From: a virus
Lineage: Duplodnaviria > Caudoviricetes
Direction: 5' to 3' (one strand)
IMG/VR virus record: IMGVR_UViG_3300010346_001007
Location: 32,001 to 96,000 of that record
Length of the DNA: 64,000 nucleotides
Part shown: positions 1 to 64,000 of the stretch, in pieces
Position numbering within the stretch: position 1 is the first letter of the stretch
Layout of the letters: each line of letters begins with the position of its first letter
The notes under the pieces: model-generated
Told to the model about the DNA's origin: nothing
Database searches by the model: none
What the model saw: only the letters and a program-made list of their open reading frames with translations
Translations under genes and position numbers: made by a program

Positions 1-218
1 TTTGTCTCGGGAGATTGAGGGCTTATATATAATGCGGTTTTATATTCAATATAATCTACTCTTTTCCATAGTGGATAAAAGCAATCATCTCGAATTATAG
101 ATTCTCCAATAATTATGGGGTCTTCTACAGCAATTAAGTCGTATCCGGCAGAACTTTCGCTTCCAGCAACTGGTAAAATTGTTTTTCCTTGTATATTTTT
201 TACTTGTATTGTAATCAT
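1..218 (-). CDS. dut: dUTPase (trimeric type), 5' part only; runs off the window
   Basis: Manual translation from ATG at 218: MITIQVKNIQGKTILPVAGSESSAGYDLIAVEDP...; contains dUTPase motif 1 AGYDL. Confidence 0.75.
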   Translation of the reverse strand, partial: MITIQVKNIQGKTILPVAGSESSAGYDLIAVEDPIIIGESIIRDDCFYPLWKRVDYIEYKTALYISPQSPET

Positions 219-261
219 ATTATAACCTATTATAACCTATAATATAGCAAAAGACAATTTT

Positions 262-1794
262 TTATATAACTAGCGATTCAATTTTTTTCAAAACAGATTC
301 TTTGTCAATTTTGGGCCATTCAAATCCCATAATTTCATCCTTCATGACATTTCCTATATAATCTTTATGTGAAAATACATTAAATCGTGGGGGACTGGTC
401 CAATTAGAAAATACAAATTCCATTCCATCAATAAATGTTTGAGCCATATTTTTACTATTAAGTCCACCTTCATTTAAAGCCCACCGACGACCTTCGGCTC
501 CGCAGGCTTCTCGTTTCTTTTTATTCATTAAATACCAGTACATATATCCTTCTGATATATCTTCCCATTTGACTAAATCATCGAAGATATATGGAGTGGG
601 AATAGATCCCTGTACTAATCGGGTAACAGGCCATAGAGGATATGCCCAGGGTCCATGTTTTTTGTATTTTCCAATATTATTTGAACCGAAGTGATTAGAA
701 AATTTTAGTGGATTTCCATCATCATCTAATTGTCCAATTTGATCTTGCAACCCTCCTGTTACAGTTACTATAATTGGGGTTCCACACATAATACTTTCTG
801 CCGCCGACAATCCAAATCCTTCATTAGAAGAAGCATTAACAGTAACATCGGCAAGATTATACAATAAATTCATATCATGCGGAGATAATTTTCCTGGAGA
901 AAATATAATATTATTATTGGGGCAAAATGCTTCCTTAATAGCAAGTAAATTTGTTCCATTTTCTTGCATAATTTCAGTATGTAAAATGAGAACGCATTCC
1001 GAAGCTTCTTTTGGAGAAAGATTTTCACAGAATTGTCGAAATGCAAACATAATATTGCTTGTCCTCTTCCGCTGAATATTTCGAGAATTGTAAAGAATGG
1101 CAAATTTATAATTTTTTCCTTGATATATTTGGTTTTTAAAGTTAATAAAATTTTTATCATTTTTATCAATTGGTTTAAAAGTATCACCATCAATTCCATG
1201 AGGACAATATTGTAAAAGAGTTCTATTGTTCATAGGACGATTAATATTTTCTACAGGAATTATATTGCCTTCATTATCAAAATCTCCATCAATTAACATA
1301 CAATTCTTTGGTTCAAGAACCCACTTATTAATATTCATCGTTTGTTTACTAATACTAAAGAGGGCATCACAACTTTCGTAAAATGGTCGATTATACATGG
1401 GATAAGGAATATCATCCCAAATATTTAAATAAGTTAATGGTATTTTGGCCCGAATTCTTTTTTCAAGAGCATATAACCATCCCCAGAATCGAGGATCAGT
1501 AAAATGCAAAATGGCATGAGGGCGCTCTATCGTCATAATTTGATTTAATATATTTTCATTTCCATATCCATCGACGGGATATACTTTAACGTATGCATCG
1601 TTTATATTTTTTAATTCATTGGTGGACTGGGAAAGATCAAATATTTTACCTTTTTCTGGATGAGTAATTGCCCCTCCTATTTGAACCCAATCATATTTAT
1701 GGACCGTTCCTAAAACTAATTCACGAGACATAGTTGCTACGCCCGAGTTCATACGAAGATCGTCAGATAACAAAAGAATTCTTTTTTTTGCCAT
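262..1794 (-). CDS. GT-B (GT4-like) glycosyltransferase
   Basis: N-terminal ILLLSDD..SGVA; RNIQRK; ADVTVNASSNEGFGLSAAESIMCGTPIIVTVTGGL (EX7E motif). Confidence 0.85.
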   Translation of the reverse strand: MAKKRILLLSDDLRMNSGVATMSRELVLGTVHKYDWVQIGGAITHPEKGKIFDLSQSTNELKNINDAYVKVYPVDGYGNENILNQIMTIERPHAILHFTDPRFWGWLYALEKRIRAKIPLTYLNIWDDIPYPMYNRPFYESCDALFSISKQTMNINKWVLEPKNCMLIDGDFDNEGNIIPVENINRPMNNRTLLQYCPHGIDGDTFKPIDKNDKNFINFKNQIYQGKNYKFAILYNSRNIQRKRTSNIMFAFRQFCENLSPKEASECVLILHTEIMQENGTNLLAIKEAFCPNNNIIFSPGKLSPHDMNLLYNLADVTVNASSNEGFGLSAAESIMCGTPIIVTVTGGLQDQIGQLDDDGNPLKFSNHFGSNNIGKYKKHGPWAYPLWPVTRLVQGSIPTPYIFDDLVKWEDISEGYMYWYLMNKKKREACGAEGRRWALNEGGLNSKNMAQTFIDGMEFVFSNWTSPPRFNVFSHKDYIGNVMKDEIMGFEWPKIDKESVLKKIESLVI

Positions 1795-1809
1795 AATTAT
1801 AACTTTATA

Positions 1810-2028
1810 TTAAACAACTGTTGAAGAAGAAATTGCATTCCAAGAAGAAGAAATATATTGAGGAATATAGTTATTCATTTCAATACGATATTTCTCTTCT
1901 TTAACATAACGAAATATAGTTTTTTCTATTAATTTCTGTAAGGAATGTTTGTGCCTTATACCTAGAATTTTAAATTCGTCGTATAAAGATTCTTCTATTT
2001 TAATTGTAGTTGAAACTTTATTTTTCAT
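1810..2028 (-). CDS. small ribbon-helix-helix-like DNA-binding protein
   Basis: 72 aa; alternating strand STTIKI followed by helices EESLYDEFKIL / SLQKLIEKTI. Confidence 0.5.
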   Translation of the reverse strand: MKNKVSTTIKIEESLYDEFKILGIRHKHSLQKLIEKTIFRYVKEEKYRIEMNNYIPQYISSSWNAISSSTVV

Positions 2029-2039
2029 GTTATAGTTAT

Positions 2040-2067
2040 ACGTATATACATATTTACGTATATACGT
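2040..2067. promoter_or_regulatory. tandem palindromic operator-like sites
   Basis: ACGTATATACAT (2040-2051) and the perfect palindrome ACGTATATACGT (2056-2067), in the divergent intergenic region upstream of the RHH-like gene. Confidence 0.45.
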
Positions 2068-2116
2068 TTAGCTATAAGTATGTACTAAAAAATTATTTCG
2101 ATAATATTTATTTTGG

Positions 2117-2809
2117 GTGAAAACAATTTCTTTAACGGTTTCAAATAGACCAGAATATTTGAAGAAGTTTCTTGATACATTAAGAAAATGTCATTATATT
2201 AATGAATATGAGTTAATTATAGGACTTGAGCCTATTTGTATGGAATCTTGGAGAATATGTAAATCAATAGATTTTATTCCTACTAAAATAATATATAATG
2301 AAAAAAAATTGGGGGTTAAAGAAAATCCGTATAGATTATTAAATCATATTTTTCAATTTAGTGAATTTAATATTTATTTAGAAGAAGATATAATATTATC
2401 TGAAGATGCTATTTCAATTTGTGAATGGTATTGGAATTCTAAATTATATAATGAATTTGTTTGTTTAAATTTACATAATTATTGGTCGCTAGACCCTAAT
2501 GCTAATCCTAAGAAAGTAAAAATTATTCCTCCCGAAGATTTTATAGCTTTTGGGTGGGCAATGGATAAATTACAATGGAATAATACATTTAGTAAGTGGT
2601 GGTATTTAACTGGGCGAGGATGGGATTGGGTTATTAGAACTTGTTTAAGTCAAAATAAAAAAACTATTATAGCTCCAGAATTTTCTCGATGTAATCATAT
2701 AGGAGAATTTGGAACTCATGCGGGGCCTAAAGATATGATAGAATTTAGAAAAAGACCTTTATATCAAGGATCTCCAATATGGCCAGAAGAATTTGTATAT
2801 GAAAAATAG
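2117..2809 (+). CDS. GT-A glycosyltransferase-like protein
   Basis: SNRPEYL, IYLEEDI (DXD equivalent), GWDW, SRCNHIGEFG pattern. Confidence 0.7.
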   Translation: MKTISLTVSNRPEYLKKFLDTLRKCHYINEYELIIGLEPICMESWRICKSIDFIPTKIIYNEKKLGVKENPYRLLNHIFQFSEFNIYLEEDIILSEDAISICEWYWNSKLYNEFVCLNLHNYWSLDPNANPKKVKIIPPEDFIAFGWAMDKLQWNNTFSKWWYLTGRGWDWVIRTCLSQNKKTIIAPEFSRCNHIGEFGTHAGPKDMIEFRKRPLYQGSPIWPEEFVYEK

Positions 2810-3542
2810 ATTAGGAATTATTATACCATTTTATTATAAAATAAACGAGTTTAAATTTACATTTCCTATAAATTGGTGGAAAATACCAAATAAAACGGAA
2901 ATAATTTTAAGTGTAGATGAACCACACTCGGGGGATTTATTAATTGATTTTATTAAAAAATATAATAACCTAAGATGGAAAATTATATGCAATAATCGAA
3001 CTCATATTTGGCGTTCTCCATGTGCTGCTATTAATGTTGGAATTAAACATAGTATATCTGATTATCTTTTGGTTGTATCTCCTGAAAGTATATTCGTAAA
3101 CAATTTAATCTCTAAAGTATATGAGAATGTTTCAAAAAGTCAAGCATGTGCCGGAAGATTATATAAATGTAAATTGGGAGAAGTTAAAACTTTAGGTATA
3201 AATGAATGTGTTAAAAAATATCCGTTTAAAGAATATTATGGTTCAATATGTTTTCCTCGTAAATCGGCCTTAAATGTTTGTGGTTATGATGAATGCATGG
3301 TTGATTGGGGAGGCGACGATGATAATTTTCGTGTTAGGTTAAAAATGGACGGAATTTCATTAAAATATATCGAATCGGGAATATTACATGTTCTTGATGA
3401 AAATAGAACTGATTATGTAAAGGGGACATATACTAAATTTACTAAAGAAGAAATTTATTTTCCTAAACATAAAATATGTCCACATTGTAGTGATAAATGG
3501 GGACAAGATTATAAAGAAATTATATATTGTAATTATTTATAA
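2799..3542 (+). CDS. GT2/GT7-like glycosyltransferase
   Basis: IIIPFY, AINVGIKHS, GYDECMVDWGGDDDNF. Confidence 0.75.
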   Translation: MKNRLGIIIPFYYKINEFKFTFPINWWKIPNKTEIILSVDEPHSGDLLIDFIKKYNNLRWKIICNNRTHIWRSPCAAINVGIKHSISDYLLVVSPESIFVNNLISKVYENVSKSQACAGRLYKCKLGEVKTLGINECVKKYPFKEYYGSICFPRKSALNVCGYDECMVDWGGDDDNFRVRLKMDGISLKYIESGILHVLDENRTDYVKGTYTKFTKEEIYFPKHKICPHCSDKWGQDYKEIIYCNYL

Positions 3543-4409
3543 TGGGTCCGGTTTTCCATCGCATTTACCATTTTTCAAATAATTACAATATTTACAATTT
3601 TTCTTATTTTTACCAGGAACTTTAGGAAATTTTTGATTTAAATTATAATTTCCATCGGGTGTGAAGCAAGTTTCGACGAAATTACGAAATTCTTTAATTA
3701 CTTGCATCACATCGTTTTGAAAAGATGCAGGTTTAAATATTTGTATTCTATTTTGTTCAAATTTAACATTAGGATAAATTTTGCGGCTTAAAATAATGAA
3801 TTCTATATGAATTTTATTTAGTGGAATATTGAATTTTTTGCTATATGCCGCTTTATACATTAATAACTGGCTTATTTTGGCAAAATCTTCTTTTGTTGCC
3901 GCAGTCCACTTTCGAGTTGCCGTTTTAAAATCAATTATTCGTATATCTCCCGTTACTTTATCTTTTAATACCATGTCTAATCGACAAGTTAAAGTGCAAT
4001 TATTAACTACGCTTTCATTAATTGCTACTTCAATGCCAACCCACTCCCATTTATCGGTAGGAAAATATCTCAATCTATTTGCGGGGTTTTTAAATTCGGA
4101 CAAAATTTCTTGTCCATCTTCTAAAAATTCAGAAAAATCTTCAGGAGTATGTTTAATTTTTTTACGGGCAATTTCTCCTTCAAAAGTTTTTTTAAATATT
4201 GGAAACAAGTCAATTTCTTCGGCTTCTTTTTCTCCTACAGTATAAAGAATTTTCAAATATGTTTGAATAGCTTCATGAATTCCTGTTCCAAATGACATAT
4301 GAATGCTTTCTTCAAACACCCTTTCGTTTAGAACGTAATCCCGATACCATCTATACGGACAGGCCCACCAATTAGAAAATTGGGTGTGACTAATAATCTT
4401 TTTTCTCAT
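3537..4409 (-). CDS. PD-(D/E)XK exonuclease, Cas4/RecB-like with Fe-S staple
   Basis: SHTQ..CPY, GTGIHE, RLD, IIDFKT, QLLMY, C-terminal CKYC..C. Confidence 0.8.
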   Translation of the reverse strand: MRKKIISHTQFSNWWACPYRWYRDYVLNERVFEESIHMSFGTGIHEAIQTYLKILYTVGEKEAEEIDLFPIFKKTFEGEIARKKIKHTPEDFSEFLEDGQEILSEFKNPANRLRYFPTDKWEWVGIEVAINESVVNNCTLTCRLDMVLKDKVTGDIRIIDFKTATRKWTAATKEDFAKISQLLMYKAAYSKKFNIPLNKIHIEFIILSRKIYPNVKFEQNRIQIFKPASFQNDVMQVIKEFRNFVETCFTPDGNYNLNQKFPKVPGKNKKNCKYCNYLKNGKCDGKPDPL

Positions 4410-4462
4410 AATGTATTGATTATTATAACACACTTTAAAAATGGAATCAACTATTTATATTC

Positions 4463-5212
4463 ATGAATATGAAAACTTTTATTACTTTTTTATTTTTGGT
4501 CATTATAACATTTGCATTACCAGCATCCGAGTTCCAAAGGGGAGTTTTTTGTGTAGATAATACAGTAGAATGTAGAAATATACAGATAGATGGAACGACA
4601 ACAACAAATACAGTTTTTATGGGGAAAACTGTAGAAGTTGGGGAATCGATGTTAGAAATAGAAACCCCTAACAAAACAACATTTTACTTTTCGGGAGGTC
4701 CATTGATTGAAACAGGTACGAATTCAATGTTGAGTATCAATTTATTTGATCGGGAAGTAATTAATCTCGATTCAATTCCACGAAAAGCAGAATTTGGGAG
4801 ATGTAATCTTAGTGTGAAATTTGAAATTGGAGAATATTGTGTGATTTATCCAAATTCCGACCCAAATTCAAGTTTTACTATAACCACTCCATATACCGCA
4901 TATGAAATTTTAAATGGTAAATTTTATTTTAGAATTACTGACAGATCAGCAATTGTATATGTTATTGAAGGAGCGATGAATGTTCATGGTGATAAACATA
5001 TTAATAAAACGGCCAAAGGAAATTTAGCAATAGCGGTTCCATTTATGGATCCTGCCAGCGGATTAAATGATAAAATTGTGACGAGCATTAAGCCCGTAAA
5101 TCAAGAAGATACAAGTAAATTTTCCGATCCAGTAACATTAGCCGAACAAAAATGGAATGATGTTCAATTTTTTATAATTGATGGTAAAATAATTGGGGTG
5201 TGGTTTAATTAA
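4463..5212 (+). CDS. secreted FecR-like beta-rich protein
   Basis: N-terminal signal peptide; ITTPY, VYVIEGAMNV resemble the FecR domain. Confidence 0.5.
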   Translation: MNMKTFITFLFLVIITFALPASEFQRGVFCVDNTVECRNIQIDGTTTTNTVFMGKTVEVGESMLEIETPNKTTFYFSGGPLIETGTNSMLSINLFDREVINLDSIPRKAEFGRCNLSVKFEIGEYCVIYPNSDPNSSFTITTPYTAYEILNGKFYFRITDRSAIVYVIEGAMNVHGDKHINKTAKGNLAIAVPFMDPASGLNDKIVTSIKPVNQEDTSKFSDPVTLAEQKWNDVQFFIIDGKIIGVWFN

Positions 5213-5265
5213 ATTACTGGAAAAAATGGTTGCATGACTGGTTATTTTGTGGTATCATTGTTTTT

Positions 5266-5724
5266 ATGAATAGAAGAAATTTTTTAGAAACGGTCGCTGC
5301 GGTTCCTTTTATATCCGCTGTAATTCCCAAGTCTATATTGAAAAAAGATGTGATTGTTGAAGAAGAAAAATCTATTTTTAATCCTTCAGTATTATCAATA
5401 GATGTTAGTGATAAATCTTCCATATTAACCCCACCGGAGATTATAAATGCGGGATTTAAGTATGTAAAGACTTTAACTTTTGAAGAAAATGGGAAATCAT
5501 ATTTTGTTAAAACGGTGGGGATTCCTCTTAGATTACCAGTAACTCCACCCGGAACCCCCATTCCGGAAAATGTTAAAGAACGAGTGATTCGGGAAATTAG
5601 GAAAATTGGATTTACTCATATATACGATGTAAGACTTATAGAAGTTGGTATTTATGAAAAAGATTCACTTATAGTTAACCACAGATCTTATGTCAGCGGG
5701 GCAACAATAAAAAATGACGCTTAA
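5266..5724 (+). CDS. hypothetical protein with Tat-like signal peptide
   Basis: MNRRNFLETVAAVPFISAV twin-arginine pattern. Confidence 0.55.
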   Translation: MNRRNFLETVAAVPFISAVIPKSILKKDVIVEEEKSIFNPSVLSIDVSDKSSILTPPEIINAGFKYVKTLTFEENGKSYFVKTVGIPLRLPVTPPGTPIPENVKERVIREIRKIGFTHIYDVRLIEVGIYEKDSLIVNHRSYVSGATIKNDA

Positions 5725-6046
5725 TCAATTATATAGTTTAACTGATGAAGAATTGGGGATGGCGTTATATATCGTAAACCATTTGGAAGATTCTTCAAAT
5801 AAAATACAATATAATCCACATAATCTTACATGGTTTAAGCACGATGCACTAATAAAAAAATTTTTGCGTGCATTTGAACAAATAAAACCGGAGGGACATA
5901 CTATTTATGTTTCGTTAATGAAGAAATTAGGAGTACACATTGAGATAAATTCATCACCGACTAATGAATCCCAACGAATTGAAAGCCCGGAAAATAATAG
6001 ACTTGCATCAGAAACGAGTGTTCCACTTGATGATGCGTATGGCTAA
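5714..6046 (+). CDS. hypothetical protein
   Basis: 110-aa ORF overlapping both neighbours in the same-strand run. Confidence 0.55.
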   Translation: MTLNQLYSLTDEELGMALYIVNHLEDSSNKIQYNPHNLTWFKHDALIKKFLRAFEQIKPEGHTIYVSLMKKLGVHIEINSSPTNESQRIESPENNRLASETSVPLDDAYG

Positions 6047-6443
6047 AGATGTGGTCGAGCGAGCACATCATCACGACATGTCAAAATTTGGAGAGGAAGA
6101 ATTTCCACATTATGCTAATGTTATAGAGGAATTTGAAAAATTTTCATTTGGAAGTGACGGATATAATTGTGCTAGAGAAAAATTAGGAATAGCACTTAAA
6201 CATCATTATGAAAATAATCGACACCATCCCGAGCATTTTCCTAATGGAATTGATGACATGAATTTAATTGATATATTAGAAATGATTTGTGATTGGAAAT
6301 CGGCCACACAAAATCATTCGGCAGTTAAAGGAGATATATCAAATTCGGTGGAGATATTATCTGAAAAATATAAAATAAATCCGCAACTTAAATCAATTAT
6401 TTATAATACATTGCGTGATTTTAAAGCTTTAAATAACGAATAG
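5964..6443 (+). CDS. HD-like phosphohydrolase (DUF5662-like)
   Basis: HDMSKF, HHYENNRHHPEHF, EMICDW. Confidence 0.7.
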   Translation: MNPNELKARKIIDLHQKRVFHLMMRMAKDVVERAHHHDMSKFGEEEFPHYANVIEEFEKFSFGSDGYNCAREKLGIALKHHYENNRHHPEHFPNGIDDMNLIDILEMICDWKSATQNHSAVKGDISNSVEILSEKYKINPQLKSIIYNTLRDFKALNNE

Positions 6444-6522
6444 AAATAAAAAACATTTCAATTATTGGGATGTGAGTTTTATAGAATGAATGTTGCTACT
6501 GGAGAACTGAAAAAATACTAAT

Positions 6523-7914
6523 ATGTATCAGAATATATTTTATGACCGAAAAAATGAAACGGTTTATTTGTGGGACGATGCACAGGGAATGTTATGCATA
6601 CCATCTTCAAAATTTCATTATGCATATCGGCGTAAAGCAGGAGGAACTTATAAATCTCTTTATGGAGAAGAACTCGAAAAAGTAACAATATTTGATGCAC
6701 AAGACCCGTCATTATTTGAATCGGATGTAAGTATAGAAATGAAATGCTTACGAGATATGTATGAAGACAGTGACGAGCCATCCGTGGGCCATAGAATTGT
6801 TATTTTGGATATTGAAGTAGATTCAACAGGAGGATTTCCAAATATTGATACAGGAGATAAAACCATTACGGCAATTGCTATGTACAATCAATTGTCTGAC
6901 CGATATATTTCTTTAGTATTAGATCCCGAAAACAAAGTTAAAAATAAAATTGATGGAAATGTAGAAATTAAATCTTTTCGCACTGAAAAAAGTCTATTAT
7001 TAAAATTTTTAAATATATGGGATGAAATAGGACCTACGATTGTAAGCGGATGGAATATAATGTATTTTGATATTCCATATTTGTATAATCGATTAAGAAA
7101 TGTATTAGGAAAAAGTGGGGGGTATCGGTTATCTCCGGTAAAAATAGCATATCAGAATTCATTTACTAAAAAAGTAACTATTGCTGGGGTTTCTATTTTA
7201 GATTATTTAGAACTGTATAAAAAATTTATTGGTTCCATGAAATCATCGTGGGCTTTAGCTAGTGTGGCTAAAGATGAGGGTTTAAAAACCCAAAAACTGA
7301 CATATAAAGGCAGTTTAACGGATTTATATAAAAATGACATTCACAGATATATTGAATATAATTTAACTGACGTTAAAGTAGTCGTAGAACTGGATAAAAA
7401 GTATGATTTTATCTATTTGGCTCGTTCTGTATGTCATAAAGGACATGTACCATATGATAATTTTCAAATGTCAAGTAGGTTTATTGATGGAGCCATTTTG
7501 ATGTATTTGAGAAGGAATAAGTTAGTTGCTCCCAATAAACCACCGGAAGGAAGGGCCGAATATGAAGCGATGGAAAGAGAGGGAGAAATTGGATTTACCG
7601 GAGCGTTTGTAAAGTCTCCAGTGCCCGGTCTTTATGATTGGATTGCTTCGGCGGATATTACTTCGCTATATCCTAGTGTAATTATGACCTTGAATATAAG
7701 TCCCGAAAAAAAGCTAGGGAAGATCGAAAATTGGGATATGATGTCATTCCGGCGGGGAGAAATTCCCGAGGTACACTTAAATGGGAATAAATATTCCGCC
7801 GACCACTTCAAGAAGATGTTGTCAGATCATAAGATTGCCATATCAAGCAATGGAATAATTTACTCACAGCCTACAAGAAAGGTTGTAGGAAGAATTATTG
7901 AAAATGATACTTAA
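6523..7914 (+). CDS. polB: DNA polymerase family B, N-terminal part (3'-5' exonuclease and motif A)
   Basis: LDIEV (ExoI), GWNIMYFDIPY (ExoII), YNLTDV (ExoIII), DITSLYPS (motif A). Confidence 0.92.
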   Translation: MYQNIFYDRKNETVYLWDDAQGMLCIPSSKFHYAYRRKAGGTYKSLYGEELEKVTIFDAQDPSLFESDVSIEMKCLRDMYEDSDEPSVGHRIVILDIEVDSTGGFPNIDTGDKTITAIAMYNQLSDRYISLVLDPENKVKNKIDGNVEIKSFRTEKSLLLKFLNIWDEIGPTIVSGWNIMYFDIPYLYNRLRNVLGKSGGYRLSPVKIAYQNSFTKKVTIAGVSILDYLELYKKFIGSMKSSWALASVAKDEGLKTQKLTYKGSLTDLYKNDIHRYIEYNLTDVKVVVELDKKYDFIYLARSVCHKGHVPYDNFQMSSRFIDGAILMYLRRNKLVAPNKPPEGRAEYEAMEREGEIGFTGAFVKSPVPGLYDWIASADITSLYPSVIMTLNISPEKKLGKIENWDMMSFRRGEIPEVHLNGNKYSADHFKKMLSDHKIAISSNGIIYSQPTRKVVGRIIENDT

Positions 7915-7956
7915 TGTTTTTGTTTTATATTCATAGTCATAATAAATGAAGGAAAT

Positions 7957-8640
7957 ATGAATACAAAAAAGTGGACTATAATTTGTAATAAGTGTGGAAA
8001 AATTAAAATCTATTCTACATATAGTGGATATTATGAGGCTAAGAGATTGGGCAGGATTTTTTGTAGATCTTGTGCCATTAAAAAACGATGGGAAAATAGT
8101 AAAGAAAGATCTAAATATGATCGTTTAATTAAGCAAGGACAGCGATTTGGGAAGTTGGTAGTTTTATCTAAAAAAATAGAAAGAGGAAATCAGGTTTTAT
8201 GTAAATGTGAATGCGGCAATTTACTTAAAAAAAGAGCTATTAGATTATTAACCGAAAATAATAATGGATGTCAAAAATGTTTGATTGGAGAATTAAATCA
8301 TCTTTGGAAAGGAGTTGGAAAAGTGCCCAAAATTGCTTTAACACGAATAAAACATCACGCTATTAGAACACATAAAGAATTTAATATTACACTTAAATAT
8401 TTATCAGAAATATTTGACAAACAGCGGGGAAAGTGTGCATTATCTGGAATGAATTTAAATTTTGGAGTTTCAAATATAATAGAACAAACTGCATCGTTAG
8501 ACAGAATTGATTCCTTAAAAGGATATATTAAAGGCAATGTGCAATGGGTTCATAAAAATGTTAACTGGATGAAGCAAGATTTTTCGGAAGATGAATTTTT
8601 ATCTCTGTGTAAAAAAATCGTGGAATATCGTAAAATATGA
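7957..8640 (+). mobile_element. free-standing HNH-type homing endonuclease between the two polB halves
   Basis: CxxC zinc motifs, GQRFGKLVV..CKCECG module, KCALSG, SLDRIDSLKGYIKGNVQWVHKNVNWMK. Confidence 0.8.
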
Positions 8641-9983
8641 TAAAAGTAGAAATAAATGGGAAATTATTAGAGTTTAATGATCGTGCATCTGTAGATGCAT
8701 ATCTCAAAACCCACAACATGGACGTAGATGAGGATGGTAATATATTCCAGGTAGAAGGACGAGGAGTAATTCCAACAATTCTTGATGTATGGTTTAAAGA
8801 ACGTCTTGAATATCGAAAGTTGCAAAAAAAATTTTCTGATGAGAACAATACAATTCAGTCGGAATTTTATAAGAGGCGACAGTTGAGACAGAAAATATTT
8901 CTTAATTCTATTTATGGAACTCTGGGACTTCCTGTATTCCGTTTTTATGACCGAGACAATGCCGAAGCGGTTACTATGTCGGGCCAAGAAATTATTCTCT
9001 CGACATCGAAATTAGTCAATGATGAATTTTTAAATAGATATAAAAATAAAAAGGCCACTCCACCAACAGATGATTTTATTGTATATATTGATACAGATTC
9101 AATTTATTTTTCATCATTGCAATTAGCCAAATTAGAAGGAAAAACTGATGATATGACTAAATATACGATTGATCTTGTACAACAAGTAGCAAATAAAATC
9201 AATCGGTTTTATGAATACATGGTTCCTCGTGTTTTTAATGTTGCGCCCGAATTTAACCGGATAAAAATTGTACCGGATGTTGTTGCTAAGAAAGCATTGT
9301 GGATAGTTAAAAAAAGATATGCCATGCTCAAAGTATTTGACATGGAAAAAATGAAGCCCGTAATGGGAAAAGGCGGAGAAGAAGGAAAACTAGAAGTAAA
9401 AGGAATTGATGTTGTACGTTCAAGTTATCCAGCAGCATTTCGAAAATTTTCAGCAAATATTCTTGAATCAATTCTGCGGGGAGTTTCCCGTGTAGAATTA
9501 GATGAACAGATTATGCAATTTGAAGAAAATATAGAAAAGTATGCTGTTGAAGAATTATGTAAAACGAGTTCCGTAAGATTTAAATCGAGAGATGGGAAAA
9601 CGGATTATAGGCCCATAGACAGAAAGCGGTTTCAGTTTGTTTTAGGATCTCCTCCTCAAGTTAAGGGGGCATTATCGTATAATGATTTATTGAAAGTATG
9701 GAAATTACATCGCCAATATGAATCAATTGGACATAGTGAAAAAATTAAATGGTGTTATTTACTTCCAAATGATTTTAATTTGAGTGAAATAGCATTTAAA
9801 GGAGATGATACCGATCCTGATAAAATTTTGGATTTCATTTCTCATCACATTGATCGTAGAAAAATGTATGAAAGAGAATTAAAGTCAAAATTGTCCGAAA
9901 TTTATGCGGTTATTGGATGGCCCTATCCGAATAGAGGTTCACAGTTGGCTGAAAATACATTTAATTTTGATGAAGAGTGGTAA
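8637..9983 (+). CDS. polB: DNA polymerase family B, C-terminal part (motifs B and C, thumb)
   Basis: GVIPTIL, KIFLNSIYG (motif B), YIDTDS (motif C), KKRY, KGIDVVRS. Confidence 0.92.
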   Translation: MIKVEINGKLLEFNDRASVDAYLKTHNMDVDEDGNIFQVEGRGVIPTILDVWFKERLEYRKLQKKFSDENNTIQSEFYKRRQLRQKIFLNSIYGTLGLPVFRFYDRDNAEAVTMSGQEIILSTSKLVNDEFLNRYKNKKATPPTDDFIVYIDTDSIYFSSLQLAKLEGKTDDMTKYTIDLVQQVANKINRFYEYMVPRVFNVAPEFNRIKIVPDVVAKKALWIVKKRYAMLKVFDMEKMKPVMGKGGEEGKLEVKGIDVVRSSYPAAFRKFSANILESILRGVSRVELDEQIMQFEENIEKYAVEELCKTSSVRFKSRDGKTDYRPIDRKRFQFVLGSPPQVKGALSYNDLLKVWKLHRQYESIGHSEKIKWCYLLPNDFNLSEIAFKGDDTDPDKILDFISHHIDRRKMYERELKSKLSEIYAVIGWPYPNRGSQLAENTFNFDEEW

Positions 9984-10035
9984 AATATAATAAATTGCCA
10001 ATATAGGATAAATTTGATATACTAAGAATTGTAAT

Positions 10036-10782
10036 ATGAAGAAACAAGTACTAGAAACATTTATTAAAAGATATTCGCTGGGGGGAGAAATAAATAAAGT
10101 TAAGTGGAAATATACGGCGGACGCAAAAACTTTACATGCTAGAGCAACGGCGGATGGAAGATGTTTTATTGCGGATGTGATTCTCCATAATTTCAGCGAT
10201 TTTGGGGATGAAGATATAGACATTTGTATTGGAGATACTGAGAAAGTAAAAGCGATGTTATCTCCATTTATAAGTGAAGATTTGCGTTTTACGATAAATA
10301 AAACCGAAAGTAGAGTATTGGGATTTTCTATATCCGACGATGATTGTGAAAGTTATTGTACCGCCGCCGATCCTTCTTCCATCGATCCGGTTGCTAAGAA
10401 TCTAAAAGAAATTCCTGATTATGATGCAATTATACCATTGAGCGGGGAATTTGTTGATAAATTTTTAAAAGCAAAAGGTGCATTAAAAGATGTAACAAAT
10501 TTTTCAGTAGGAATGAACAAAAGTGGCGAATTTGAAATGATAATTGGTTATATCACCGCTAATTCTAATCGAATTCGGTTAAAACCAACGTGTGATGATA
10601 AATATAATAAAGTTACACAGGCATTATCTTTTCCTATTAAAAATGTTGCCGAAGTATTTAAGGCAAATCGTGATATTTCAGATGGAAAATTATCTATTAA
10701 TAGTGCTGGAATTATACAAATATATTATTCAAATGCGGATTATACATGCACTTATTACCAATTTGCAAATAAGAAAATATAG
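10036..10782 (+). CDS. probable sliding clamp (gp45/PCNA-like)
   Basis: 248 aa with a two-repeat alpha/beta pattern, between polB and the clamp loader; mainly inferred from position. Confidence 0.6.
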   Translation: MKKQVLETFIKRYSLGGEINKVKWKYTADAKTLHARATADGRCFIADVILHNFSDFGDEDIDICIGDTEKVKAMLSPFISEDLRFTINKTESRVLGFSISDDDCESYCTAADPSSIDPVAKNLKEIPDYDAIIPLSGEFVDKFLKAKGALKDVTNFSVGMNKSGEFEMIIGYITANSNRIRLKPTCDDKYNKVTQALSFPIKNVAEVFKANRDISDGKLSINSAGIIQIYYSNADYTCTYYQFANKKI

Positions 10783-10784
10783 TT

Positions 10785-11042
10785 ATGATTAAATTATCTA
10801 ATTGTTATAAAACATCGGATGGTTCTATTTTTAAGGATTTGGACGATGCTCAATATCATGAAATTTATGGGTTATTGAATCTGGCTGGATTTTCATGCGG
10901 AAAAGAATTGGCCGAGGGAATAATGGCTCGTAAAAAAGAAATTATAAATATTTTATCATTAACTCCCGAATCTTTTTTAGATGATAAAACTACAGTTTCA
11001 GATAGTAAAAAGAAAGATAAACGAGTATTAATAACTGGTTAA
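10785..11042 (+). CDS. hypothetical protein
   Basis: 85-aa ORF in the same-strand run. Confidence 0.55.
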   Translation: MIKLSNCYKTSDGSIFKDLDDAQYHEIYGLLNLAGFSCGKELAEGIMARKKEIINILSLTPESFLDDKTTVSDSKKKDKRVLITG

Positions 11043-11058
11043 AAATAAATAATATAAT

Positions 11059-12027
11059 ATGTTTGATCCAAATACATTTTTTGAAATGGAAGAACGAGTA
11101 CCCGTATCCGATCATAGTTTATGGGTAGAACGGTATCGTCCCCGAAATTTTGAAGACTTCATTGGAAATTCCACTTTGAAAGAAACTTTAAAAATGTGGG
11201 TTGAGAAAAAGGACATTCCACATTTATTATTATATAGTAGTCCTGGAACGGGAAAAACATCTTTGGGAAAAATGATTGTCGATCTAATTCCTTGCGATTA
11301 TCTTATTATTAATGCCTCAGATGAGAATGGTGTGGATAGTATAAGAGATAAAGTACAAGAATTTTGCATGACAATGGGAATGCGGAATTTAAAAGTAATG
11401 TTTTTAGATGAAGCAGATCGACTCACCCCCGATGCACAAGGAATTTTGAGAAATTTGATGGAGACTTATTCTCATTCAACTCGATTTATTTTAACTTGTA
11501 ATTATAAAGATAAAATAACTCCGGCAATATGGTCCCGGTGTCAAACATTTGAAGTGCGTCCACCTTCTAAAAGTGAAGTAGCTAAACATTTGGTAGGAAT
11601 TTTGAAAAAAGAAGAAATCCAATATCAAACTGAAGATGTAGTATTTATAGTAAATAGTTATTTTCCTGATTTGAGGAAAATTATCAATTATACCCAACAA
11701 TCTTCTATTGAAGGAGAATTGAAAATTGCTCGGGCAAGTGCTGCCGAACAAGATTATAAAACTAAATTAGTCGAATTATTAAAAGAAGCCCGTACCAGAA
11801 CCAGGGTATTTGATGAAATACGTCAATTAGTAGCGGACGCTTCGTTTTCTAATTATGACGAAGTTTATCGATATTTATTTGATCATATCAATGAATATTC
11901 TCCACAGGAGAAGGTTCCTATGGTTATTTTGAACTTGGCGGAATCTATTTATCAATCAGCATTGGTGTTTGAAAGAGAAATCACTTTCGTTGCAGCAATG
12001 CATAAATTGTTAACAATATTAAAGTAA
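11059..12027 (+). CDS. clamp loader ATPase (RFC small subunit / T4 gp44-like)
   Basis: LWVERYRP, PGTGKT, INASDENG, LDEADRL, SRC. Confidence 0.92.
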   Translation: MFDPNTFFEMEERVPVSDHSLWVERYRPRNFEDFIGNSTLKETLKMWVEKKDIPHLLLYSSPGTGKTSLGKMIVDLIPCDYLIINASDENGVDSIRDKVQEFCMTMGMRNLKVMFLDEADRLTPDAQGILRNLMETYSHSTRFILTCNYKDKITPAIWSRCQTFEVRPPSKSEVAKHLVGILKKEEIQYQTEDVVFIVNSYFPDLRKIINYTQQSSIEGELKIARASAAEQDYKTKLVELLKEARTRTRVFDEIRQLVADASFSNYDEVYRYLFDHINEYSPQEKVPMVILNLAESIYQSALVFEREITFVAAMHKLLTILK

Positions 12028-12037
12028 GGATTATATT

Positions 12038-12286
12038 ATGAGTGAAATGACACAAGAACAACGTCTTAAAATTCTGGATGAAACAGTTAGAACTTTCGGA
12101 AAAAAAGAATGGTTCAGGGATGCTACGGTTTATAATAAGCATCCTTTAGATTCACAGCCAACATTGGAAATTAAAGTGAATTATCTTCCTTTATTTGAAC
12201 GAAGAGAAGTAAAGGAATTCTGTAATGCTAGAGGATTGGCCGATAGATTTGTTATTGTAGATCGGGATGGAAAACCAGTAAATTAA
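12038..12286 (+). CDS. hypothetical protein
   Basis: 82-aa ORF with upstream AAGGA. Confidence 0.55.
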   Translation: MSEMTQEQRLKILDETVRTFGKKEWFRDATVYNKHPLDSQPTLEIKVNYLPLFERREVKEFCNARGLADRFVIVDRDGKPVN

Positions 12287-12287
12287 C

Positions 12288-12926
12288 ATGAAAGAAAATA
12301 ATACAGTTATAGAAATGCCCAAGCAAAAAATGTCGGGAATTAAATCTAACAAAGGTACAAAAGGATTTTTATTTGCAAAGAAGAAGAATCTATTGAAAAA
12401 TACTCGATGTTATTTGATTGGACATATGCAATATTCTGATGGTAGAGGGTGGAGAGAAGCTATACAAAAGGAATTAAAAAATACGGGGGTAAAGTTTTAT
12501 GACCCATATAATAAACCTTTTATACATCATGTTCCGGAAGACGAAATTTCTCGTGCCGAAATGTTACACTGGATGGAAACTGAACAATATGACATGGTTT
12601 CACAACGAATGAAATCAGTAAGAGATTATGATTTAAGGTTGTGTGAATATTGCGATTGGTTTATAGCAGTCATTAAACCTACTATTGCATCTTGGGGATC
12701 TGCCGAAGAAATTTCTGCCGTTGTAAGAGCAAGAAAACCTCTTTTTTTAGTTATAGACGATCCCCGAGGAAAAAAGGCGTGCCCACTATGGTTAATGGGC
12801 GCTGTTTCCCATAAATATATCTATAATAATTTAGATGAAGTTATAGAAATGGTACGAGCCATTGACTGGGGAATAATAAAGATGAATTCAGAAAGGTGGA
12901 AATTATTATTACCAGAAATGAGATAA
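12288..12926 (+). CDS. nucleoside 2-deoxyribosyltransferase-like protein
   Basis: YLIGHM..GWRE, FYDP, DLRL..CD, GSAEE pattern. Confidence 0.65.
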   Translation: MKENNTVIEMPKQKMSGIKSNKGTKGFLFAKKKNLLKNTRCYLIGHMQYSDGRGWREAIQKELKNTGVKFYDPYNKPFIHHVPEDEISRAEMLHWMETEQYDMVSQRMKSVRDYDLRLCEYCDWFIAVIKPTIASWGSAEEISAVVRARKPLFLVIDDPRGKKACPLWLMGAVSHKYIYNNLDEVIEMVRAIDWGIIKMNSERWKLLLPEMR

Positions 12927-12932
12927 CATTAT

Positions 12933-14036
12933 ATGAGAGAATTTTTAATTCCAGCTTCCATTGGAATTTCACCCTCGATTTCATTACGAGGATTGTATTA
13001 TATTGGACAATATGGAACAAGTGGATATGCTTCGGCAGCACGAGGATATTTATTTGATTATTTTGTAAAAGGAATTCCTATCACATGGGAACCATTGTAC
13101 TTTGATAATTCACAATTAAGTGATGACGATTTTTATGATATTACAATAAAATCTTTGATTCATAAACCAATCAATAATATAGATATGGTTATTATGCACA
13201 GTACTCCCGATTTGTGGCCCGTATTTTGGAAAGAAAAAACCAAGTTATTGTCCAATAAAATTGTTGTTGGATACTGTACATGGGAAACAAACCGTCTGCC
13301 AAAACATTGGGTTAACGGTATTAATGGGTACGTTAATGAAGTGTGGTGTCCATCGACATATAATGAGACATCTTTTAAAGAGTCGGGAGTTACCTCTCAT
13401 ATAAGAGTAGTCCCTCATGTATTTTTACCAAAACCTCTTCCTCCACCCGATTTAGTTAAATTAACAAATGTATCTAATGGAGATAAAATAGAAAAGGATG
13501 GAAAATATACATTTTATACTATTGGTGAATTTAATGCACGAAAAAGTATTTCTGAAACTATACAAGCATATTGTACTGCATTTGATAGAAATGATCCTGT
13601 AAGGTTAATATTAAAAGTACATTTTCGGGGGTATCAGCAGGAAGCGAAAGTAAGATGTGAAAACGCAATTAAAGAAGAATTGAAAAAATATCCTAATCAT
13701 CCCCTGATTATTGGACTTTATGAAAATATGACTTCCAAAGAGATTTTAGGATTACATTCAATTGGTAATTGTTATGTAGGATTAACAAAGGCGGAAGGAT
13801 TTGGACTTACGATTTTTGATGCTTTTCATTATAAAAAAGAAATTATTGCAACGGGTTATAGTGGGCATATAGATTTTTTAGGAAAAAATCACCCCGGATT
13901 AGTAAGATATAAGCTGGGACCCGTGCAAGGAATGACCGAGTTTTCACCGAATTATACCGAAGATCAAATGTGGGCATATCCAGATATAGATCATGCTATT
14001 TATTTAATGAGAAAAGCAGCAAATATTAAATGTTAG
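12933..14036 (+). CDS. GT4-like glycosyltransferase
   Basis: SGYASAAR, WET, RK, AEGFGLTIFDA, ATGYSGHIDFL. Confidence 0.85.
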   Translation: MREFLIPASIGISPSISLRGLYYIGQYGTSGYASAARGYLFDYFVKGIPITWEPLYFDNSQLSDDDFYDITIKSLIHKPINNIDMVIMHSTPDLWPVFWKEKTKLLSNKIVVGYCTWETNRLPKHWVNGINGYVNEVWCPSTYNETSFKESGVTSHIRVVPHVFLPKPLPPPDLVKLTNVSNGDKIEKDGKYTFYTIGEFNARKSISETIQAYCTAFDRNDPVRLILKVHFRGYQQEAKVRCENAIKEELKKYPNHPLIIGLYENMTSKEILGLHSIGNCYVGLTKAEGFGLTIFDAFHYKKEIIATGYSGHIDFLGKNHPGLVRYKLGPVQGMTEFSPNYTEDQMWAYPDIDHAIYLMRKAANIKC

Positions 14037-14064
14037 ATTAAAAATATATAAGGAGAAATTAAAT

Positions 14065-14601
14065 ATGAAAGGAAGAAGTCTTACGGGTTCAAGTATTACA
14101 AATTGTTTTTCGGATTTTCTTTTAAAATATGAAGGAAATTATTTAGAAATTGGAATTTTTGATGGATATAATTTATGTCTAGTGGCTAAATCTATTCCAC
14201 TTAAAATTTGCTATGGAATTGATCCGTTTATTTCCGATGGTCACATTGGATATGAAAAAGGAACTCCTATTCCCGAACACGAAAAAAATTGTAAAGAAAA
14301 TATGCAGGAAGTTCCCAATACTAAATTATTTAGAGTGACTTCGGAAGAGTTTTTAAAAAATCTTACTGATGAAATGATTAACGAAATGAATGTTTCGGCG
14401 GTGTATATAGATGGATCACATCATTTTCCCGATGTAATTATAGATATTGAATTAGCAATAAAACTTATAGGGTCTAAACCGGGACTTATAATTTTTGATG
14501 ATTTACATATATCTGATGTCAAAGAAGGAATTAAATGGGGAATGGAAAAATATCCGGAACATTTGCGTTCTATATCAAGTACTCATTATATAAATATATG
14601 A
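14065..14601 (+). CDS. class I SAM methyltransferase (Methyltransf_24-like)
   Basis: YLEIGIFDG, YIDGSH, IIFDD. Confidence 0.8.
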   Translation: MKGRSLTGSSITNCFSDFLLKYEGNYLEIGIFDGYNLCLVAKSIPLKICYGIDPFISDGHIGYEKGTPIPEHEKNCKENMQEVPNTKLFRVTSEEFLKNLTDEMINEMNVSAVYIDGSHHFPDVIIDIELAIKLIGSKPGLIIFDDLHISDVKEGIKWGMEKYPEHLRSISSTHYINI

Positions 14602-15293
14602 AATTTAATATCAATAGGATTATAACAAAAGTCCAGATTCCTATTATCCGCATTTGTAATCAAAGATGTCCTAATTGTTGTGCTAGACATGAGCTTACTT
14701 GGTATAATAAAAATTTAAATAAAGAAAAAGAAGTTTCATTAGAAGAATTAAAGTGGGCTGGAGAATTGTTAGGATATATACCAGAAATAGAAATTACGGG
14801 TGGCGAGCCAACTTTGCATTCACAATTTGAAGAGTTGACTAATAATTTAAGAAATTATTTTAATTATAAAAAAATAATGTTGGTTTCTAATGGATTTTTA
14901 TTTGGAAAAGATCCTTCTAAATTACCTTTGTTATTAAAATATGATCGGTATTATTTTACTCATTATACCAATCAATTTGATAAAGAAAACAAAACTGGTA
15001 CAAATACAAAGACCATAGAAATGATAACAGAGTACATTAAAAAAAATATAAGACCAAAATGGCTCCCCGTTGATGTTTCTAGTCACATTATTTATGGTTC
15101 ACCCCCGTATCCAGGAAGATCATGTGAACGAAACAATTCTAATATGATTTCTTATTATGAAGGAAAATTATATGGATGTTGTATTGCTTGGTCGTTAGAA
15201 AATAAAGGAATAGGAATACCTCTAACTAAAAATTGGCGAAACGAATTACATAACATCGAATTACCATGTGAAAGTTGTTTTTTATCAGTATAA
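14598..15293 (+). CDS. radical SAM protein
   Basis: CNQRCPNC (CX3CX2C), ITGGEPTLH, VSNG, C-terminal Cys cluster. Confidence 0.85.
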   Translation: MKFNINRIITKVQIPIIRICNQRCPNCCARHELTWYNKNLNKEKEVSLEELKWAGELLGYIPEIEITGGEPTLHSQFEELTNNLRNYFNYKKIMLVSNGFLFGKDPSKLPLLLKYDRYYFTHYTNQFDKENKTGTNTKTIEMITEYIKKNIRPKWLPVDVSSHIIYGSPPYPGRSCERNNSNMISYYEGKLYGCCIAWSLENKGIGIPLTKNWRNELHNIELPCESCFLSV

Positions 15294-15297
15294 ATAT

Positions 15298-15963
15298 ATG
15301 ATTATAACAAAAAATGATATTACATTTAAAGTTGAAGGACATCATAGTTGGTTTTTTGAAACATATGTGAAAGAAACATGGGAACCTCACACATGGAAAA
15401 TTTTAAAAGAATATGTTTCTAAAGAAACGATATTTTTTGATATAGGTGCTTGGATAGGAATTATTACATTGCCAGTTTCATATGTAGCAAAAATGTGCTA
15501 TTCTTTTGAACCTGATCCTTTAGCATTTAAAACTTGTCAAAATAATATTTTATTAAATTCCAGAGAAAATGTTAAGTTATACAATATGGCAATAACTAAT
15601 TATACTGGAAACATGAGTTTAGGAAATTTATACGAGTTGGGAGATAGTAGAACTAAACGAAACACTAAGAAGAATGAATTTGTAGTATCATGTACTTCTC
15701 TCAGCGAATTTTGTCAAAAAGAAAACATTGAACGAGTAGATTTTATTAAAATAGATGTAGAAGGTTCAGAAGAATTAATTTTAAAGGATTTTACTTTTTT
15801 CGAGAAATATAATCCTATAGTATATCTTAGTTTACATCCTGATTGGATAGATGATAAGAATGAATTTACTTCTAATATAAATCGATTAAAATCTTTATAT
15901 ACTAAAGTGAAGGAATACGAACCGACATATAAAAATTTTAATGAAATGTTATTTATAAATTAA
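15298..15963 (+). CDS. FkbM-family methyltransferase
   Basis: FDIGAWIG, FEP, IKIDVEGSE. Confidence 0.88.
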   Translation: MIITKNDITFKVEGHHSWFFETYVKETWEPHTWKILKEYVSKETIFFDIGAWIGIITLPVSYVAKMCYSFEPDPLAFKTCQNNILLNSRENVKLYNMAITNYTGNMSLGNLYELGDSRTKRNTKKNEFVVSCTSLSEFCQKENIERVDFIKIDVEGSEELILKDFTFFEKYNPIVYLSLHPDWIDDKNEFTSNINRLKSLYTKVKEYEPTYKNFNEMLFIN

Positions 15964-15992
15964 GTTAATAAATTTAAAACGAAAGGAATCTA

Positions 15993-16637
15993 ATGCCAAT
16001 TAATGATTTAGATAAGTATTTTATACTACATAAAACGGATAAGGCTTCAACAGATCACAATTATTCTGTACCGTATTTTATGTTTTTTAATTCCGTACGA
16101 AATTCACCGATAAAATTACTTGAATTTGGAATATACAAGGGGGCTTCAGTTAAAGCATGGAAAGATTTCTTTCCTTCGGCAACTATTGTTGGTGTAGATA
16201 TAGATGCACAATGTCGTCAATATGAAGAAGAAAGAATACATGTAGAAATTGGAGACATGACAAATGGGTTATTTTTGAATGACCTACATCAAAAATATGG
16301 TGGATTCGATATTATTATTGATGATGCCGCACATTTTTGGAGACATCAAATAGAAGCTTTTCATTTTATGTTTCCATTATTAAATCCAGGAGGATTTTAT
16401 TCTATTGAAGATTTGCATACATCGTATTTATTTGGAAGTGTATATGATACTGGAAGACCAACTACTGTTGAAGTTTTAAACGATGTAATAAATCAATTAC
16501 ATTTGAATGGGAAAAGTTCTAACGGAGTAAAAGAAATTGGAAATAAGCCCCTTACATATTATGAGAATTGGTTAGAATATATGTTTTTATTTAAAGGAAT
16601 TTGTATAATGAAAAAAAGGAATTCTCCATTAAGATAA
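15993..16637 (+). CDS. sugar O-methyltransferase-like (MycE/TylE-like)
   Basis: TDK..HNY, LLEFGIYKGAS, GVDI, DIIIDDAAH, IEDLHTSY. Confidence 0.78.
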   Translation: MPINDLDKYFILHKTDKASTDHNYSVPYFMFFNSVRNSPIKLLEFGIYKGASVKAWKDFFPSATIVGVDIDAQCRQYEEERIHVEIGDMTNGLFLNDLHQKYGGFDIIIDDAAHFWRHQIEAFHFMFPLLNPGGFYSIEDLHTSYLFGSVYDTGRPTTVEVLNDVINQLHLNGKSSNGVKEIGNKPLTYYENWLEYMFLFKGICIMKKRNSPLR

Positions 16638-16641
16638 AATT

Positions 16642-17301
16642 ATGAATGATATTGATTATTATAAATTATTGGGTATTAAATCTCCTTACACAAGATTTAA
16701 AAACAAATTTGATTTAAAACAAGTTATGCGAGGATGGAATGGAAATAACCCATTTTTATCTAACATTGTAAAGGAAAAACGGCCCAATTCCATAATAGAA
16801 GTAGGTAGTTTTTTGGGATTGTCAACAATTACAATGGCGAAAGCTTGTAAGGAGTGTAATTTAAATACAAAGATTTTATGTGTAGATACATGGTTAGGGT
16901 CTCCGGAACATTGGCGTTCGGATCAATGTAATTTATTAAATTTATACGATTATTTTGAGAATGGGATTTCGGCCATGTATGATCAATTTATAATTAATAT
17001 GATTGTTAATAAAATAGACGATATGGTTATTCCTATTCCGAACACTTCAAAAAATGCATTTAATATTTTACAATTAAAAAATGTTAAAGTAGATATGGTA
17101 TATATAGATGGTAGTCATGATACTGATGATGTTTATAATGATATTATATTATATTTTAAATTACTTAATAAAAATGGATATATGTTTGGTGATGATTATG
17201 GTGGATGGGAAAGTGTAAGGAAAGGTGTTCATTTAGCATTAGAAAAAATCAATGGAAAATTAGAAATTCATGACAATTTGTTTTGGAGTATTAAATTATG
17301 A
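16642..17301 (+). CDS. class I SAM methyltransferase (Methyltransf_24-like)
   Basis: IEVGSFLGLS, VDTWLGS, YIDGSH, GDDY. Confidence 0.82.
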   Translation: MNDIDYYKLLGIKSPYTRFKNKFDLKQVMRGWNGNNPFLSNIVKEKRPNSIIEVGSFLGLSTITMAKACKECNLNTKILCVDTWLGSPEHWRSDQCNLLNLYDYFENGISAMYDQFIINMIVNKIDDMVIPIPNTSKNAFNILQLKNVKVDMVYIDGSHDTDDVYNDIILYFKLLNKNGYMFGDDYGGWESVRKGVHLALEKINGKLEIHDNLFWSIKL

Positions 17302-18371
17302 ATATATTTGCTACTTCATTATGGACTCCCTATACTGGAATAGAATTTTCTGAAGATAAATATATAACTAATGCGTTATGGCGTGATGTTTTATTAAAAT
17401 ATGGAAATATAACTTTTACTGAATTAGAAAAAAGTCAACTGGTATTTTTATTTATTTCATTTACTGGAGAAAAATTTAAATTTGATGAATCGTTGGCTAA
17501 TAAAATTGAATTTTTACAAATACCCATTATAATTTTTGATTATTCTGAGTACGGTCAAGATGGAGCATGGGATAGATTATTTGAATATAATATTTTTGGT
17601 TATAATACCGAGTATTATAATATATTGAATAGAAAAGACTCATTGTTATTGCACGGGTTCCTTGAACGAAATCAACATCTTATTAAATGTTATTTTAAGA
17701 GGGAATTAAATAATAATACAGACAATTCAAAAATTCCATTTAAAGTATTTCCAATAGAATATATAAGTGATAATTATATTTATAATAATCTGGCACAAAC
17801 TTCAGATGAATATTTTAATCGGAAAATTCATTATTCTTTTATTGGTGGAAGTACTAATCGTTCTCGTATAAAATTATATGGAAATATACTAAAAAACATA
17901 GATAAATTTCGTTGTGAAGTTGCGACATCATTTAAACAATGTGATAAAAGATTAGAAGAAAATTCCCATTTTATTTTTTTAAATCATGTTCAATGGTATG
18001 AGCGCACGGAATATAAAAAATTGTTAGAATATCAATTAAATACACGGGTTGTTATGGATATGTATGGATGTGGATTAAAATGTTTTCGCAATGTTGAATC
18101 TACATATAATTCTCTTTCGGCTAAACAGGATCCTACAGTATTAAAATTTACACATCCTTGGATTGATAAAGAAAATTGTATTGTCTTACCAAATAAACCT
18201 GGTACATTATTAATAGATGAAAAATTATCAGTAGAAATTTTATTATACTATCGAAAAAATCAGCATTTACTTTATCCCATATATTTAAAAAGTTTAGATA
18301 CTAATAAATTATATTCTCCGGCGAATTATGTTCCTAATCATGTCATGAAAAATATTAAAGAGAGTTTATGA
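17298..18371 (+). CDS. putative glycosyltransferase (GT-B-like)
   Basis: YFKREL, SFIG..R, GCGLKCFR; cluster context. Confidence 0.45.
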   Translation: MNIFATSLWTPYTGIEFSEDKYITNALWRDVLLKYGNITFTELEKSQLVFLFISFTGEKFKFDESLANKIEFLQIPIIIFDYSEYGQDGAWDRLFEYNIFGYNTEYYNILNRKDSLLLHGFLERNQHLIKCYFKRELNNNTDNSKIPFKVFPIEYISDNYIYNNLAQTSDEYFNRKIHYSFIGGSTNRSRIKLYGNILKNIDKFRCEVATSFKQCDKRLEENSHFIFLNHVQWYERTEYKKLLEYQLNTRVVMDMYGCGLKCFRNVESTYNSLSAKQDPTVLKFTHPWIDKENCIVLPNKPGTLLIDEKLSVEILLYYRKNQHLLYPIYLKSLDTNKLYSPANYVPNHVMKNIKESL

Positions 18372-18955
18372 ATAAAAAAAATATTTTAATTACTGGTAGT
18401 GGGCCACATTTACCAGAGTGGTGGGATAAGAATGTAGATAAAATAAAAGATTATGAAGTTATATCTATTAATACTTCTATTTGTATAACTAAAGAAAGAT
18501 GTAATCGATGGATAAAGTCGGAAGATTATTATTATTATCATAAAGACTTAGTTGAAACTTTAAGTTTATTAGAAAAAAAATTAAAGCCTTTTGATAAATG
18601 TAAAGGAATTCCTATAATTCCAGTAGCAAATTATGATTGGCCATTTAAATATAAAAGAAATGGAAGCGGCGGAATAATGTTTTTTAATGTATTAGAGGGA
18701 GTAATAAATGAAGCATTTTGGTATAATAATATAAAAGAAATAAATATCGTAGGATGTGATTTAATATATAAAAGTGGAAAAATTAATCATTTTTATGGAA
18801 AATCGGGAACTAATGATCCGATGCGAATGGGAATTCGGTGGATTGAATATAATTTAAAAATGTTTAAACATGCATTTAAATTATTAAATATTCCTGTTTA
18901 TAATTTATCTTTATCGGAGGAAACATTGCTACCTTTTCCTCGAAAAATTTTGTGA
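18368..18955 (+). CDS. putative sugar-nucleotide transferase (Maf/DUF115/sialyltransferase-like fold)
   Basis: ILITGSGP, ISIN, SG, INIVGCDL..HFY. Confidence 0.55.
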   Translation: MNKKNILITGSGPHLPEWWDKNVDKIKDYEVISINTSICITKERCNRWIKSEDYYYYHKDLVETLSLLEKKLKPFDKCKGIPIIPVANYDWPFKYKRNGSGGIMFFNVLEGVINEAFWYNNIKEINIVGCDLIYKSGKINHFYGKSGTNDPMRMGIRWIEYNLKMFKHAFKLLNIPVYNLSLSEETLLPFPRKIL

Positions 18956-19965
18956 AAATACATTTTAGTGATAATAATCATATATGGCCCCGAATGGGGC
19001 CATTTATCAATACATTAAAGCAGGAAAGACATATTGTTTCATATACATTTGATAGATCTTGTCCTTCTAATGTTGATATATGGTTTATTGATTATCATAA
19101 GCGATTGTGGTGGGAAGATATAGTTAAACAAAATAATTTATTAAAAGATATAATCAGTAATTTTAAAGGTAAAATAGTACTTTATTCATTAGATGATAAT
19201 GGGTGGTATCCAGTACAAGGATTACATGCCGATATATTGCATAGAATAAATGCATTAATGGTATTTATTAAGTCTGATTATGATAAATGTAAATCTCCCA
19301 TATTAAATTCTAAAATTATTACTATTCCTCGTTATTTGTGTAATCACAGAGAATTTAATAATAAAATTATTAAAATTCCTCAAATATTCTTTATAGGAAA
19401 TTTGACGGGTGGATATAAGATGGGAGGAAAAAATTGGCGTGTAGAAGCCATGAAATTAATACAAAATTCATTAATAATAAAAAATAAATTTATTGGTGGA
19501 ATTGTAGGTAAAGAAATAATTGATGTAAAGCAAAATGAAGAATACAATAAAACGTTTTTTGATTTAATAGTTCCACCAATTTCTGAAATTGAAAATATTA
19601 GAAGACTTGAAGAAAGTTTAATTACTTTATGTATCCCGGGGAATACAATATGGTCATATCGATTTCCGTTAGCAATGCAATTAAAAACGACCATTATAAC
19701 AATGGAAGGATTAAAAAAGGATCCAGGAGAATGGATGTATAACAATGTATTTTCTGATGAATTTTATTATGTTAAACCGGATTTATCTAATTTCATAGAA
19801 ATTTGTAAATATGCATTGGAAAATATAGAAGAAACTAAGGATAAAGCTGAACGAGCATATCAATTATATAATAAATATTTTAGATTAGAATCCGGTGGTT
19901 TTTATATGCCTCATGTATGGAAAGAAGTAAAAGATAAATTTGAGCGATTAGGAGTAAACTTATAA
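18952..19965 (+). CDS. putative glycosyltransferase (GT90/CAP10-like)
   Basis: FFIGNLTG..R, GNTIWSYRF, YYVKPDLSN. Confidence 0.55.
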   Translation: MKIHFSDNNHIWPRMGPFINTLKQERHIVSYTFDRSCPSNVDIWFIDYHKRLWWEDIVKQNNLLKDIISNFKGKIVLYSLDDNGWYPVQGLHADILHRINALMVFIKSDYDKCKSPILNSKIITIPRYLCNHREFNNKIIKIPQIFFIGNLTGGYKMGGKNWRVEAMKLIQNSLIIKNKFIGGIVGKEIIDVKQNEEYNKTFFDLIVPPISEIENIRRLEESLITLCIPGNTIWSYRFPLAMQLKTTIITMEGLKKDPGEWMYNNVFSDEFYYVKPDLSNFIEICKYALENIEETKDKAERAYQLYNKYFRLESGGFYMPHVWKEVKDKFERLGVNL

Positions 19966-20010
19966 TTAAATTCGTTAAGAGTTTGGTATTATATAATTAT
20001 ATTTATAAGC

Positions 20011-20649
20011 ATGAGTAAAAAGACAGTTAAAAAACCAGTTAAAGAGAATTTTTTTGAACCCGCCGTTGGCGGGGCGGCAGGAGCCGTTAATGTTCAACCG
20101 GGGTGGGGGACATTTGCTTCCCCAAATGTGCAGCAACATCCTTCGCATTTTGGGTTTGACCATAAGCATATTAATTCTAAAGGAAACACTAGGTCGGATA
20201 ATTTATATAATTCGGCATATTTGCAAAAAGATATAGATCAAATATATAGTCGCCCAACTACACCAACTCCCGATGAAATAGTTACTGGCATTCAATATGA
20301 ATTGGGACAAATGAATAAAAAAGATTTAGCTTTAGCCAAACAGAATGTTGTAATGAATTTAAAAAGAAATCCGAAATATTATTCGGAATTGAAAATGTTA
20401 AATATAACTGATGATGATATGACTAAAAATATGATGGACCCTCCGGCACAACCTCTTTATGAAAAAAAGCATCCTAATGATGCTCCGGCAAAAACTAAAA
20501 TTTCTACTAATTTAGAAGAAACCAAGAAAATTCTGGCCGATTTATCAAAAGGAAAAGATCAAAAATATGTTGTAAATAAAGGAATTGCCGATGTAATGAA
20601 AGAAATGTGGGAGAAAAAGAAGGCTCGCAATTTATGGAAAAAGGTGTAA
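20011..20649 (+). CDS. hypothetical protein, possibly virion-associated
   Basis: 212-aa ORF preceded by TATTTATA. Confidence 0.6.
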   Translation: MSKKTVKKPVKENFFEPAVGGAAGAVNVQPGWGTFASPNVQQHPSHFGFDHKHINSKGNTRSDNLYNSAYLQKDIDQIYSRPTTPTPDEIVTGIQYELGQMNKKDLALAKQNVVMNLKRNPKYYSELKMLNITDDDMTKNMMDPPAQPLYEKKHPNDAPAKTKISTNLEETKKILADLSKGKDQKYVVNKGIADVMKEMWEKKKARNLWKKV

Positions 20650-20650
20650 T

Positions 20651-20914
20651 ATGGCCGATCCAAACGAATATTATCATCCAAAACCTCCCGGAAATGCTCC
20701 ATATGACCCCTCCGTGGGAGATCCGGCTATGATGAAAGATTGTCGGTGGAGAATCAAATGGTTTAACGAAAATACGGGAAGTAAAGTATGGGGACTTGGT
20801 TCTGGGCAAGAATTCCCTAAATTAAGACAAGCTTCTAATATGCATGGAACTCGTGTTTTGGATGCCGGACAAGCAACTCCGGGAAGAAAGTTGCATGTTG
20901 TAAAACAGAAATAA
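20651..20914 (+). CDS. hypothetical protein
   Basis: 87-aa ORF starting immediately after the previous stop. Confidence 0.55.
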   Translation: MADPNEYYHPKPPGNAPYDPSVGDPAMMKDCRWRIKWFNENTGSKVWGLGSGQEFPKLRQASNMHGTRVLDAGQATPGRKLHVVKQK

Positions 20915-20922
20915 TTATTGAA

Positions 20923-21768
20923 TTATCTATCTATTACTAGAAGATAAAGTTCTTTTACAAATTGCTTCCATCGAACCTTATCAAAATTCATTAATTCTTT
21001 GAGATTGCGTGATATAAGTTGTATCATATCATCATATATATGAGGTAGTTTTCCTGACACTAACTTGATAAATGTTTGTTTCCAATCTGGTTTTGCAGCA
21101 TTTTTATTTATCCATCTTTTTATATAAAAAGCATAAGTATAAAGGTTGGGTTTGAATTCAATATCTCTGTTATGATGAGGAATGCGGCGTACGAAATCTC
21201 CCATACTATTATATCTGTGTCCCGCAATATCAGTATTGGGGTCTTGATGTAAAACCTTTTCTTTTGGAAGGCCGACGATTTGATTAAGTTGTATCCAATG
21301 CCGAATTTCATGTTTAATGGTTTCAGTTAATTCATCAAAGGAAGATTCAAATTCTTCGATGAAAAATTGTTTATCGGCCAAAATAAAGATTTCCTTGGGT
21401 TGTTCAAATTCGTTTACATATCCATCTCTTGATGATAAATATCCATCGGAAATTTTTAATATAGTGTCGGGAAATTCGGTTGTATTTTTAGGAATAATTC
21501 GAAAATCAGCATTTCCCCATTGAGTCTTATTACGTTCTTTTTTTGTTTTAAAAAAAGCAGCACTTTCTTGTCTATATTGAGTTGCTAATCTAACATATTC
21601 CTGATATTTTACAATGCGACGGTTTGAGGCGGTTTTCACATTCTGGGCCCGGGTTTTGAAATAGGAGAGAAACATCGACGCAATATATTTTGCTAACTTT
21701 TCAGCAAGTTCTTCAACGTCTGGAGGTAGTGCAAACCCAGCTTCACACAATTGTTTTAATTTTATCAT
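20923..21768 (-). CDS. HEXXH zincin-like protein with MIKLKQL leader
   Basis: TIKHEIRHWIQ, downstream IEFKP. Confidence 0.55.
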   Translation of the reverse strand: MIKLKQLCEAGFALPPDVEELAEKLAKYIASMFLSYFKTRAQNVKTASNRRIVKYQEYVRLATQYRQESAAFFKTKKERNKTQWGNADFRIIPKNTTEFPDTILKISDGYLSSRDGYVNEFEQPKEIFILADKQFFIEEFESSFDELTETIKHEIRHWIQLNQIVGLPKEKVLHQDPNTDIAGHRYNSMGDFVRRIPHHNRDIEFKPNLYTYAFYIKRWINKNAAKPDWKQTFIKLVSGKLPHIYDDMIQLISRNLKELMNFDKVRWKQFVKELYLLVIDR

Positions 21769-21894
21769 AAAGGTATCAAGAATAAATATATAATAATTTC
21801 TGGTTTTTCGGATATATTTAAAAGAGAGTACATTATTCTCAAAAATGTATTTATTGGGAATTTTGTTAGCATTAAAAATAACGATTATAAAAAG

Positions 21895-21923
21895 TTGACA
21901 CTAAATATTAAGTAAGTTATAAT
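21895..21923 (+). promoter_or_regulatory. sigma70-type promoter
   Basis: Perfect TTGACA-N17-TATAAT, 10 nt before ATG 21934. Confidence 0.75.
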
Positions 21924-21933
21924 AAAGGATAAT

Positions 21934-24063
21934 ATGACAACTATACCTCGTACGTTTTGTATTACTCTTAGGGAAACTCCAAAGAGAAAAGAAGAAGCTA
22001 TTAAATATTTCAATCAAGTGGGATTAAATGTTGAAATGTTTGATGGCATACACGGTGAATCATTTGGACTTAAAACGGTTATACCAACTTATGATCTTAT
22101 GGCCGGAAGAGAATATTTTATTACTCAGGGAGCAATAGGATGTATTCTGTCGCATTTAATGTTATGGAATGTATTAATAAATCAACCCGAAGACGAATTT
22201 TTAATTTTAGAAGATGACGCTCAATTGTGTGATGATTTTTTTGAAAAATTTGCCAAATTTAAATTAGAATTACCTGATGATTGGGAAATGGTATATGTGG
22301 GCTATCTTCTTACAAGCGGAGAAAATATTGATACTGTAATTAAAGTATCAGATAATGTAGTTATAGTTGAACCAATGTGTACTCATGCATATTTGGTTAA
22401 AAAATCGGCGCTTAAAGTTCTTATAGAAACCAATCAAATTGCTTGGAATCCATTGGATTTGCAAATTTGTAAACGATCCTTGCCGTTATTAAAACATTAT
22501 GGAGCAAAAACCCCTTTAATTGGACAAAGATCGGTTCTTAATTTAAAGGATGAAACGTGGTATTCTTTATGTTATGATTGGAATGTTAATCCCGAGTGGT
22601 TGGGAAGTTCGAAAAGTAATAATGTTAGATTAGGAAATGGGTGGCATCCTCTTGAAAAGAATGAAGACGGATATATGATTTGGACCGACGGGAGGGGAGA
22701 ATTTATATTTGATGATAAATGGAAAAAAATGCAAATAGAATTTATCATAGAAGGAGAAGTAGAAAAAAAATTAAGAATTGTTTGTCCGCAACACTCGGAT
22801 CAGGTGTATGAATTAAATAAATATGGAATGTATAATTTAACATTTAATATTAACGAATCGCCGTCGGTTATTCTAGTGACTGATACATTTCGACCAAGTG
22901 ATATTTTTAAAACAAGCGATAACAGAAGGTTAGGAATAAGATTATTAAAAGGTATTACTCTTACTGATGTGGAAGGGAAATCGACATTTGTTAGTTTATA
23001 TTCAATGTATGGAGCCAAAAAAGTTGATGAGATGTCTAAAACTGCCGGAATTAGCATGCTTAAAATTAAATATAGTCATGCCGATGGAAAAATAAATCTA
23101 AGAGGACAATATTCGTATAATCATCATCGTTCGGGATTTGGTTATATGCTTGAATTATTATCTGAATATCATCGAGAAGATGCAACGGTAATGGATACAT
23201 GGGTAGAGAGAACATTTGCATGGGAAAAAGTAAAAAATTCACAATTACGGTTTATACCGTATCGTGAACCTTGGGTGGGGATAATGCACCATCCACCAAA
23301 TACTCCTAGCTGGTTCACGGATAATGCAACGCCTTATACTATAATTCAGTGTAAAGAATTTCAAGAAAGTTTACCTATGTGCAAAGGATTATATGTGTTT
23401 TCACAATATCATGCCGATTTCTTAAAATGCTTTATTAAAACTATACCCATAGAGGTTCTTCGATTGCCCACCGAAACCCCCGAGGTTAAATTTAATATGG
23501 ATAAGTTTATTGCTAATACTAATAAAAAAATTGTTAATATTGGATATTGGTTGAGAAAATTATCTTCTATTTATTTATTAAATTCAGACCAGGGAATTTA
23601 TCAAAAGATTCGTCTGTTACCGGCAACGACATGGGTTCCACCAGAATTAATAGAAACAACACTTGATATAGAAGCCGGATTTCGTGGTTATCCAATTTCG
23701 GATGATATGAAACGATCTGTTATAGATGTTCGCCATCTTCCTAATGATGAATATGATGAATTGCTTTCAAAAAATATATTGTTTGTTGATTTATATGATG
23801 CCAGTGCTAATAATTGTGTTATTGAAGCTATGGTAAGAAATACTCCAATATTAATTAATCCTGTACCTGCGGTGGTTGAATATTTAGGTGAACAATATCC
23901 ATTTTATTTTAAAGATTTAGAAGAAGCTTCTAAAAAGCTAAAGGATATAGCTCTAATTAAAGAAACCAGTGATTATTTATTAAATAGTGGTATCGCAGAA
24001 AAAGTATCGGATGAACATTTTAAACGTACAATTAGAAATGGGGAAATCTGGAAGAATTTATGA
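21934..24063 (+). CDS. multidomain glycosyltransferase: GT25 + beta-sandwich + GT-B-like domain
   Basis: GAIGCILSH, LILEDDA, THAYLV (GT25); GWHPLE..WT..D.RRLG middle domain; C-terminal DASANNCVIEAM. Confidence 0.8.
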   Translation: MTTIPRTFCITLRETPKRKEEAIKYFNQVGLNVEMFDGIHGESFGLKTVIPTYDLMAGREYFITQGAIGCILSHLMLWNVLINQPEDEFLILEDDAQLCDDFFEKFAKFKLELPDDWEMVYVGYLLTSGENIDTVIKVSDNVVIVEPMCTHAYLVKKSALKVLIETNQIAWNPLDLQICKRSLPLLKHYGAKTPLIGQRSVLNLKDETWYSLCYDWNVNPEWLGSSKSNNVRLGNGWHPLEKNEDGYMIWTDGRGEFIFDDKWKKMQIEFIIEGEVEKKLRIVCPQHSDQVYELNKYGMYNLTFNINESPSVILVTDTFRPSDIFKTSDNRRLGIRLLKGITLTDVEGKSTFVSLYSMYGAKKVDEMSKTAGISMLKIKYSHADGKINLRGQYSYNHHRSGFGYMLELLSEYHREDATVMDTWVERTFAWEKVKNSQLRFIPYREPWVGIMHHPPNTPSWFTDNATPYTIIQCKEFQESLPMCKGLYVFSQYHADFLKCFIKTIPIEVLRLPTETPEVKFNMDKFIANTNKKIVNIGYWLRKLSSIYLLNSDQGIYQKIRLLPATTWVPPELIETTLDIEAGFRGYPISDDMKRSVIDVRHLPNDEYDELLSKNILFVDLYDASANNCVIEAMVRNTPILINPVPAVVEYLGEQYPFYFKDLEEASKKLKDIALIKETSDYLLNSGIAEKVSDEHFKRTIRNGEIWKNL

Positions 24064-24845
24064 TTCCGAAAATTATTCATTTTATATTTGGATTAAGAGA
24101 AGATTTTGGAGGAATGCCGTTCTCTCAATGTCATTATTGGTCTATATTATCTGCTAAAATAATAAATAAAGATTATGAAATAGTTTTACATTATTTTTAC
24201 GAACCAGTTAATAATGAATGGTGGGAAAAATGTAAAAGTATAATAAAATTAAATAAATTAAAACAACTTCCTGTATCTGTTACAAATCATATTATAGAAA
24301 AACATGCTCATCGTTCTGATTTATTGCGGTTGGATATATTAAATGAAGAAGGAGGTATATGTTTAGATATTGATACTATTTGTATTAAACCTTTTGATCC
24401 GTTATTAGTACATGAAAATAAAGTTGTCATGGGAATAGAAGTATTTGACGGAATTATTACAGGATTGTGTAATGCAGTTATTATTTCAAATAAAAACAAT
24501 ATATTTTTACAAAGATGGAAACAATTGTGTTTAATTGAATTCGATCCACGAGATTATAATAGAACAGGCGTAAAACTTCCGTGGAGATTATATAATAGTT
24601 TTCCCGATGATATATGGGTTGAACCGCCAGAGTCATTTTTTCGGTTAACATGGTCGGAAAAAGACTTTCAAGAGATGTATTTTAATAAAATTATATTTGA
24701 TCGTTCTTATTCAGTGCATTTATATAATGGCTCGTGGAAATATCTTCAGCAAATTACGTATGAAGATATTATGAATAAAGATACTTCGTATAATTTACTT
24801 ATGAGAAAAATTTTAAATGAAGCACGTACTCAATCAATTCTTTGA
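24060..24845 (+). CDS. GT32 (DXD-motif) glycosyltransferase
   Basis: MIPKIIHF, SDLLRLDIL..EGGICLDID, NAVI. Confidence 0.85.
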   Translation: MIPKIIHFIFGLREDFGGMPFSQCHYWSILSAKIINKDYEIVLHYFYEPVNNEWWEKCKSIIKLNKLKQLPVSVTNHIIEKHAHRSDLLRLDILNEEGGICLDIDTICIKPFDPLLVHENKVVMGIEVFDGIITGLCNAVIISNKNNIFLQRWKQLCLIEFDPRDYNRTGVKLPWRLYNSFPDDIWVEPPESFFRLTWSEKDFQEMYFNKIIFDRSYSVHLYNGSWKYLQQITYEDIMNKDTSYNLLMRKILNEARTQSIL

Positions 24846-25470
24846 CAAAATTTATTGTATTACTTGTGAAAATTTTACAGATCGACACAGTCTTGTAAAA
24901 GAACAATTAAAAGATATTGAATTTGATTGGGTTATTAGTCCTCCTTCAGCATCGTTATTTAATAATGGGCATATTACTACTTCAGAAATGTCTGTGGCGC
25001 TGGGACAAATATCTGTGATAAATAATGCCCGTTTAAATGGATATAATAAAATTGCTATTTGGGAAGATGATGGAGTACTAACGGCAACTTCAAATGAAAT
25101 TAAATCTTTTATAGATGAAATTCCTGATAAGTGGGATTTTTTATATTTGGGAAATGCTAACTGGACGGATAAATTTTGGCCTCCTATCGTTAAAGAATAT
25201 TCTTTGCATGTTAATAAAGTTTATAGAGCAAATGGTTGTTCATTTATAGGAATAAATTCACAAATATATAATGAAATATTATTTAAGTTAAATAAATTAG
25301 ATCGGGCTTCTGATTTTAAATTTAACGATTTATATGAGAGAGGTAATACTTACGGTCCAAAAAAGTATTTTTCCAATACTATATCTATACCCCACGAAAA
25401 AATACGGCACACTTTTAGTGAAGAAAATTTGAAAAAGTTTATTCCTTCTTATATTTCTCATACTTTATAA
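24817..25470 (+). CDS. GT25-like glycosyltransferase
   Basis: FDKIYCI..R, IWEDD, WDFLYLG. Confidence 0.7.
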   Translation: MKHVLNQFFDKIYCITCENFTDRHSLVKEQLKDIEFDWVISPPSASLFNNGHITTSEMSVALGQISVINNARLNGYNKIAIWEDDGVLTATSNEIKSFIDEIPDKWDFLYLGNANWTDKFWPPIVKEYSLHVNKVYRANGCSFIGINSQIYNEILFKLNKLDRASDFKFNDLYERGNTYGPKKYFSNTISIPHEKIRHTFSEENLKKFIPSYISHTL

Positions 25471-25513
25471 TTTATAGTAAGTTATTTGTTTTTACTGTGA
25501 TATTTATATAAGT

Positions 25514-26485
25514 ATGGAAAACTATAGAGAATATTGTAATAGGCTTTTGGGATTACCCAAAAATAAAAAATCGATTTTATCTGAAATGAGGCATACTTCC
25601 CTCGATTCTCCGATATTATCTCCGACGGCAATACCTACTCCTATTATTGGTGGGGCTGTTAGAGGAAGTGTTACGGGAGGATTGCCTTCGGGGGCCGACC
25701 AATTTGGAGATATAAGCCCCAGCCGATTGGGGGGTTATGAAAAGGTCGATGTAAATACAGTTAATAGTAAACTTGTAGATAATACTCCTAAAAATCCCGA
25801 AATAGCATCGCCCAATCCTATTAATCAAGACCCATCTTTAGTGGGGGGAGTTACGCACCCGCATCAAGTTCAAAAAAATGCGGGGGAAGTCCCTCAAAAT
25901 GTTACAGGAGCTTCTACGGATGGCGATGATTCTTTAATGGTAAAACCAAACGCCCCCGATGGAATTGATATTGAAATAGATGAGAGGGGAAAAACCCCTC
26001 CGGTTGGAAGCCATGTAGTAAGAGAACTGGATGAAACATTCAGAAGGCATAAAAAATTTATGAGAAAAAGTCTTAATCTTAAAGAATGTACCTGTGAATG
26101 CGGAGATCCCGATTGTAAATGTGAATGCATGACTGACGAATGTATGACGGATGAGTGCAAATCTTGTGGTTGCGGAAAATCTAAAAAAAATAAAATGGAA
26201 GAAAACGTGGGAGCTTCGGAACCATTTGTAACTAAATGGAAAATGGATCCGGAAAAAGCTGGAATGATAAAAGTTGAAGAAAAAGAAACGATTAAAGAAG
26301 CATTTGAACGATTGAATACTTTAGCTGGTATATCTCCATTAAAAGAAAAAAATAAAGAAAAAGAAGTTAATGAAGAAGAACTTTCAGAAACCTCTGATAA
26401 ATACAGTCCTCCATTTTCTCGTATGAGAGGTTTAGCAAATATTGGTGAAAAAAGAATGATGCCCGACGGTACTTGGACGGTGTAA
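25514..26485 (+). CDS. hypothetical protein with Cys-rich segment; possible head-internal protein
   Basis: Low-complexity sequence; CTCECGDPDCKCECMTDECMTDECKSCGC; repeated RLNTLAGI / RMRGLANI. Confidence 0.6.
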   Translation: MENYREYCNRLLGLPKNKKSILSEMRHTSLDSPILSPTAIPTPIIGGAVRGSVTGGLPSGADQFGDISPSRLGGYEKVDVNTVNSKLVDNTPKNPEIASPNPINQDPSLVGGVTHPHQVQKNAGEVPQNVTGASTDGDDSLMVKPNAPDGIDIEIDERGKTPPVGSHVVRELDETFRRHKKFMRKSLNLKECTCECGDPDCKCECMTDECMTDECKSCGCGKSKKNKMEENVGASEPFVTKWKMDPEKAGMIKVEEKETIKEAFERLNTLAGISPLKEKNKEKEVNEEELSETSDKYSPPFSRMRGLANIGEKRMMPDGTWTV

Positions 26486-26487
26486 TT

Positions 26488-26928
26488 ATGTCAGATAAAA
26501 TAAATAATATTATAGATTCCGGATTAAAACATCAATTGGGATCTTTATATCATTATTTATCTAAAAAATTAAATATACGTAAAATTCCTCGCTTAAAAGT
26601 GGTTAATGATAAAAAAAATCATGATAATCCATTTGGATATACTGCGTATTATAAAAATAATACAATTACATTATATATTACCGGAAGACATTCAACCGAT
26701 ATTCTTCGGTCCTTTGCTCATGAAGTAATACATCATTGGCAAAATGAACGAGGAACGTTGAGAGATTCTAATTCTAACGATCCAGGATATGCTCAGTCGG
26801 ATGAGTGGTTAAGAAGAAGAGAAATGGAAGCATATCTATTTGGAAATTTATTATTTAGAGATTGGCAAGATGAGAATAGAAATGGTCCTCCTAAAAATAT
26901 TCCTTTCTTGCCTCAACCATTGGATTAA
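26488..26928 (+). CDS. HEXXH metallopeptidase-like protein
   Basis: TAYY, DILRSFAHEVIHHWQ, EMEAY. Confidence 0.65.
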   Translation: MSDKINNIIDSGLKHQLGSLYHYLSKKLNIRKIPRLKVVNDKKNHDNPFGYTAYYKNNTITLYITGRHSTDILRSFAHEVIHHWQNERGTLRDSNSNDPGYAQSDEWLRRREMEAYLFGNLLFRDWQDENRNGPPKNIPFLPQPLD

Positions 26929-26931
26929 ATT

Positions 26932-27360
26932 ATGAGTGATAATTACGAAAGTTTAAATTCAAAATTGCCCGATTTAAAGTCCGTAATTATAAATAGAGCA
27001 AAGGGTAAACGTGAAGAAATATTACCGCCTCCCGGAACATTTGATCCATACCAAATGATGATTGATAGAAAAAGAGAAATGGATCCATCTGACTTTAAAC
27101 CAGGTCCTATTGTACGATGGCCCAAAGAAGATATTGAAGCGTTAGAAGAATATTGTAAAAAAATGGGAATACATGGATTTAAAACAACAATAAATCCAAA
27201 AATTGCTTTAGCACAATTGAAGCGAAAATTCGGGGACGATTATACGGGAGTACCAATGGAAGACCGAGTTCCAGAAGGATATGAACGAATAACACCTAAA
27301 TATGGTCCTAATAATACCTATTCCGAGGCAATGCGGAAAAAACAAATATTACACGATTAA
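26932..27360 (+). CDS. hypothetical protein
   Basis: 142-aa ORF in the same-strand run. Confidence 0.6.
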   Translation: MSDNYESLNSKLPDLKSVIINRAKGKREEILPPPGTFDPYQMMIDRKREMDPSDFKPGPIVRWPKEDIEALEEYCKKMGIHGFKTTINPKIALAQLKRKFGDDYTGVPMEDRVPEGYERITPKYGPNNTYSEAMRKKQILHD

Positions 27361-27385
27361 TTTTATTTATAAGAATTAAATAAAA

Positions 27386-28303
27386 TTAAGAATCTATTGT
27401 CCATCCTAGATTTCTCAATCCTTGTATAGCTGCTTTACCTTGAGTTCCTATAGTATCAAGATCGGTTCCCTCAATATTTAAATAAGCTTTAGTTGTAGAT
27501 TCTTTACTTTGTGTATAAAATTGAGGCAATATTGAATCTAAAACGTCATTTGATAGATTTGTATTTTTAAGATTTATGTAGGATAAACTAATATTATTTG
27601 ACATTGTAAATTCTTCTAAAGAAGTACATCCTTCGAGAGACATAGATATAAAATTCTCATTTCCTATTACATCATATACTTTAAGTTGGGAACAACTATC
27701 AAATGTTAATCCGGCTAAAGTTGGACAATAATGTGAATGTACTTCAATTACATTAGATGAAGTATATGGAATTTTATATCCCGATCCAGTAAATACTACT
27801 CCCGAATCAATATTTCCTTTAAAATATGAACGAGAATCGAAAGTCCCGCTAAAATATGAATTGCTAATTATAGTTCCTGAAAATTCAATACTTCCCGTAA
27901 TTACTCCGGCCATACTTCCACTAAATATTCCAACTGCTTCTGATTGCTCAATTATAATCACATTGTTTTCAGACATTTCACCCACATGAAATATGGGTTC
28001 TGTATTGGGTGGAACTATATATGACCCACTAAAGTAAAAATGAGGAAATTGACCATCCAAAATAGATTCGCTTTGAATGGAACAACTTAAATCGAAACTG
28101 CCGGTTAAAGATCCACTAATTATTGAATCCTTTATTGATCCACTCATTAATGATTCACTTATAAATGATCCACTAATTATTGAATTTGAATAAATATAAG
28201 TCTCTGTTGATCCACTATTAATTTTAGTATATGAATGTCCATAAATAGGTGAAAAGGATCCACTGGGTTTCGGAATTATTATTTTGTTTTCAAATGCTAT
28301 CAT
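27386..28303 (-). CDS. SGS-rich protein with LRR-like C-terminus; possibly virion-associated
   Basis: Repeated SGS/TGS; SLEGCTSLEEFTMSNNISLSYINLKNTNL. Confidence 0.55.
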   Translation of the reverse strand: MIAFENKIIIPKPSGSFSPIYGHSYTKINSGSTETYIYSNSIISGSFISESLMSGSIKDSIISGSLTGSFDLSCSIQSESILDGQFPHFYFSGSYIVPPNTEPIFHVGEMSENNVIIIEQSEAVGIFSGSMAGVITGSIEFSGTIISNSYFSGTFDSRSYFKGNIDSGVVFTGSGYKIPYTSSNVIEVHSHYCPTLAGLTFDSCSQLKVYDVIGNENFISMSLEGCTSLEEFTMSNNISLSYINLKNTNLSNDVLDSILPQFYTQSKESTTKAYLNIEGTDLDTIGTQGKAAIQGLRNLGWTIDS

Positions 28304-28307
28304 AATA

Positions 28308-28628
28308 TTATAAATTTGGGTCAATTACAAGGATTAAAGTATTATTATATGGATCGGACAACCTTGGGTCAACAACTGTAGTTGTTCTTTCCAATTCAAA
28401 TTTAGATAATGTAGATTGGATTACTTTTATAGAAGGATCTATTGCAATAGATTTAATTCCTTTGAGTGGGGGTTGAAAGGTATAATATGCCTTTTTATAA
28501 TGGGTATCGATGACAAACCAAGGTTCTTCTTTGTAATCTAATTGTCCGACCCATCCGAGTTTTATAGCTAAAGATTTAGCCGGAATAAAATTAGTAGAAT
28601 CTATTGATATATAAATTTTCTTTATCAT
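28308..28628 (-). CDS. hypothetical protein
   Basis: 106-aa ORF preceded by TATTTATA on its sense strand. Confidence 0.55.
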   Translation of the reverse strand: MIKKIYISIDSTNFIPAKSLAIKLGWVGQLDYKEEPWFVIDTHYKKAYYTFQPPLKGIKSIAIDPSIKVIQSTLSKFELERTTTVVDPRLSDPYNNTLILVIDPNL

Positions 28629-28723
28629 ATCTATAAATAGTTTATATTTTTATAAAATTATAAAAAATAATTAAAAAGATTTACGAAATATAGAAATATA
28701 TTTATAAATACAGGAAATTTAAC

Positions 28724-29671
28724 ATGAAAAAAATATATGTTTCAATAATTGTTGCGGGATTGACAGCTTTATTAACAAGTTGTGCTATTTTTACAACAAA
28801 AGGGAAAGCCTCTATAGCCGAAGAAAAAGGCCGAATTAAAATTGTTGATTTAGAAGCTGCTCAATCAGAAAATGTAGCTAATAAGTTAGATGAAGTGGCT
28901 GGATGGGCATATGGTACGGATTATGCACTTAGTAAAGTAAATGAACCTTCTCAAGAAGTTATAGTTGCTAAAGATATAAATAGACGAGTTATTTCTCTTT
29001 CTGGAAGTCCTACTATTGAAAAAATGAAGGAAATGCAAGAAATGATTGATAAATTGACTTCCGATTTAGAATTGGAAAAGGAAATGGGGAAGAAAAAATT
29101 GGCCTCAAAAGATAAAGAAATACTACAATTGCAGAATGAAAGTAAAGCAATATCAAAGGCTAAAGAAGTTGAAATAAAAAAATATATGGATAAAGCGGCT
29201 GCCGCCGCTGCCGCCGCAGATGCATATAAATTCCAATTGAAAGAATATGAGGGTTGGTTTGGATTAAAAGCAGTAGTTAAAGGCTTATGGCAATTTATTC
29301 GTACATCAATGTGGTTTTTATTAGGAGGAAGTATTTTATTCTTTATTTTAAGAATGGCCGCATTTTCTAGTCCAATTGCAGCATCTATATTTAGTATATT
29401 TACTACTATAGCGGGCTGGATAATTAATATTATACAATTTATTGTTCCAAAAGCAGTTGAAGCAACGGGGTATATTACTAATAAGGCATTTAATGTTTAT
29501 AAAAGTGCCTTGTGGAAAGTTGTTGATGGAATTCAAATTATAAGATATAAAGCCGAAGAAACAGGAAAAACTCCAGATATTGAAGAAGCCATTGAAGAAA
29601 TTAGTAAAACAATGAGTCCAGAAGAGAAAGAAATTATTAATAATATAAAAAAGACATTAAATTGGAAATAG
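28724..29671 (+). CDS. lipoprotein with coiled coil and C-terminal transmembrane helices (spanin-like)
   Basis: Lipobox LLTSC at Cys20; long K/E-rich helix; two hydrophobic segments at about residues 195-245. Confidence 0.55.
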   Translation: MKKIYVSIIVAGLTALLTSCAIFTTKGKASIAEEKGRIKIVDLEAAQSENVANKLDEVAGWAYGTDYALSKVNEPSQEVIVAKDINRRVISLSGSPTIEKMKEMQEMIDKLTSDLELEKEMGKKKLASKDKEILQLQNESKAISKAKEVEIKKYMDKAAAAAAAADAYKFQLKEYEGWFGLKAVVKGLWQFIRTSMWFLLGGSILFFILRMAAFSSPIAASIFSIFTTIAGWIINIIQFIVPKAVEATGYITNKAFNVYKSALWKVVDGIQIIRYKAEETGKTPDIEEAIEEISKTMSPEEKEIINNIKKTLNWK

Positions 29672-29703
29672 TCAATACTATTTATATTTAATATTAAAGC
29701 ATT

Positions 29704-30387
29704 ATGAAAATTACAAAAAATCAACTAAAACGGGCAATTAAACAAATAGTAAGAGAAACTATTGAAGAGCGGCATGAGAAAAAGCAAACTCTTTTCAAAA
29801 AACATTTAACTGAGGCCGGATTAACTAGCGAAACTGAAAATCAAACTCAAGGTTATAATGAGAATGAAGAGATCATGCTTATTAAAGTAATGAAATTAAT
29901 TGCCGATAAATTGTTAGCCATGCACGGAAATCAAGCTACCCCAACAATTGGAATGGCAACGGCAGAATATCCCGCTGACAACCAGGAGGATAACCAATCT
30001 GATATGGAAATAGAAGCCGAACCGGAAGATGGCGATGATGGAAATGAGGGAGAAGAAATTCCTACAGATAATGACAATGTAGAAGAAATTCCATTGGGTG
30101 ATGAGGAGCCAGAAAATAATGTCGATGGAGATGAAGAAAATGAAGTTCCAGCCGATAATGAAACGCCGGAAGATAAAGAAGAAGACGAAGAAAATTTAGA
30201 AGAAGCTTCATATAAAAAAATTGCCAAGCGTGCATATGAAACTTCGAAAGATATGAAAGCTCGTACAATACAATATGATCCCGAAGTTACTGAAAACTTT
30301 AAAGTTCAAACTCGGTCTTATCGTACTTCAGATGATAATGCTAGTGATCCTAATAAAGTAAGGGACCCCGAAATTCCACAAGTATAA
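29704..30387 (+). CDS. acidic protein; possible prohead core/internal protein
   Basis: MKITKNQLKRAIKQIVRE leader; long D/E-rich tract. Confidence 0.55.
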   Translation: MKITKNQLKRAIKQIVRETIEERHEKKQTLFKKHLTEAGLTSETENQTQGYNENEEIMLIKVMKLIADKLLAMHGNQATPTIGMATAEYPADNQEDNQSDMEIEAEPEDGDDGNEGEEIPTDNDNVEEIPLGDEEPENNVDGDEENEVPADNETPEDKEEDEENLEEASYKKIAKRAYETSKDMKARTIQYDPEVTENFKVQTRSYRTSDDNASDPNKVRDPEIPQV

Positions 30388-30473
30388 AATAAATAAATAA
30401 AAAAAGTTGATATTATGTTCATGATAGGGCATAATATATATGTTATAGGTTAAATTATAAATAAAGGATCTTT

Positions 30474-30770
30474 ATGTCATTATATGTAATTGATACAACA
30501 TTAAATCCTCCACAAGAAAAGAGATTTATTAATTACTCCGATCTTGTATTATATTTGGATGGAATGTCTCAAAGAGCATTTGGACAAACACGAAAACAAC
30601 GTACTATATTATTAGAAGAATGTGGGCATGGGGCCGATGATAGAAACTCAACATTGTTTGTAAGATCCATGCAAGAGCAATTCCAAATAGGAATTGTTAG
30701 AGATGGTCGCCTAGTACGATGCGATGTTACCGCTCTCATTTCATTTCAAAAACCCGAATTTGGGGATTAA
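30474..30770 (+). CDS. hypothetical protein
   Basis: 98-aa ORF with upstream AAGGA. Confidence 0.55.
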   Translation: MSLYVIDTTLNPPQEKRFINYSDLVLYLDGMSQRAFGQTRKQRTILLEECGHGADDRNSTLFVRSMQEQFQIGIVRDGRLVRCDVTALISFQKPEFGD

Positions 30771-30790
30771 TATTGTTAGTCTAATTAGTT

Positions 30791-33505
30791 ATGGATATTA
30801 AATGGAGTGATCCATATTCTATGAAAATAGGGTTTCGCACCGTATGGCGAAGAGAGTGGTGTATTCCTCCCTCCATGTTAGAATCGTTTTTCATGTTCTG
30901 GAAACGTAACCGATTTAAGATGTTAGCCAATGGATTTACGGTTACTAAAAGTTCTAATACTGGAAAATGGTTTTTATTTGAAACTAAAGATAATATAAAA
31001 TTATTTGATTCTTTTAGTTTGGAGGAACCTTCGCTCCCCGTAGATTCTTTTGTATTACCGGATTATCAAATTAAGAATATACAAGGATTGCGTACTTGGC
31101 AAGTAGAATCTGCCGGAAAATTATGTGCAGCAATTAAGCATTGGGGCGCAGCCATTGATGGTAGCGATACTGGATGTCATGCTAAGGGTCAGCCAATTTT
31201 AATGGCTAATGGAACTATTAAAAAAGTTGAAGATATTATTGTTGGTGATATTATAATGGGATGGCAGGGACCTCAAATAGTAACAGAATTAAAACGTGGT
31301 CGACAGAGAATGGCTAAAATAATCCCTAAAAAAGGCAAATCTTTCATTGTAAATTTAGATCATATTTTAACTGTTGCATTGACCAACAGTTGTTCTAAAA
31401 CACATAAAACTACGGGAGGGTATTGTTATGGTAGTATTGTGGACATTAAAGTTAAAGATTATCTTAAATTATGTAATGCTACTAAACATGCAATGAAATT
31501 ATTCTCGGTTGCAGTAAATAATTGGGAGAGTAAAAATTTACCTTTTAGTCCATATTTTGTGGGTGCTTTACTCGGAGATGGAGGAATGTCAACACGATCT
31601 ACAGTTACATTTACATCTAAAAAAAGTGTAATTTGGGAAATGATTTCCAATGAATGTAATGAAAATGGATGGAAACTTGGGACTACAAAAGAGAACATTA
31701 CACGAAGAATAACTAATGCTCCAACATTATTTAAATGGTTAAGAGATAATAATTTGTTGCCAGTTTCATGTGCAAATAAATTTATTCCTCACAATTATAA
31801 AACGGGAAGTCAAGAGCAACGATTACAATTATTGGCCGGTTTGTTGGATACCGACGGTTATTATCATCGTAACAATGGATATGAAATAACATTAAAATCT
31901 TCTCGATTATCGGAAGATATAGTATTTGTTGCCCGATCCCTTGGATTATCAGCATATACTAACCCCTGTAAGAAAAAAAGTAGTACTGGAGTAATAGGAG
32001 ATTATTTTAGAACATTTATAAGCGGAAATGTTGATATAATACCATGTCGGGTCGATTATAAAAAAGCGAAACCCAGAAGACAAAAGAAAGATGCTCTACG
32101 TCGGGGATTTAGAATTGAATTACTCGAAGAAGACGATTACTATGGGTTTTCCCTGGATGGAGATGGTAGATTTTTATTGGGGGATTTTACTGTAACACAT
32201 AATACTGGTAAAACTTATTCTTCAATTGCAGTTGCTCGGGAATTAGATTTAAAAATTTGTGTAATATGTCCCAAATCAATTATTAATAAATGGAAACAAG
32301 TTATTACAGAACATTTTGGCCTTGGAGATAAATTAATTGATGTAACTAACTATGAAAAACTTATTCGAGGAAATAAGGATTCAAAAATTGGTTCGTTTGT
32401 ATTGCATCGTCATGCTAGAGGTAAAAAATTTGAATGGAAACTCCCTAAAAAAACACTTATTATATGGGACGAAGCACATAAATTAAAAAACTGGAAAACT
32501 CAAAATGCAAAAAGATGTAATGATGCCATTGTAAAGGGCTATCCGATGTTATTTTGTTCGGCCACCTTAGCTACTAATCCATTAGAAATGAGAGCTATTG
32601 GTAAAGCAGTTAAGTTATTTACTGGTAGCCGATCTTATTATGATTGGGCATATAATAATGGTGTATATAAAGGAACATGGGGGTTGGAATTTAATAATGA
32701 TAGAAGAGTACTTAAACGACTCAATCATCAATTATTTACCCAACGGGGAGTGCGGTTGAGGCGGGATAAAATACCCAATTTTCCAGTTAGCGAAATTAGT
32801 CCAGAAATATATGACATGGATTTACAAGATGTCAACAAGATCAATGAAATTTTTTGGGAAATGGAACGGGAACTTGAACTTGTTCGTCAGAGAGAAAAAG
32901 AAGATAAAAAAAGAGCCAATCAAGTAAATCAAGAATTACAAGAAATAGTAATTCAAATGCGAGCAAGACAAAAAACAGAATTAGTAAAAGTGCCCCTGTT
33001 TATAGAAATGATAGAAGAAGCTAAAGAAGAGGGGTTTTCAGTTGTAGTATTTGTTAATTTTACCGAAACTTTACAAGCAATGGCTAATCGTATTGGAACA
33101 ACATGTATTTTTGATGGACAAATTCCAGATAAAGAGCGAGCAAAAAATGTGAAGTTATTTCAAGCGGATAAAGAACGAGTAATTATTGTCAATACTCAAT
33201 CAGGAGGGACGGGATTAGATTTACATGATTTACATGGTAATTTTCCAAGATTAAGTTTAATTTCTCCTGCATATTCGGTTATCCTTATGAAACAAGCATT
33301 GGGCCGAGTTTGGAGAGATGGAGCTAAAACCAAAAGTCTTCAAAAAATTGTTTGCGTGGCAAATACAGTTGAAGAAAATGTATGTAAAAATTTGCAGAGA
33401 AAATTTAATAATTTGAGTTTATTGAATGATGGTGAATTGGATAAGTTAGATATACTTAGTGATAAAGATTTGGCATATTCGAGAAATTCAACAATAGATA
33501 TATAA
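30791..33505 (+). CDS. SF2 (SNF2-like) helicase containing an intein
   Basis: Walker A DTG|TGKT interrupted by the intein; DEAH, SAT, GGTGLDL, QALGRVWR. Confidence 0.88.
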   Translation: MDIKWSDPYSMKIGFRTVWRREWCIPPSMLESFFMFWKRNRFKMLANGFTVTKSSNTGKWFLFETKDNIKLFDSFSLEEPSLPVDSFVLPDYQIKNIQGLRTWQVESAGKLCAAIKHWGAAIDGSDTGCHAKGQPILMANGTIKKVEDIIVGDIIMGWQGPQIVTELKRGRQRMAKIIPKKGKSFIVNLDHILTVALTNSCSKTHKTTGGYCYGSIVDIKVKDYLKLCNATKHAMKLFSVAVNNWESKNLPFSPYFVGALLGDGGMSTRSTVTFTSKKSVIWEMISNECNENGWKLGTTKENITRRITNAPTLFKWLRDNNLLPVSCANKFIPHNYKTGSQEQRLQLLAGLLDTDGYYHRNNGYEITLKSSRLSEDIVFVARSLGLSAYTNPCKKKSSTGVIGDYFRTFISGNVDIIPCRVDYKKAKPRRQKKDALRRGFRIELLEEDDYYGFSLDGDGRFLLGDFTVTHNTGKTYSSIAVARELDLKICVICPKSIINKWKQVITEHFGLGDKLIDVTNYEKLIRGNKDSKIGSFVLHRHARGKKFEWKLPKKTLIIWDEAHKLKNWKTQNAKRCNDAIVKGYPMLFCSATLATNPLEMRAIGKAVKLFTGSRSYYDWAYNNGVYKGTWGLEFNNDRRVLKRLNHQLFTQRGVRLRRDKIPNFPVSEISPEIYDMDLQDVNKINEIFWEMERELELVRQREKEDKKRANQVNQELQEIVIQMRARQKTELVKVPLFIEMIEEAKEEGFSVVVFVNFTETLQAMANRIGTTCIFDGQIPDKERAKNVKLFQADKERVIIVNTQSGGTGLDLHDLHGNFPRLSLISPAYSVILMKQALGRVWRDGAKTKSLQKIVCVANTVEENVCKNLQRKFNNLSLLNDGELDKLDILSDKDLAYSRNSTIDI
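31175..32203 (+). mobile_element. intein with LAGLIDADG homing endonuclease (343 aa)
   Basis: Starts CHAKGQPILMANG; block B VNLDHIL; GALLGDG and LAGLLDTDG; ends FTVTHN followed by Thr+1. Confidence 0.92.
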
Positions 33506-33514
33506 GGAGTTGAT

Positions 33515-33859
33515 ATGGAAAAGACTATGAAGCCATCAAAGTTTAAAAATATAGTAGTGCGTTTATCGGCGGATAATATATTAGAGTTTAAAGTAGATAC
33601 TGATATTTTTGATGACCCTTTCATGGAAGCAGCAACTCGGGCAATAGAAAAATCTAAAAAATCTAAACATAGTATAGTACGAGCCATTACTGAATGTTGG
33701 GAGAAAAGATCGCCTAAAAAAGTTATTATGTATAATTCATATTGGATATTAGTTAATGCATCTTTATATTCGAAAGCCGAAATGCTGCGTGAAAAATTTA
33801 GAATGCAAACAAATTGTGATTTAGCAAAGGAGCCAATCCGTGGAGAACTTCCAGAATAA
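33515..33859 (+). CDS. hypothetical protein
   Basis: 114-aa ORF with upstream AAGGAG. Confidence 0.6.
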   Translation: MEKTMKPSKFKNIVVRLSADNILEFKVDTDIFDDPFMEAATRAIEKSKKSKHSIVRAITECWEKRSPKKVIMYNSYWILVNASLYSKAEMLREKFRMQTNCDLAKEPIRGELPE

Positions 33860-34574
33860 TAATATTACATCTTCTATTTCCGTTGAAACTCCTAAATTAA
33901 CATATGATACAACTGGAAATGATCGGGTATTAGCTATTATTTTAAAAAAACAAGAAGAATTAGAACGTGAACTGCACGATTTAAAAAATAAAAAAATATT
34001 AGAAGAAACTCAACTTCCAAAAGGAATATTAGAACAAAGCGGACATATTGTTCCTTATACTAAACGAGGAAAACGAGGAAGAGGTTATAGGCCCATTTTA
34101 AGATATGAAATTGAAGAAGCCATAAAACATTCGGGGTTTGGCGCTCAACAGGCCAAGTATTTAGGAGTACATATCGAAACATATAAAAAATATGCAAAGA
34201 TGTATGGTCTGTGGAATCCTCAACCGAATTTAAAAGGGAAAACTCGCAATTTAAATCCAGATAGTGGGAAATATCCACTTAATCGAATACTGGCGGGAGA
34301 TTTTAATGGACATCCTAAAGTTACAGATTGGATGGTTAAACGAAAACTATTAAAAACAAATATATTTCCTAAGTGTTGTGCTATATGTGGATATGATAAG
34401 AAAATTTTAGGAGGAACTTATCCAATTATATTATTAGATCATTTAGACGGTGATAGAAAAAATTTTAAGAAAGAAAATTTAAGATTTTTATGTTGGAATT
34501 GTACAGTAGAATGCGGACGGGGATACTGGTCACGAAAAATTAGTTTATTTGATCCACAATGTAAACCCCAGTGA
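33840..34574 (+). CDS. HNH-like endonuclease with N-terminal HTH-like region
   Basis: AKYLGVHIETYKKY; CAICG; LLDHLDGDRKNFKKENLRFLCWNC. Confidence 0.7.
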   Translation: MENFQNNNITSSISVETPKLTYDTTGNDRVLAIILKKQEELERELHDLKNKKILEETQLPKGILEQSGHIVPYTKRGKRGRGYRPILRYEIEEAIKHSGFGAQQAKYLGVHIETYKKYAKMYGLWNPQPNLKGKTRNLNPDSGKYPLNRILAGDFNGHPKVTDWMVKRKLLKTNIFPKCCAICGYDKKILGGTYPIILLDHLDGDRKNFKKENLRFLCWNCTVECGRGYWSRKISLFDPQCKPQ

Positions 34575-34585
34575 TATTTATTAAT

Positions 34586-35080
34586 ATGAAAAAACAACCA
34601 ATTCATATTTTAAATCAAATGGGAGTTATCCCATCTTTTTCGGTTGCTAAAAAAATTACGGATGAAGAAATACAGAAATTTTTTAAGAAATGGGAAAAAA
34701 TGGGAAAATCCGAAAAAGAATTGGAAGGAATGTTAAAAGAAAAAATATTAGGAGAAATTCATGAAGCATTATCGCAGGAAAAAATTCCTGGGTTATTACG
34801 ACCGATTGATATAGCTAATGAATTAAATATAGATCCAAATATTATAAGAAACATGCCTGAACTTAATCGGCTGATTATGGTTATTGCTCATAAATTAACT
34901 GAAAAAAATTATGATAAAATGTCTTTGTGCTATTTTATTGGTAAGCTTGTTGATTTTTTGGGTTTACAAGAAGCCGACTTTGAGAGATTTCATCGACGGA
35001 ATAATCAATCCAAAAAAAATGAGGAAGAGGAAGACGACGGCGATGACGACGATGAAGATGGAGTTGACCAGTTCAACTAA
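34586..35080 (+). CDS. hypothetical protein with acidic tail
   Basis: ORF ends EEEEDDGDDDDEDGVDQFN. Confidence 0.6.
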   Translation: MKKQPIHILNQMGVIPSFSVAKKITDEEIQKFFKKWEKMGKSEKELEGMLKEKILGEIHEALSQEKIPGLLRPIDIANELNIDPNIIRNMPELNRLIMVIAHKLTEKNYDKMSLCYFIGKLVDFLGLQEADFERFHRRNNQSKKNEEEEDDGDDDDEDGVDQFN

Positions 35081-35222
35081 TCAAAATTGGTGGGAAAGTG
35101 AATGGTATAAAGAATGGGAACAATCTACAAAAAGAAAGTATCATGGGAAACGAGATGGTGCTTGGTATTGTTATTATAATGAACGCCAAGAATTAGTTTA
35201 TGTATATTTGAAAAAATTATAA
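35058..35222 (+). CDS. small Trp/Tyr-rich hypothetical protein
   Basis: ATG at 35058 (MELTSSTNQNWWESEWY...); fills the gap before gmd. Confidence 0.4.
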   Translation: MELTSSTNQNWWESEWYKEWEQSTKRKYHGKRDGAWYCYYNERQELVYVYLKKL

Positions 35223-35230
35223 ATTATAAA

Positions 35231-36445
35231 ATGAGTTATAGTATGAAAATTTTAAGTATTGATGAAGCCGAAAAGAAAGCTAAACAAAATACATCGATTA
35301 TAATTACCGGAGTTACTGGACAAGATGGTAGTTTAATGACCGATTATTTACTTGCAAATACATCATTTATGATATTTGGAGGAGTTAGAAGGCTTAGTGT
35401 ATCTAATCATAAAAATATATTGCATTTATCTGATAATGAACGATTTGAATGTATAAATTTTGATTTAACGGATGCACATGTAATAGAAAAGGCAATTTCT
35501 ATAATTAAACCAGCATATTTTATTAATTTGGCAGCGCAGAGTTTTGTAAAATCATCTTGGGACTTCCCTGCCCAAACGTGGGCCGTAAATAGTACGGGGG
35601 TACTACATATATTAGAGGCGATTCATAGACATGTACCTACTTGCAGAGTGTACAATGCCGGTTCATCAGAAGAATTTGGAAATGTTCTGTATTCTCCACA
35701 AGATGAATTTCATTCGTTGCGTCCTCGCAGTCCGTATGGGGCAAGTAAAGCTGCGGCCCGACATTTAATTAAAGTTTATCGTGAATCTTATAAAATGTAT
35801 GCTTTACAAGGTTGGTTATTTAATCATGAAGGAGTCCGTCGTGGTGAAGAATTTGTAACTAGAAAAATTACAAAATACGTGGCTAATTTTTCAAAGAAAC
35901 TAAATAAAAATAATATAGAATCGATTAAAAGAATTCAACCGTTGGAATTAGGATATGTAAAAATTAAACGGGATTGGTCTGATGCCGAAGATTGTGTTGA
36001 TGCAATATGGAGAATGTTAAATCAAGAAAAATATAATGAACAAATTAAAAATTTGGTGTCCTTTAGCCTTTCCAAATATGGTACTTTTTCGGCTGAACTC
36101 ACCGAAAAGCTTTCTATGTTAATAAAAGAATATGTGGTTAGTTCGGGAGAAGATCATACTATTGATGAATTTGTACAAAAAGCATTTAAATATATTGGAA
36201 TCGAAGGAAAATGGGAAGGTGAAGGAATTAATACTAAATTTATATATGAATCCGGCAGTTCGGCCATTCAACCGGGAACCGTGTTAGTAAAAATTAATAC
36301 TGACTTTTATCGACCAGCCGAAGTAGAAAATCTGTGTGGAGATAGTTCGGCAATTAAACGAGATTTAAAATGGCAACCAAAAACTGCGTTTTCTCAGCTA
36401 ATAGAAAAAATGGTTAAGAATGATCTTGAATTTTTAAAATTATAA
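35231..36445 (+). CDS. gmd: GDP-mannose 4,6-dehydratase
   Basis: ITGVTGQDGS, NLAAQSFV, SSEEFG, PRSPYGASK, LFNHE, FVTRKIT, YRPAEV. Confidence 0.93.
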   Translation: MSYSMKILSIDEAEKKAKQNTSIIITGVTGQDGSLMTDYLLANTSFMIFGGVRRLSVSNHKNILHLSDNERFECINFDLTDAHVIEKAISIIKPAYFINLAAQSFVKSSWDFPAQTWAVNSTGVLHILEAIHRHVPTCRVYNAGSSEEFGNVLYSPQDEFHSLRPRSPYGASKAAARHLIKVYRESYKMYALQGWLFNHEGVRRGEEFVTRKITKYVANFSKKLNKNNIESIKRIQPLELGYVKIKRDWSDAEDCVDAIWRMLNQEKYNEQIKNLVSFSLSKYGTFSAELTEKLSMLIKEYVVSSGEDHTIDEFVQKAFKYIGIEGKWEGEGINTKFIYESGSSAIQPGTVLVKINTDFYRPAEVENLCGDSSAIKRDLKWQPKTAFSQLIEKMVKNDLEFLKL

Positions 36446-36538
36446 AATGCCTCTTTCGTTGGTGCCATGATATTTATTGGCATGAAGATAGGTTCCCTAC
36501 CGAACAAGCCGCTTATGATTATCAGCAAAAATGGATTA

Positions 36539-37162
36539 CTATTTCACGAGAAAATGAGACCAGTCCACATGTCTCGATTTACGGATCGTGTGAGATACCT
36601 TAATTGGTTGTGGATTATGAGGGTTAATTAATAATTTTAGTCCAACTTCGGAATTGAGCCGATTTCCTTTTTTATTGTTAATTGCTTTTGACGTTAGTAC
36701 AGTATTATCATACGTATCTTTTCCACCACGACTTAAAGGTACTACGTGGTCAATCGTAGCATGAGAAAAATCTAATTCTTCTCCTGTGTAAGCATTTATT
36801 CCATTATCACGAATGTATAATCCCTCTTTCGTCGGCTTTCCACGGAATTTCTTTTCGGGAATTTTGGCATAATTTTGTGCAATAACAACTGTAGGTACTC
36901 TGATTGTCATATGTGCGGAGGCTACGCTTAAATCCCACGGACGTACCGGAAGAGTTATCCATTCATTCCAATCGACAGGATTTACATATTCGTATGTTTC
37001 GAAATTAGGAGAACCATCATTATTGGTTTCATATACAATATCCATTGCTTTAATTACACCCGTAATTAAATCGCAGATAGTTTTACTAACCAGTTCAATC
37101 GCAACCGGCACCCAGTTTCGGTTTAATTTCAATACGATAGCTTTATTCGTTATATTTCTCAT
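36539..37162 (-). CDS. HNH endonuclease (McrA-like)
   Basis: VLKLN, RD...YTG, TIDHVVPLSRGG..N....INNKKGN. Confidence 0.85.
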   Translation of the reverse strand: MRNITNKAIVLKLNRNWVPVAIELVSKTICDLITGVIKAMDIVYETNNDGSPNFETYEYVNPVDWNEWITLPVRPWDLSVASAHMTIRVPTVVIAQNYAKIPEKKFRGKPTKEGLYIRDNGINAYTGEELDFSHATIDHVVPLSRGGKDTYDNTVLTSKAINNKKGNRLNSEVGLKLLINPHNPQPIKVSHTIRKSRHVDWSHFLVK

Positions 37163-37185
37163 ATTATGATATATATAGAAAAAAT

Positions 37186-38031
37186 TTACAGATTTCTGTA
37201 ATTTCCAATCTCTACTGTTTTACCATTCCATATCATCCAATGCATATTTCCTACTACTTCTAAACAAATGTTAGATGAAAGTTTAGGATTGTCAAGTACT
37301 CCCACGGGGGAGGACCCCCCACTGGGGGGGGTCCATTGACTTGCTTTATAATGTACTACCATCCCCGATTCCGATAAATAATTCCAATTTGGTTCTCCTA
37401 GTTGTGGAGAATGCCCCACAATTTGGTTAATTCCCGGTACACAAAGAAATTCCCGGTTGAAATCACACCATGTAATTCCGCCCACTTGAAAGGGGCCGTT
37501 TCGTGATTTTCCTGCGTTAAAAATCCAAGAATATTGATTATTGGCTATTTTATTAAGTCCAATTCTAATTTCTTGTTTTAACCAATTTGAAATATTTTCA
37601 ATAAAATTTTTACGATCATTTTTTAATTGTAATATTTTATCAGGTACATTATTTCGATGTAATCCTGCATGTGTTAATAACCATCGATTATTTAAAAAAT
37701 AAAACCATTTTAAATTATTCCAAATTTTATTTTCTGTTATATCTTGAATTAACCAATATTTCCATTGTTCATATCCAGTGCATTCCAATTTTTTATATGG
37801 AAAAGCATAATGAACATCATGGTTTCCAAATAGATGAATTCGATTAGGCATTTTCACCGAATGCACTAACCAGTCACAAGTATATTTTACTACTTCCGGA
37901 GTATCATCAATATTATCGAAATAATCCCCGAGAAAGATAACCTTATCTGCACCAACGGAACGGATTATTTTTTCTACTTCATCGACTTTATGATGAATAT
38001 CCGGAATAATTAAAACAATTTCATTATTCAT
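37186..38031 (-). CDS. calcineurin-like metallophosphoesterase
   Basis: DIH, GDYFD, GNHD, THAG, QIVGHS. Confidence 0.85.
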   Translation of the reverse strand: MNNEIVLIIPDIHHKVDEVEKIIRSVGADKVIFLGDYFDNIDDTPEVVKYTCDWLVHSVKMPNRIHLFGNHDVHYAFPYKKLECTGYEQWKYWLIQDITENKIWNNLKWFYFLNNRWLLTHAGLHRNNVPDKILQLKNDRKNFIENISNWLKQEIRIGLNKIANNQYSWIFNAGKSRNGPFQVGGITWCDFNREFLCVPGINQIVGHSPQLGEPNWNYLSESGMVVHYKASQWTPPSGGSSPVGVLDNPKLSSNICLEVVGNMHWMIWNGKTVEIGNYRNL

Positions 38032-38047
38032 CCGAACATTATACAAT

Positions 38048-38098
38048 GAACTACCCCTACGCTAAAGACGTAGGAGTTTTCTGGCGACTCAAAGATAA
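38048..38098 (+). mobile_element. isolated IS200/IS605-family end-like hairpin (non-autonomous remnant)
   Basis: GAACTACCCCTACGCTAAAGACGTAGGAGTTT: stem CCTACG/CGTAGG with CTAAAG loop, preceded by AACTACCC. Confidence 0.55.
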
Positions 38099-38115
38099 AT
38101 GATAGATTATTAATA

Positions 38116-38472
38116 TTATTTAAATGGATTAATAATAACCGATTTGTCTTTTTTCTCCCATCCTGCCGCCGCCATTTCTTCCTCGGTTACTACAGTTAAA
38201 TCTTCCTTAGTAGTCATGAGCATGACTGTAATGTTTTTTTCCTTAAATGCGGGGCCATATGGTTGAAGAAGCTTCTGAAATGCGGGCGCTATCATCATTT
38301 TATGACCCGGAGTGGGAGCATCAACTTTAATAATCAGAATGCTGTTATTTTTAAGTTCATTAACATTAATAACGGTTACATTGTCCGTTGGCAAAGTAAT
38401 TTCTTGGTTTAACTTTTCTGTTACATCATTGGTTACAGTTTTTTCTGAATTTGTATTTGTTTCATCACTCAT
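38116..38472 (-). CDS. hypothetical protein
   Basis: 118-aa ORF in the minus-strand operon. Confidence 0.6.
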   Translation of the reverse strand: MSDETNTNSEKTVTNDVTEKLNQEITLPTDNVTVINVNELKNNSILIIKVDAPTPGHKMMIAPAFQKLLQPYGPAFKEKNITVMLMTTKEDLTVVTEEEMAAAGWEKKDKSVIINPFK

Positions 38473-38602
38473 ATTTATTTTTCTTTTTCATTTTAGCACG
38501 ATTCCATTTTATTCGGTTAAAATTTTCGTACCATCGTTTAAAATTATATCCCTTTCTTGGCACTTGGCCTTTTCCTGCACCTGTAGATTTTTTCTCAGAC
38601 AT
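38465..38602 (-). CDS. small basic hypothetical protein (45 aa)
   Basis: Manual translation MSEKKSTGAGKGQVPRKGYNFKRWYENFNRIKW...; fills the operon gap. Confidence 0.5.
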   Translation of the reverse strand: MSEKKSTGAGKGQVPRKGYNFKRWYENFNRIKWNRAKMKKKNKYE

Positions 38603-38605
38603 ATA

Positions 38606-38920
38606 CTATTTAAAATCGGAAAACAAATTAAGTCTTGTATGATATTCTTTACGAATTACTTCTGTTATCAATTCTTCAAGCCGCCGTATTACACGTATAT
38701 AACTTTTTATATCAGATTTAAGACGGATTCGCCGCCAAAATCCAGTAGCGGTTTGTAATTCTTCTTCGGCCTTTTTTATTAGGCCCCGAAGATATTCAAT
38801 ATCGCCCCTTAATTGTTCAACTCTCTTATCAAATTTATCGAAGATTTTTTTATCTCGGGCGTCCATTGCAAGTGACCATTGAAGTCCCGAGGAAATAGGA
38901 TAGGGGTTTAGGTCGTTCAT
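38606..38920 (-). CDS. coiled-coil hypothetical protein
   Basis: 104-aa ORF in the minus-strand operon. Confidence 0.55.
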   Translation of the reverse strand: MNDLNPYPISSGLQWSLAMDARDKKIFDKFDKRVEQLRGDIEYLRGLIKKAEEELQTATGFWRRIRLKSDIKSYIRVIRRLEELITEVIRKEYHTRLNLFSDFK

Positions 38921-38960
38921 AATTTTATTATTCTTTAAGTTTGTTAATACGCATGTTTGT

Positions 38961-39836
38961 TCATAGTTTATTTACAAATATTACCGTGTCAAATTCGTCT
39001 TCGGTAGGACGTTGGTAACGAGACAACATTCGGTCAATGACTTCTTCTCCTACATTTCGCCCGCCGTTGGCTCCACGTCTTGCATTACGGTCCAAAAGAG
39101 TCTGTTTGTCACATTCAAAAACGACGGCAATTGTTTCTGCTCCCCGAGTTCGGGCAATGCTAATAAAATCTTTTCGAGTTTTTGGATACATATTAGTTGC
39201 ATCAAAAATGACGCTATTTTTTTCATCCAATGCTTGTCGCATTTGACTTCGGGCCATTTCAAATGCATGAGCCGAAACGGATTGGTCATTGGAATCACCG
39301 GACAATGCCCTACGGTTATCGTCGGGGCAAATTCTAACAATAGGTCCTTTATTATTTTTAATCATATTTTTGGCATGGGTCGTTTTTCCACTACCAGGTG
39401 CCCCAATCATAATCCACGCCTTCAAGGAAGTCAAGTCCTTATTTTGTTTATCGGCACCTGCTTTAAATTCCATTTCTATATTTTTAGCTCCCACGGGATT
39501 AAGAGTATGAATGTAATATTCAGGAAATGGCAAATTAAAATCTAAGCAATATTGGACTAACCATTTAGCAGCGTCATACCCCGTTTTTACAGTAAATGTT
39601 TGATAAGGAATAATATCGTTATTTTCTTCCGTTCCAGATAAAATAGTATTTATTACAGCATAATGCTCATTAGAAAGATCATGGTCAAAAGCTACTATTT
39701 CAGGAAGTCCCCGTTCTTTAATACATTCAACAAATTCATTATATGAACGTACTATAGTCCAACTGACAGACGGCAATTTGACCCATGTAATATCATTGGG
39801 TATGCGAATATCATCTAAAAATAAATTGTAATTCAT
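38961..39836 (-). CDS. cyclic-phosphate-processing receiver-like domain fused to polynucleotide kinase
   Basis: N-terminal LFLDDIR..FDHDL..TGYD..HTLNPVG; C-terminal GAPGSGKTT, PDDNR, DATN. Confidence 0.8.
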   Translation of the reverse strand: MNYNLFLDDIRIPNDITWVKLPSVSWTIVRSYNEFVECIKERGLPEIVAFDHDLSNEHYAVINTILSGTEENNDIIPYQTFTVKTGYDAAKWLVQYCLDFNLPFPEYYIHTLNPVGAKNIEMEFKAGADKQNKDLTSLKAWIMIGAPGSGKTTHAKNMIKNNKGPIVRICPDDNRRALSGDSNDQSVSAHAFEMARSQMRQALDEKNSVIFDATNMYPKTRKDFISIARTRGAETIAVVFECDKQTLLDRNARRGANGGRNVGEEVIDRMLSRYQRPTEDEFDTVIFVNKL

Positions 39837-39852
39837 AACTATTTATATATAA

Positions 39853-40866
39853 CTAGCTCTCTTTATATTTTTCGTTAATAATTTTTCCACTCCAGAATTT
39901 TTCTAATACTTCACTTCTAAAGTTTTCTTTTGGTCTTACGACAATGCCTTCGGCGGGACCGCCCGTTGGATATTGTAATTCATTGGCTAAATTAACCAAT
40001 TCATCAATATTATATCCAAATGCGTTTCCTTCATTTACCAACGTAACCATTGGCAAGTCAAATTCATCGCAAAATTTAACCATTTGCTCGTAATCAAAAT
40101 AAATACGTTCTGTAATATCAAAAATGTTGAAAATATGCAATTCCAAATCTTTTAATCCGAGGCGGTTTTGCTGTATTTGTGGCCCACAAACTTCACCTTG
40201 AATTGCTATACTCCGATTTGGAAAGGCTTTTCTTAGTATATTTTCTAAATCATATTTTCGGGCAATTCGCCAGAATCCGTTGGTATCACTAGGTTTTAGC
40301 CAAATTTTCCGGCTGCACACACCAAATTCTGAACCATGTAGGAAGAAAGTTCCACTACACCCATCATCTTTACGAGTGATATAATATGGTCGTCCCCACA
40401 TTTCTTCTAATGCTTTGGGATAAGACCGTAAATTATCTTCATCTGTCATGATTATGAATCCAGGCAAAATTCCATAGGCCATTCCTGACAATTGGACTGG
40501 AAGGGGTTTTTCATATTTTCTAACGCCAATCCATTTTGTGACATCAGTTCCTTCTGCGATAGGACCTTTTAAGTCATAATCAAAATTTGGAAGTATAGAT
40601 AGCGGAAATACAATACCTGCCGATTCTTTTCCTCGCAATTTAATTGACCGGATTCGAAAATTTTTGTTTCTCAAAAATTCAAATTCGGGCCGTTCAGGTA
40701 ATACGGCATCGATAGCAATATATACAACCAAGTCATTTTCCTTAAACTCTCCCCGCTTGGTAATAACTTGCCAACCTAAAACTTTTGCCACATCCAGTGA
40801 ATCGGCATTAGAATGGGGTTGCACGTCATATATTCGTTGAATTGTTGCTAAATTTTCGTCATTCAT
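39853..40866 (-). CDS. ATP-dependent RNA ligase (DRB0094/Rnl5-like)
   Basis: N-terminal OB module HSNADSL..GWQV; KDDGCS (motif I), QGEVCG, FNIFD, EGIVVR. Confidence 0.88.
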   Translation of the reverse strand: MNDENLATIQRIYDVQPHSNADSLDVAKVLGWQVITKRGEFKENDLVVYIAIDAVLPERPEFEFLRNKNFRIRSIKLRGKESAGIVFPLSILPNFDYDLKGPIAEGTDVTKWIGVRKYEKPLPVQLSGMAYGILPGFIIMTDEDNLRSYPKALEEMWGRPYYITRKDDGCSGTFFLHGSEFGVCSRKIWLKPSDTNGFWRIARKYDLENILRKAFPNRSIAIQGEVCGPQIQQNRLGLKDLELHIFNIFDITERIYFDYEQMVKFCDEFDLPMVTLVNEGNAFGYNIDELVNLANELQYPTGGPAEGIVVRPKENFRSEVLEKFWSGKIINEKYKES

Positions 40867-40893
40867 AATTTTCTATCCATCAGGATATGCCAC

Positions 40894-40921
40894 ATTGTAC
40901 CTATTCCCGGCAAAAAGTCAA
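40894..40921 (-). promoter_or_regulatory. sigma70-type promoter for the RNA-repair operon
   Basis: Minus strand TTGACT-N16-TACAAT. Confidence 0.55.
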
Positions 40922-41086
40922 TCTCATTATAGAGATTTTATTTTACCGTTTTTTTAGTGCAATAGAAATTATCCTAAGTTTATAATAAATATACCGCACT
41001 TTTAAAAAAAGTCAAGAGGGGTTTTCTTTGAAAAATTATATAAAAAGTTGACGGTAAAAAAGAAATGTGATAAAGTATGCAATAAT

Positions 41087-41614
41087 ATGAGTGATAATGT
41101 TTTGAGAATTCCTTCATGGGATGAACAATTTCTACACGATGTTTATTGGTGGGCAAGACGTTCTAAAGACCCCCGAACAAAAATCGGGGCGGTTTTAGTT
41201 AAACCTGATGGAAGAATTCCTTTTTCACATGCTTACAATGGATTTGCTAGAAAAGTAAATGACGAAGATGGATTCCGGTGGAAAAGTCCAGAAAAATATG
41301 AATGGGTTGTTCATGCCGAAGAAAATGCTATTCTTAATTGTGCCCGAGAGGGGCACTGTTCAAAGGGTGCTATACTTTATACTCAAGGAATTCCGTGTAC
41401 TAGATGTACAGATGCTTGTATTCAGGGAGGAATTTCAGAAATAGTAGTGCATAAACAATGGCAAATATATGAAAAAGAATTGGGATGGGATAAATGGATT
41501 GATTCAGCCAAGCGTTCTGAAATAAAACTTGCCGAAGCCGGAATTAAAGTTCGTGTTTTTGATGGAATTCTAGGAGTAAAAGCAATGTTAGCTGGACATA
41601 TTATTGAAGTATAA
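41087..41614 (+). CDS. dCMP deaminase
   Basis: SKDP.TKIGA, YNG, HAEENA, PCTRC. Confidence 0.9.
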   Translation: MSDNVLRIPSWDEQFLHDVYWWARRSKDPRTKIGAVLVKPDGRIPFSHAYNGFARKVNDEDGFRWKSPEKYEWVVHAEENAILNCAREGHCSKGAILYTQGIPCTRCTDACIQGGISEIVVHKQWQIYEKELGWDKWIDSAKRSEIKLAEAGIKVRVFDGILGVKAMLAGHIIEV

Positions 41615-41651
41615 AGATTTTAATCGCAGTAAATATATTAATAAACAAATT

Positions 41652-42083
41652 ATGAAAATATCTATAGATCAAATTGAAGCGACATTATTGGAACGTAAAA
41701 TTGAACCCGTGAAGGTTCAAGAAATTATACGTGAACTTACTAAAGCTGCTCAGGAAGAAGCCGAAGAACGGCGAGAAAATGCTAGTCCTAAACAAAAATG
41801 GGAACATATTATTATTGTCAGTGACCCCGACCAAAAATTGGATGAGAATTTTACCGGATGGGTGGTGCAACAAAAAGAAGGTGAAGATGCTGGGGAAATC
41901 ATATCAAAGCTAACAGATGCAGCTAGAAATCAAAATGAAATGGCAAAAAGAAAGAAGATGGTAATTAAAACCTTTGGTGAAATTTTCGAATTTCTTAAAT
42001 CAAAATGGATTAAAGATGAAGGATTAAGAATTAAAACAAAAATTCCCGTTAGAGTATTAACCATTAACAATAATTCATTGTAA
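41652..42083 (+). CDS. hypothetical protein
   Basis: ORF followed by a terminator. Confidence 0.6.
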   Translation: MKISIDQIEATLLERKIEPVKVQEIIRELTKAAQEEAEERRENASPKQKWEHIIIVSDPDQKLDENFTGWVVQQKEGEDAGEIISKLTDAARNQNEMAKRKKMVIKTFGEIFEFLKSKWIKDEGLRIKTKIPVRVLTINNNSL

Positions 42084-42101
42084 TTAATACTATTTATATC
42101 T

Positions 42102-42129
42102 GCCCCCGATTATTCGGGGGCTTTTTTTT
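42102..42129 (+). terminator. intrinsic terminator
   Basis: GCCCCCGA-TTAT-TCGGGGGC followed by T8. Confidence 0.85.
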
Positions 42130-42178
42130 GTATAAATTGAGGATTTTTATAAATTTTGATATATTTATATGCAGTATT

Positions 42179-43060
42179 ATGAATGATCCTGAAATTTATC
42201 TTATTGAACCATATAATGCTTATTTGCCTAAAAGAAAACGGCACTGGCATGATATTGTAGCCGAACAAGAATTGTATGCAAGAATTTTAGCGGAAGCTAA
42301 TCGTAATGCAACGTTGGCACCTAATATGCCAGATCAAGCAATGCCCCCGATACAACCTATTCCTCCGGCGGCGGGTGGAGGATCACCAGCGCCGGAGTTT
42401 TTTACTCCCGATATGGATGCAGAGTTTGACTTTATCCAATCGATTGATACAGGATCGGCCCCAGCATTAGTCACATTTAATTTTAGTGGAGATTCAATAT
42501 TTCGAGAAGTTGGTTCATTAAATGTAGAATGGGATTTTGGCGATGGCACTGTAGGTACAGGATTTGATGTACAACATTGGTTTAATACTACTGGAAGCAA
42601 TGCAAATAATGAATTTGATGTAACTATGTCGGTATATGCTAAAGTAGATCTTTCAAAATCTGCTTCGGTAGAAAAAACTATACAAATCAATCCGCCAACT
42701 GTTGTTGCGGCATTTACTCTTGGTTCTCCTGCCACATTAACTGGAAATTATTATACGGCTTCGGCGGGACAATCTATTCCATTTATAAATGGAACAGTAA
42801 CTAATAATCCGTTAAATCCAATTACTTATTTATGGAATTTCGGAAGTGGTTCGGAACCAGATACAAGTAATGCAGTTAATCCTCACTATTCATATGCAGA
42901 TGCAGGAGATTATACGGTGACATTACAAGCCACGGGGTCATTTGGGATAATGAGTGCCGGAACTCGAAAAATCCAAATTGTAGAAGCCGAAGAAAACGGC
43001 AACGGTGAAGAAAATGGCAACCCCGTTCATCCGCCGCCCGGACCGGTGTTGCCGCCCTGA
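42179..43060 (+). CDS. PKD-domain protein, probably virion-associated
   Basis: Two PKD repeats (WDFGDG; WNFGSG..NPHYSYADAGDYTVTL). Confidence 0.8.
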   Translation: MNDPEIYLIEPYNAYLPKRKRHWHDIVAEQELYARILAEANRNATLAPNMPDQAMPPIQPIPPAAGGGSPAPEFFTPDMDAEFDFIQSIDTGSAPALVTFNFSGDSIFREVGSLNVEWDFGDGTVGTGFDVQHWFNTTGSNANNEFDVTMSVYAKVDLSKSASVEKTIQINPPTVVAAFTLGSPATLTGNYYTASAGQSIPFINGTVTNNPLNPITYLWNFGSGSEPDTSNAVNPHYSYADAGDYTVTLQATGSFGIMSAGTRKIQIVEAEENGNGEENGNPVHPPPGPVLPP

Positions 43061-43140
43061 TGCCGAAGAAAACGGCAACGGTGAAGAAAATGGCAACGGT
43101 GAGGAAAATGGTAATGGGGAAGAAATCGGCAATGGAGAGG
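42986..43140 (+). repeat. 18-nt EENGNG-coding repeats spanning the frame change
   Basis: GCCGAAGAAAACGGCAACGGTGAAGAAAATGGCAAC at 42986 and 43062, followed by degenerate copies. Confidence 0.8.
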
Positions 43141-43535
43141 ATTTAGGAAAGCCGAAAAATGTATCTGCTAGAACTCCCGAATTTTACATCGATTTGGGTG
43201 GTGAATCTTCTGTATATGACGGGGGCATTATCGATCTTGGAGAGGGAGTAGATACAATTGCACCGCAGGATTTTGTAATAAGGAGTACGGACTTTCCGAT
43301 GACAATTATAAAAATAGAATTTGTCGGTGAAAATTCCGAAGATTTTGACTTGGCTCTTCCAAATGGACAGGATCCATCAGATATGGAATATGAAATGACT
43401 GCCGAAGGATATACGATTACAATTGGTGCTTCACTTAATGAAGGCCCGGAAGGAAAAACTACTACTTTAATAATTACTCCAGCGGTAGGAGAACCTTTTT
43501 CTGTAACAATAACTGCAACTTTTCAACAAGAATAA
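43056..43535 (+). CDS. Ig-like domain; probable +1 frameshift extension of the PKD protein
   Basis: Open +1 frame from CCT GAT at 43056; no convincing own start; beta-rich acidic domain. Confidence 0.55.
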   Translation, partial: PDAEENGNGEENGNGEENGNGEEIGNGEDLGKPKNVSARTPEFYIDLGGESSVYDGGIIDLGEGVDTIAPQDFVIRSTDFPMTIIKIEFVGENSEDFDLALPNGQDPSDMEYEMTAEGYTITIGASLNEGPEGKTTTLIITPAVGEPFSVTITATFQQE

Positions 43536-43538
43536 TAT

Positions 43539-45041
43539 ATGACTGATACAAAAGTAATTATAAACTGGACTTATGATGGTAATTCACATGATGGGTTTAA
43601 GCTACTCCGTTCAACCGATGGCGGTAGTACTTGGCCTGTTACTATTGATATTTCGGAACCTACCGATAGAACATATGAAGATAATGATATATTGTTAGGA
43701 GAAACTTATCATTATAAATTAGCCGCTTATAAAGGTGAAACTACTGGGAATTATAGTGATCCTGTCCAAGTAACTATTACAATTAATGTAAATACTCTTA
43801 CATTTACTGTAACCGCACAACCAGATACTAAAGAATTTGACGGCAATACGGATTCTTCTAAATCGCCAATTGTAGTAGGGAAATTTTATAAAGGAGATTC
43901 GGGTACTTTTTCTCAACATTTTGATAGTCCAAAAATTAGTGAATATGCTAATATAACTCCAACCAGTTCAATAAACAATATATCTGAAAAAGAATATGAT
44001 TGTGAATTTATAGATGCTGAGGGTGAAATTACTTGGGATAGAGGAAATAGTACAGATATTATTGTTGTGCCAACTGATTTAAATATGTTACTGGGCGAAG
44101 GAGATCCTGAAGTTGGGATTGGAAATGAATTTCGAATGACTTATGGAACTAAATTTGTTGCCTTTAGTACTGCAACTGTTGAGGAATCTGAAGTTACATA
44201 TATGTTAACTTCTTCCAATGCAATAGATTGGGGAATTGGATATGAATTGGATAAGGAAATTTATCCCCAACAAGTTTTATTTACTGGACCTCATGGATTT
44301 ATTATGACCTATGGATACGACGAAAATGGTATTTTTATATATTATCTTATAGGAGAAAATGGGAATGACTCCGACTTTGACACTATTGATTATGATGGTA
44401 ATGTATCTGATCTTATTTATACAAGTGATGGATGGGTAGGATGTGGCACAAACAAATCAATAATAAATGTTAATAATAATTTCGTATCGGCGGTTTATCA
44501 AGTAAATAATGATGCAGGAAACAATGACCGATTAAATGGCGTTGTGTATGTTGGAGGAAAATATTATGTGGCATCCGAAGATAATGACGTAAATATAATA
44601 GATCCTTTTCATTCACAAGGAATTTATGTTTCAACGGATTTACAATCATGGAGTACAATAACCGTTGATGGTGTTAATCCCGGAGAATTTCCGGCTCTTA
44701 GAGGAATCGCATATGGAGATGGTAAAATAGTAGCTGTGGGGCAAGCGGGAACTGTTATTACCTCGTCAAATGGAACAGACTGGAAAATGCTTTCGCTTCC
44801 AGATTTAATTTCAATGCCCGATAATGAGAATTTCAAACTTCCATTAGAATCCATATCTTGGAATTCGGAGAATTCGTATTTTATAATAACTAATGGATAT
44901 GGATATGTTTATAAGACTTCCGATTTAGAATCATTTGAACTTATTGGAACATACGATGGAATGTTTCAAAATTTTGAACAATCCAATTATTTTTCTAATA
45001 TAGATAAAACGGTAATTTATGGCGCTCCCGGCGGGAGTTGA
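43539..45041 (+). CDS. Fn3 + YDG-like + beta-propeller protein (probable virion fibre/adhesin)
   Basis: W..GFKLLRS..YED..YHYKLAAY (Fn3); KEFDGNT; IAYGDGKIVAVG, TSSNGTDW repeats. Confidence 0.7.
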   Translation: MTDTKVIINWTYDGNSHDGFKLLRSTDGGSTWPVTIDISEPTDRTYEDNDILLGETYHYKLAAYKGETTGNYSDPVQVTITINVNTLTFTVTAQPDTKEFDGNTDSSKSPIVVGKFYKGDSGTFSQHFDSPKISEYANITPTSSINNISEKEYDCEFIDAEGEITWDRGNSTDIIVVPTDLNMLLGEGDPEVGIGNEFRMTYGTKFVAFSTATVEESEVTYMLTSSNAIDWGIGYELDKEIYPQQVLFTGPHGFIMTYGYDENGIFIYYLIGENGNDSDFDTIDYDGNVSDLIYTSDGWVGCGTNKSIINVNNNFVSAVYQVNNDAGNNDRLNGVVYVGGKYYVASEDNDVNIIDPFHSQGIYVSTDLQSWSTITVDGVNPGEFPALRGIAYGDGKIVAVGQAGTVITSSNGTDWKMLSLPDLISMPDNENFKLPLESISWNSENSYFIITNGYGYVYKTSDLESFELIGTYDGMFQNFEQSNYFSNIDKTVIYGAPGGS

Positions 45042-45096
45042 ACCCACAACCTGCGGATTAGAAGTCCGCCGCTCTATCCAATTGAGCTACGGGAGC
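45020..45096 (-). tRNA. trnR: tRNA-Arg(UCU) with encoded CCA
   Basis: Reverse complement GCTCCCGTAGCTCAATTGGATAGAGCGGCGGACTTCTAATCCGCAGGTTGTGGGTTCAACTCCCGCCGGGAGCGCCA forms a cloverleaf with anticodon TCT. Confidence 0.95.
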
Positions 45097-45102
45097 TATT
45101 AA

Positions 45103-45294
45103 TTATTTAGCGGATTGGTCTGGATTGCCTATTTCATCCAAAAGGAATTCTTTTTCCGCTTCCCACCAGTCCCGCAATTCTTGCCGGACTGGTGTTTTCA
45201 ATTTAGCGTGTTGAATTCCAATCGCCATAATCTCCATTAGAGAATCAAAGTGTTCGGCTGGAAAATGAATAGTAATATCAGGTTTATTGCTCAT
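45103..45294 (-). CDS. hypothetical protein
   Basis: 63-aa ORF upstream of the tRNA. Confidence 0.55.
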   Translation of the reverse strand: MSNKPDITIHFPAEHFDSLMEIMAIGIQHAKLKTPVRQELRDWWEAEKEFLLDEIGNPDQSAK

Positions 45295-45429
45295 TTTTAT
45301 TTTTTTCTTTTGACTCTTTACGAGTTACAATAAGTTTAAATATCAGGTTATTCATTTCAGATAATGATTTATTTAATTCTGATAATGCATCATTATAATT
45401 TTTTATTGATTTTGTTAAGTGGTCTTTCT

Positions 45430-46122
45430 TCATATAAATGAAATGTAAGATTTTGAAAGTTTCTTGGGATACATTTGTACTGCATATCCCGACATTTTGA
45501 GATAATCATAAATTCTTTTGCAAGTCCATCCGGACCCACACCGCCGCTTAATGGCAGATTGTATTTGTTTTATAGTGGGGTATGTCTTTCGTTTATGACA
45601 ATTACTTATATATGTATCAATTCTTTGGGCCACCGGATCTTTTTGTTTGCAACATCCATCATCACTTAACATGGAAAAATGGGGAACAATATTTGCATCG
45701 GTTTTAACCGTACACTTATCTCCAGTGTGAGTGTAGGAAACACACTCGGTATGGGGTTGTTCGGGTGCATCCGCTGGTTCGGGTTGGTCAACGAGTTCGG
45801 GTTGAATAGCGGGGTCACGACAAAAATCTCGGCTGACAAAATATTCATTGAACATTCCATTAAATTTACGACTTAATGGGCAGGGACAAAGAAATAGCTG
45901 GGCATCCCACATTTCATTAAAGAGCGTTCGTACTTTATCATGTGAAATATCATATTTAAAGGGCGCACCAGTAACCATTGCATCGGGAATATCCCATTCT
46001 CCACTGGCCGTTTTTTCTCGGATTGTCCGAGTAATATCGTGGACACTAAAAGTTTTATCGTTTTCAGCAAATTCTTTAATTTGAATTAGAATTGCACTTT
46101 GAAGGGTAATTACTTTACACAT
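45430..46122 (-). CDS. hypothetical protein, possibly with winged-helix domains
   Basis: FSVHDITRTIR and PTIKQIQSAIKR helical segments. Confidence 0.55.
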   Translation of the reverse strand: MCKVITLQSAILIQIKEFAENDKTFSVHDITRTIREKTASGEWDIPDAMVTGAPFKYDISHDKVRTLFNEMWDAQLFLCPCPLSRKFNGMFNEYFVSRDFCRDPAIQPELVDQPEPADAPEQPHTECVSYTHTGDKCTVKTDANIVPHFSMLSDDGCCKQKDPVAQRIDTYISNCHKRKTYPTIKQIQSAIKRRCGSGWTCKRIYDYLKMSGYAVQMYPKKLSKSYISFI

Positions 46123-46162
46123 ATATTTTATTTTTATTGTTGGTATTTCTATGTTATGTCGA

Positions 46163-46191
46163 CATTATACACATTCTGCGGAGAAAGTCAA
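46163..46191 (-). promoter_or_regulatory. sigma70-type promoter
   Basis: Minus strand TTGACT-N16-TATAAT. Confidence 0.6.
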
Positions 46192-46292
46192 TCCTTAACA
46201 TTTTTTTGACAATACTCACACGTAAATCCATTTCTCGAATGCCACCATTTATGTTAACAATTTGTATTTTGCACTTTCTATTTTTTATATTT

Positions 46293-46832
46293 TTAATTTC
46301 TTCCTTCGGCACCACAAATTTGACAAGTATATTTCATTTTGGTAATATATTCAGTTAGCTTTACATTAGTGTCTATACCTTTATCCCATTGATGAATACA
46401 TTGGTTTTGGAGTTTTTGTATTTTTCTTTGTATTTCCTTTACTTTCTTTTCTAAGGGATGAATCATATCTTGAATTTTTTTATTTATTTTAAAAATTTCC
46501 ATATCTAATGTTTCAATGGAAGTTTTAATTTCGTCGGGGTTAAATTTAATTTTTTTAAGTTTAATTGTGCCATCATTATAAAAATATGTTATATTACTAG
46601 ACCAACCAATATCACGAATAGTGTTATGTTTAATTTCGGCCCACACCCGACCCTTTTCCGAATCAAATCCGATATAAGTAATTCGCCCAATGACTTCTTT
46701 TTTATAATTTCTATCATACCATGAAACAACATCTCCAATTTTAAATGGAAAATTGTTTATTGCGTCTTCTTCAATTTTTTTTAATTCAGCTTTTAATTTT
46801 TTATAATTAGGAACTTCGTATTTTTTATTCAT
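46293..46832 (-). CDS. hypothetical protein with SH3-like region, coiled coil and Zn ribbon
   Basis: PFKIGDVV; CIHQW..CQICG. Confidence 0.55.
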   Translation of the reverse strand: MNKKYEVPNYKKLKAELKKIEEDAINNFPFKIGDVVSWYDRNYKKEVIGRITYIGFDSEKGRVWAEIKHNTIRDIGWSSNITYFYNDGTIKLKKIKFNPDEIKTSIETLDMEIFKINKKIQDMIHPLEKKVKEIQRKIQKLQNQCIHQWDKGIDTNVKLTEYITKMKYTCQICGAEGRN

Positions 46833-46833
46833 A

Positions 46834-48093
46834 TTATTTACATTCAATTAAGTGAGTTATTTTAACCTGGCTATTTCGATAAACAACCAATTCATCGTGA
46901 TATAAACTATATCCCTTTTTGGCCCAAATAGAATCATATCCCGAATGGTTTTTTGTGCCAGAATGTACAGTTTTAATTTTTCCCATTGCAAATTTACAGA
47001 TAAACAACCAACCCGATTCTCCTACACCACCCTGTCCCCATCGGCCAAAAGTATAACCTAAAGATTTAGAAGAATTGATGGCCCCATAAATACCATTGCC
47101 AAACATGCTCCCGGCAATAGAAGCGGTACTCGGAGGACGTATTTTCAATCCCGACTTCAATATACTTAAACAATTAGCCTGAGAAGTACCATGAAATACT
47201 TCAACGATGGGAGTTAAAGTTGATTCAAAGGCGGCGGTCATTTCATGGATATTTACTTGATAAATTTCCCGGATTTTAACCTTATCATATCCATGCATTT
47301 TCCTTTTACTGGATGTAAAGAATTTTTCAAGCCGCCTTCTTTCTGAATCATCGGTCAAAATATCCAAATCTACCTTAAAGATTTTTTCTTGGGGTGAATT
47401 TGATTTATTTGAAGAATCTGATTTTGTAAGGGCCATATAAGACGATTCTAGTGCATCCAACAAATCATTTTGTTTTTGCAGAGATAATTCTCCTGGAATA
47501 AGCGTTTCACAATCGAATTTTCTCATTCCTATATTTTGAGGAATAAGTCGCAAATATTGATTTAACAAATCATCCGCTTCTTTGTTATAGTTTTGGGCTC
47601 GAACATGAACAGAAAGCTTGGCTAATAGATTTCGAGCTTCTTCGATACCTTCCATCGTTACAATGCCCATGGGAGTCGAAAATAATCCTGTTTTCGAACT
47701 GTATGTAATTTGCGTGTCCTGAGTAATACGATGGATATTAGATTTTACAAGCTGATCAATCAATCGTTCTAATTTGGGGGATGATGATTTAACGAGTTGA
47801 GTTCGAGCAATAGAATGTAAATCTTTATTTTTAACCGACGTTCCTGCGGAGACTTCTTTATTACCGTTTCCAATGGTTTTTAAATAGGTATATCCTTTTT
47901 TTAATTTTTCTTGAATTTTTTTATCGAAATATTTTTCACCCCGATTCCATTGGCCCGAATCTCCCTTATATCCCACCCGCCCCCAGGTGGCTTTAACGGT
48001 TCCATCATCGAACAATTGGCCCGTCCACCACTTGTTTGAATTAACTTTGGCTTCGGCTTTAATTAATTTGACTTCACGAATTAGCGTTGACAT
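46834..48093 (-). CDS. poly(ADP-ribose) polymerase-like protein (WGR + regulatory + catalytic domains)
   Basis: WGRVG; YLRLIPQ; FHGT, GSMFGNGIYGA, SKSLGY, YDS, HDELVVY (H-Y-E triad). Confidence 0.88.
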   Translation of the reverse strand: MSTLIREVKLIKAEAKVNSNKWWTGQLFDDGTVKATWGRVGYKGDSGQWNRGEKYFDKKIQEKLKKGYTYLKTIGNGNKEVSAGTSVKNKDLHSIARTQLVKSSSPKLERLIDQLVKSNIHRITQDTQITYSSKTGLFSTPMGIVTMEGIEEARNLLAKLSVHVRAQNYNKEADDLLNQYLRLIPQNIGMRKFDCETLIPGELSLQKQNDLLDALESSYMALTKSDSSNKSNSPQEKIFKVDLDILTDDSERRRLEKFFTSSKRKMHGYDKVKIREIYQVNIHEMTAAFESTLTPIVEVFHGTSQANCLSILKSGLKIRPPSTASIAGSMFGNGIYGAINSSKSLGYTFGRWGQGGVGESGWLFICKFAMGKIKTVHSGTKNHSGYDSIWAKKGYSLYHDELVVYRNSQVKITHLIECK

Positions 48094-48145
48094 AACTTTG
48101 AGAAAATTCAAGGTTTTTGAATTGTCTAATTCTCATATTTCCCTC

Positions 48146-48174
48146 ATTATACTGATTTTTTCGGGACAAGTCAA
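48146..48174 (-). promoter_or_regulatory. sigma70-type promoter of the PARP gene
   Basis: Minus strand TTGACT-N17-TATAAT. Confidence 0.65.
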
Positions 48175-48476
48175 CAACTTTTTTAGAATTCAAAGAGAAT
48201 CTGAAATGGAACGTACTTGGCTATTTTTTGGTTTTAACCGAAGTAAAAATAGCTGCATTGTAAGATTTCTTTTTGAACGGGGAGAATCGTTTAAATAATA
48301 ATGAAAAAATCGTCCTTTACCAACTTGTTGTCCAACTGGGTCCAATTAAAGATATGGGTGAGATTGGTCTGTATAATATTTTTGCAGATAATAATAACAG
48401 TTTTTATTAGGTCGTATAGGTATTCCATGCTTTCGGCAAGGTCGCATTAAAGTTTTTGTGCGTTTAATCTTAAAGG

Positions 48477-48698
48477 GGGCAGATGGTTCCAATTACTTAT
48501 ATTATATATAATATTCGAAGAGATTTAAGGATTAATTTTTTATCGTTAAACTTTGAATATTTGAGATTTTAGTTTTGATCCCGCAGGTTCGGGGTAATCT
48601 TTCTCTTTCTCTTTGGGAGTATCATCGTAAGACGATAAATGCATATCATTAGATACAGAAAATATTATATAAAATATGTTCATCTTTCCCATCTGCCC
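48477..48698 (-). ncRNA. candidate structured ncRNA downstream of the DIP1984-like gene
   Basis: Ends pair as GGGCAGATGG/CCATCTGCCC; second helix 48499-48515 with 48661-48677; internal hairpins; no ORF. Confidence 0.6.
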
Positions 48699-48706
48699 AA
48701 AATATA

Positions 48707-49153
48707 TTAATCTTCTATAGTTGTACTGGCATTATATATATCAATCGCATCTTGCAAACTATTAATATCCTGCTGTAATTCTAACATGAGTCGATCAGCC
48801 TCTTTTTGGTTAATAAAGCTATCCCACGTATAGGTTCGAGCGGGACTAGAAGTACCTGTATATACTACTTCTTCTCCTTCTTTTTTCGTTAATGAATTTA
48901 TATATGCAATGCGAGACTTATATTCAGCCATTCGTTCAATCTTGGAATAAATTCCAATGTTTGCTTTAGCTATTTTCCCTTTAAGTTCGCCCAATTGACG
49001 GGATGTTTCGAGAATGCTTTCCCATATTCGCATACGGTCAATTTCTGAAACCGAATCCGATCTTCGGGCATTTTCTCGTTGGAAAATACTTTGTAATCTG
49101 ACCAGTTCACCGGCTAACCTATTTTTTTGTTTTAATGCTTGTGCAAGTGTCAT
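48707..49153 (-). CDS. DIP1984-like coiled-coil protein
   Basis: MTLAQALKQK.., IAKAN, C-terminal LQDAIDIYNAST pattern. Confidence 0.7.
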   Translation of the reverse strand: MTLAQALKQKNRLAGELVRLQSIFQRENARRSDSVSEIDRMRIWESILETSRQLGELKGKIAKANIGIYSKIERMAEYKSRIAYINSLTKKEGEEVVYTGTSSPARTYTWDSFINQKEADRLMLELQQDINSLQDAIDIYNASTTIED

Positions 49154-49252
49154 AATATTATTCTAGTTTAGAACTAATCTAACATATTTGACAAAAAATG
49201 TCAAGTCCTTTTGTATTTTCTCGGATATATTCATATTTATTTTATAGGAAAT

Positions 49253-50299
49253 ATGTCTAAAAAGAAACCGAGAATTATATTCATTTGTAAGCGAAGACCG
49301 GCCCAATATGGAGCATCTTATGGTCTTTTGAATTCCTGTCGTTTTTTGTGCAATGCCCTTATAAATATGGGTGCCGAAGCGAAAACGGTGGAAGTAATTG
49401 ATAACAATTTTATTGACCGAGAAGTTCATTTATATAAACCAACTCATGTATTCATTGAAGCATTGTGGGTTGTGCCAGAAAAATTTGAAGTGCTTATTCC
49501 ATTACATTCCAAGGTGCAGTGGCATGTAAGATTACATAGTAATACGCCGTTTATATCTAATGAAGGAATTGCTATTCCGTGGATTAAGAAATACATAGAA
49601 TTAAGTAAAAAATATCCACAATTTCATGTATCTCCAAATTCATTCCGATTGGTTAATGATTTATGGCAATCATTACATTATAAATCAATATATTCGCCCA
49701 ACATTTATCAACCCCATGTAACACCGTGGGAAGATAAAGAAATTGAAGTTCCTTGTCAAAAGAAAAAGGAAACAAATGTTATAAATATTGGTTGTTTTGG
49801 AGCTATCAGGCCAATGAAAAATCTACTAATTCAAGCAATGGCTGCAATTGCATTTTCTGAGGAATTGGGTAAAACATTACATTTTCATGTTAATCAATCT
49901 CGGCAAGAAATGAGTGGGGAAAATACTTATAAAAATTTGGTTTCTCTATTTGAAAATTCCAAACATAAACTGGTTAATCATGCATGGCTTTTGCATTCCG
50001 ATTTTATACAAGTTATTAAACAAATGGATTTAGGAATGCAAGTAACATTTTCGGAAACATTTAATATAGTTTCCGCAGATTTTGCTACTTCTATGGTGCC
50101 AATTGTTGGTACATCTGAGATTGAATGGATGAATTGGCTATATAAAGCTAAACCTACTGATTTAGATAATATTGTATCTCATTTATGGCTGGCATGGTTA
50201 GGTAGAAATTGGGGATTACATTATTTTAATTTAACAGGATTAAAAAAATGGAATAAAAATGCTCGTCAAGTTTGGAAAAATTATCTAAAACTTATGTAA
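49253..50299 (+). CDS. GT-B glycosyltransferase-like protein
   Basis: GCFGAIRPMKN, QVTFSETFNIVSAD, VPIVGT. Confidence 0.7.
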   Translation: MSKKKPRIIFICKRRPAQYGASYGLLNSCRFLCNALINMGAEAKTVEVIDNNFIDREVHLYKPTHVFIEALWVVPEKFEVLIPLHSKVQWHVRLHSNTPFISNEGIAIPWIKKYIELSKKYPQFHVSPNSFRLVNDLWQSLHYKSIYSPNIYQPHVTPWEDKEIEVPCQKKKETNVINIGCFGAIRPMKNLLIQAMAAIAFSEELGKTLHFHVNQSRQEMSGENTYKNLVSLFENSKHKLVNHAWLLHSDFIQVIKQMDLGMQVTFSETFNIVSADFATSMVPIVGTSEIEWMNWLYKAKPTDLDNIVSHLWLAWLGRNWGLHYFNLTGLKKWNKNARQVWKNYLKLM

Positions 50300-50449
50300 T
50301 TTACTACATTCCGGAATTGTACCTTGACAAGGTTGGCAATCTTCCATTTTCTTATGTATCCAACACTTACATACTCGACATCGCTTATGTCCACGCACAT
50401 AACTTAATGATGGACGAAAACGTAACCATTGTCTTTCTATTCTAGTCAT
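50285..50449 (-). CDS. small Zn-ribbon-like hypothetical protein (54 aa)
   Basis: Manual translation contains CRVC and CQPC. Confidence 0.45.
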   Translation of the reverse strand: MTRIERQWLRFRPSLSYVRGHKRCRVCKCWIHKKMEDCQPCQGTIPECSKLHKF

Positions 50450-50466
50450 AATTAAATATAATATTT

Positions 50467-51288
50467 TTACCAGACTTCATCTATATCTGTTTTATGATCT
50501 AATTCTTTATCGGGCAAAATTAATGTAGATAATTTAGATTGTAATTTCCCGCCTTCAATTCTTTCTTTGGCCATGTCAAAGTAAGTTTTACTTTTTTCTA
50601 CGCCAATAAATCCCCGGCCCAATCGAACTGCTACGTCTCCGGTTGTTCCCGAACCCATGAAGGGGTCACAAATTATATCATTTTTATATGAAAATAATTT
50701 GATACATCTTAATGGTAATTCAGGAGGAAACGCCGCAGGATGTTTACTTCGGGTTTCGGGATTCATTTCCCATAGATTTTTAACAAATCGCATGAAATCA
50801 CGGCCATTGATGGTAGATTCCCCCCTTTCTTTTCTTCGCCAATTCCCTTTATAAAATACTAAAATACATTCGTTGGGGTCAATGACAAAAGGTGCCCGAG
50901 CAGACCGCCAACTCCCCCAACAAGTTTTGTTACTTCCCAATTTTTTCCAAATAATTGTACGATAATACTTAAATCCTTCTTGCTGAACAATACGTGTATA
51001 ATCCGCAGAAATGGGATAATTTATATCATCTGCACCTTTCTTTTTATTTAAATGGATGGGGGTAACGGAAAAAGGAATATTAATACAAAATCTTCCTTCT
51101 TCGGTCATATGATTATATAGTTTTTTAATCCATTTTCGGCTCCACTCTAGGTATTCTAAATAGGGCATTGTATCATCATGTTTATCATATTCAACGCCAA
51201 CATTATATGGGGGAGAGGTAATTACCAAATTAATTGGAACATCGGTTAAATCAGCATGTAATATATCATCATTGATAAGTTTAAGCAT
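50467..51288 (-). CDS. beta-class DNA methyltransferase (SPPY; likely N4-C or N6-A)
   Basis: TSPPYN, HPAAFP, DPFMGSGTT. Confidence 0.9.
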   Translation of the reverse strand: MLKLINDDILHADLTDVPINLVITSPPYNVGVEYDKHDDTMPYLEYLEWSRKWIKKLYNHMTEEGRFCINIPFSVTPIHLNKKKGADDINYPISADYTRIVQQEGFKYYRTIIWKKLGSNKTCWGSWRSARAPFVIDPNECILVFYKGNWRRKERGESTINGRDFMRFVKNLWEMNPETRSKHPAAFPPELPLRCIKLFSYKNDIICDPFMGSGTTGDVAVRLGRGFIGVEKSKTYFDMAKERIEGGKLQSKLSTLILPDKELDHKTDIDEVW

Positions 51289-51294
51289 AAAATA

Positions 51295-52167
51295 TTATAT
51301 AGCCTCCGGAAATTTTTTAAGCAATAAATTTCCATTCCTTACATATTCAGGATTAATGTCAGATGAATAAAAAGGGACTCCTATCCACTGGCAACAGAGA
51401 CACTCACTCCCACTCCCAGCAAAGGGGATATATACACTACCCAAAAATCGGTCATCTGATTTCATTAAGCATGATTTAAGTAATTTCATTGTTAATTTTT
51501 GAGGTTTTTGGGTAGGATGTTCTATAATTTCATGGTCAGAATGATTTCGTTTATTTCCTATAAATATATCATTACAAGTATGACAAAAGAAAATCCGTTC
51601 TCCTGCCCCAGCGCCTCCGGCGAGAGCAGGAACTTTGATTACATCTCTCCCTTTAGCTCCCAATTCGTTTGCTGTATAAATGGTATCAGTATTATTTTTA
51701 GACAATCTTCCCTTTGTGCCTTTACGAATTTTTCCTGCCGAATTTTTCAAGAAAGTTTCGGTATAAGGTTCTCTTACTTCATCTTCATTAAAAATTCTCT
51801 TTTTAGAATCTTTCCAAAATACAATGATGGATTCATGACTGCGCTGCCAAAAATTTGATCCGGCAGTATTTTTATTTGTATAATGCCAAATTAACCATCG
51901 GTGGGGAAGGGATAATTTCACCGAAAGATGGGCTAAAATTTCACTGAATCCATAAATAAATCCAGTTCCAGTTGGTGTTAGAATTCTTTCACATTCTTTA
52001 ATCCATTCTTCACACCATTTAATATAATCTCCTAATTTTTGATTATCAGTTGAAATTCCAAAATCTTTTCCTATATTATATGGAGGGTCTGCAATTATGC
52101 ATTGCATGGACGTATCGGGCAGAGTTTTGGCATATTCTATTATGTCACGTTCTACAATAGTACTCAT
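51295..52167 (-). CDS. beta-class DNA adenine methyltransferase
   Basis: ADPPYN, HPTQKP, PFAGSGS. Confidence 0.9.
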   Translation of the reverse strand: MSTIVERDIIEYAKTLPDTSMQCIIADPPYNIGKDFGISTDNQKLGDYIKWCEEWIKECERILTPTGTGFIYGFSEILAHLSVKLSLPHRWLIWHYTNKNTAGSNFWQRSHESIIVFWKDSKKRIFNEDEVREPYTETFLKNSAGKIRKGTKGRLSKNNTDTIYTANELGAKGRDVIKVPALAGGAGAGERIFFCHTCNDIFIGNKRNHSDHEIIEHPTQKPQKLTMKLLKSCLMKSDDRFLGSVYIPFAGSGSECLCCQWIGVPFYSSDINPEYVRNGNLLLKKFPEAI

Positions 52168-52174
52168 CTCGCAT

Positions 52175-52202
52175 ATTATATGGTAGAGTAAGAAAAAGTC
52201 AA
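52175..52202 (-). promoter_or_regulatory. sigma70-type promoter for the methyltransferases
   Basis: Minus strand TTGACT-N16-TATAAT. Confidence 0.6.
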
Positions 52203-52289
52203 CAAGAAATCGAAAAAAATTTGCATTTTTGGATTATATGTAATGGAAAGGCCCGAACCTTCTTTTTTAAGAGAACGCTAAAATTCCTC

Positions 52290-52388
52290 TTGACTCAATT
52301 TGGGTTTCATGGTATTATGCGGCTCGTATTTGGAAGATTTGTTTACACAAAAAATAGGACTTGACAAAGTTTGAAATTGGTGTATAAT
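52290..52388 (+). promoter_or_regulatory. tandem sigma70-type promoters
   Basis: TTGACT-N17-TATTAT (52290-52318) and TTGACA-N16-TATAAT (52361-52388). Confidence 0.65.
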
Positions 52389-52435
52389 GGTCTTTGCAAA
52401 ATGAAAAATGTCATTTTGGTTCATTAAAAATTTTT

Positions 52436-52545
52436 TAGGTCCATACAGCAACTTACATTAATGAACCCAATGGAGGTGGCCCCTCCTCCATACCATTAGG
52501 TATGGAAATAAAAAAGCCCACAGAAAAGTGTAAATCGGGACCTAG
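52436..52545 (+). ncRNA. candidate structured RNA element 1 (TACAGCAA stem element)
   Basis: Closing stem TAGGTCC/GGACCTA, then ATACAGCAA; internal hairpins GGAGG/CCTCC and TCCATACC/GGTATGGA. Confidence 0.55.
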
Positions 52546-52557
52546 TTAATAATTTTA

Positions 52558-52601
52558 AAGATACGTACAGCAATTAACCGTATAGGAGAAAAGGTATCTT
52601 G
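52558..52601 (+). ncRNA. candidate structured RNA element 2 (minimal TACAGCAA stem element)
   Basis: Closing stem AAGATAC/GTATCTT, then GTACAGCAA; same geometry as element 1. Confidence 0.55.
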
Positions 52602-52624
52602 AATACCCGAAAAACTAAAAATTT

Positions 52625-54157
52625 ATGAAAATATTAAAGCGCAAAACAAAGAAATCAGTTAATCCTGTTTTGACTGCGCTTCCTCAAAATCCTCTAGCTT
52701 CGGCAATGATGGAAAACTCTAATGAGGCATTTACAGAAAATCTAGCTCTAACTAATAAATCTACGCTAAATTATGTACTAGATTGGTTTGGCTGCGGGGG
52801 TGCATTGCGACAACGAGCATCTTCGGATGCAACAAAAATATTTTTGAAGGCGTTTGCGCAAGATGCGCTCATGGCAACTAAAATCTTGTTTTATTTTCGA
52901 GATGTTCGTGGGGGTCAGGGAGAACGAGCTACATTTCGTAATATTATAAAATATCTTGCCGTATATCATCCGGAAGTTGTCAGTAAAAATATGGAAAACA
53001 TTCCGTTTTATGGGCGGTATGATGATCTATATGCTTTAGAAGGAACTCCCTTAGAAAAAGAAATGTTTCAATTTATTGCTCGCCAATTGAAACAAGACCT
53101 TCGTAATATGAAGAAGGGCGAGCCGGTATCATTGTTGGGCAAATGGTTAAAATCGGAAAATACTAGCTCTCCGGAATCTTGCCGTTTAGCAAAATTAACA
53201 AGAGAAGCCCTAGAATTATCATCTAAACGGTATCGAAAGGTTCTATCATCTTTGCGTAAGCATATTGATGTAATTGAACGAAAAATGTGCGGAAAAGAAT
53301 GGAATGAAATTAATTTTGAAAATGTTCCCTCAAAAGCCAGTTTAATTTATCGTAGTGCTTTTGATCGCCATGCGCACAAAAAATATAAAGAATATTTGAA
53401 AAAGGTAGAACAAGGAAGTGCTAAAATCAATGCGGGAGCAGTATATCCCTATGAGATTTTTAGAAGCTTGATTCGTAATTCCGTATCCAAGGAAGTAATT
53501 AAAGCCGCCGATTTACAGTGGGCCAATATGCCGAATTGGATGGGAGAAAACGAACATCGAGGATTGGTAATTGCCGACGTATCGGGTTCTATGCTTTCAG
53601 GTGTGCCGAATATACTTGTAGCCGTTTCTTTAGCTCTTTACTTTGCGGAACGAAATGTGGGTCCGTTTAAGGATATGTGGTTGAATTTTTCATCGAGACC
53701 GACTTTTCAACGATTTGTTGGAAATAATCTCCGTGAAAAGTACCTAAATATGGATAAAGATAATTGGGGAGGTTCAACTAATTTACAAGCCGCATTTAAC
53801 CTTATTTTAAATTCCGCAGTTAAAAATAAAGTTAAAGAAAAAGATATGCCGGAAGTTTTATATATAATTTCTGACATGGAATTTAATCAAGCTTGCACTG
53901 GAAATGATAAGACTAATTTCCGAGTCATGAAAGAAAAATATAAAGAGGCCGGATATAAATTGCCTCGGGTTGTATGGTGGAATGTTGCCAGTCAAAATGA
54001 CAATTTCCCAATCCGAGCAGATGACAATAACACAGCTTTAGTTTCGGGATGTTCTCCGAGCATTTTGAAGCAACTGCTATCGAGTAAGAATTTTACCCCG
54101 TTGGGTATAATGCAAGAAACAATTAATTCGCCTCGGTATGACCGGGTTGTTATTTAA
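52625..54157 (+). CDS. DUF2828-like TROVE/Ro60-related protein with vWA domain
   Basis: FTENLA, RDVRGGQGER, YGRYDDL, KWLKSE, DVSGSM (MIDAS), GGSTNL, ISDMEF, WNV. Confidence 0.8.
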   Translation: MKILKRKTKKSVNPVLTALPQNPLASAMMENSNEAFTENLALTNKSTLNYVLDWFGCGGALRQRASSDATKIFLKAFAQDALMATKILFYFRDVRGGQGERATFRNIIKYLAVYHPEVVSKNMENIPFYGRYDDLYALEGTPLEKEMFQFIARQLKQDLRNMKKGEPVSLLGKWLKSENTSSPESCRLAKLTREALELSSKRYRKVLSSLRKHIDVIERKMCGKEWNEINFENVPSKASLIYRSAFDRHAHKKYKEYLKKVEQGSAKINAGAVYPYEIFRSLIRNSVSKEVIKAADLQWANMPNWMGENEHRGLVIADVSGSMLSGVPNILVAVSLALYFAERNVGPFKDMWLNFSSRPTFQRFVGNNLREKYLNMDKDNWGGSTNLQAAFNLILNSAVKNKVKEKDMPEVLYIISDMEFNQACTGNDKTNFRVMKEKYKEAGYKLPRVVWWNVASQNDNFPIRADDNNTALVSGCSPSILKQLLSSKNFTPLGIMQETINSPRYDRVVI

Positions 54158-54170
54158 AATATAAAAAGTT

Positions 54171-54377
54171 ATGAAGAAAAATACACAAAAATCAAATAAA
54201 AGAAAGAATCAGACAAGATATGGGGTGTTCTATCGCTCCAATGGCCGGTGGGTAGGTCCTTATCAAGGAAGGACCTTTACGGAATACACAATTAATCGAG
54301 AACCGATTAAAAGTGATATTCGGTGGTTTGCTAATCATTTGCTTAAATCCCGAATTAAAATTCAATCTGTTTCGTAA
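54171..54377 (+). CDS. small basic hypothetical protein
   Basis: 68-aa ORF before the terminator. Confidence 0.55.
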   Translation: MKKNTQKSNKRKNQTRYGVFYRSNGRWVGPYQGRTFTEYTINREPIKSDIRWFANHLLKSRIKIQSVS

Positions 54378-54398
54378 TTACCAGCTATGTCAGGGGAG

Positions 54399-54443
54399 AC
54401 ACGCTCATGGTTAAGGTGGAGTTTAGCCGTGGGCGTGTTTTTT
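54399..54443 (+). terminator. intrinsic terminator
   Basis: 17-bp stem ACACGCTCATGGTTAAG/TTTAGCCGTGGGCGTGT with 4 G-U pairs (so + strand specific), followed by a T tract. Confidence 0.75.
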
Positions 54444-54514
54444 ATTTTATAATAAATTGCTTTATGATGAGCGTTATGTTAATATGTGATATATGTTAGC
54501 ATAAAAGTTTTAAT

Positions 54515-54913
54515 ATGAAGAAAAAACCAACTAAATCATTCCCATTTGGAAAAACTAAAGCTGCAAATAGAATGGAACTCTTAGGGGAAATGTTTCCAAT
54601 GGACCGAAGAAAAGTTTCAAGTTTATTGAGCCGCTATACAGACCAACTATATCAAGTTATTAATCCTAATATAGATGCATCTACGACTAAATTATTGTTA
54701 CATTTATTGTGCCAGTATAATCTTTCTCGTGCCGAAGTAATGAAGGTTCATGAAGATATACGGTCGTACACCAAAAATCTTATAAAATGTAGGTATCGTG
54801 TATTTTTATCCGCATATAATAATATACATAAATTTGCGGAAGATCAAGGAAAATTACAAAAACGAAACCAAAAAAGAAATAAACCTTTAATGGGTAATAG
54901 AAAGAAGTTATAA
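54515..54913 (+). CDS. hypothetical protein
   Basis: 132-aa ORF. Confidence 0.55.
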   Translation: MKKKPTKSFPFGKTKAANRMELLGEMFPMDRRKVSSLLSRYTDQLYQVINPNIDASTTKLLLHLLCQYNLSRAEVMKVHEDIRSYTKNLIKCRYRVFLSAYNNIHKFAEDQGKLQKRNQKRNKPLMGNRKKL

Positions 54914-54915
54914 TT

Positions 54916-55119
54916 ATGTTATTTTTACTAGAAGCCGATATTGAATTAAAAATAAAAAACATTGCTGCGGTATTTACGGAAAAAGCTTATCATTTAGTTA
55001 ATGCACCAGATTTGATTACTGCCAAACATAAATTTTCAAAACATATACATAAATTACATGCTGATAAATTCCCCGATTATATAAGTGTTAAATATACTAA
55101 AATTGCCACTGAAATATGA
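54916..55119 (+). CDS. hypothetical protein
   Basis: 67-aa ORF with ATGA overlap to the next gene. Confidence 0.5.
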   Translation: MLFLLEADIELKIKNIAAVFTEKAYHLVNAPDLITAKHKFSKHIHKLHADKFPDYISVKYTKIATEI

Positions 55120-55655
55120 CATTACGAGAAGCCTTGAAACAATGTGACCTGGATAAGGTCTATGGGATTATAGTTCAGGCTATTTCCTATGCGGGGGAAA
55201 ATTTACCCGTTGAATTTGGGAAAAATATTTATTTGCCAGTAATTGAACAGCTTTTGAAAAAGCCCAAGGTTTATAAACATAAATATTCTCTTATATTACA
55301 TGAAGAAAAAGATGCAATGGGAAATAAATATCCTACTGTCTCTCTTCTTAATTTACGATATGTAAAACCACCCGAAGGATATAAACCGTGGAGAGGAAGT
55401 GAAGGAATTCCGCCCAAACATTATAATTGTAATTTAAACAAATATCGTCGTATATTTACCATCGGATGGACCCCTTGGAGGGAATTTATTGATGCGCCCA
55501 TTGTTAATGAAACCAAATTAGATTTGGAATATCAAGTGGCCCATATTTTAATGGAAATTACTTATTATGGAGTTACTGAAAAAGAAATAAAAAAGGATGA
55601 AAAGAAATCCGATCAGATAAATAGTAAATATTCTAAAATCACTGCAAAAATATGA
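55116..55655 (+). CDS. hypothetical protein, tandem paralog A
   Basis: MTLREALKQCDLDKV...VAHILMEITYYG, shared with the next ORF. Confidence 0.7.
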   Translation: MTLREALKQCDLDKVYGIIVQAISYAGENLPVEFGKNIYLPVIEQLLKKPKVYKHKYSLILHEEKDAMGNKYPTVSLLNLRYVKPPEGYKPWRGSEGIPPKHYNCNLNKYRRIFTIGWTPWREFIDAPIVNETKLDLEYQVAHILMEITYYGVTEKEIKKDEKKSDQINSKYSKITAKI

Positions 55656-56455
55656 CATTACGAGAAGCCTTAAAACAATGTGACCTGGATAAGGTCTTTA
55701 AAATTATAACTAACACGATTTGCGATAAGAAAGATGAGGCGCAAGTAGAAGTAATTAAGGGAGTTTTTTCTCCAGTAGTCAAACGCCTTTTGCGAAAGCC
55801 TAAAGTTCGTAGATATAAATATTCACTGATAATACATTCAGAAAGAGATTTAGAAGGAAATAAATATACTACTGCTTCTTTTCTCAATTTGCGATATGTA
55901 AAACCACCTAAAGGATATAAGCCGTGGGGTGGAAATAAAGGAATACCACCTAAACATTATAATTGTAATTTAAATAAATATAATCGTATATTTGCTATAG
56001 GATGGACTTCCTGGGGGAAATTTATTGATACTCCTATTGTTAATGAAACTAAATTAGATTTGGACCATCAAGTAGCTCATATTTTAATGGAAATTACTTA
56101 TTACGGAGTTACGGAAAAAGAAATAAAAAAAGATGAAAAGGAATTCAAACGCCGAGTTCAAAAGTCTTTGAAAGAAATAAAAGAAAATAAATGTTGCACT
56201 TTTAAATCTAAGAAAAAGGATGGATATAAAGTTGTCTTGCCTTTCAATGTAATGGAATCCATAGAAAAATTAGAGGAATCTATGGAAAAAGATGTTCCAT
56301 CCCAGCCTACAAATAGATGTAATACTTGTTGGGGATATGGATTGCACGCATTGGGAGACTCTTGCCCGATGGGGCCTATGGATGCTAGTGATGGAATGCC
56401 TACAATTAAATGCCCCGAGTGCGGAGCAAATGCTAATCCATATAATAAAACATGA
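55652..56455 (+). CDS. hypothetical protein, tandem paralog B with C-terminal Zn finger
   Basis: Same core as paralog A plus CNTCWGYG..CPECG. Confidence 0.7.
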   Translation: MTLREALKQCDLDKVFKIITNTICDKKDEAQVEVIKGVFSPVVKRLLRKPKVRRYKYSLIIHSERDLEGNKYTTASFLNLRYVKPPKGYKPWGGNKGIPPKHYNCNLNKYNRIFAIGWTSWGKFIDTPIVNETKLDLDHQVAHILMEITYYGVTEKEIKKDEKEFKRRVQKSLKEIKENKCCTFKSKKKDGYKVVLPFNVMESIEKLEESMEKDVPSQPTNRCNTCWGYGLHALGDSCPMGPMDASDGMPTIKCPECGANANPYNKT

Positions 56456-56670
56456 GCAAGGAACCTAAAGAAACTCGAAGAAAAATAAGAGAAATGTTTT
56501 ATATGCATTTTTCAAATGATATAGTAAGTTTAATGGTACAAGAAACTTCTTGTGCGGCTAAAGAACTTATAAGAACTACTTTGGAAGAATTCAAAAAGAA
56601 TGAATGGGAAGAAAAAGAAATCTTGGATTGGACAAGAAATAGATATGCAAGGGACCAAACCCGAAATTGA
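56452..56670 (+). CDS. hypothetical protein
   Basis: 72-aa ORF with ATGA overlap. Confidence 0.5.
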   Translation: MSKEPKETRRKIREMFYMHFSNDIVSLMVQETSCAAKELIRTTLEEFKKNEWEEKEILDWTRNRYARDQTRN

Positions 56671-56726
56671 TATGATTCCCAAAGATAGATGGGTGGCCGG
56701 AGGCGCAATCGGAGGTTGGTTCAATA

Positions 56727-56978
56727 ATGAACCTAGTTTTACATTATAAAAAGTTATTGAAAAATAAGCCAAAAAATGTTTTTTATTTTACATTAAAAGT
56801 ATCATTTCCTGCGGGAAAAGAAAAACATGAATTATTAGAATGGTTTGATTCATTGGGAAAGAATCAAAAAAACCATCAGAAATGGAAACAAAGAATGATG
56901 GAAGAAAGAGAAATAACTTTAGTCATTCAAATAACTCGCACTGGCGAATGGCAGATTGTTGGAATTAAACAGAAATAA
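56727..56978 (+). CDS. hypothetical protein
   Basis: 83-aa ORF. Confidence 0.5.
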   Translation: MNLVLHYKKLLKNKPKNVFYFTLKVSFPAGKEKHELLEWFDSLGKNQKNHQKWKQRMMEEREITLVIQITRTGEWQIVGIKQK

Positions 56979-56983
56979 TTATT

Positions 56984-57451
56984 ATGAATGCGATAGTAGC
57001 AATGGACCCCAATCGTGTCATTGGAAAAAATGGCAAATTGCCGTGGGTTTTATATGACGATTTTAAATGGTTTAAATTAGTGACAACAGGACACGAATTG
57101 GTTATGGGAAGAAAAACATTTGAATCTATTGGAAAACCATTGCCTCAAAGATTTACATATGTTATCACTAATGATAAAGAAAAATTAAATCTGCCGTCTA
57201 AAGAATTGTTTACTTATGTTCCTCCGATGTATATATTTCAAAATTATAAAATGCAACCCAAAGATTGGTGGTTATGCGGAGGGCATCATGTATATGAAAC
57301 ATTTCTCCCTATGTGCGATGCGGTCTATGTAACTCATGTGTATGAAACATTTGAGGGAGACACGTATATGCCAGCATTTGAAGATATGTTCCCCCGTTCA
57401 ACTTTTATTTTTAAAACCGATAGATTTAAAGTAGTTAAATATGAAAAATAA
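56984..57451 (+). CDS. folA: dihydrofolate reductase
   Basis: IG.NGKLPW, DFKWFK, VMGRKTFESIGKPLP.R, GG. Confidence 0.93.
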   Translation: MNAIVAMDPNRVIGKNGKLPWVLYDDFKWFKLVTTGHELVMGRKTFESIGKPLPQRFTYVITNDKEKLNLPSKELFTYVPPMYIFQNYKMQPKDWWLCGGHHVYETFLPMCDAVYVTHVYETFEGDTYMPAFEDMFPRSTFIFKTDRFKVVKYEK

Positions 57452-58571
57452 TAGCTATACTATGGATGGAAATTTAGATCTGGCTAACCTTGAACAAATT
57501 ATGGGGATGTATAATCAAGTAGATCCTACTTATTTAAGTTTATTGCAATTGGTCGTACAAACCGGAAAATATAAAGAAAATAGAACGGGAGTTAGAACCC
57601 TGGGAGTATTTGGTAGTCAGTCTAAATACAGAATTAATTTAAATGCATTTCCTATACTTACTACAAAGAAGATATTTTTTAAGGGAATAGTCCATGAATT
57701 ATTGTGGTTTCTTAAAGGCGATACTAACATTAGATATTTAGTTATAAATGGAGTTAATATTTGGAATGAATGGGCTTATGAAACATATAAAAAACAATTA
57801 AAAAATTTATGTGTTAGTGAAGAAGATACCGTGTATTCGATGAAAGATTTTATATTGCGGATACGGGATGATGAAGAATTTGCGAAAAAATATGGCGATT
57901 TAGGAATGGGCACTTATGGTAGTGTATGGAGAAGATTTCCATATTATGTTGAAGATGAGGAAGGGTCCATTAAAATAAATGCGGTGGATCAGATTTCTAA
58001 AGTTATAGATAAATTAAAAACTAATCCTAATGATCGTCGAATGATAGTATCTGCTTGGCATCCATATTGGGTGGACCATTGTGCTTTGCCTCCATGTCAT
58101 TGTTTATTTCATTTTAATGTTGAAGAATTGACTCTCATCGAACGAAGGTTGGAATTTCAACGACGGCATTATGTATTTACTCCCCAACAAATTAGAGATG
58201 AAGGATTGATAAAAAAACTTCTTGAATCGAAAAATATTCCTACACATCGGTTGAATTGTTTACTTTATCAGAGAAGTTGTGATTTGTTTCTTGGTGTGCC
58301 TTTTAATATAACTTCTTATAGTTTATTAACTGCAATGATGGCCCAATGTGTTAATATGTTGCCGGGTACATTTATTCATACTTATGGAGATTTACACATA
58401 TATGAAAATCATTTGCCACAAGTAAAAGAACAACTCTTTCGTTCATATAAACATTTGCCTCAGTTAGAGTTAAATCCGGACATTAAAGATTTGTTCAAAT
58501 TCCAATACGAGGACATTAAATTAAAAAATTACGACTCTCATCCAGCAATTAAGGCCGAAATTGCCGTTTGA
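57441..58571 (+). CDS. thyA: thymidylate synthase ThyA
   Basis: NRTG, ELLWFLKG, RRMIVSAW, LPPCH, YQRSCD..LGVPFN, HIYENH. Confidence 0.96.
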   Translation: MKNNSYTMDGNLDLANLEQIMGMYNQVDPTYLSLLQLVVQTGKYKENRTGVRTLGVFGSQSKYRINLNAFPILTTKKIFFKGIVHELLWFLKGDTNIRYLVINGVNIWNEWAYETYKKQLKNLCVSEEDTVYSMKDFILRIRDDEEFAKKYGDLGMGTYGSVWRRFPYYVEDEEGSIKINAVDQISKVIDKLKTNPNDRRMIVSAWHPYWVDHCALPPCHCLFHFNVEELTLIERRLEFQRRHYVFTPQQIRDEGLIKKLLESKNIPTHRLNCLLYQRSCDLFLGVPFNITSYSLLTAMMAQCVNMLPGTFIHTYGDLHIYENHLPQVKEQLFRSYKHLPQLELNPDIKDLFKFQYEDIKLKNYDSHPAIKAEIAV

Positions 58572-58590
58572 ATCGGTCAGAAAATAGTAG

Positions 58591-58618
58591 TTGACAATCA
58601 AGCCAAAATCAGTATAAT
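58591..58618 (+). promoter_or_regulatory. sigma70-type promoter
   Basis: TTGACA-N16-TATAAT, 11 nt before ATG 58630. Confidence 0.7.
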
Positions 58619-58629
58619 GCTTCTCAACC

Positions 58630-59112
58630 ATGAATTTCGATCATTGTAATAAAACATACGAGTATATAAAGACCAAATTATTTCCGCATGTTACAATACG
58701 TGCGAACTTTATAAAGTTTGAAGATTATTTAACCGCTTTTTCGGAACTTCCTTCGGGGAAATGGTTGCGAAATGAAAAATCGGTAATTTTGATGCGCACT
58801 CATTTTTTAATGAATACGGAAGAATTTGCAAAAGATTATGCTAAATATTGTGTAAGTTTTTATTTTATTGGCGACGACCCCACTAAAATAACATATCGTA
58901 TAATTTATCAAGTTTCTCCCGAATTACATTTAGAAGTGTTTGTATTTACTTGGATGGAGAAAGAAACAGTATTCTCTTTTGCGATTGCCAATGTTGTTAT
59001 GAAATACAGTAATAAATTTATCGATTTTTTGAAAACATTGGAAAAATACAAGCTTACAGGAAATACTTCCGATGCATCTCCACTTCCCGGATTTTTACAA
59101 CAACCGAAATGA
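58630..59112 (+). CDS. hypothetical protein
   Basis: 160-aa ORF. Confidence 0.6.
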   Translation: MNFDHCNKTYEYIKTKLFPHVTIRANFIKFEDYLTAFSELPSGKWLRNEKSVILMRTHFLMNTEEFAKDYAKYCVSFYFIGDDPTKITYRIIYQVSPELHLEVFVFTWMEKETVFSFAIANVVMKYSNKFIDFLKTLEKYKLTGNTSDASPLPGFLQQPK

Positions 59113-59119
59113 AATATAT

Positions 59120-60334
59120 ATGATTAATCCTTTTAAATTTGAATTGCCAACATTATATGCCCGGTCTAAAACGGGTGCGGTTTTGACATGGGATATTGAG
59201 GTTGAAGATAATATGTATCGTACAATTACAGGTCAGTTGGATGGTACTAAAGTAATATCTAGCTGGACAGCATGTAAAGGCAAAAATATTGGCCGGAAAA
59301 ATGAAACCACCGATCAACAACAAGCCGAGGCGGAAGCCGTATCAAAATGGAAGAAAAAACTAAAGTCGGAGGGGTATTTTGAGAATATTAAAGATATAGA
59401 TAAGCCTATGGCTTTTGTCGAACCTATGCTGGCATACCCATTAATTTCTCGAAAAACGAAAAAGGTGGATGGGAAACCTGTGACAGTAATTGATGACCGT
59501 ACCAAATATGTCAAATTGCCTGTAATGGTGGACCGAAAATATAATGGAATGCGACAAGTTACTACAGCCAACGGGCCGTTTACACGCAAGGGAGAGCCAA
59601 TTAAATCTGCCCCCCATATTTTTGAATCGCTAGAAAAATTGTTTGAAGCATTTCCTTCTTTGGTATTGGATGGGGAATTGTATAATCATGATTTTAGGCA
59701 TCGTTTGAATGAACTTATTGAAATTGTAAGAACAAATGCCGACCGAAATATTACTCCTGCATTACTGGAAGACAGTAAAAACAAAGTCCGTTATTATGTT
59801 TATGATGGATATGGATTTAATATTGACGGTGAAAATATTACGGAGAGTACTCCTTGCCGACAACGGAGAGATGCTCTTAAAAAATTGCTTAAAGGAATTT
59901 CTTATGTAGAAGTGGTGCCATATTATATGGCTTCTACAATGGAAGAGGCACATAAACTGTATGGCGAATTTGTCGAGGATGGATATGAAGGAGCCATCTT
60001 GAGAAATTGGGATGCAGCATATCAACATAAGCGCACAACTGATTTAATTAAACTTAAACCATTCGAAGATATGGAAGTTGTCATTCTTGATGTTATCGAC
60101 CCTGTTTCTGGAAATTGGGGAGGAACGGGAAAGACGGCATTAGTTCGGATGACCGATGGAAAAGAATTCACGGCTACATTCAAAGGTAGTCGTGAAACAT
60201 TGGTTCAAGTCCTAAAAGAAAAGAATAAATGGATTGGTCAGAAAGTTACCATGACCTATAATGGATTTACAGGAAAAGGTACTCCGAATTATGGCCAAAT
60301 TAATCCATATAATTGTAAAGTGGGGGATCGATAA
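59120..60334 (+). CDS. lig: ATP-dependent DNA ligase with N-terminal WGR-like DNA-binding domain
   Basis: PMLA, KYNGMR (motif I), LDGELY, YVYD, EGAILR, KRT..KLKP; N-terminal GKNIGRKNETT. Confidence 0.88.
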   Translation: MINPFKFELPTLYARSKTGAVLTWDIEVEDNMYRTITGQLDGTKVISSWTACKGKNIGRKNETTDQQQAEAEAVSKWKKKLKSEGYFENIKDIDKPMAFVEPMLAYPLISRKTKKVDGKPVTVIDDRTKYVKLPVMVDRKYNGMRQVTTANGPFTRKGEPIKSAPHIFESLEKLFEAFPSLVLDGELYNHDFRHRLNELIEIVRTNADRNITPALLEDSKNKVRYYVYDGYGFNIDGENITESTPCRQRRDALKKLLKGISYVEVVPYYMASTMEEAHKLYGEFVEDGYEGAILRNWDAAYQHKRTTDLIKLKPFEDMEVVILDVIDPVSGNWGGTGKTALVRMTDGKEFTATFKGSRETLVQVLKEKNKWIGQKVTMTYNGFTGKGTPNYGQINPYNCKVGDR

Positions 60335-60352
60335 TTAAATAATTTTATATAT

Positions 60353-60844
60353 ATGGCAATATCAAAAAAATTTGTAAAAAAGAAAAGTGTGTATAAAACA
60401 CGAAGATACTGGTATCATCTTTCTACAACATTAGTATATGGAGAATTATTGTTATTAAAACCGTGGAATAATGAAAAAGGATTTAATAGAGATCATTCCG
60501 AACCCAATATAGAAAGAATTTGTGTGGCCCCGAGTATAGCGCAATGTCTTACGGCATTGCCTTATTCAATAGGAGATAAATTTACAATTTATCGCACCAA
60601 GAGTAAAGTAAAAGCCGAAAAGCCAACAGGAGTTTTTGATGCCACTGTGACAAATGAAGGATGGATTACTAAACCAACAGTTTTTATAAAAATAGGAACA
60701 TTGTTATTGCGAGACTTGGGTGATTGGAATGATATACCAGATGAACGAGCTTCAATGGGAAAGATACATGAATCCAGATATAATTTAAATCGATGGAAAA
60801 AAATGAATCTGTGGAAATATGTTAAGCGGGTAAAAACCGCTTGA
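60353..60844 (+). CDS. hypothetical protein, possible ADP-ribosyltransferase-like fold
   Basis: YHLS, RICVAPSI..CL, D...T.E.W pattern. Confidence 0.4.
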   Translation: MAISKKFVKKKSVYKTRRYWYHLSTTLVYGELLLLKPWNNEKGFNRDHSEPNIERICVAPSIAQCLTALPYSIGDKFTIYRTKSKVKAEKPTGVFDATVTNEGWITKPTVFIKIGTLLLRDLGDWNDIPDERASMGKIHESRYNLNRWKKMNLWKYVKRVKTA

Positions 60845-60874
60845 TTTTTTTCTGAGAAATGGTATAATAGTAGC

Positions 60875-61444
60875 ATGAAAAAATATTTGCATTTAGATTG
60901 TGAAATGGGCGGGTTGGACTTACAACATTCGTTGTTGACGGCCTATTTTTTAGTTACTGATACAGATTTTAATAAAATAGATGAATTGTATCTTCGGCTT
61001 TGTCCTAACGATGGAAATTATTTTATCAGTTCCCTTGCAATGGAAAAGAATAAAATTGACATTATAGAACATGATAAAATTGCCACACCATATAAAAAAG
61101 CCGGAACGATATTATATGAATTTTTGCAAAAAAATGGATTAAAAGAAAAACCTATTCCAGTTGGACAAGGAATTCGTGGCGATTTAAGATTCATTTGGAA
61201 TTATCTAGTTTCCCGTTTCACATGGGAAACGTTTGTATCATATCGATACGTTGACGTCCGGAGTTTATGTATATTTTTACAAGCTTGCGGAAAAATTTCT
61301 CCCGAGGTTACAGGCGGACTTAAATCTATGGTTGAATATTTTGGCATAGAACCCGATATTCCCGAATTGGATTGGCACGATGCAAAATATGATACATATA
61401 TGGCGATGCGTGTATATCAAAAAATGCTGGAACTTGTAAAATGA
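60875..61444 (+). CDS. DEDDh 3'-5' exonuclease
   Basis: LDCEMGG, GDL.F, HDAKYD. Confidence 0.8.
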   Translation: MKKYLHLDCEMGGLDLQHSLLTAYFLVTDTDFNKIDELYLRLCPNDGNYFISSLAMEKNKIDIIEHDKIATPYKKAGTILYEFLQKNGLKEKPIPVGQGIRGDLRFIWNYLVSRFTWETFVSYRYVDVRSLCIFLQACGKISPEVTGGLKSMVEYFGIEPDIPELDWHDAKYDTYMAMRVYQKMLELVK

Positions 61445-62091
61445 TGCTTAAACTAAAAGATACACCCGAGAGAAAAATCTATTTTACTTCCGACTTACAT
61501 TTGGGACACAAAAAAGATTTTGTGTGGAAAACTCGTGGGTATGAGAGTGTCGAGGCACATGATACAGGAATTATTGATACAATTAATAGTATAGTGCGTC
61601 CATCAGATGTATTATTGTTTCTTGGAGATTTTTGTCTAAATACTCCAATTAAACAATTTGAAGAATATCTGACTAGAGTTCAATGTCAAAATATTTGGGC
61701 ATTGTGGGGGAACCATAACAATCCCCACGAAAAACAAGTTTATAGAGAAATGCAATTTGAGGGGACAGAAACCTATCCCTCCAGTTATTTAAATATGGTT
61801 TTTATGGGTTATTATTTGGAAGCAACCCTAAATGGACATTATGCCGTTTTGTGCCATTTTCCTATTTATATCTGGAATCATATGTTCCATGGCGCTTGGA
61901 TGCTATGTGGCCATTCGCACGGCGGATGTCCCCTCACTATTAAAGATAATATTGAAGGTAAGATGTTGGATGTCGGTTGGGATGAACACAAGAAACCTTT
62001 ATCTATAGATGAAATTTCAGAAATTATGAATAAAAAACAAATAGTGTATCGAGACGGAACCATATTATTAAGGGAAGAACAAGGCAAATAA
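61441..62091 (+). CDS. calcineurin-like metallophosphoesterase
   Basis: SDLHLGH, LGDF, GNHN, CHFP, GHSH, DVGWD. Confidence 0.85.
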   Translation: MMLKLKDTPERKIYFTSDLHLGHKKDFVWKTRGYESVEAHDTGIIDTINSIVRPSDVLLFLGDFCLNTPIKQFEEYLTRVQCQNIWALWGNHNNPHEKQVYREMQFEGTETYPSSYLNMVFMGYYLEATLNGHYAVLCHFPIYIWNHMFHGAWMLCGHSHGGCPLTIKDNIEGKMLDVGWDEHKKPLSIDEISEIMNKKQIVYRDGTILLREEQGK

Positions 62092-62103
62092 AAATATAAA
62101 AAG

Positions 62104-62132
62104 TTGACTTGAATATCCCACTGTGATATTAT
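62104..62132 (+). promoter_or_regulatory. sigma70-type promoter
   Basis: TTGACT-N17-TATTAT with TG extension. Confidence 0.55.
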
Positions 62133-62169
62133 TACGATATTACAGTGGGAATTTTGATTTATAAAATAT

Positions 62170-62442
62170 ATGGATTATACACCTAAACCAGTACGACGCC
62201 CGGCACCCCCGCCGCCAACATACGAACTAAAAAAGGACGTAACGGGGACCCCTCCCCAGCGGGGTCCTCATTTCTTGACTATTACGAGGTATGATGAGGA
62301 AGGAAAGAAAACAATGGCAAAATTAAAGGTGTCTCGTAAACCAAAAGCCAATTGTAAAAAGTGCTATGGTCAAGGATATGTTGGATTTATAGATGGGCAA
62401 GTTGTTCTGTGTCCTAAATGTTATTTTACACCGAAAAATTAG
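62170..62442 (+). CDS. small Zn-finger hypothetical protein
   Basis: CKKCYGQG..CPKC. Confidence 0.6.
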   Translation: MDYTPKPVRRPAPPPPTYELKKDVTGTPPQRGPHFLTITRYDEEGKKTMAKLKVSRKPKANCKKCYGQGYVGFIDGQVVLCPKCYFTPKN

Positions 62443-62443
62443 T

Positions 62444-62977
62444 ATGAATAAGATATACGAAAAACATTTAATAAAGAAATATCCCAAGATGTTTCGAAAT
62501 ATGTATGCCTCAAATTCTCGCATGATATATGGGTGCGAAATTGAAGATGGATGGTTTAATATATTATATGCTTTGTGTGAAAGTATTCAATCATATTTAG
62601 GCCAAATACAAAATTCTATAAAACATAAAATTATAGATCCGAAAACAAAAGTGCCCGAGTTTGCGTTTTTACAAATTAAAGAAAAGTTGGGAGAATTGCG
62701 AATTTATTTTTCGGATGGGGACGAATATATTCGTGGAAAAGTTTCAATGGCGGCTGCAATGTCTCGATATGTTTGCGAATATTGTGGCGTTTCAACATTA
62801 GAAGTTGCTCAATCTAAAGATTGGATTAAAACTCTTTGTCCTCGATGTGCTAAGAAAAATAAGAAAGAAATTGTTGTAAACAAAGAGTTGAGTAATTTAA
62901 AGAAAAAGGTAGAAAAGTATGACAGTAAAATAAAATCTAAATCACGTTCAAAAAAAAAAATAAAATTAAAATTTTGA
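62444..62977 (+). CDS. conserved phage hypothetical protein with Zn ribbon
   Basis: GW..I, QIKEKLGELRIY, CEYCG..WIKTLC. Confidence 0.65.
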   Translation: MNKIYEKHLIKKYPKMFRNMYASNSRMIYGCEIEDGWFNILYALCESIQSYLGQIQNSIKHKIIDPKTKVPEFAFLQIKEKLGELRIYFSDGDEYIRGKVSMAAAMSRYVCEYCGVSTLEVAQSKDWIKTLCPRCAKKNKKEIVVNKELSNLKKKVEKYDSKIKSKSRSKKKIKLKF

Positions 62978-63003
62978 ATATCGAGGGTCATATTTAAATA
63001 TGA

Positions 63004-63438
63004 ATGATTGGAAAATTAAAACCATTTAGCAAGTCGCTTCATAGGAGTAATGATCCTAAGAGCCGAAAAGTTGTTAAAGAATATCTGAAACAACGAGGCA
63101 TTGAAGTAGAAGATAACAAAGACAAATACGGAGTAGATTTAGTTGCTACAGATGGTTCTATGAAAATCGAAGTAGAACATCGTTCCGTATGGGATACAAA
63201 AATATTCCCCTTTGATACTGTAAATATTCCTGAACGAAAGGGAAAATTTTTCAAGGAAAAGAGTGTATCCTATGCTATCTTATCAAAAGACTATTCTCGT
63301 ATCGGTATGATTAAAGGAGAGGAATTAAAAAAACATCTGATAAGAGAAAACCTTTATATGAATCCCAATAAATATGTCAAAAAAGGCGAGTATTTTTATG
63401 CTGTGCCGTTGGAGGCATTTCAATGGGATAGTGTATAA
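63004..63438 (+). CDS. PD-(D/E)XK nuclease-like protein
   Basis: YGVDL..IEVEH. Confidence 0.5.
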   Translation: MIGKLKPFSKSLHRSNDPKSRKVVKEYLKQRGIEVEDNKDKYGVDLVATDGSMKIEVEHRSVWDTKIFPFDTVNIPERKGKFFKEKSVSYAILSKDYSRIGMIKGEELKKHLIRENLYMNPNKYVKKGEYFYAVPLEAFQWDSV

Positions 63439-63462
63439 TAAACAATACAATTAATAAGTTAT

Positions 63463-64000
63463 ATGAAACGTGCGCTGTTAAAACTAATTGGACATAGATA
63501 TGATGAACGGTTTAAGTGGGGAGAATTTTATTGGCATCCCCGACCTTCGGAATGGAAATTATCTTTAAGGTTAACATCTCGATATAGTGAATTAGATGAT
63601 ATGCTAATTTTAAGTCCATTTATTTTTACAGCGTACGTTTTTTTACCAAGTAAAATATGTTGTAAAAAACCGAATAAAGGGGATTGGCATGGGAAGGCGT
63701 ATGGATTTTATGTTTATACATCAATAAGAAATTTTTTCGCCTTAGTTCTTCTATGGGGCGATAAAATAAAACATATTGAAATGCCGTGGACATATGATTG
63801 GTATTCAAAGGAAATTTTAGATGATCAACATAATGTTGTTTATTATGAAGATCGAAAAATGAGAAGAAATAATGCCCGTGAACTATGGAAAAAATATGAA
63901 GAAATTGCAAATAAGTATAAAAAGATATATGATTATACTTATGTAAAGAAAAATGGAGAAGTGCAACGTCGAGAGGCTGAGGTTTTTATTGAACGTATGA
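63463..64000 (+). CDS. hypothetical protein, truncated by the window end
   Basis: Open frame from ATG 63463 (MKRALLKLIGHRY...) to the end of the window. Confidence 0.55.
   Translation, partial: MKRALLKLIGHRYDERFKWGEFYWHPRPSEWKLSLRLTSRYSELDDMLILSPFIFTAYVFLPSKICCKKPNKGDWHGKAYGFYVYTSIRNFFALVLLWGDKIKHIEMPWTYDWYSKEILDDQHNVVYYEDRKMRRNNARELWKKYEEIANKYKKIYDYTYVKKNGEVQRREAEVFIERM

Follow-up and report, generated by a model that had tools for sequence, protein, structure and literature searches.

A phage family B DNA polymerase gene split around an endonuclease-like gene, with a diverged copy of a polymerase module at the junction

The family B DNA polymerase gene (polB) of this phage, a large one known from environmental DNA, is carried as two open reading frames (ORFs) on either side of a free-standing endonuclease-like gene, and a polymerase module that is single in intact relatives is present in both halves. 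The favored reading, to which we assign a probability of roughly 0.7, is that a mobile endonuclease cassette splits polB and supplies a C-terminal tail to the upstream (N) half and an N-terminal head to the downstream (C) half of a proposed two-chain enzyme. An initial annotation of the 64,000-nt stretch of DNA analyzed (the window) had noted a polB split around an endonuclease gene without intron or intein, and this observation is confirmed. The features of the locus are listed in Table 1.

Table 1. Features of the split polB locus, with positions counted from the first letter of the window
Feature	Position	Strand	Description
polB N half	6523..7914	+	ORF, 463 aa; N-terminal domain, 3'-5' exonuclease and first part of palm with motif A (DITSLYPS)
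Native module copy in N half	7759..7869	+	N-half residues ~413-449, ending ...ISSNGIIYSQ; hairpin-helix-hairpin
Whole cassette	7870..8762	+	893 bp; tail with stop, spacer, endonuclease-like gene, C-half start with head
N-half C-terminal tail, cassette encoded	7870..7914	+	PTRKVVGRIIENDT plus TAA stop; tail of 14 aa
Spacer between N half and endonuclease-like gene	7915..7956	+	42 nt; purine-rich GAAGGAA directly before the endonuclease ATG
Endonuclease-like gene, free-standing	7957..8640	+	ORF with its own start and stop, 227 aa
polB C half, whole ORF	8637..9983	+	448 aa
C-half head, cassette encoded	8637..8762	+	C-half residues 1-42, MIKVEINGK...DGNIFQVEGR; acidic, diverged replica of the module
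C-half body	8763..9983	+	Fingers (motif B, KIFLNSIYG), palm (motif C, YIDTDS) and thumb

Exo motifs and motifs A, B and C are all found in the two products, which places them with the family B DNA polymerases of the T4/RB69 gp43 type. The N half matches Pfam DNA_pol_B_exo1 (PF03104) and the start of DNA_pol_B (PF00136, positions 14-89), and the C half matches DNA_pol_B at positions 114-353; ORFs and Pfam placement bear out the earlier assignment of Exo and motif A to one frame and motifs B and C to the other. Comparison of the N half with PHROG 262 gave a match over positions 17-470. Residues 1-385 of the AlphaFold2 model of the N half align to residues 4 to ~386 of RB69 gp43 (Z 38.8), and residues 40-445 of the C-half model align to residues 466-903 (Z 25). 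The 42-nt spacer and an ATGA stop/start overlap between the endonuclease-like ORF and the C half (8637-8640), both reported previously, were confirmed in the sequence. Promoter and terminator scans of positions 6300-10200 returned signals no better than shuffles and thus no sign of a promoter belonging to the endonuclease. An RNA hairpin over the endonuclease start codon is possible but at shuffle level (z -0.43 in this phage and 0.05 in the related split locus L030), and the spacers of these two loci are ~86% identical by eye.

Relatives at 60 to 69% identity carry polB as an intact single ORF of 856-859 aa (L004/L031, L005, L029, L032, and L033), and alignment with the intact polB of related phages, a check that the initial annotation had proposed, gives one contiguous gene with the module present once. 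The closest cultured relative, Microcystis phage Mel-JY01, also has an intact polB (43% and 36% identity), and no near-identical DNA was found among cultured phages. The split architecture is shared by independent contigs (L030, L055, L056, L192, L193, L195, L196, and L199), and dozens of diverged split alleles, all metagenomic and from independent samples, are present in databases, where N halves (24) and C halves (16-17) were counted as separate, unpaired sets. Recurrence of the same architecture in independent metagenomes, together with the exact C half of this phage on 29 contigs, establishes that the split is genuine.

The duplicated module, of ~42-45 aa, lies between motif A and the fingers. 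On a hidden Markov model (HMM) built from 14 intact relatives, the N half covers positions 1-458 and the C half positions 411-834, an overlap of 48 positions. A profile of 17 C-half heads compared with the intact polB segment by hhalign gave a probability of 91.6% and a P value of 8.4e-7 over 42 ungapped columns, in a register fixed by the GVIP anchor downstream. The sub-HMM built from intact relatives gave the native N-half copy 34.8 bits, a score reached by 0 of 1,000 shuffles, and gave the lone C head of this phage 0 bits, equaled by 313 of 1,000. BLASTP of one copy against the other was not significant (E 1.9), and the only DNA-level repeat is a single 17-nt, 82% match at the starts of the copies (7771-7787 versus 8646-8662), too short to weigh. 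Homology of the two copies is visible only by family profile comparison. Their predicted secondary structures are alike, with strands at 416-419 and 422-425, a helix at 426-434 and strands at 438-440 and 445-448 in the native copy, and strands at 2-6 and 9-13, a helix at 16-25 and strands at 28-30 and 36-38 in the head (pLDDT 84-89). The profile-profile match and the corresponding structures uphold the proposal that a ~40-aa module exists in two diverged copies at the split junction. Intact homologs with both modules in tandem had been named as the outcome that would speak against a duplication at the split; intact relatives carry one module only, which ties the second copy to the split.

Comparison of split alleles with the closest intact alleles placed the cassette edges at ~7870 and ~8762, the left edge directly after NGxxYxQ and the right edge directly before G(V/I)(V/I)P. 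Both edges lie away from the two ATGATA sites (7904 and 8637) that had been read as insertion edges; these are attributable to chance, since the window has 102 ATGATA copies where 94 would be expected, and ATGATA was rejected as a target duplication on the same grounds. In close split/intact pairs, the N-half module copy tracks the intact sequence of its lineage up to NGxxYxQ and the head differs from the native module, which shows that the N-half copy is native and that the head was brought by the cassette. The idea of a duplicated junction module is thus retained in part: the second copy belongs to the split, but it did not arise by local duplication at this locus, since the head is unlike the native module of each lineage.

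The duplication might nevertheless be a passive by-product, in which one copy, most likely the head, occupies the canonical place in the palm, the N-half copy is tolerated because insertion chanced to fall downstream of it and neither tail nor head has a docking role. The head shares its chain with the fingers and motif C, and the N-half copy is no more than the native sequence of the lineage. No other part of polB evolves as fast as the native module (37 to 47% identity versus 57 to 80% elsewhere), which may be a loosely constrained surface element. In addition, one database C half (P0004) has a head of seemingly only ~20 residues; a shorter head may sometimes suffice, or the start of P0004 may have been miscalled. 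We nevertheless consider the by-product explanation unlikely, given how tail and head are maintained. The motif P-x-(K/R)-K-(I/V)-(I/V)-G-K-(I/V)-(I/L) terminates 24 split N halves, 23 of them with a net basic tail, and among 21 split N halves P450 is invariant and G456 and K457 are nearly so; the tail has a pLDDT of <50 when the N half is folded alone. The head recurs in 16-17 split C halves, in which E5 and L23 never vary and N35 hardly varies, and both elements are conserved among split alleles down to ~40% identity. Tails and heads are also opposite in mean net charge (+3.3 and -4.5, respectively), unlike the native module (-0.5).

Alleles in which the endonuclease has been reduced or lost bear on the same point. 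In L191 the endonuclease is gone and the halves lie 5 nt apart, and in L190 and L198 it is cut down to a remnant of 33-38 aa; in all three, tail and head are retained. Nor was decay of the N-half module copy seen in L191, which likewise speaks against a by-product. The persistence of the split beyond the endonuclease and the invariance of the catalytic residues in both halves (Exo and motif A in an alignment of 21 split N halves, motifs B and C in that of split C halves, and the catalytic motifs overall in 16-21 diverged alleles) make a two-chain enzyme the best reading, and an active polymerase formed from both halves is likely. The duplicated module may serve as the subunit interface, with which the pattern of basic tail and acidic head is consistent.

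The product of the endonuclease-like gene has a Cys-rich N-terminal part and a conserved C-terminal core, KCALSG...ASLDRIDS.KGY..GNVQWVHK.VN.MK.DF. It matches PHROG 3322 (endonuclease; 3.8e-25), PHROG 1035 (endonuclease VII) and PHROGs 3118, 374 and 3377 (HNH), and its neighbors in a protein atlas bear Endonuclease_7 or HNH. Searches of Pfam (E ≤ 10), NCBIfam and PDB, including profile searches, gave no match, and a literature search on the LDRID motif gave nothing usable. The first His of the HNH D-H motif is the general base. The sequence in all six aligned homologs is ASLDRID, which puts Arg at the position that we take to be that of this first catalytic His in I-HmuI/HNH_3 enzymes; both the Asn and the His of GNVQWVHK.VN are conserved. 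The label HNH given by the initial annotation consequently holds at the level of PHROG profiles and atlas neighbors and not at that of Pfam, NCBIfam, PDB or the first His, and on the former basis the protein is a putative member of the HNH/His-Me-finger-like endonucleases.

At least 568 relatives of this protein are present in IMG/VR, and 4 of the best 80 adjoin polB. The relatives are free-standing at many other loci, including one located 1 nt upstream of an intact polB. Free-standing homing endonuclease genes typically occur at many unrelated sites in this way.

On the N-domain tree, split alleles are intermingled with intact ones; well-supported branches force at least nine changes of state and a single clade of split alleles is rejected (approximately unbiased test, P = 1.9e-34). 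The state switches between very close relatives. Between this phage and L030, the endonuclease is 74% identical and polB 63 to 64%, placing the cassette slightly above its flanks. Residues 43-100 of the C half, just 3' of the insertion site, are 88% identical to those of the intact L029, compared with 61 to 76% elsewhere. These data suggest that the cassette is old, has co-diverged with polB lineages and has been repeatedly gained or lost between close relatives. Loss and reconversion within a lineage would yield the same tree pattern as recent horizontal spread. The interleaving and the high similarity to intact L029 next to the site lend indirect support to homing, in which the putative endonuclease would cleave the uninterrupted allele.

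The endonuclease-like protein may alternatively no longer be homing, having become domesticated or inactive and being kept for expression of the C half or a role in the replisome, with the patchy distribution due only to recombination between split and intact alleles. Besides the Arg at the presumed His position and the lack of matches to curated HNH models, this explanation can draw on the stop/start overlap with the C half, which is present in all loci examined; even the 33-aa remnant of L190 still overlaps the C-half start. We regard it as distinctly improbable, given the many unrelated sites occupied by relatives, the grouping with endonucleases by PHROG profiles and the switches between very close relatives, and the gene is dispensable, being absent from L191.

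Joining of the halves into one polypeptide, by a cryptic intron, a split intein or ribosomal bypassing, is very improbable. Other polB alleles of the group have inteins, the split locus L193 matches Intein_splicing below the Pfam cutoff (29 versus 35.8 bits), PF14890 is found on several database N fragments and T4 gene 60 bypassing is known in a comparable cassette (bioRxiv 10.1101/2022.08.31.505936). Against this, Rfam gave no match at an E value of ≤1 over positions 6000-10500, only 42 nt are noncoding and no intein Pfam family matches either polB half, which agrees with the initial annotation in finding no group I intron and no intein. The 14-aa tail is too short for an N-intein, the HN of the head (residues 26-27) varies across the family, the C half starts ~720 nt downstream in a different frame and, in L055 and L056, further unrelated ORFs (YopX and another) separate the halves. 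A polB pseudogene broken by a selfish insertion, or an assembly artifact, with replication by another polymerase that could lie elsewhere since the contig is only ~34% complete, is scarcely credible in view of the full-length halves, the invariant catalytic motifs, the dozens of diverged alleles from independent samples, the 29 contigs with the exact C half and the retained synteny with clamp and clamp-loader genes.

In the favored reading of a mobile cassette and a two-chain polymerase, the insertion lies at the palm/fingers boundary, at about residue 465 of RB69 gp43. The upstream frame runs into a cassette-borne stop codon after a short, basic tail (P-x-KK-IVGK-II), and the downstream frame reopens with a module copy that is acidic, diverged and likewise cassette borne. 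The original of this copy lies just upstream of the insertion site, so that each half holds a complete module. The halves would then assemble noncovalently, the N half providing exonuclease and motif A and the C half providing fingers, motif C and thumb, with tail and head as the built-in adaptor of the element. The ATGA overlap appears to couple translation of the C half to that of the ORF before it. The cassette would presumably be gained by endonuclease-driven homing and lost by conversion from intact alleles, and where the endonuclease has decayed, the split, tail and head persist. More tentatively, the cassette could be a self-contained element that splits its target and repairs the damage, a third route beside introns and inteins, in which the replica module and the basic peptide form a docking device that renders the split phenotypically neutral and becomes indispensable after endonuclease loss. 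Docking could then involve pairing of the two module copies or strand and charge pairing between tail and head.

If these proposals hold, the antidote carried by an element can be a diverged copy of a module of the host protein, to which the basic tail adds a charge polarity like that of the experimentally essential NrdA tails. The idea of an adaptor tail can then be examined in an enzyme that is well understood and for which RB69 and T4 structures are available, and alleles with intact, truncated and lost endonucleases form a natural series of the life cycle of the element. For protein engineering, the locus marks a place where a B-family polymerase naturally tolerates being split, and annotators and phylogeneticists should be aware that phages of this group often carry polB as two genes.

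The locus has the features of genes in pieces formed by free-standing endonucleases: intact relatives, an endonuclease-like ORF between the halves, no intron or intein and conserved extensions. It extends this small set of intronless and inteinless genes to a replicative family B polymerase, split at the palm/fingers boundary and represented by dozens of natural variants. A related arrangement is that of the "fractured genes" of environmental phages, in which replication genes occur in two adjacent pieces with an intervening endonuclease gene, and split inteins join the products by trans-splicing (Dassa et al. 2009, PMC2677866). Those genes share with polB here a replication gene in two parts and a free-standing endonuclease gene between them but differ in their split inteins, as intein blocks are absent from this locus.

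The nearest case by target is Aeromonas phage 25 (and 44RR), in which a T4-type family B polymerase is encoded as 43A, a seg-like endonuclease and 43B. The gp43A and gp43B halves copurify and are active, according to the account of Petrov, Ratnayaka, and Karam (2010) cited in PMC2988022. Spacing is similar, with 44 nt before and 2 nt after the endonuclease gene in phage 25, compared with 42 nt and the ATGA overlap here. However, the phage 25 split is ~40-50 residues further downstream, at the fingers tip (43A stops after the first finger helix and 43B begins before motif B), its endonuclease is of the GIY-YIG/seg type, and its 43B bears a group I intron and no duplicated module. Identity of the two splits was rejected, given the different site and the lack of duplication.

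Aeh1 nrdA-a/mobE/nrdA-b (Friedrich 2007; PMC3045599) likewise has an HNH-type free-standing endonuclease in an essential enzyme gene without intron or intein. Its first half has a basic C-terminal tail and its second half an acidic N-terminal tail, both essential for activity (Crona et al. 2011, PMC3045599); the polB tail and head match this charge polarity. The target there is ribonucleotide reductase, the tails are unique and unlike the host protein, whereas the N-terminal extension here is a diverged replica of a polymerase module, and the Aeh1 case is treated as a single transposition-like event, whereas the polB cassette is widespread and polymorphic.

The T4 MobA cassette (gene 39/60) shows repeated insertion at one site, conserved extensions and an insert-borne, target-homologous homR (Manning and Atkins, bioRxiv 10.1101/2022.08.31.505936). 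Its endonuclease is intact, decayed or lost in different alleles, and the split and tails remain (bioRxiv 10.1101/2022.08.31.505936). Repeated insertion, extensions and this pattern of endonuclease decay are also found here. The MobA element differs in its 50-nt translational bypass, of which none was seen in polB, its topoisomerase II target and its Mob HNH family endonuclease, and in the present cassette a whole 42-aa structural module is duplicated. The kind of split is therefore already known from phage 25 gp43A/B, Aeh1 nrdA-mobE and T4 MobA, and what is new is the site, the endonuclease family and an adaptor that copies the target itself.

Polymerase B is encoded in the window by two genes flanking an endonuclease-like gene, all three on one strand. 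By Pfam, the exonuclease domain and the opening ~90 positions of DNA_pol_B, motif A among them, fall in the N half and the rest of DNA_pol_B in the C half, in agreement with the initial annotation, which had assigned Exo/motif A and motifs B/C to separate ORFs around an endonuclease gene. Against PHROG 262, a full-length polymerase family, the N half matches positions 17-470 and the C half 442-850. The 42-nt spacer upstream of the middle ORF and the ATGA in which its stop overlaps the C-half start also read as claimed, leaving ATGATA at both insertion edges as the sole point of observation not confirmed. The proposed absence of intron and intein is borne out by Rfam (no match at E≤1 over 6000-10500) and by the Pfam intein families, none of which matched either half. 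N half, spacer and endonuclease ORF lie in one frame across 7912-7959, with TAA the sole stop between them; this is probably coincidence, because the common frame is absent in L030, an IMG/VR contig with a related locus. The source record is a 119-kb IMG/VR viral contig of 34% estimated completeness. Downstream of polB (10036-10782 and 11059-12027), gene order is the same as in relatives.

Features of the split polB locus and the genes that follow it (window positions)
Feature	Position	Strand	Description
polB N half	6523-7914	+	ORF, 463 aa
Endonuclease-like middle ORF	7957-8640	+	ORF, 227 aa
polB C half	8637-9983	+	ORF, 448 aa
248-aa protein	downstream of polB, first in 10036-12027 order		no Pfam match; occupies sliding-clamp position
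Small ORF	between 248-aa protein and clamp-loader gene		85 aa
RFC/gp44-like clamp-loader ATPase	last in 10036-12027 order, after 85-aa ORF

A single ORF encodes polB in Mel-JY01 (848 aa) and in numerous IMG/VR contigs, L004/L031, L005, L029, L032 and L033 (60-69% identity) among them. The initial annotation had regarded the N-half end and C-half start as diverged copies of one module, and alignment to intact polB upholds this, as both ends fall on the same 20-50 residues in every intact relative; an HMM of 14 such relatives places the N half at positions 1-458 and the C half at 411-834. Pairwise comparison of the two module copies gave no significant likeness, and a single C-half head gave no score against the intact-relative module model. 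Split C halves of ~448 aa are numerous in the protein database, with the first ~42 residues conserved, and the head-family profile matches the corresponding intact polB segment over 42 ungapped columns (Prob 91.6%, P 8.4e-7). AlphaFold2 predicts a hairpin-helix-hairpin in both copies: strands 2-6 and 9-13, helix 16-25 and strands 28-30 and 36-38 in the head (pLDDT 84-89), and strands 416-419 and 422-425, helix 426-434 and strands 438-440 and 445-448 in the N half. The N half aligns to RB69 gp43 residues 4-~386 (Z 38.8) and the C body, from residue 40, to RB69 from residue 466 (Z 25), which puts the polB cut at the palm/fingers boundary.

Nowhere is polB more variable than in the native module (37-47% identity versus 57-80% elsewhere). 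Every database N half from a split allele (~460 aa, 43-69% identity) closes with the module, then a conserved tail, Y-x-Q-P-x-(K/R)-K-(I/V)-(I/V)-G-K-(I/V)-(I/L), and a stop. When each split allele was compared with its closest intact relative, N-half similarity extended through the module to NGxxYxQ and was then lost (the pair P0162/L077, a database protein and an IMG/VR contig, is near-identical up to this point), and C-half similarity began sharply at G(V/I)(V/I)P, with the head unlike the native module of its own lineage. The N-half copy is therefore the native one. The inserted unit comprises the tail and its stop, the spacer, the endonuclease gene and the head (window 7870-8762), and the second module copy is cassette-borne and ancient, rather than the local duplication envisaged in the initial annotation, whose interpretation is partly supported overall. 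Identity to intact L029 is 88% over the 58 residues directly 3' of the insert and 61-76% farther on, a mosaic compatible with recombination at the site.

For the middle ORF, labelled HNH in the initial annotation, PHROG gives matches to endonuclease, endonuclease VII and HNH families, and its protein-atlas neighbours carry Endonuclease_7 or HNH; Pfam, NCBIfam and PDB gave no match, profile query included, and the conserved core (KCALSG...ASLDRIDS.KGY..GNVQWVHK.VN.MK.DF) has an Arg where HNH_3 enzymes such as I-HmuI have the first His. At least 568 relatives are present in IMG/VR, almost all located elsewhere than at polB; one precedes an intact polB by 1 nt, and another sits behind a clamp-loader gene. 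Such scatter of a putative nuclease family resembles the behaviour of free-standing homing endonuclease genes. A second endonuclease-like gene lies in fragments directly upstream of the split N half in L030 (L030:3740-3887), where two frames correspond to residues 178-226 of the window's protein; it looks like a decayed copy, and the same position in L031 holds an intact copy before unsplit polB.

The N-endonuclease-C order recurs in L030 (endonuclease 74% identical to the window's), L055, L056, L192, L193/L194, L195, L196 and L199. L055 and L056 (polB identity 41-47%) have one additional small ORF each between N-half stop and endonuclease gene (L055:4992-5390; L056:5073-5375), one of the YopX family (1.1e-16), the other encoding an unrelated protein of 100 aa that contains Cys, so cargo can enter the cassette interior. 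In a tree of the N domain, module left out (23 split and 36 intact alleles), split and intact alleles are intermixed, well-supported branches force at least nine split/intact changes, and a constraint grouping the split alleles fails the AU test (p 1.9e-34). Divergence in heads and endonucleases is close to that of polB itself; the element thus seems to diverge together with its lineages, and its presence or absence seems to switch among close relatives. The cassette is old and polymorphic. L193 (also L194) has an N half of 812 aa (L193:1733-4171), in which the exonuclease domain carries an in-frame insert (~335 aa) following residue ~180. The insert's matches to Intein_splicing (1.1e-6; 29 bits, under the 35.8 cut-off) and, weakly, LAGLIDADG_3 suggest an intein besides the cassette. 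PF14890 is found on several database polB N fragments, and fragments P0143, P0146 and P0174 (572-600 aa) have other end points, past motif B or in the following region, some ending ...YGALGLC, which resembles an intein start; further independent polB interruptions in the same phage group are suggested.

In L191 the endonuclease gene is lost and the N-half stop lies 5 nt upstream of the C-half ATG, with tail and head intact; in L190 and L198 the endonuclease is reduced to its last 33-38 codons, and the L190 remnant still overlaps the C-half start. The split, tail and head therefore outlive the endonuclease. Such persistence favours halves that act as two chains, with tail and head of use to the polymerase and not to the nuclease. 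Mean net charge is +3.3 in the basic cassette tails (pI about 10-11), -4.5 in the acidic heads (pI about 4.4) and -0.5, near neutral, in the native module of 38 intact enzymes. Confidence in the isolated N-half model is low in the motif A region and tail, as would be expected if both require a partner chain. We infer that tail and head are adaptors between the halves; a two-chain polymerase is likely.

Split T4-type polymerases are already known: Aeromonas phage 25 has a seg-like gene between 43A and 43B, whose products co-purify and are active (PMC2988022). The split there is at the finger tip and without duplication, whereas in the window it is at the palm/fingers boundary with the module doubled. 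The literature covered, which is incomplete, yielded no account of this cassette in polB or of an adaptor made from a duplicated module. Fractured genes with split inteins (PMC2677866) differ from the cassette because their products are spliced. In Aeh1 NrdA, split by mobE, the tails are essential for activity and have the same charge polarity as tail and head here (PMC3045599). In concept, MobA of T4-like phages comes nearest: it inserts repeatedly at one site, has conserved terminal extensions, bears within the insert a segment homologous to its target, and loses the endonuclease with retention of the tails (bioRxiv 10.1101/2022.08.31.505936). The polB cassette is a further case within this known kind of endonuclease-split genes, differing from phage 25 in its site and its duplicated module, the proposed adaptor.

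What the first reader, a model, noticed from the sequence alone, without database searches (positions are those of the whole stretch)
48477..49153. DIP1984-like coiled-coil gene followed by a ~220-nt end-paired RNA with a periodic A-rich loop: candidate ribonucleoprotein system
Seen: 8 nt after the stop of the 148-aa coiled-coil gene, the minus strand begins a non-coding block. Its ends form a perfect GC-rich 10-bp helix (48689-48698 with 48477-48486). Inside it are a nested 17-bp helix with one mismatch (48661-48677 with 48499-48515), hairpins at 48624-48636 and 48577-48599, and an AAGAGA/TCTCTT pairing (48602-48607 with 48518-48523). These enclose an apparently unpaired tract of 7-8-nt quasi-repeats (TCAAAAC TAAAATC TCAAATAT TCAAAGT TTAACGA TAAAAAAT). 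It is not a terminator, a tRNA or an ORF. Inference: a co-transcribed structured RNA whose periodic loop could bind successive protomers of the oligomeric coiled-coil protein. I know of no established function for this protein family.
Basis: partly seen in the sequence, partly recalled or inferred. Interest (0 to 1): 0.85.

Follow-up and report, generated by a model that had tools for sequence, protein, structure and literature searches.

The report
Phage circular heptad-repeat RNA with partner gene
Right behind a small helical-protein gene of unknown function, this huge sewage-sludge phage encodes a conserved, tightly folded RNA of about 230 bases with eight evenly spaced 7-base units. Public environmental RNA data show this RNA joined head to tail, most simply as a circle, so it points to an undescribed protein-RNA system.

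Summary

It is a real RNA family.
- The same stem-closed element lies downstream of the homologous 148-aa gene, on the same strand, in dozens of phage contigs. These include homologues of only 28-41% identity and the 595-kb phage LR756511.
- The closing stem and central hairpin covary: 18 of 22 pairs change on both sides, and 93.8% of cells pair against 75.7% in shuffles.
- G-U outnumbers A-C 61 to 9, which fixes the strand as that of the gene.
- No Rfam family matches.

New here:
- Activated-sludge metatranscriptome contigs stop at the element's borders.
- One contig bridges its 3' end back to its 5' end (48701 to 48475). Two others have the form of a closed 230-nt cycle. This indicates a circular RNA.
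- An RNA ligase, kinase and phosphoesterase cassette lies 8 kb away.

The protein has the fold of 3KDQ (TM 0.67), taken from recollection to be DIP1984, and is modelled as self-associating. Binding of the protein to the RNA is untested.

This scan noted the DIP1984-like gene plus heptad RNA pair at least 40 times on other DNA, twice with head-to-tail joins. I found no paper describing it.

The parts
49176..49204 (-). sigma-70-like promoter TTGACA-17-TAGATT (TG-extended) in front of the gene
   Evidence: 10 of 12 consensus matches. This is a consensus match only. Similar TTGAC(A/T)-N17 sites appear in front of neighbouring genes in L006 and L007.
48707..49153 (-). 148-aa helical protein with DIP1984/DUF6847-like fold (three long helices plus a beta-hairpin)
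   Evidence: ORF. AF2 model pLDDT 94. Best PDB fold match 3kdq_A, TM 0.67, E 3e-3. NF038048 gives a collinear but sub-threshold match. There are 296 homologues and 1501 cluster representatives at E<=1e-3.
48472..48701 (-). the RNA as found in environmental RNA contigs: a 230-nt unit whose 3' end (48472) is joined to its 5' end (48701)
   Evidence: table 8: X17 48472-48701 plus a repeat of 48472-48498; X20 48678-48701 then 48472-48702; X15 48605-48701, one G, then 48475-48630 (table 5 joint 'goes back 227'); X16 48480-48683.
48689..48698 (-). P1, 5' strand of the closing stem (pairs with 48477-48486)
   Evidence: In the family, 12 of 12 pairs change on both sides.
48477..48486 (-). P1, 3' strand of the closing stem
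48676..48684 (-). 5' strand of a loop-E/sarcin-ricin-type internal loop (GAUGAACAU here; GAUGGUAGG or GUGAAAU in relatives)
   Evidence: alignments. The motif assignment rests on my own knowledge of 5S rRNA loop E (GAUGGUAG/GAGAGUAG) and of the AGUA/GAA motif.
48489..48500 (-). 3' strand of the same internal loop (AUAAGUAAUUGG here; GAGAGUAG in relatives)
48661..48677 (-). P2, 5' strand (pairs with 48499-48515)
   Evidence: I2. In the family, cognate duplexes average -10.2 kcal/mol against -5.3 for non-cognate pairs.
48499..48515 (-). P2, 3' strand
48621..48656 (-). variable hairpin region P3 (two hairpins here: 48641-48656 and 48621-48636)
   Evidence: Length and sequence vary between relatives.
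48597..48614 (-). near-invariant purine linker AAAGAGAAAGAGAAAGAU (family consensus ACGAnAAAGAGAAAGAU)
   Evidence: AAGAG can pair with CUCUU at 48517-48523 (P4). That pairing is conserved but does not covary (helix 2).
48580..48594 (-). P5, G+C-rich hairpin
   Evidence: In the family, 5 of 5 pairs change on both sides (helix 3).
48522..48578 (-). array of eight 7-nt units U(C/U/A)AAnnn (one unit is 8 nt), predicted single-stranded
   Evidence: offsets; conserved register in 30 relatives. Chains of 8 or more units occur in 20 of 58 downstream regions against 1 of 111 controls.
48517..48523 (-). UCUCUUC, 3' strand of P4
48190..48470 (-). decayed copy of the ~60-aa Cys-rich basic ORF that follows the RNA in most relatives (ATG replaced by AAG, CYYC changed to CYYY, in-frame TAA)
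   Evidence: The closest relative, L103, has a truncated 43-aa copy.
39853..40866 (-). phage RNA ligase (PHA02142 OB-fold plus RNA_ligase), a candidate enzyme for closing the circle (inference only)
37186..39836 (-). cREC_REC plus P-loop kinase (38961-39836) and a calcineurin-like phosphoesterase (37186-38046), the end-healing partners of the ligase (inference only)
   Evidence: The cRec-ligase linkage in jumbo phages is described in PMC7824862, section 3.4.9.

Best explanation
The gene and the element form one transcription unit. A sigma-70-like promoter drives the 148-aa DIP1984-fold gene and, 8 nt after its stop, a ~230-nt non-coding RNA. The RNA folds into a long stalk: closing stem P1, a loop-E-type internal loop, then P2. 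The stalk opens into a junction carrying variable hairpins, an invariant purine linker, a G+C hairpin and a ~57-nt single-stranded array of eight 7-nt U(C/U)AAnnn units. The RNA is cut out of the transcript in the U-rich flanks, 3 nt before and 5 nt after P1. P1 holds the two ends side by side, and they are then ligated, giving a covalently closed circle. The ligase could be the phage's own RNA ligase with its kinase and phosphoesterase partners, or a host ligase. The circle would resist exonucleases and present the heptad array as a periodic landing strip. The most likely occupant is the self-associating DIP1984-like protein, whose deepest-conserved residues are K8, K10 and N11 plus Q/D/D/N at the C-terminal helix end. 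The result would be an undescribed ribonucleoprotein, perhaps working in RNA surveillance or repair during infection. Shown here: the fold, conservation, covariation, strand, gene linkage and head-to-tail junction in RNA data. Inferred: the processing enzymes, the ligase, the protein-RNA contact and the biological role.
For: Structure: z -4.5.

Family: covariance model R1 finds 35 full-length copies at E<=1e-12 and three more at E<1e-25. All lie on the gene's strand and downstream of it.

Covariation: 93.8% of cells pair against 75.7% in shuffles; 18 of 22 pairs change on both sides; 0 of 500 shuffles reach any measure; slid controls pair at 37-54%. For P2, cognate duplexes average -10.2 against -5.3 kcal/mol for non-cognate pairs.

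Strand: G-U 61 against A-C 9.

Deep linkage: homologues of 28-41% identity also carry a stem-closed heptad RNA directly after the gene. These are the high-GC clade, L081/84/89/93, L095/96 and LR756511. In several, an intrinsic terminator follows the RNA.

Head-to-tail junction: the X15 contig bridges it with 97 and 156 letters. The X17 and X20 contigs are each 260 nt, which equals 230 + 30 and is the form of a closed cycle at k=31. Contigs from four studies stop at 48472-48480 and 48683-48702, which is a weak hint of discrete ends.

Copy number: single copy in the record.

Repair enzymes: an RNA ligase, kinase and phosphoesterase cassette is in the window.

Protein self-association model: score 0.65, best of 3 controls 0.08. 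The mark was reached by 20 of 30 proteins solved as pairs of one chain and by 1 of 23 solved as single chains. The runs agree in at least 85% of contacts and the partner pLDDT is at least 85. The counts hold only roughly here, because four copies and my own alignment were used. A pass may also reflect likeness to the solved 3KDQ crystal.
Against: 1. Only one contig bridges the junction by the tool's own 31-letter rule. The other two wrap by 27 and 24 letters.
2. The laid data are contigs, so they show neither strand, nor ends, nor abundance. DNA can be present in RNA libraries.
4. The junction differs between runs (UUU-UUU in X17 and X20, one extra base in X15).
5. No protein-RNA binding was tested.
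6. The ligase cassette is 8 kb away and is a common phage defence against tRNA nucleases.
7. In most relatives an ORF starts ~11 nt after the RNA with no terminator, which also fits a cis-acting role.
8. P4 and the heptads are conserved but do not covary, so their state (paired, free or bound) is not established.
Confidence: 0.6

Rival explanations
1. It is a linear, processed 3'-UTR or intergenic RNA element. It might act as an mRNA stabiliser, a processing site, or a translational coupler for the small ORF that follows it in relatives. On this view the head-to-tail joins are minor by-products, from in-cell ligation by repair ligases or from library preparation, and have no function.
For: No terminator or promoter separates the gene, the RNA and the next ORF in most relatives, and the ORF starts ~11 nt after P1. 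Only one contig bridges the junction with more than 31 letters on each side. Contigs cannot show the proportion of circles.
Against: The small ORF is decayed here and in L103, and is absent in many clades, while the RNA is kept. In distant clades the RNA is followed directly by a terminator, so it is not a leader. Eight register-conserved single-stranded heptads and a loop-E motif are more elaborate than a processing hairpin needs. Junction-type contigs come from three separate studies.
Confidence: 0.2
2. The RNA works without the DIP1984-like protein. It would act as a sponge or decoy that soaks up a host RNA-binding protein or nuclease recognising U(C/U)AA-type single strands, for example an Hfq/ProQ/KH-type protein or a defence RNase. 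The neighbouring gene would then be linked for another reason, such as biogenesis.
For: It is circular or stem-closed, has multiple identical short single-stranded sites, and sits in a phage with many counter-defence genes (PARP-like enzyme, methylases, RNA repair). Circular RNA sponges are an established concept in eukaryotes (my own knowledge).
Against: The gene-RNA pair is kept together across very distant lineages with different hosts and base composition, and the heptad consensus changes with the protein clade: UCAAnnn, GUUAAAA, CGCAAAA. That pattern fits a co-evolving cognate pair better than a fixed host target.
Confidence: 0.13
3. It is a Y-RNA-like cofactor of the DUF2828/DUF7788 protein (PHROG 'RNA-binding protein') encoded 4 kb away, and/or of the RNA-repair enzymes, by analogy with Ro60-Y RNA-RtcB operons.
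For: The DUF2828/DUF7788 gene lies within 4-6 kb in the window and in L101-L103. Both this RNA and Y RNAs have paired 5' and 3' ends. The RNA-repair cassette is in the window.
Against: That synteny is only seen within one closely related clade. The distant clades keep the RNA next to the DIP1984-like gene, not next to DUF2828. There is no YrlA or other Y RNA hit in Rfam and no tRNA-like module. The DUF2828 protein has no sequence match to solved Ro60 structures.
Confidence: 0.05
4. It is a DNA-level feature, such as a MITE-like element with terminal inverted repeats, a cruciform or an origin, and not an RNA.
For: It has perfect terminal inverted repeats, and the opposite strand folds equally well in this one sequence.
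Against: It is single copy. Its position and orientation behind one gene are fixed across divergent genomes. G-U exceeds A-C 61 to 9, which only makes sense for one transcribed strand. It is present in RNA-library contigs with a permuted junction that the genome lacks.
Confidence: 0.02

Closest known systems
DIP1984 family / Pfam DUF6847 (NCBIfam NF038048, PF20935; crystal structure 3KDQ of a Corynebacterium diphtheriae protein; often annotated 'septicolysin')
   Same: About 150 aa. Three long helices plus a beta-hairpin. Best PDB fold match, TM 0.67. Collinear weak HMM match over positions 2-144 of 149. A distant relative, P0235, carries a faint PF20935 hit.
   Different: The HMM score is far below the family cut-off (12.3 against 70 bits), and Pfam gives no hit for the window protein. 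No function is published for the family: the held literature only repeats the 'septicolysin' label on Acinetobacter plasmids.
Ro60 (Rsr) with Y RNAs in bacterial and phage RNA-repair contexts (reviewed in PMC10870794, as cited by PMC7824862)
   Same: A small structured RNA with paired ends, encoded next to its presumed protein partner. It occurs in phages and sits in a genome with RNA ligase and end-healing enzymes.
   Different: There is no TROVE protein next to it, no tRNA-like module and no Rfam Y RNA hit. The partner is a helical-bundle protein, not a ring. A heptad array and circularisation are not Y RNA features.
TRAP-trp leader and HutP-hut RNA (Bacillus): oligomeric proteins reading evenly spaced short RNA units (my own knowledge)
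   Same: Evenly spaced short single-stranded units (8 x 7 nt) next to a gene for a protein modelled as self-associating.
   Different: The period is 7 nt rather than triplets spaced at 5 nt. The protein fold is unrelated. The RNA is a stand-alone, stem-closed and probably circular molecule, not an mRNA leader. Binding is untested.
Known circular RNAs of prokaryotes and their viruses: group I/II intron circles, archaeal ligase-closed circular sRNAs, viroid-like/Obelisk RNAs, DucS of Bacillus altitudinis (PMC10504365)
   Same: A head-to-tail junction in RNA data, and ends brought together by a terminal helix.
   Different: It is DNA-encoded in a tailed phage. Rfam reports no intron or self-cleaving ribozyme. 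It is not a replicon. It belongs to a conserved family tied to one protein gene.
Bacterial 5S rRNA loop E / sarcin-ricin (AGUA/GAA) motif (my own knowledge)
   Same: Relatives carry GAUGGUAG on the 5' strand and GAGAGUAG on the 3' strand next to P1. The window has the GAA/AGUA core.
   Different: This is only a local motif. Rfam reports no 5S rRNA match, and the rest of the RNA is unrelated.

Membership tests
DIP1984 / DUF6847 protein family | Scores above the curated cut-off of NF038048 or PF20935 | tested here: not met
   NF038048: 12.3 bits, E 0.14, cut-off 70. In the six-frame search: 10.1 bits. No Pfam hit at E<=0.01.
DIP1984 / DUF6847 protein family | Fold of the solved member 3KDQ (helical bundle with a beta-hairpin, ~150 aa) | tested here: met
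   AF2 model pLDDT 94. Foldseek top hit 3kdq_A: probability 1.00, TM 0.67/0.65, E 3e-3.
Any Rfam 15 RNA family (including RAGATH motifs, Y RNAs, 5S, ribozymes, introns) | Covariance-model match | tested here: not met
   Nothing at gathering score except a distant tRNA. At E<=10, the element itself is overlapped only at its 3' end by one chance-level hit (STnc430, 17.5 bits against a gathering score of 47); the other four hits lie outside it.
Conserved structured RNA (general criterion) | Compensatory base changes in predicted helices across homologues | tested here: met
   P1 12 of 12 and P5 5 of 5 pairs change on both sides; 0 of 500 shuffles reach the observed values. P2 by the cognate against non-cognate duplex test. 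P4 is not supported by covariation.
Covalently closed circular RNA | 3'-to-5' junction present in RNA-derived sequence | tested here: met
   the X15 contig bridges 48701 to 48475 with 97 and 156 letters. The X17 and X20 contigs are 260 nt (230 + 30) and repeat their own start by 27 and 24 letters, which is below the tool's 31-letter rule.
Covalently closed circular RNA | The junction is absent from DNA of the same samples; exonuclease (RNase R) resistance | not testable with these tools
The assembled genome has one copy and no tandem repeat.
Ro60-Y RNA module | TROVE/Ro60 gene adjacent; Y RNA with a Ro-binding stem and a tRNA-like domain | tested here: not met
   The adjacent gene is the DIP1984-like one. 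There is no tRNA-like hit and no YrlA hit. The DUF2828 protein 4 kb away has no match to solved Ro60 chains.
TRAP/HutP-type periodic RNA-protein recognition | Evenly spaced short units in single-stranded RNA | tested here: met
   Eight units at offsets 0, 7, 14, 22, 29, 36, 43 and 50. The register is conserved in relatives. The array is enriched against controls.
TRAP/HutP-type periodic RNA-protein recognition | An oligomeric protein contacts one unit per protomer | not testable with these tools
   Only protein self-association could be modelled. No RNA-protein modelling or assay is available.
MITE / DNA transposon remnant | Multiple dispersed copies with terminal inverted repeats | tested here: not met
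   One copy in the 119-kb record. The locus is fixed relative to the gene.

The most novel reading that the evidence does not exclude
Huge phages make an abundant, covalently closed ~230-nt RNA circle. It is cut from the 3' end of the DIP1984-like gene's transcript and sealed by RNA-repair ligases. Its eight-heptad arc is coated by an oligomer of that protein. The particle would be one phage member of a gene-plus-RNA pairing which, according to unchecked notes of this scan, reaches into bacteria, archaea and giant viruses. It may act in RNA damage sensing or repair, or in countering host RNases. This would be the first natural trans-acting circular RNP of a DNA phage and would give a function to DUF6847.
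Probability: 0.4. Interest if true: 0.92.

Novelty: categorically new. Interest (0 to 1): 0.85.

Why it matters
If it holds, three things follow.
1. DUF6847/DIP1984 is a widespread protein family whose structure was solved in 2009 but which has no known function. It would gain an obligate RNA partner.
2. A new ornate RNA class, with a 7-nt periodic array and a loop-E motif, would be added to those known from phages.
3. A DNA phage would be shown to make a specific circular non-coding RNA. The phage RNA ligases, so far viewed only as tRNA repair enzymes, would be its likely makers.

The system is small (about 0.7 kb) and could be tested directly by expression in E. coli.

Tried and rejected
**Searches that found nothing**
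- Rfam at gathering and E<=10 thresholds found no family.
- I considered hairpin and hammerhead ribozymes, because loop-E-like and purine-rich motifs occur in them. Rfam gives no hit, the CUGAnGA-like string is not conserved across relatives, and the cut sites lie at the far end of a ~35-bp stalk from the conserved core. I rejected self-cleavage as the likely route.
- Sequence searches of the PDB with the protein profile gave only coiled-coil noise.
- A reverse-transcriptase template (retron or DRT-like) was considered. No RVT_1 is in the record, although the record is only ~34% complete.
- No RtcB is in the record.
- No relatives appear in 185,579 species genomes. A second try with a more diverse alignment could not be run because it had no conserved stretch.
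- The small Cys-rich ORF has no Pfam family.

**Leads not confirmed**
- Earlier scan notes say phage T5 carries the pair and that the RNA's start is Rfam RAGATH-27. Neither PF20935 nor RF03100 matched T5 AY543070 at E<=1, so I could not confirm this.

**Read data not used as evidence**
- The parts of the 1.2-kb stretch without contig cover in the RNA runs (48100-48471 in all four runs; most of the gene in X17 and X20) are not used as evidence of low mRNA level. Contig depth cannot rank genes.

**Tests that could not decide**
- The strand cannot be decided from the single sequence, because both strands fold equally well.
Full report
**What the window is**

The window is bases 32001-96000 of a 119-kb IMG/VR virus record estimated at 34% complete. 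That makes it a fragment of a huge phage of roughly 350 kb. G+C is about 34%. Public DNA runs that hold the stretch are from activated sludge, wastewater and anaerobic digesters.

**The observation**

- The 148-aa ORF is 48707-49153(-).
- Eight nucleotides after its stop, the minus strand starts the 10-bp G+C stem 48698-48689/48486-48477.
- The 17-bp A+U helix 48677-48661/48515-48499 is nested inside it.
- RNAfold gives -53.3 kcal/mol against -33.7 +/- 4.4 for shuffles (z -4.5).
- The 'quasi-repeats' are eight units at offsets 0, 7, 14, 22, 29, 36, 43 and 50 of 48578-48522.

The reverse strand of this single sequence folds just as well. The single sequence therefore cannot tell the strand.

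**It is a conserved RNA family tied to the gene**

The protein has 296 homologues in the 90% clusters and 1501 cluster representatives at E<=1e-3. Many sit on contigs of 200-360 kb.

I fetched 6 viral and 80 metagenome loci. In most of them the sequence right after the stop starts a stem-closed element of 180-236 nt. Its terminal arms differ in sequence but stay complementary: GGGGCAGTTTGGG, GGGGTGGCTTGT, GGGCGATCCGT, GGACACCCATTGAAGT and others.

A covariance model built from 14 copies found 35 full-length copies at E<=1e-12. All are on the gene's strand. Some lie 200-1300 nt further downstream, where extra genes have been inserted. Three more were found in large contigs.

On that alignment:
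- 93.8% of cells pair, against 75.7% in shuffles.
- 18 of 22 pairs change on both sides.
- P1 scores 12 of 12 and the central hairpin P5 scores 5 of 5.
- No shuffle of 500 reaches any measure.
- Slid partners pair at only 37-54%.
- P2 was tested by folding each 5' segment with every 3' segment. Cognate pairs average -10.2 kcal/mol and non-cognate pairs -5.3, and 12 of 30 cognates rank first.
- P4 (AAGAG/CUCUU) is nearly invariant, so covariation neither supports nor refutes it.
- G-U pairs outnumber A-C 61 to 9. This fixes the folded strand as the gene's strand.

The linkage reaches far beyond the close clade.
- A high-G+C clade (protein ~40% identical) has its own ~190-nt version, with a ~28-bp closing stalk and CAA-type heptads.
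- Clades at 28-36% identity (L081, L084/85, L089/90/92, L093, L095, L096) have shorter stem-closed A-rich heptad RNAs directly after the gene. In several of them an intrinsic terminator follows directly.
- The only GenBank phage hit is the 595-kb uncultured phage LR756511 (35% identity). It has a GUUAAAA-heptad version.
- A crude finder sees chains of 8 or more units in 20 of 58 downstream regions, against 1 of 111 control regions.

The element is single copy in this record. No relative of the protein was found in 185,579 species genomes.

**Anatomy**

Read on the minus strand:
1. P1.
2. An internal loop. In relatives its strands read GAUGGUAGG (or GUGAAAU) and GAGAGUAG. From my own knowledge these are the two strands of bacterial 5S rRNA loop E, or the AGUA/GAA sarcin-ricin core. 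The window has GAUGAACAU and AUAAGUAAU.
3. P2.
4. A junction with variable hairpins.
5. The near-invariant linker ACGAnAAAGAGAAAGAU.
6. Hairpin P5.
7. Eight U(C/U)AAnnn heptads.
8. CUCUUUU, then back down P2 and P1.

**It exists as a discrete RNA joined head to tail**

Six metatranscriptome runs hold 18-31% of the words of a 1.2-kb query. I laid four of them, each from a different study. The results by run:

| Run | Contig length | What it covers |
|---|---|---|
| X16 | 204 nt | 48480-48683 |
| X17 | 260 nt | 48472-48701, then 48472-48498 again |
| X20 | 260 nt | 48678-48701, then 48472-48702 |
| X15 | 254 nt | 48605-48701, one extra G, then 48475-48630 |

The X15 joint is listed by the tool as 'goes back 227', with 97 and 156 letters on its two sides.

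A length of 260 equals 230 + 30, which is what a closed 230-nt cycle gives in a k=31 graph. The wrap pieces in X17 and X20 are 27 and 24 letters, below the tool's 31-letter bridging rule. Strictly, then, one contig bridges the junction and two have the form of a cycle.

The genome has no tandem copy. Molecules bearing the junction are therefore not the phage DNA as assembled.

In RNA sense the unit is 5'-UUU-P1...P1-CCUUU-3', with the ends joined. That closes P1 with a U-rich loop of about 8 nt. Relatives have conserved U-rich flanks at the same places: AACAAUUU(GU) before P1 and C(A)CAUUUyyUAUG after it.

Limits of this evidence:
- Contigs show no strand, no true ends and no abundance.
- DNA can contaminate RNA libraries.

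**Who could close it**

The record has no RtcB. The window does encode three relevant enzymes:
- an RNA ligase (PHA02142 OB-fold plus RNA_ligase, 39853-40866);
- next to it, a cREC_REC plus P-loop kinase protein (38961-39836);
- a calcineurin-like phosphoesterase (37186-38046).

This is the heal-and-seal set described for jumbo phages, including the cRec-ligase linkage (PMC7824862, section 3.4.9). A stem that holds two single-stranded tails together resembles a broken hairpin loop, which is the classical substrate of phage RNA ligase 1 (my own knowledge). That these enzymes act on this RNA is inference only.

**The protein**

The AF2 model (pLDDT 94) has three long helices and a beta-hairpin. 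Its best PDB match is 3KDQ, a Corynebacterium diphtheriae protein of unknown function (TM 0.67). The family HMM aligns end to end but far below its cut-off.

Four copies were modelled together:
- Score 0.65; best of 3 controls 0.08.
- The mark was reached by 20 of 30 proteins solved as pairs of one chain and by 1 of 23 solved as single chains.
- The runs agree in at least 85% of contacts, and the partner pLDDT is at least 85.
- The counts hold only roughly here, because four copies and my own alignment were used.
- The pass may reflect likeness to the 3KDQ crystal.

The residues conserved across the deepest alignment are A6, L7, K8, K10 and N11, plus Q, D, D and N near the C-terminal helix end. 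They lie outside the modelled protein-protein interface, at one tip of the bundle. I propose that tip as the RNA-contact site. This is inference.

**Other context**

- A sigma-70-like promoter (TTGACA-17-TAGATT) precedes the gene. The next strong one (TTGACT-17-TATAAT) precedes the PARP-like gene. No minus-strand terminator follows the RNA.
- In most close relatives a ~60-aa basic Cys-rich ORF (..KCRRH..CYYCWRK..PEERLL..IFGEGRF) starts ~11 nt after P1. It has no Pfam family.
- In this window that ORF is decayed, with a lost start, a lost Cys and an in-frame TAA. In the closest relative it is truncated. In many clades it is absent. The RNA therefore does not depend on it.
- Synteny with a DUF2828/DUF7788 'RNA-binding protein', DNA methylases and a PARP-like gene is shared within the close clade but not beyond it.

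**Comparison with what is known**

- No Rfam 15 family matches.
- Paper searches for DIP1984, DUF6847, PF20935 and RAGATH-27 found nothing functional.
- Searches on phage circular RNAs found no description of such an RNA.

Notes from this scan are AI notes and were treated as leads.
- They record the DIP1984-like gene plus heptad RNA pair at least 40 times on other DNA.
- Two follow-ups (e1-5381716, e1-5679992) also saw head-to-tail joins in environmental RNA. My result on this DNA is an independent instance.
- The claim in some notes that phage T5 carries the pair, and that Rfam RAGATH-27 covers the RNA's start, was not confirmed. Neither PF20935 nor RF03100 matches T5 at E<=1.

**Verdict**

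| Claim | My estimate |
|---|---|
| Real, conserved, strand-specific structured RNA linked to the DIP1984-fold gene | near certain |
| Discrete species with a head-to-tail junction, most simply a circle | about 0.7 |
| Binds the neighbouring protein through the heptad array | plausible, about 0.5, untested |
| Biological role | unknown; RNA surveillance, repair or counter-defence is my best guess |

Noticed in passing
window 36539-40866 (-): An RNA heal-and-seal cassette: HNH endonuclease (36539-37162), calcineurin-like phosphoesterase (37186-38046), cREC_REC plus AAA_33 kinase (38961-39836), and an RNA ligase with a PHA02142 OB-fold (39853-40866).
   Followed up: partly
window 46834-48111 (-): A phage PARP-like protein with WGR, PARP regulatory and PARP catalytic domains. 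It has its own strong promoter-like site (48174-48146). The same gene follows the RNA region in L006, L101 and L102.
   Followed up: partly
window 48190-48470 (-); intact copies e.g. L033:2180-2362, L006:3675-3863: A conserved ~60-aa basic Cys-rich ORF (KCRRH..CYYCWRK..PEERLL..IFGEGRF) starts ~11 nt after the RNA in most close relatives. It has no Pfam family. In the window it is a decayed relic with an in-frame TAA.
   Followed up: partly
window 52625-54157 (+): A 510-aa DUF2828 + DUF7788 protein (phrog_850, annotated 'RNA-binding protein', E 7.5e-144). It is syntenic in L101-L103 and has no sequence match to solved structures.
   Followed up: partly
window 50467-52167 (-): Two adjacent N6/N4 DNA methyltransferase genes (273 and 290 aa). 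Methylase genes occupy the same position in relatives.
   Followed up: no
window 45020-45096 (-): tRNA-Arg (anticodon TCT), the only tRNA in the window.
   Followed up: no
window 49211-50299 (+): A 362-aa ORF transcribed divergently from the DIP1984-like gene. It has no Pfam, NCBIfam or PHROG family. A gene of 309-351 aa holds the same position in L101-L103.
   Followed up: no
L096:3165-3245: In a distant relative the heptad RNA is followed directly by a stretch with a tRNA-type T-arm (GGTTCGAGTCC). It looks like a tRNA gene but was not run through ARAGORN.
   Followed up: no
L100 (LR756511.1) about 1990-2075: In the 595-kb phage, a 27-codon Lys/Pro-rich ORF (MAKGKTPKKEPKKAPKK...) sits between the DIP1984-like gene and its heptad RNA.
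   Followed up: no
L103:14367-14447: The closest relative's contig carries an IS605 OrfB / Cas12f-like TnpB gene near the dCMP deaminase gene.
   Followed up: no
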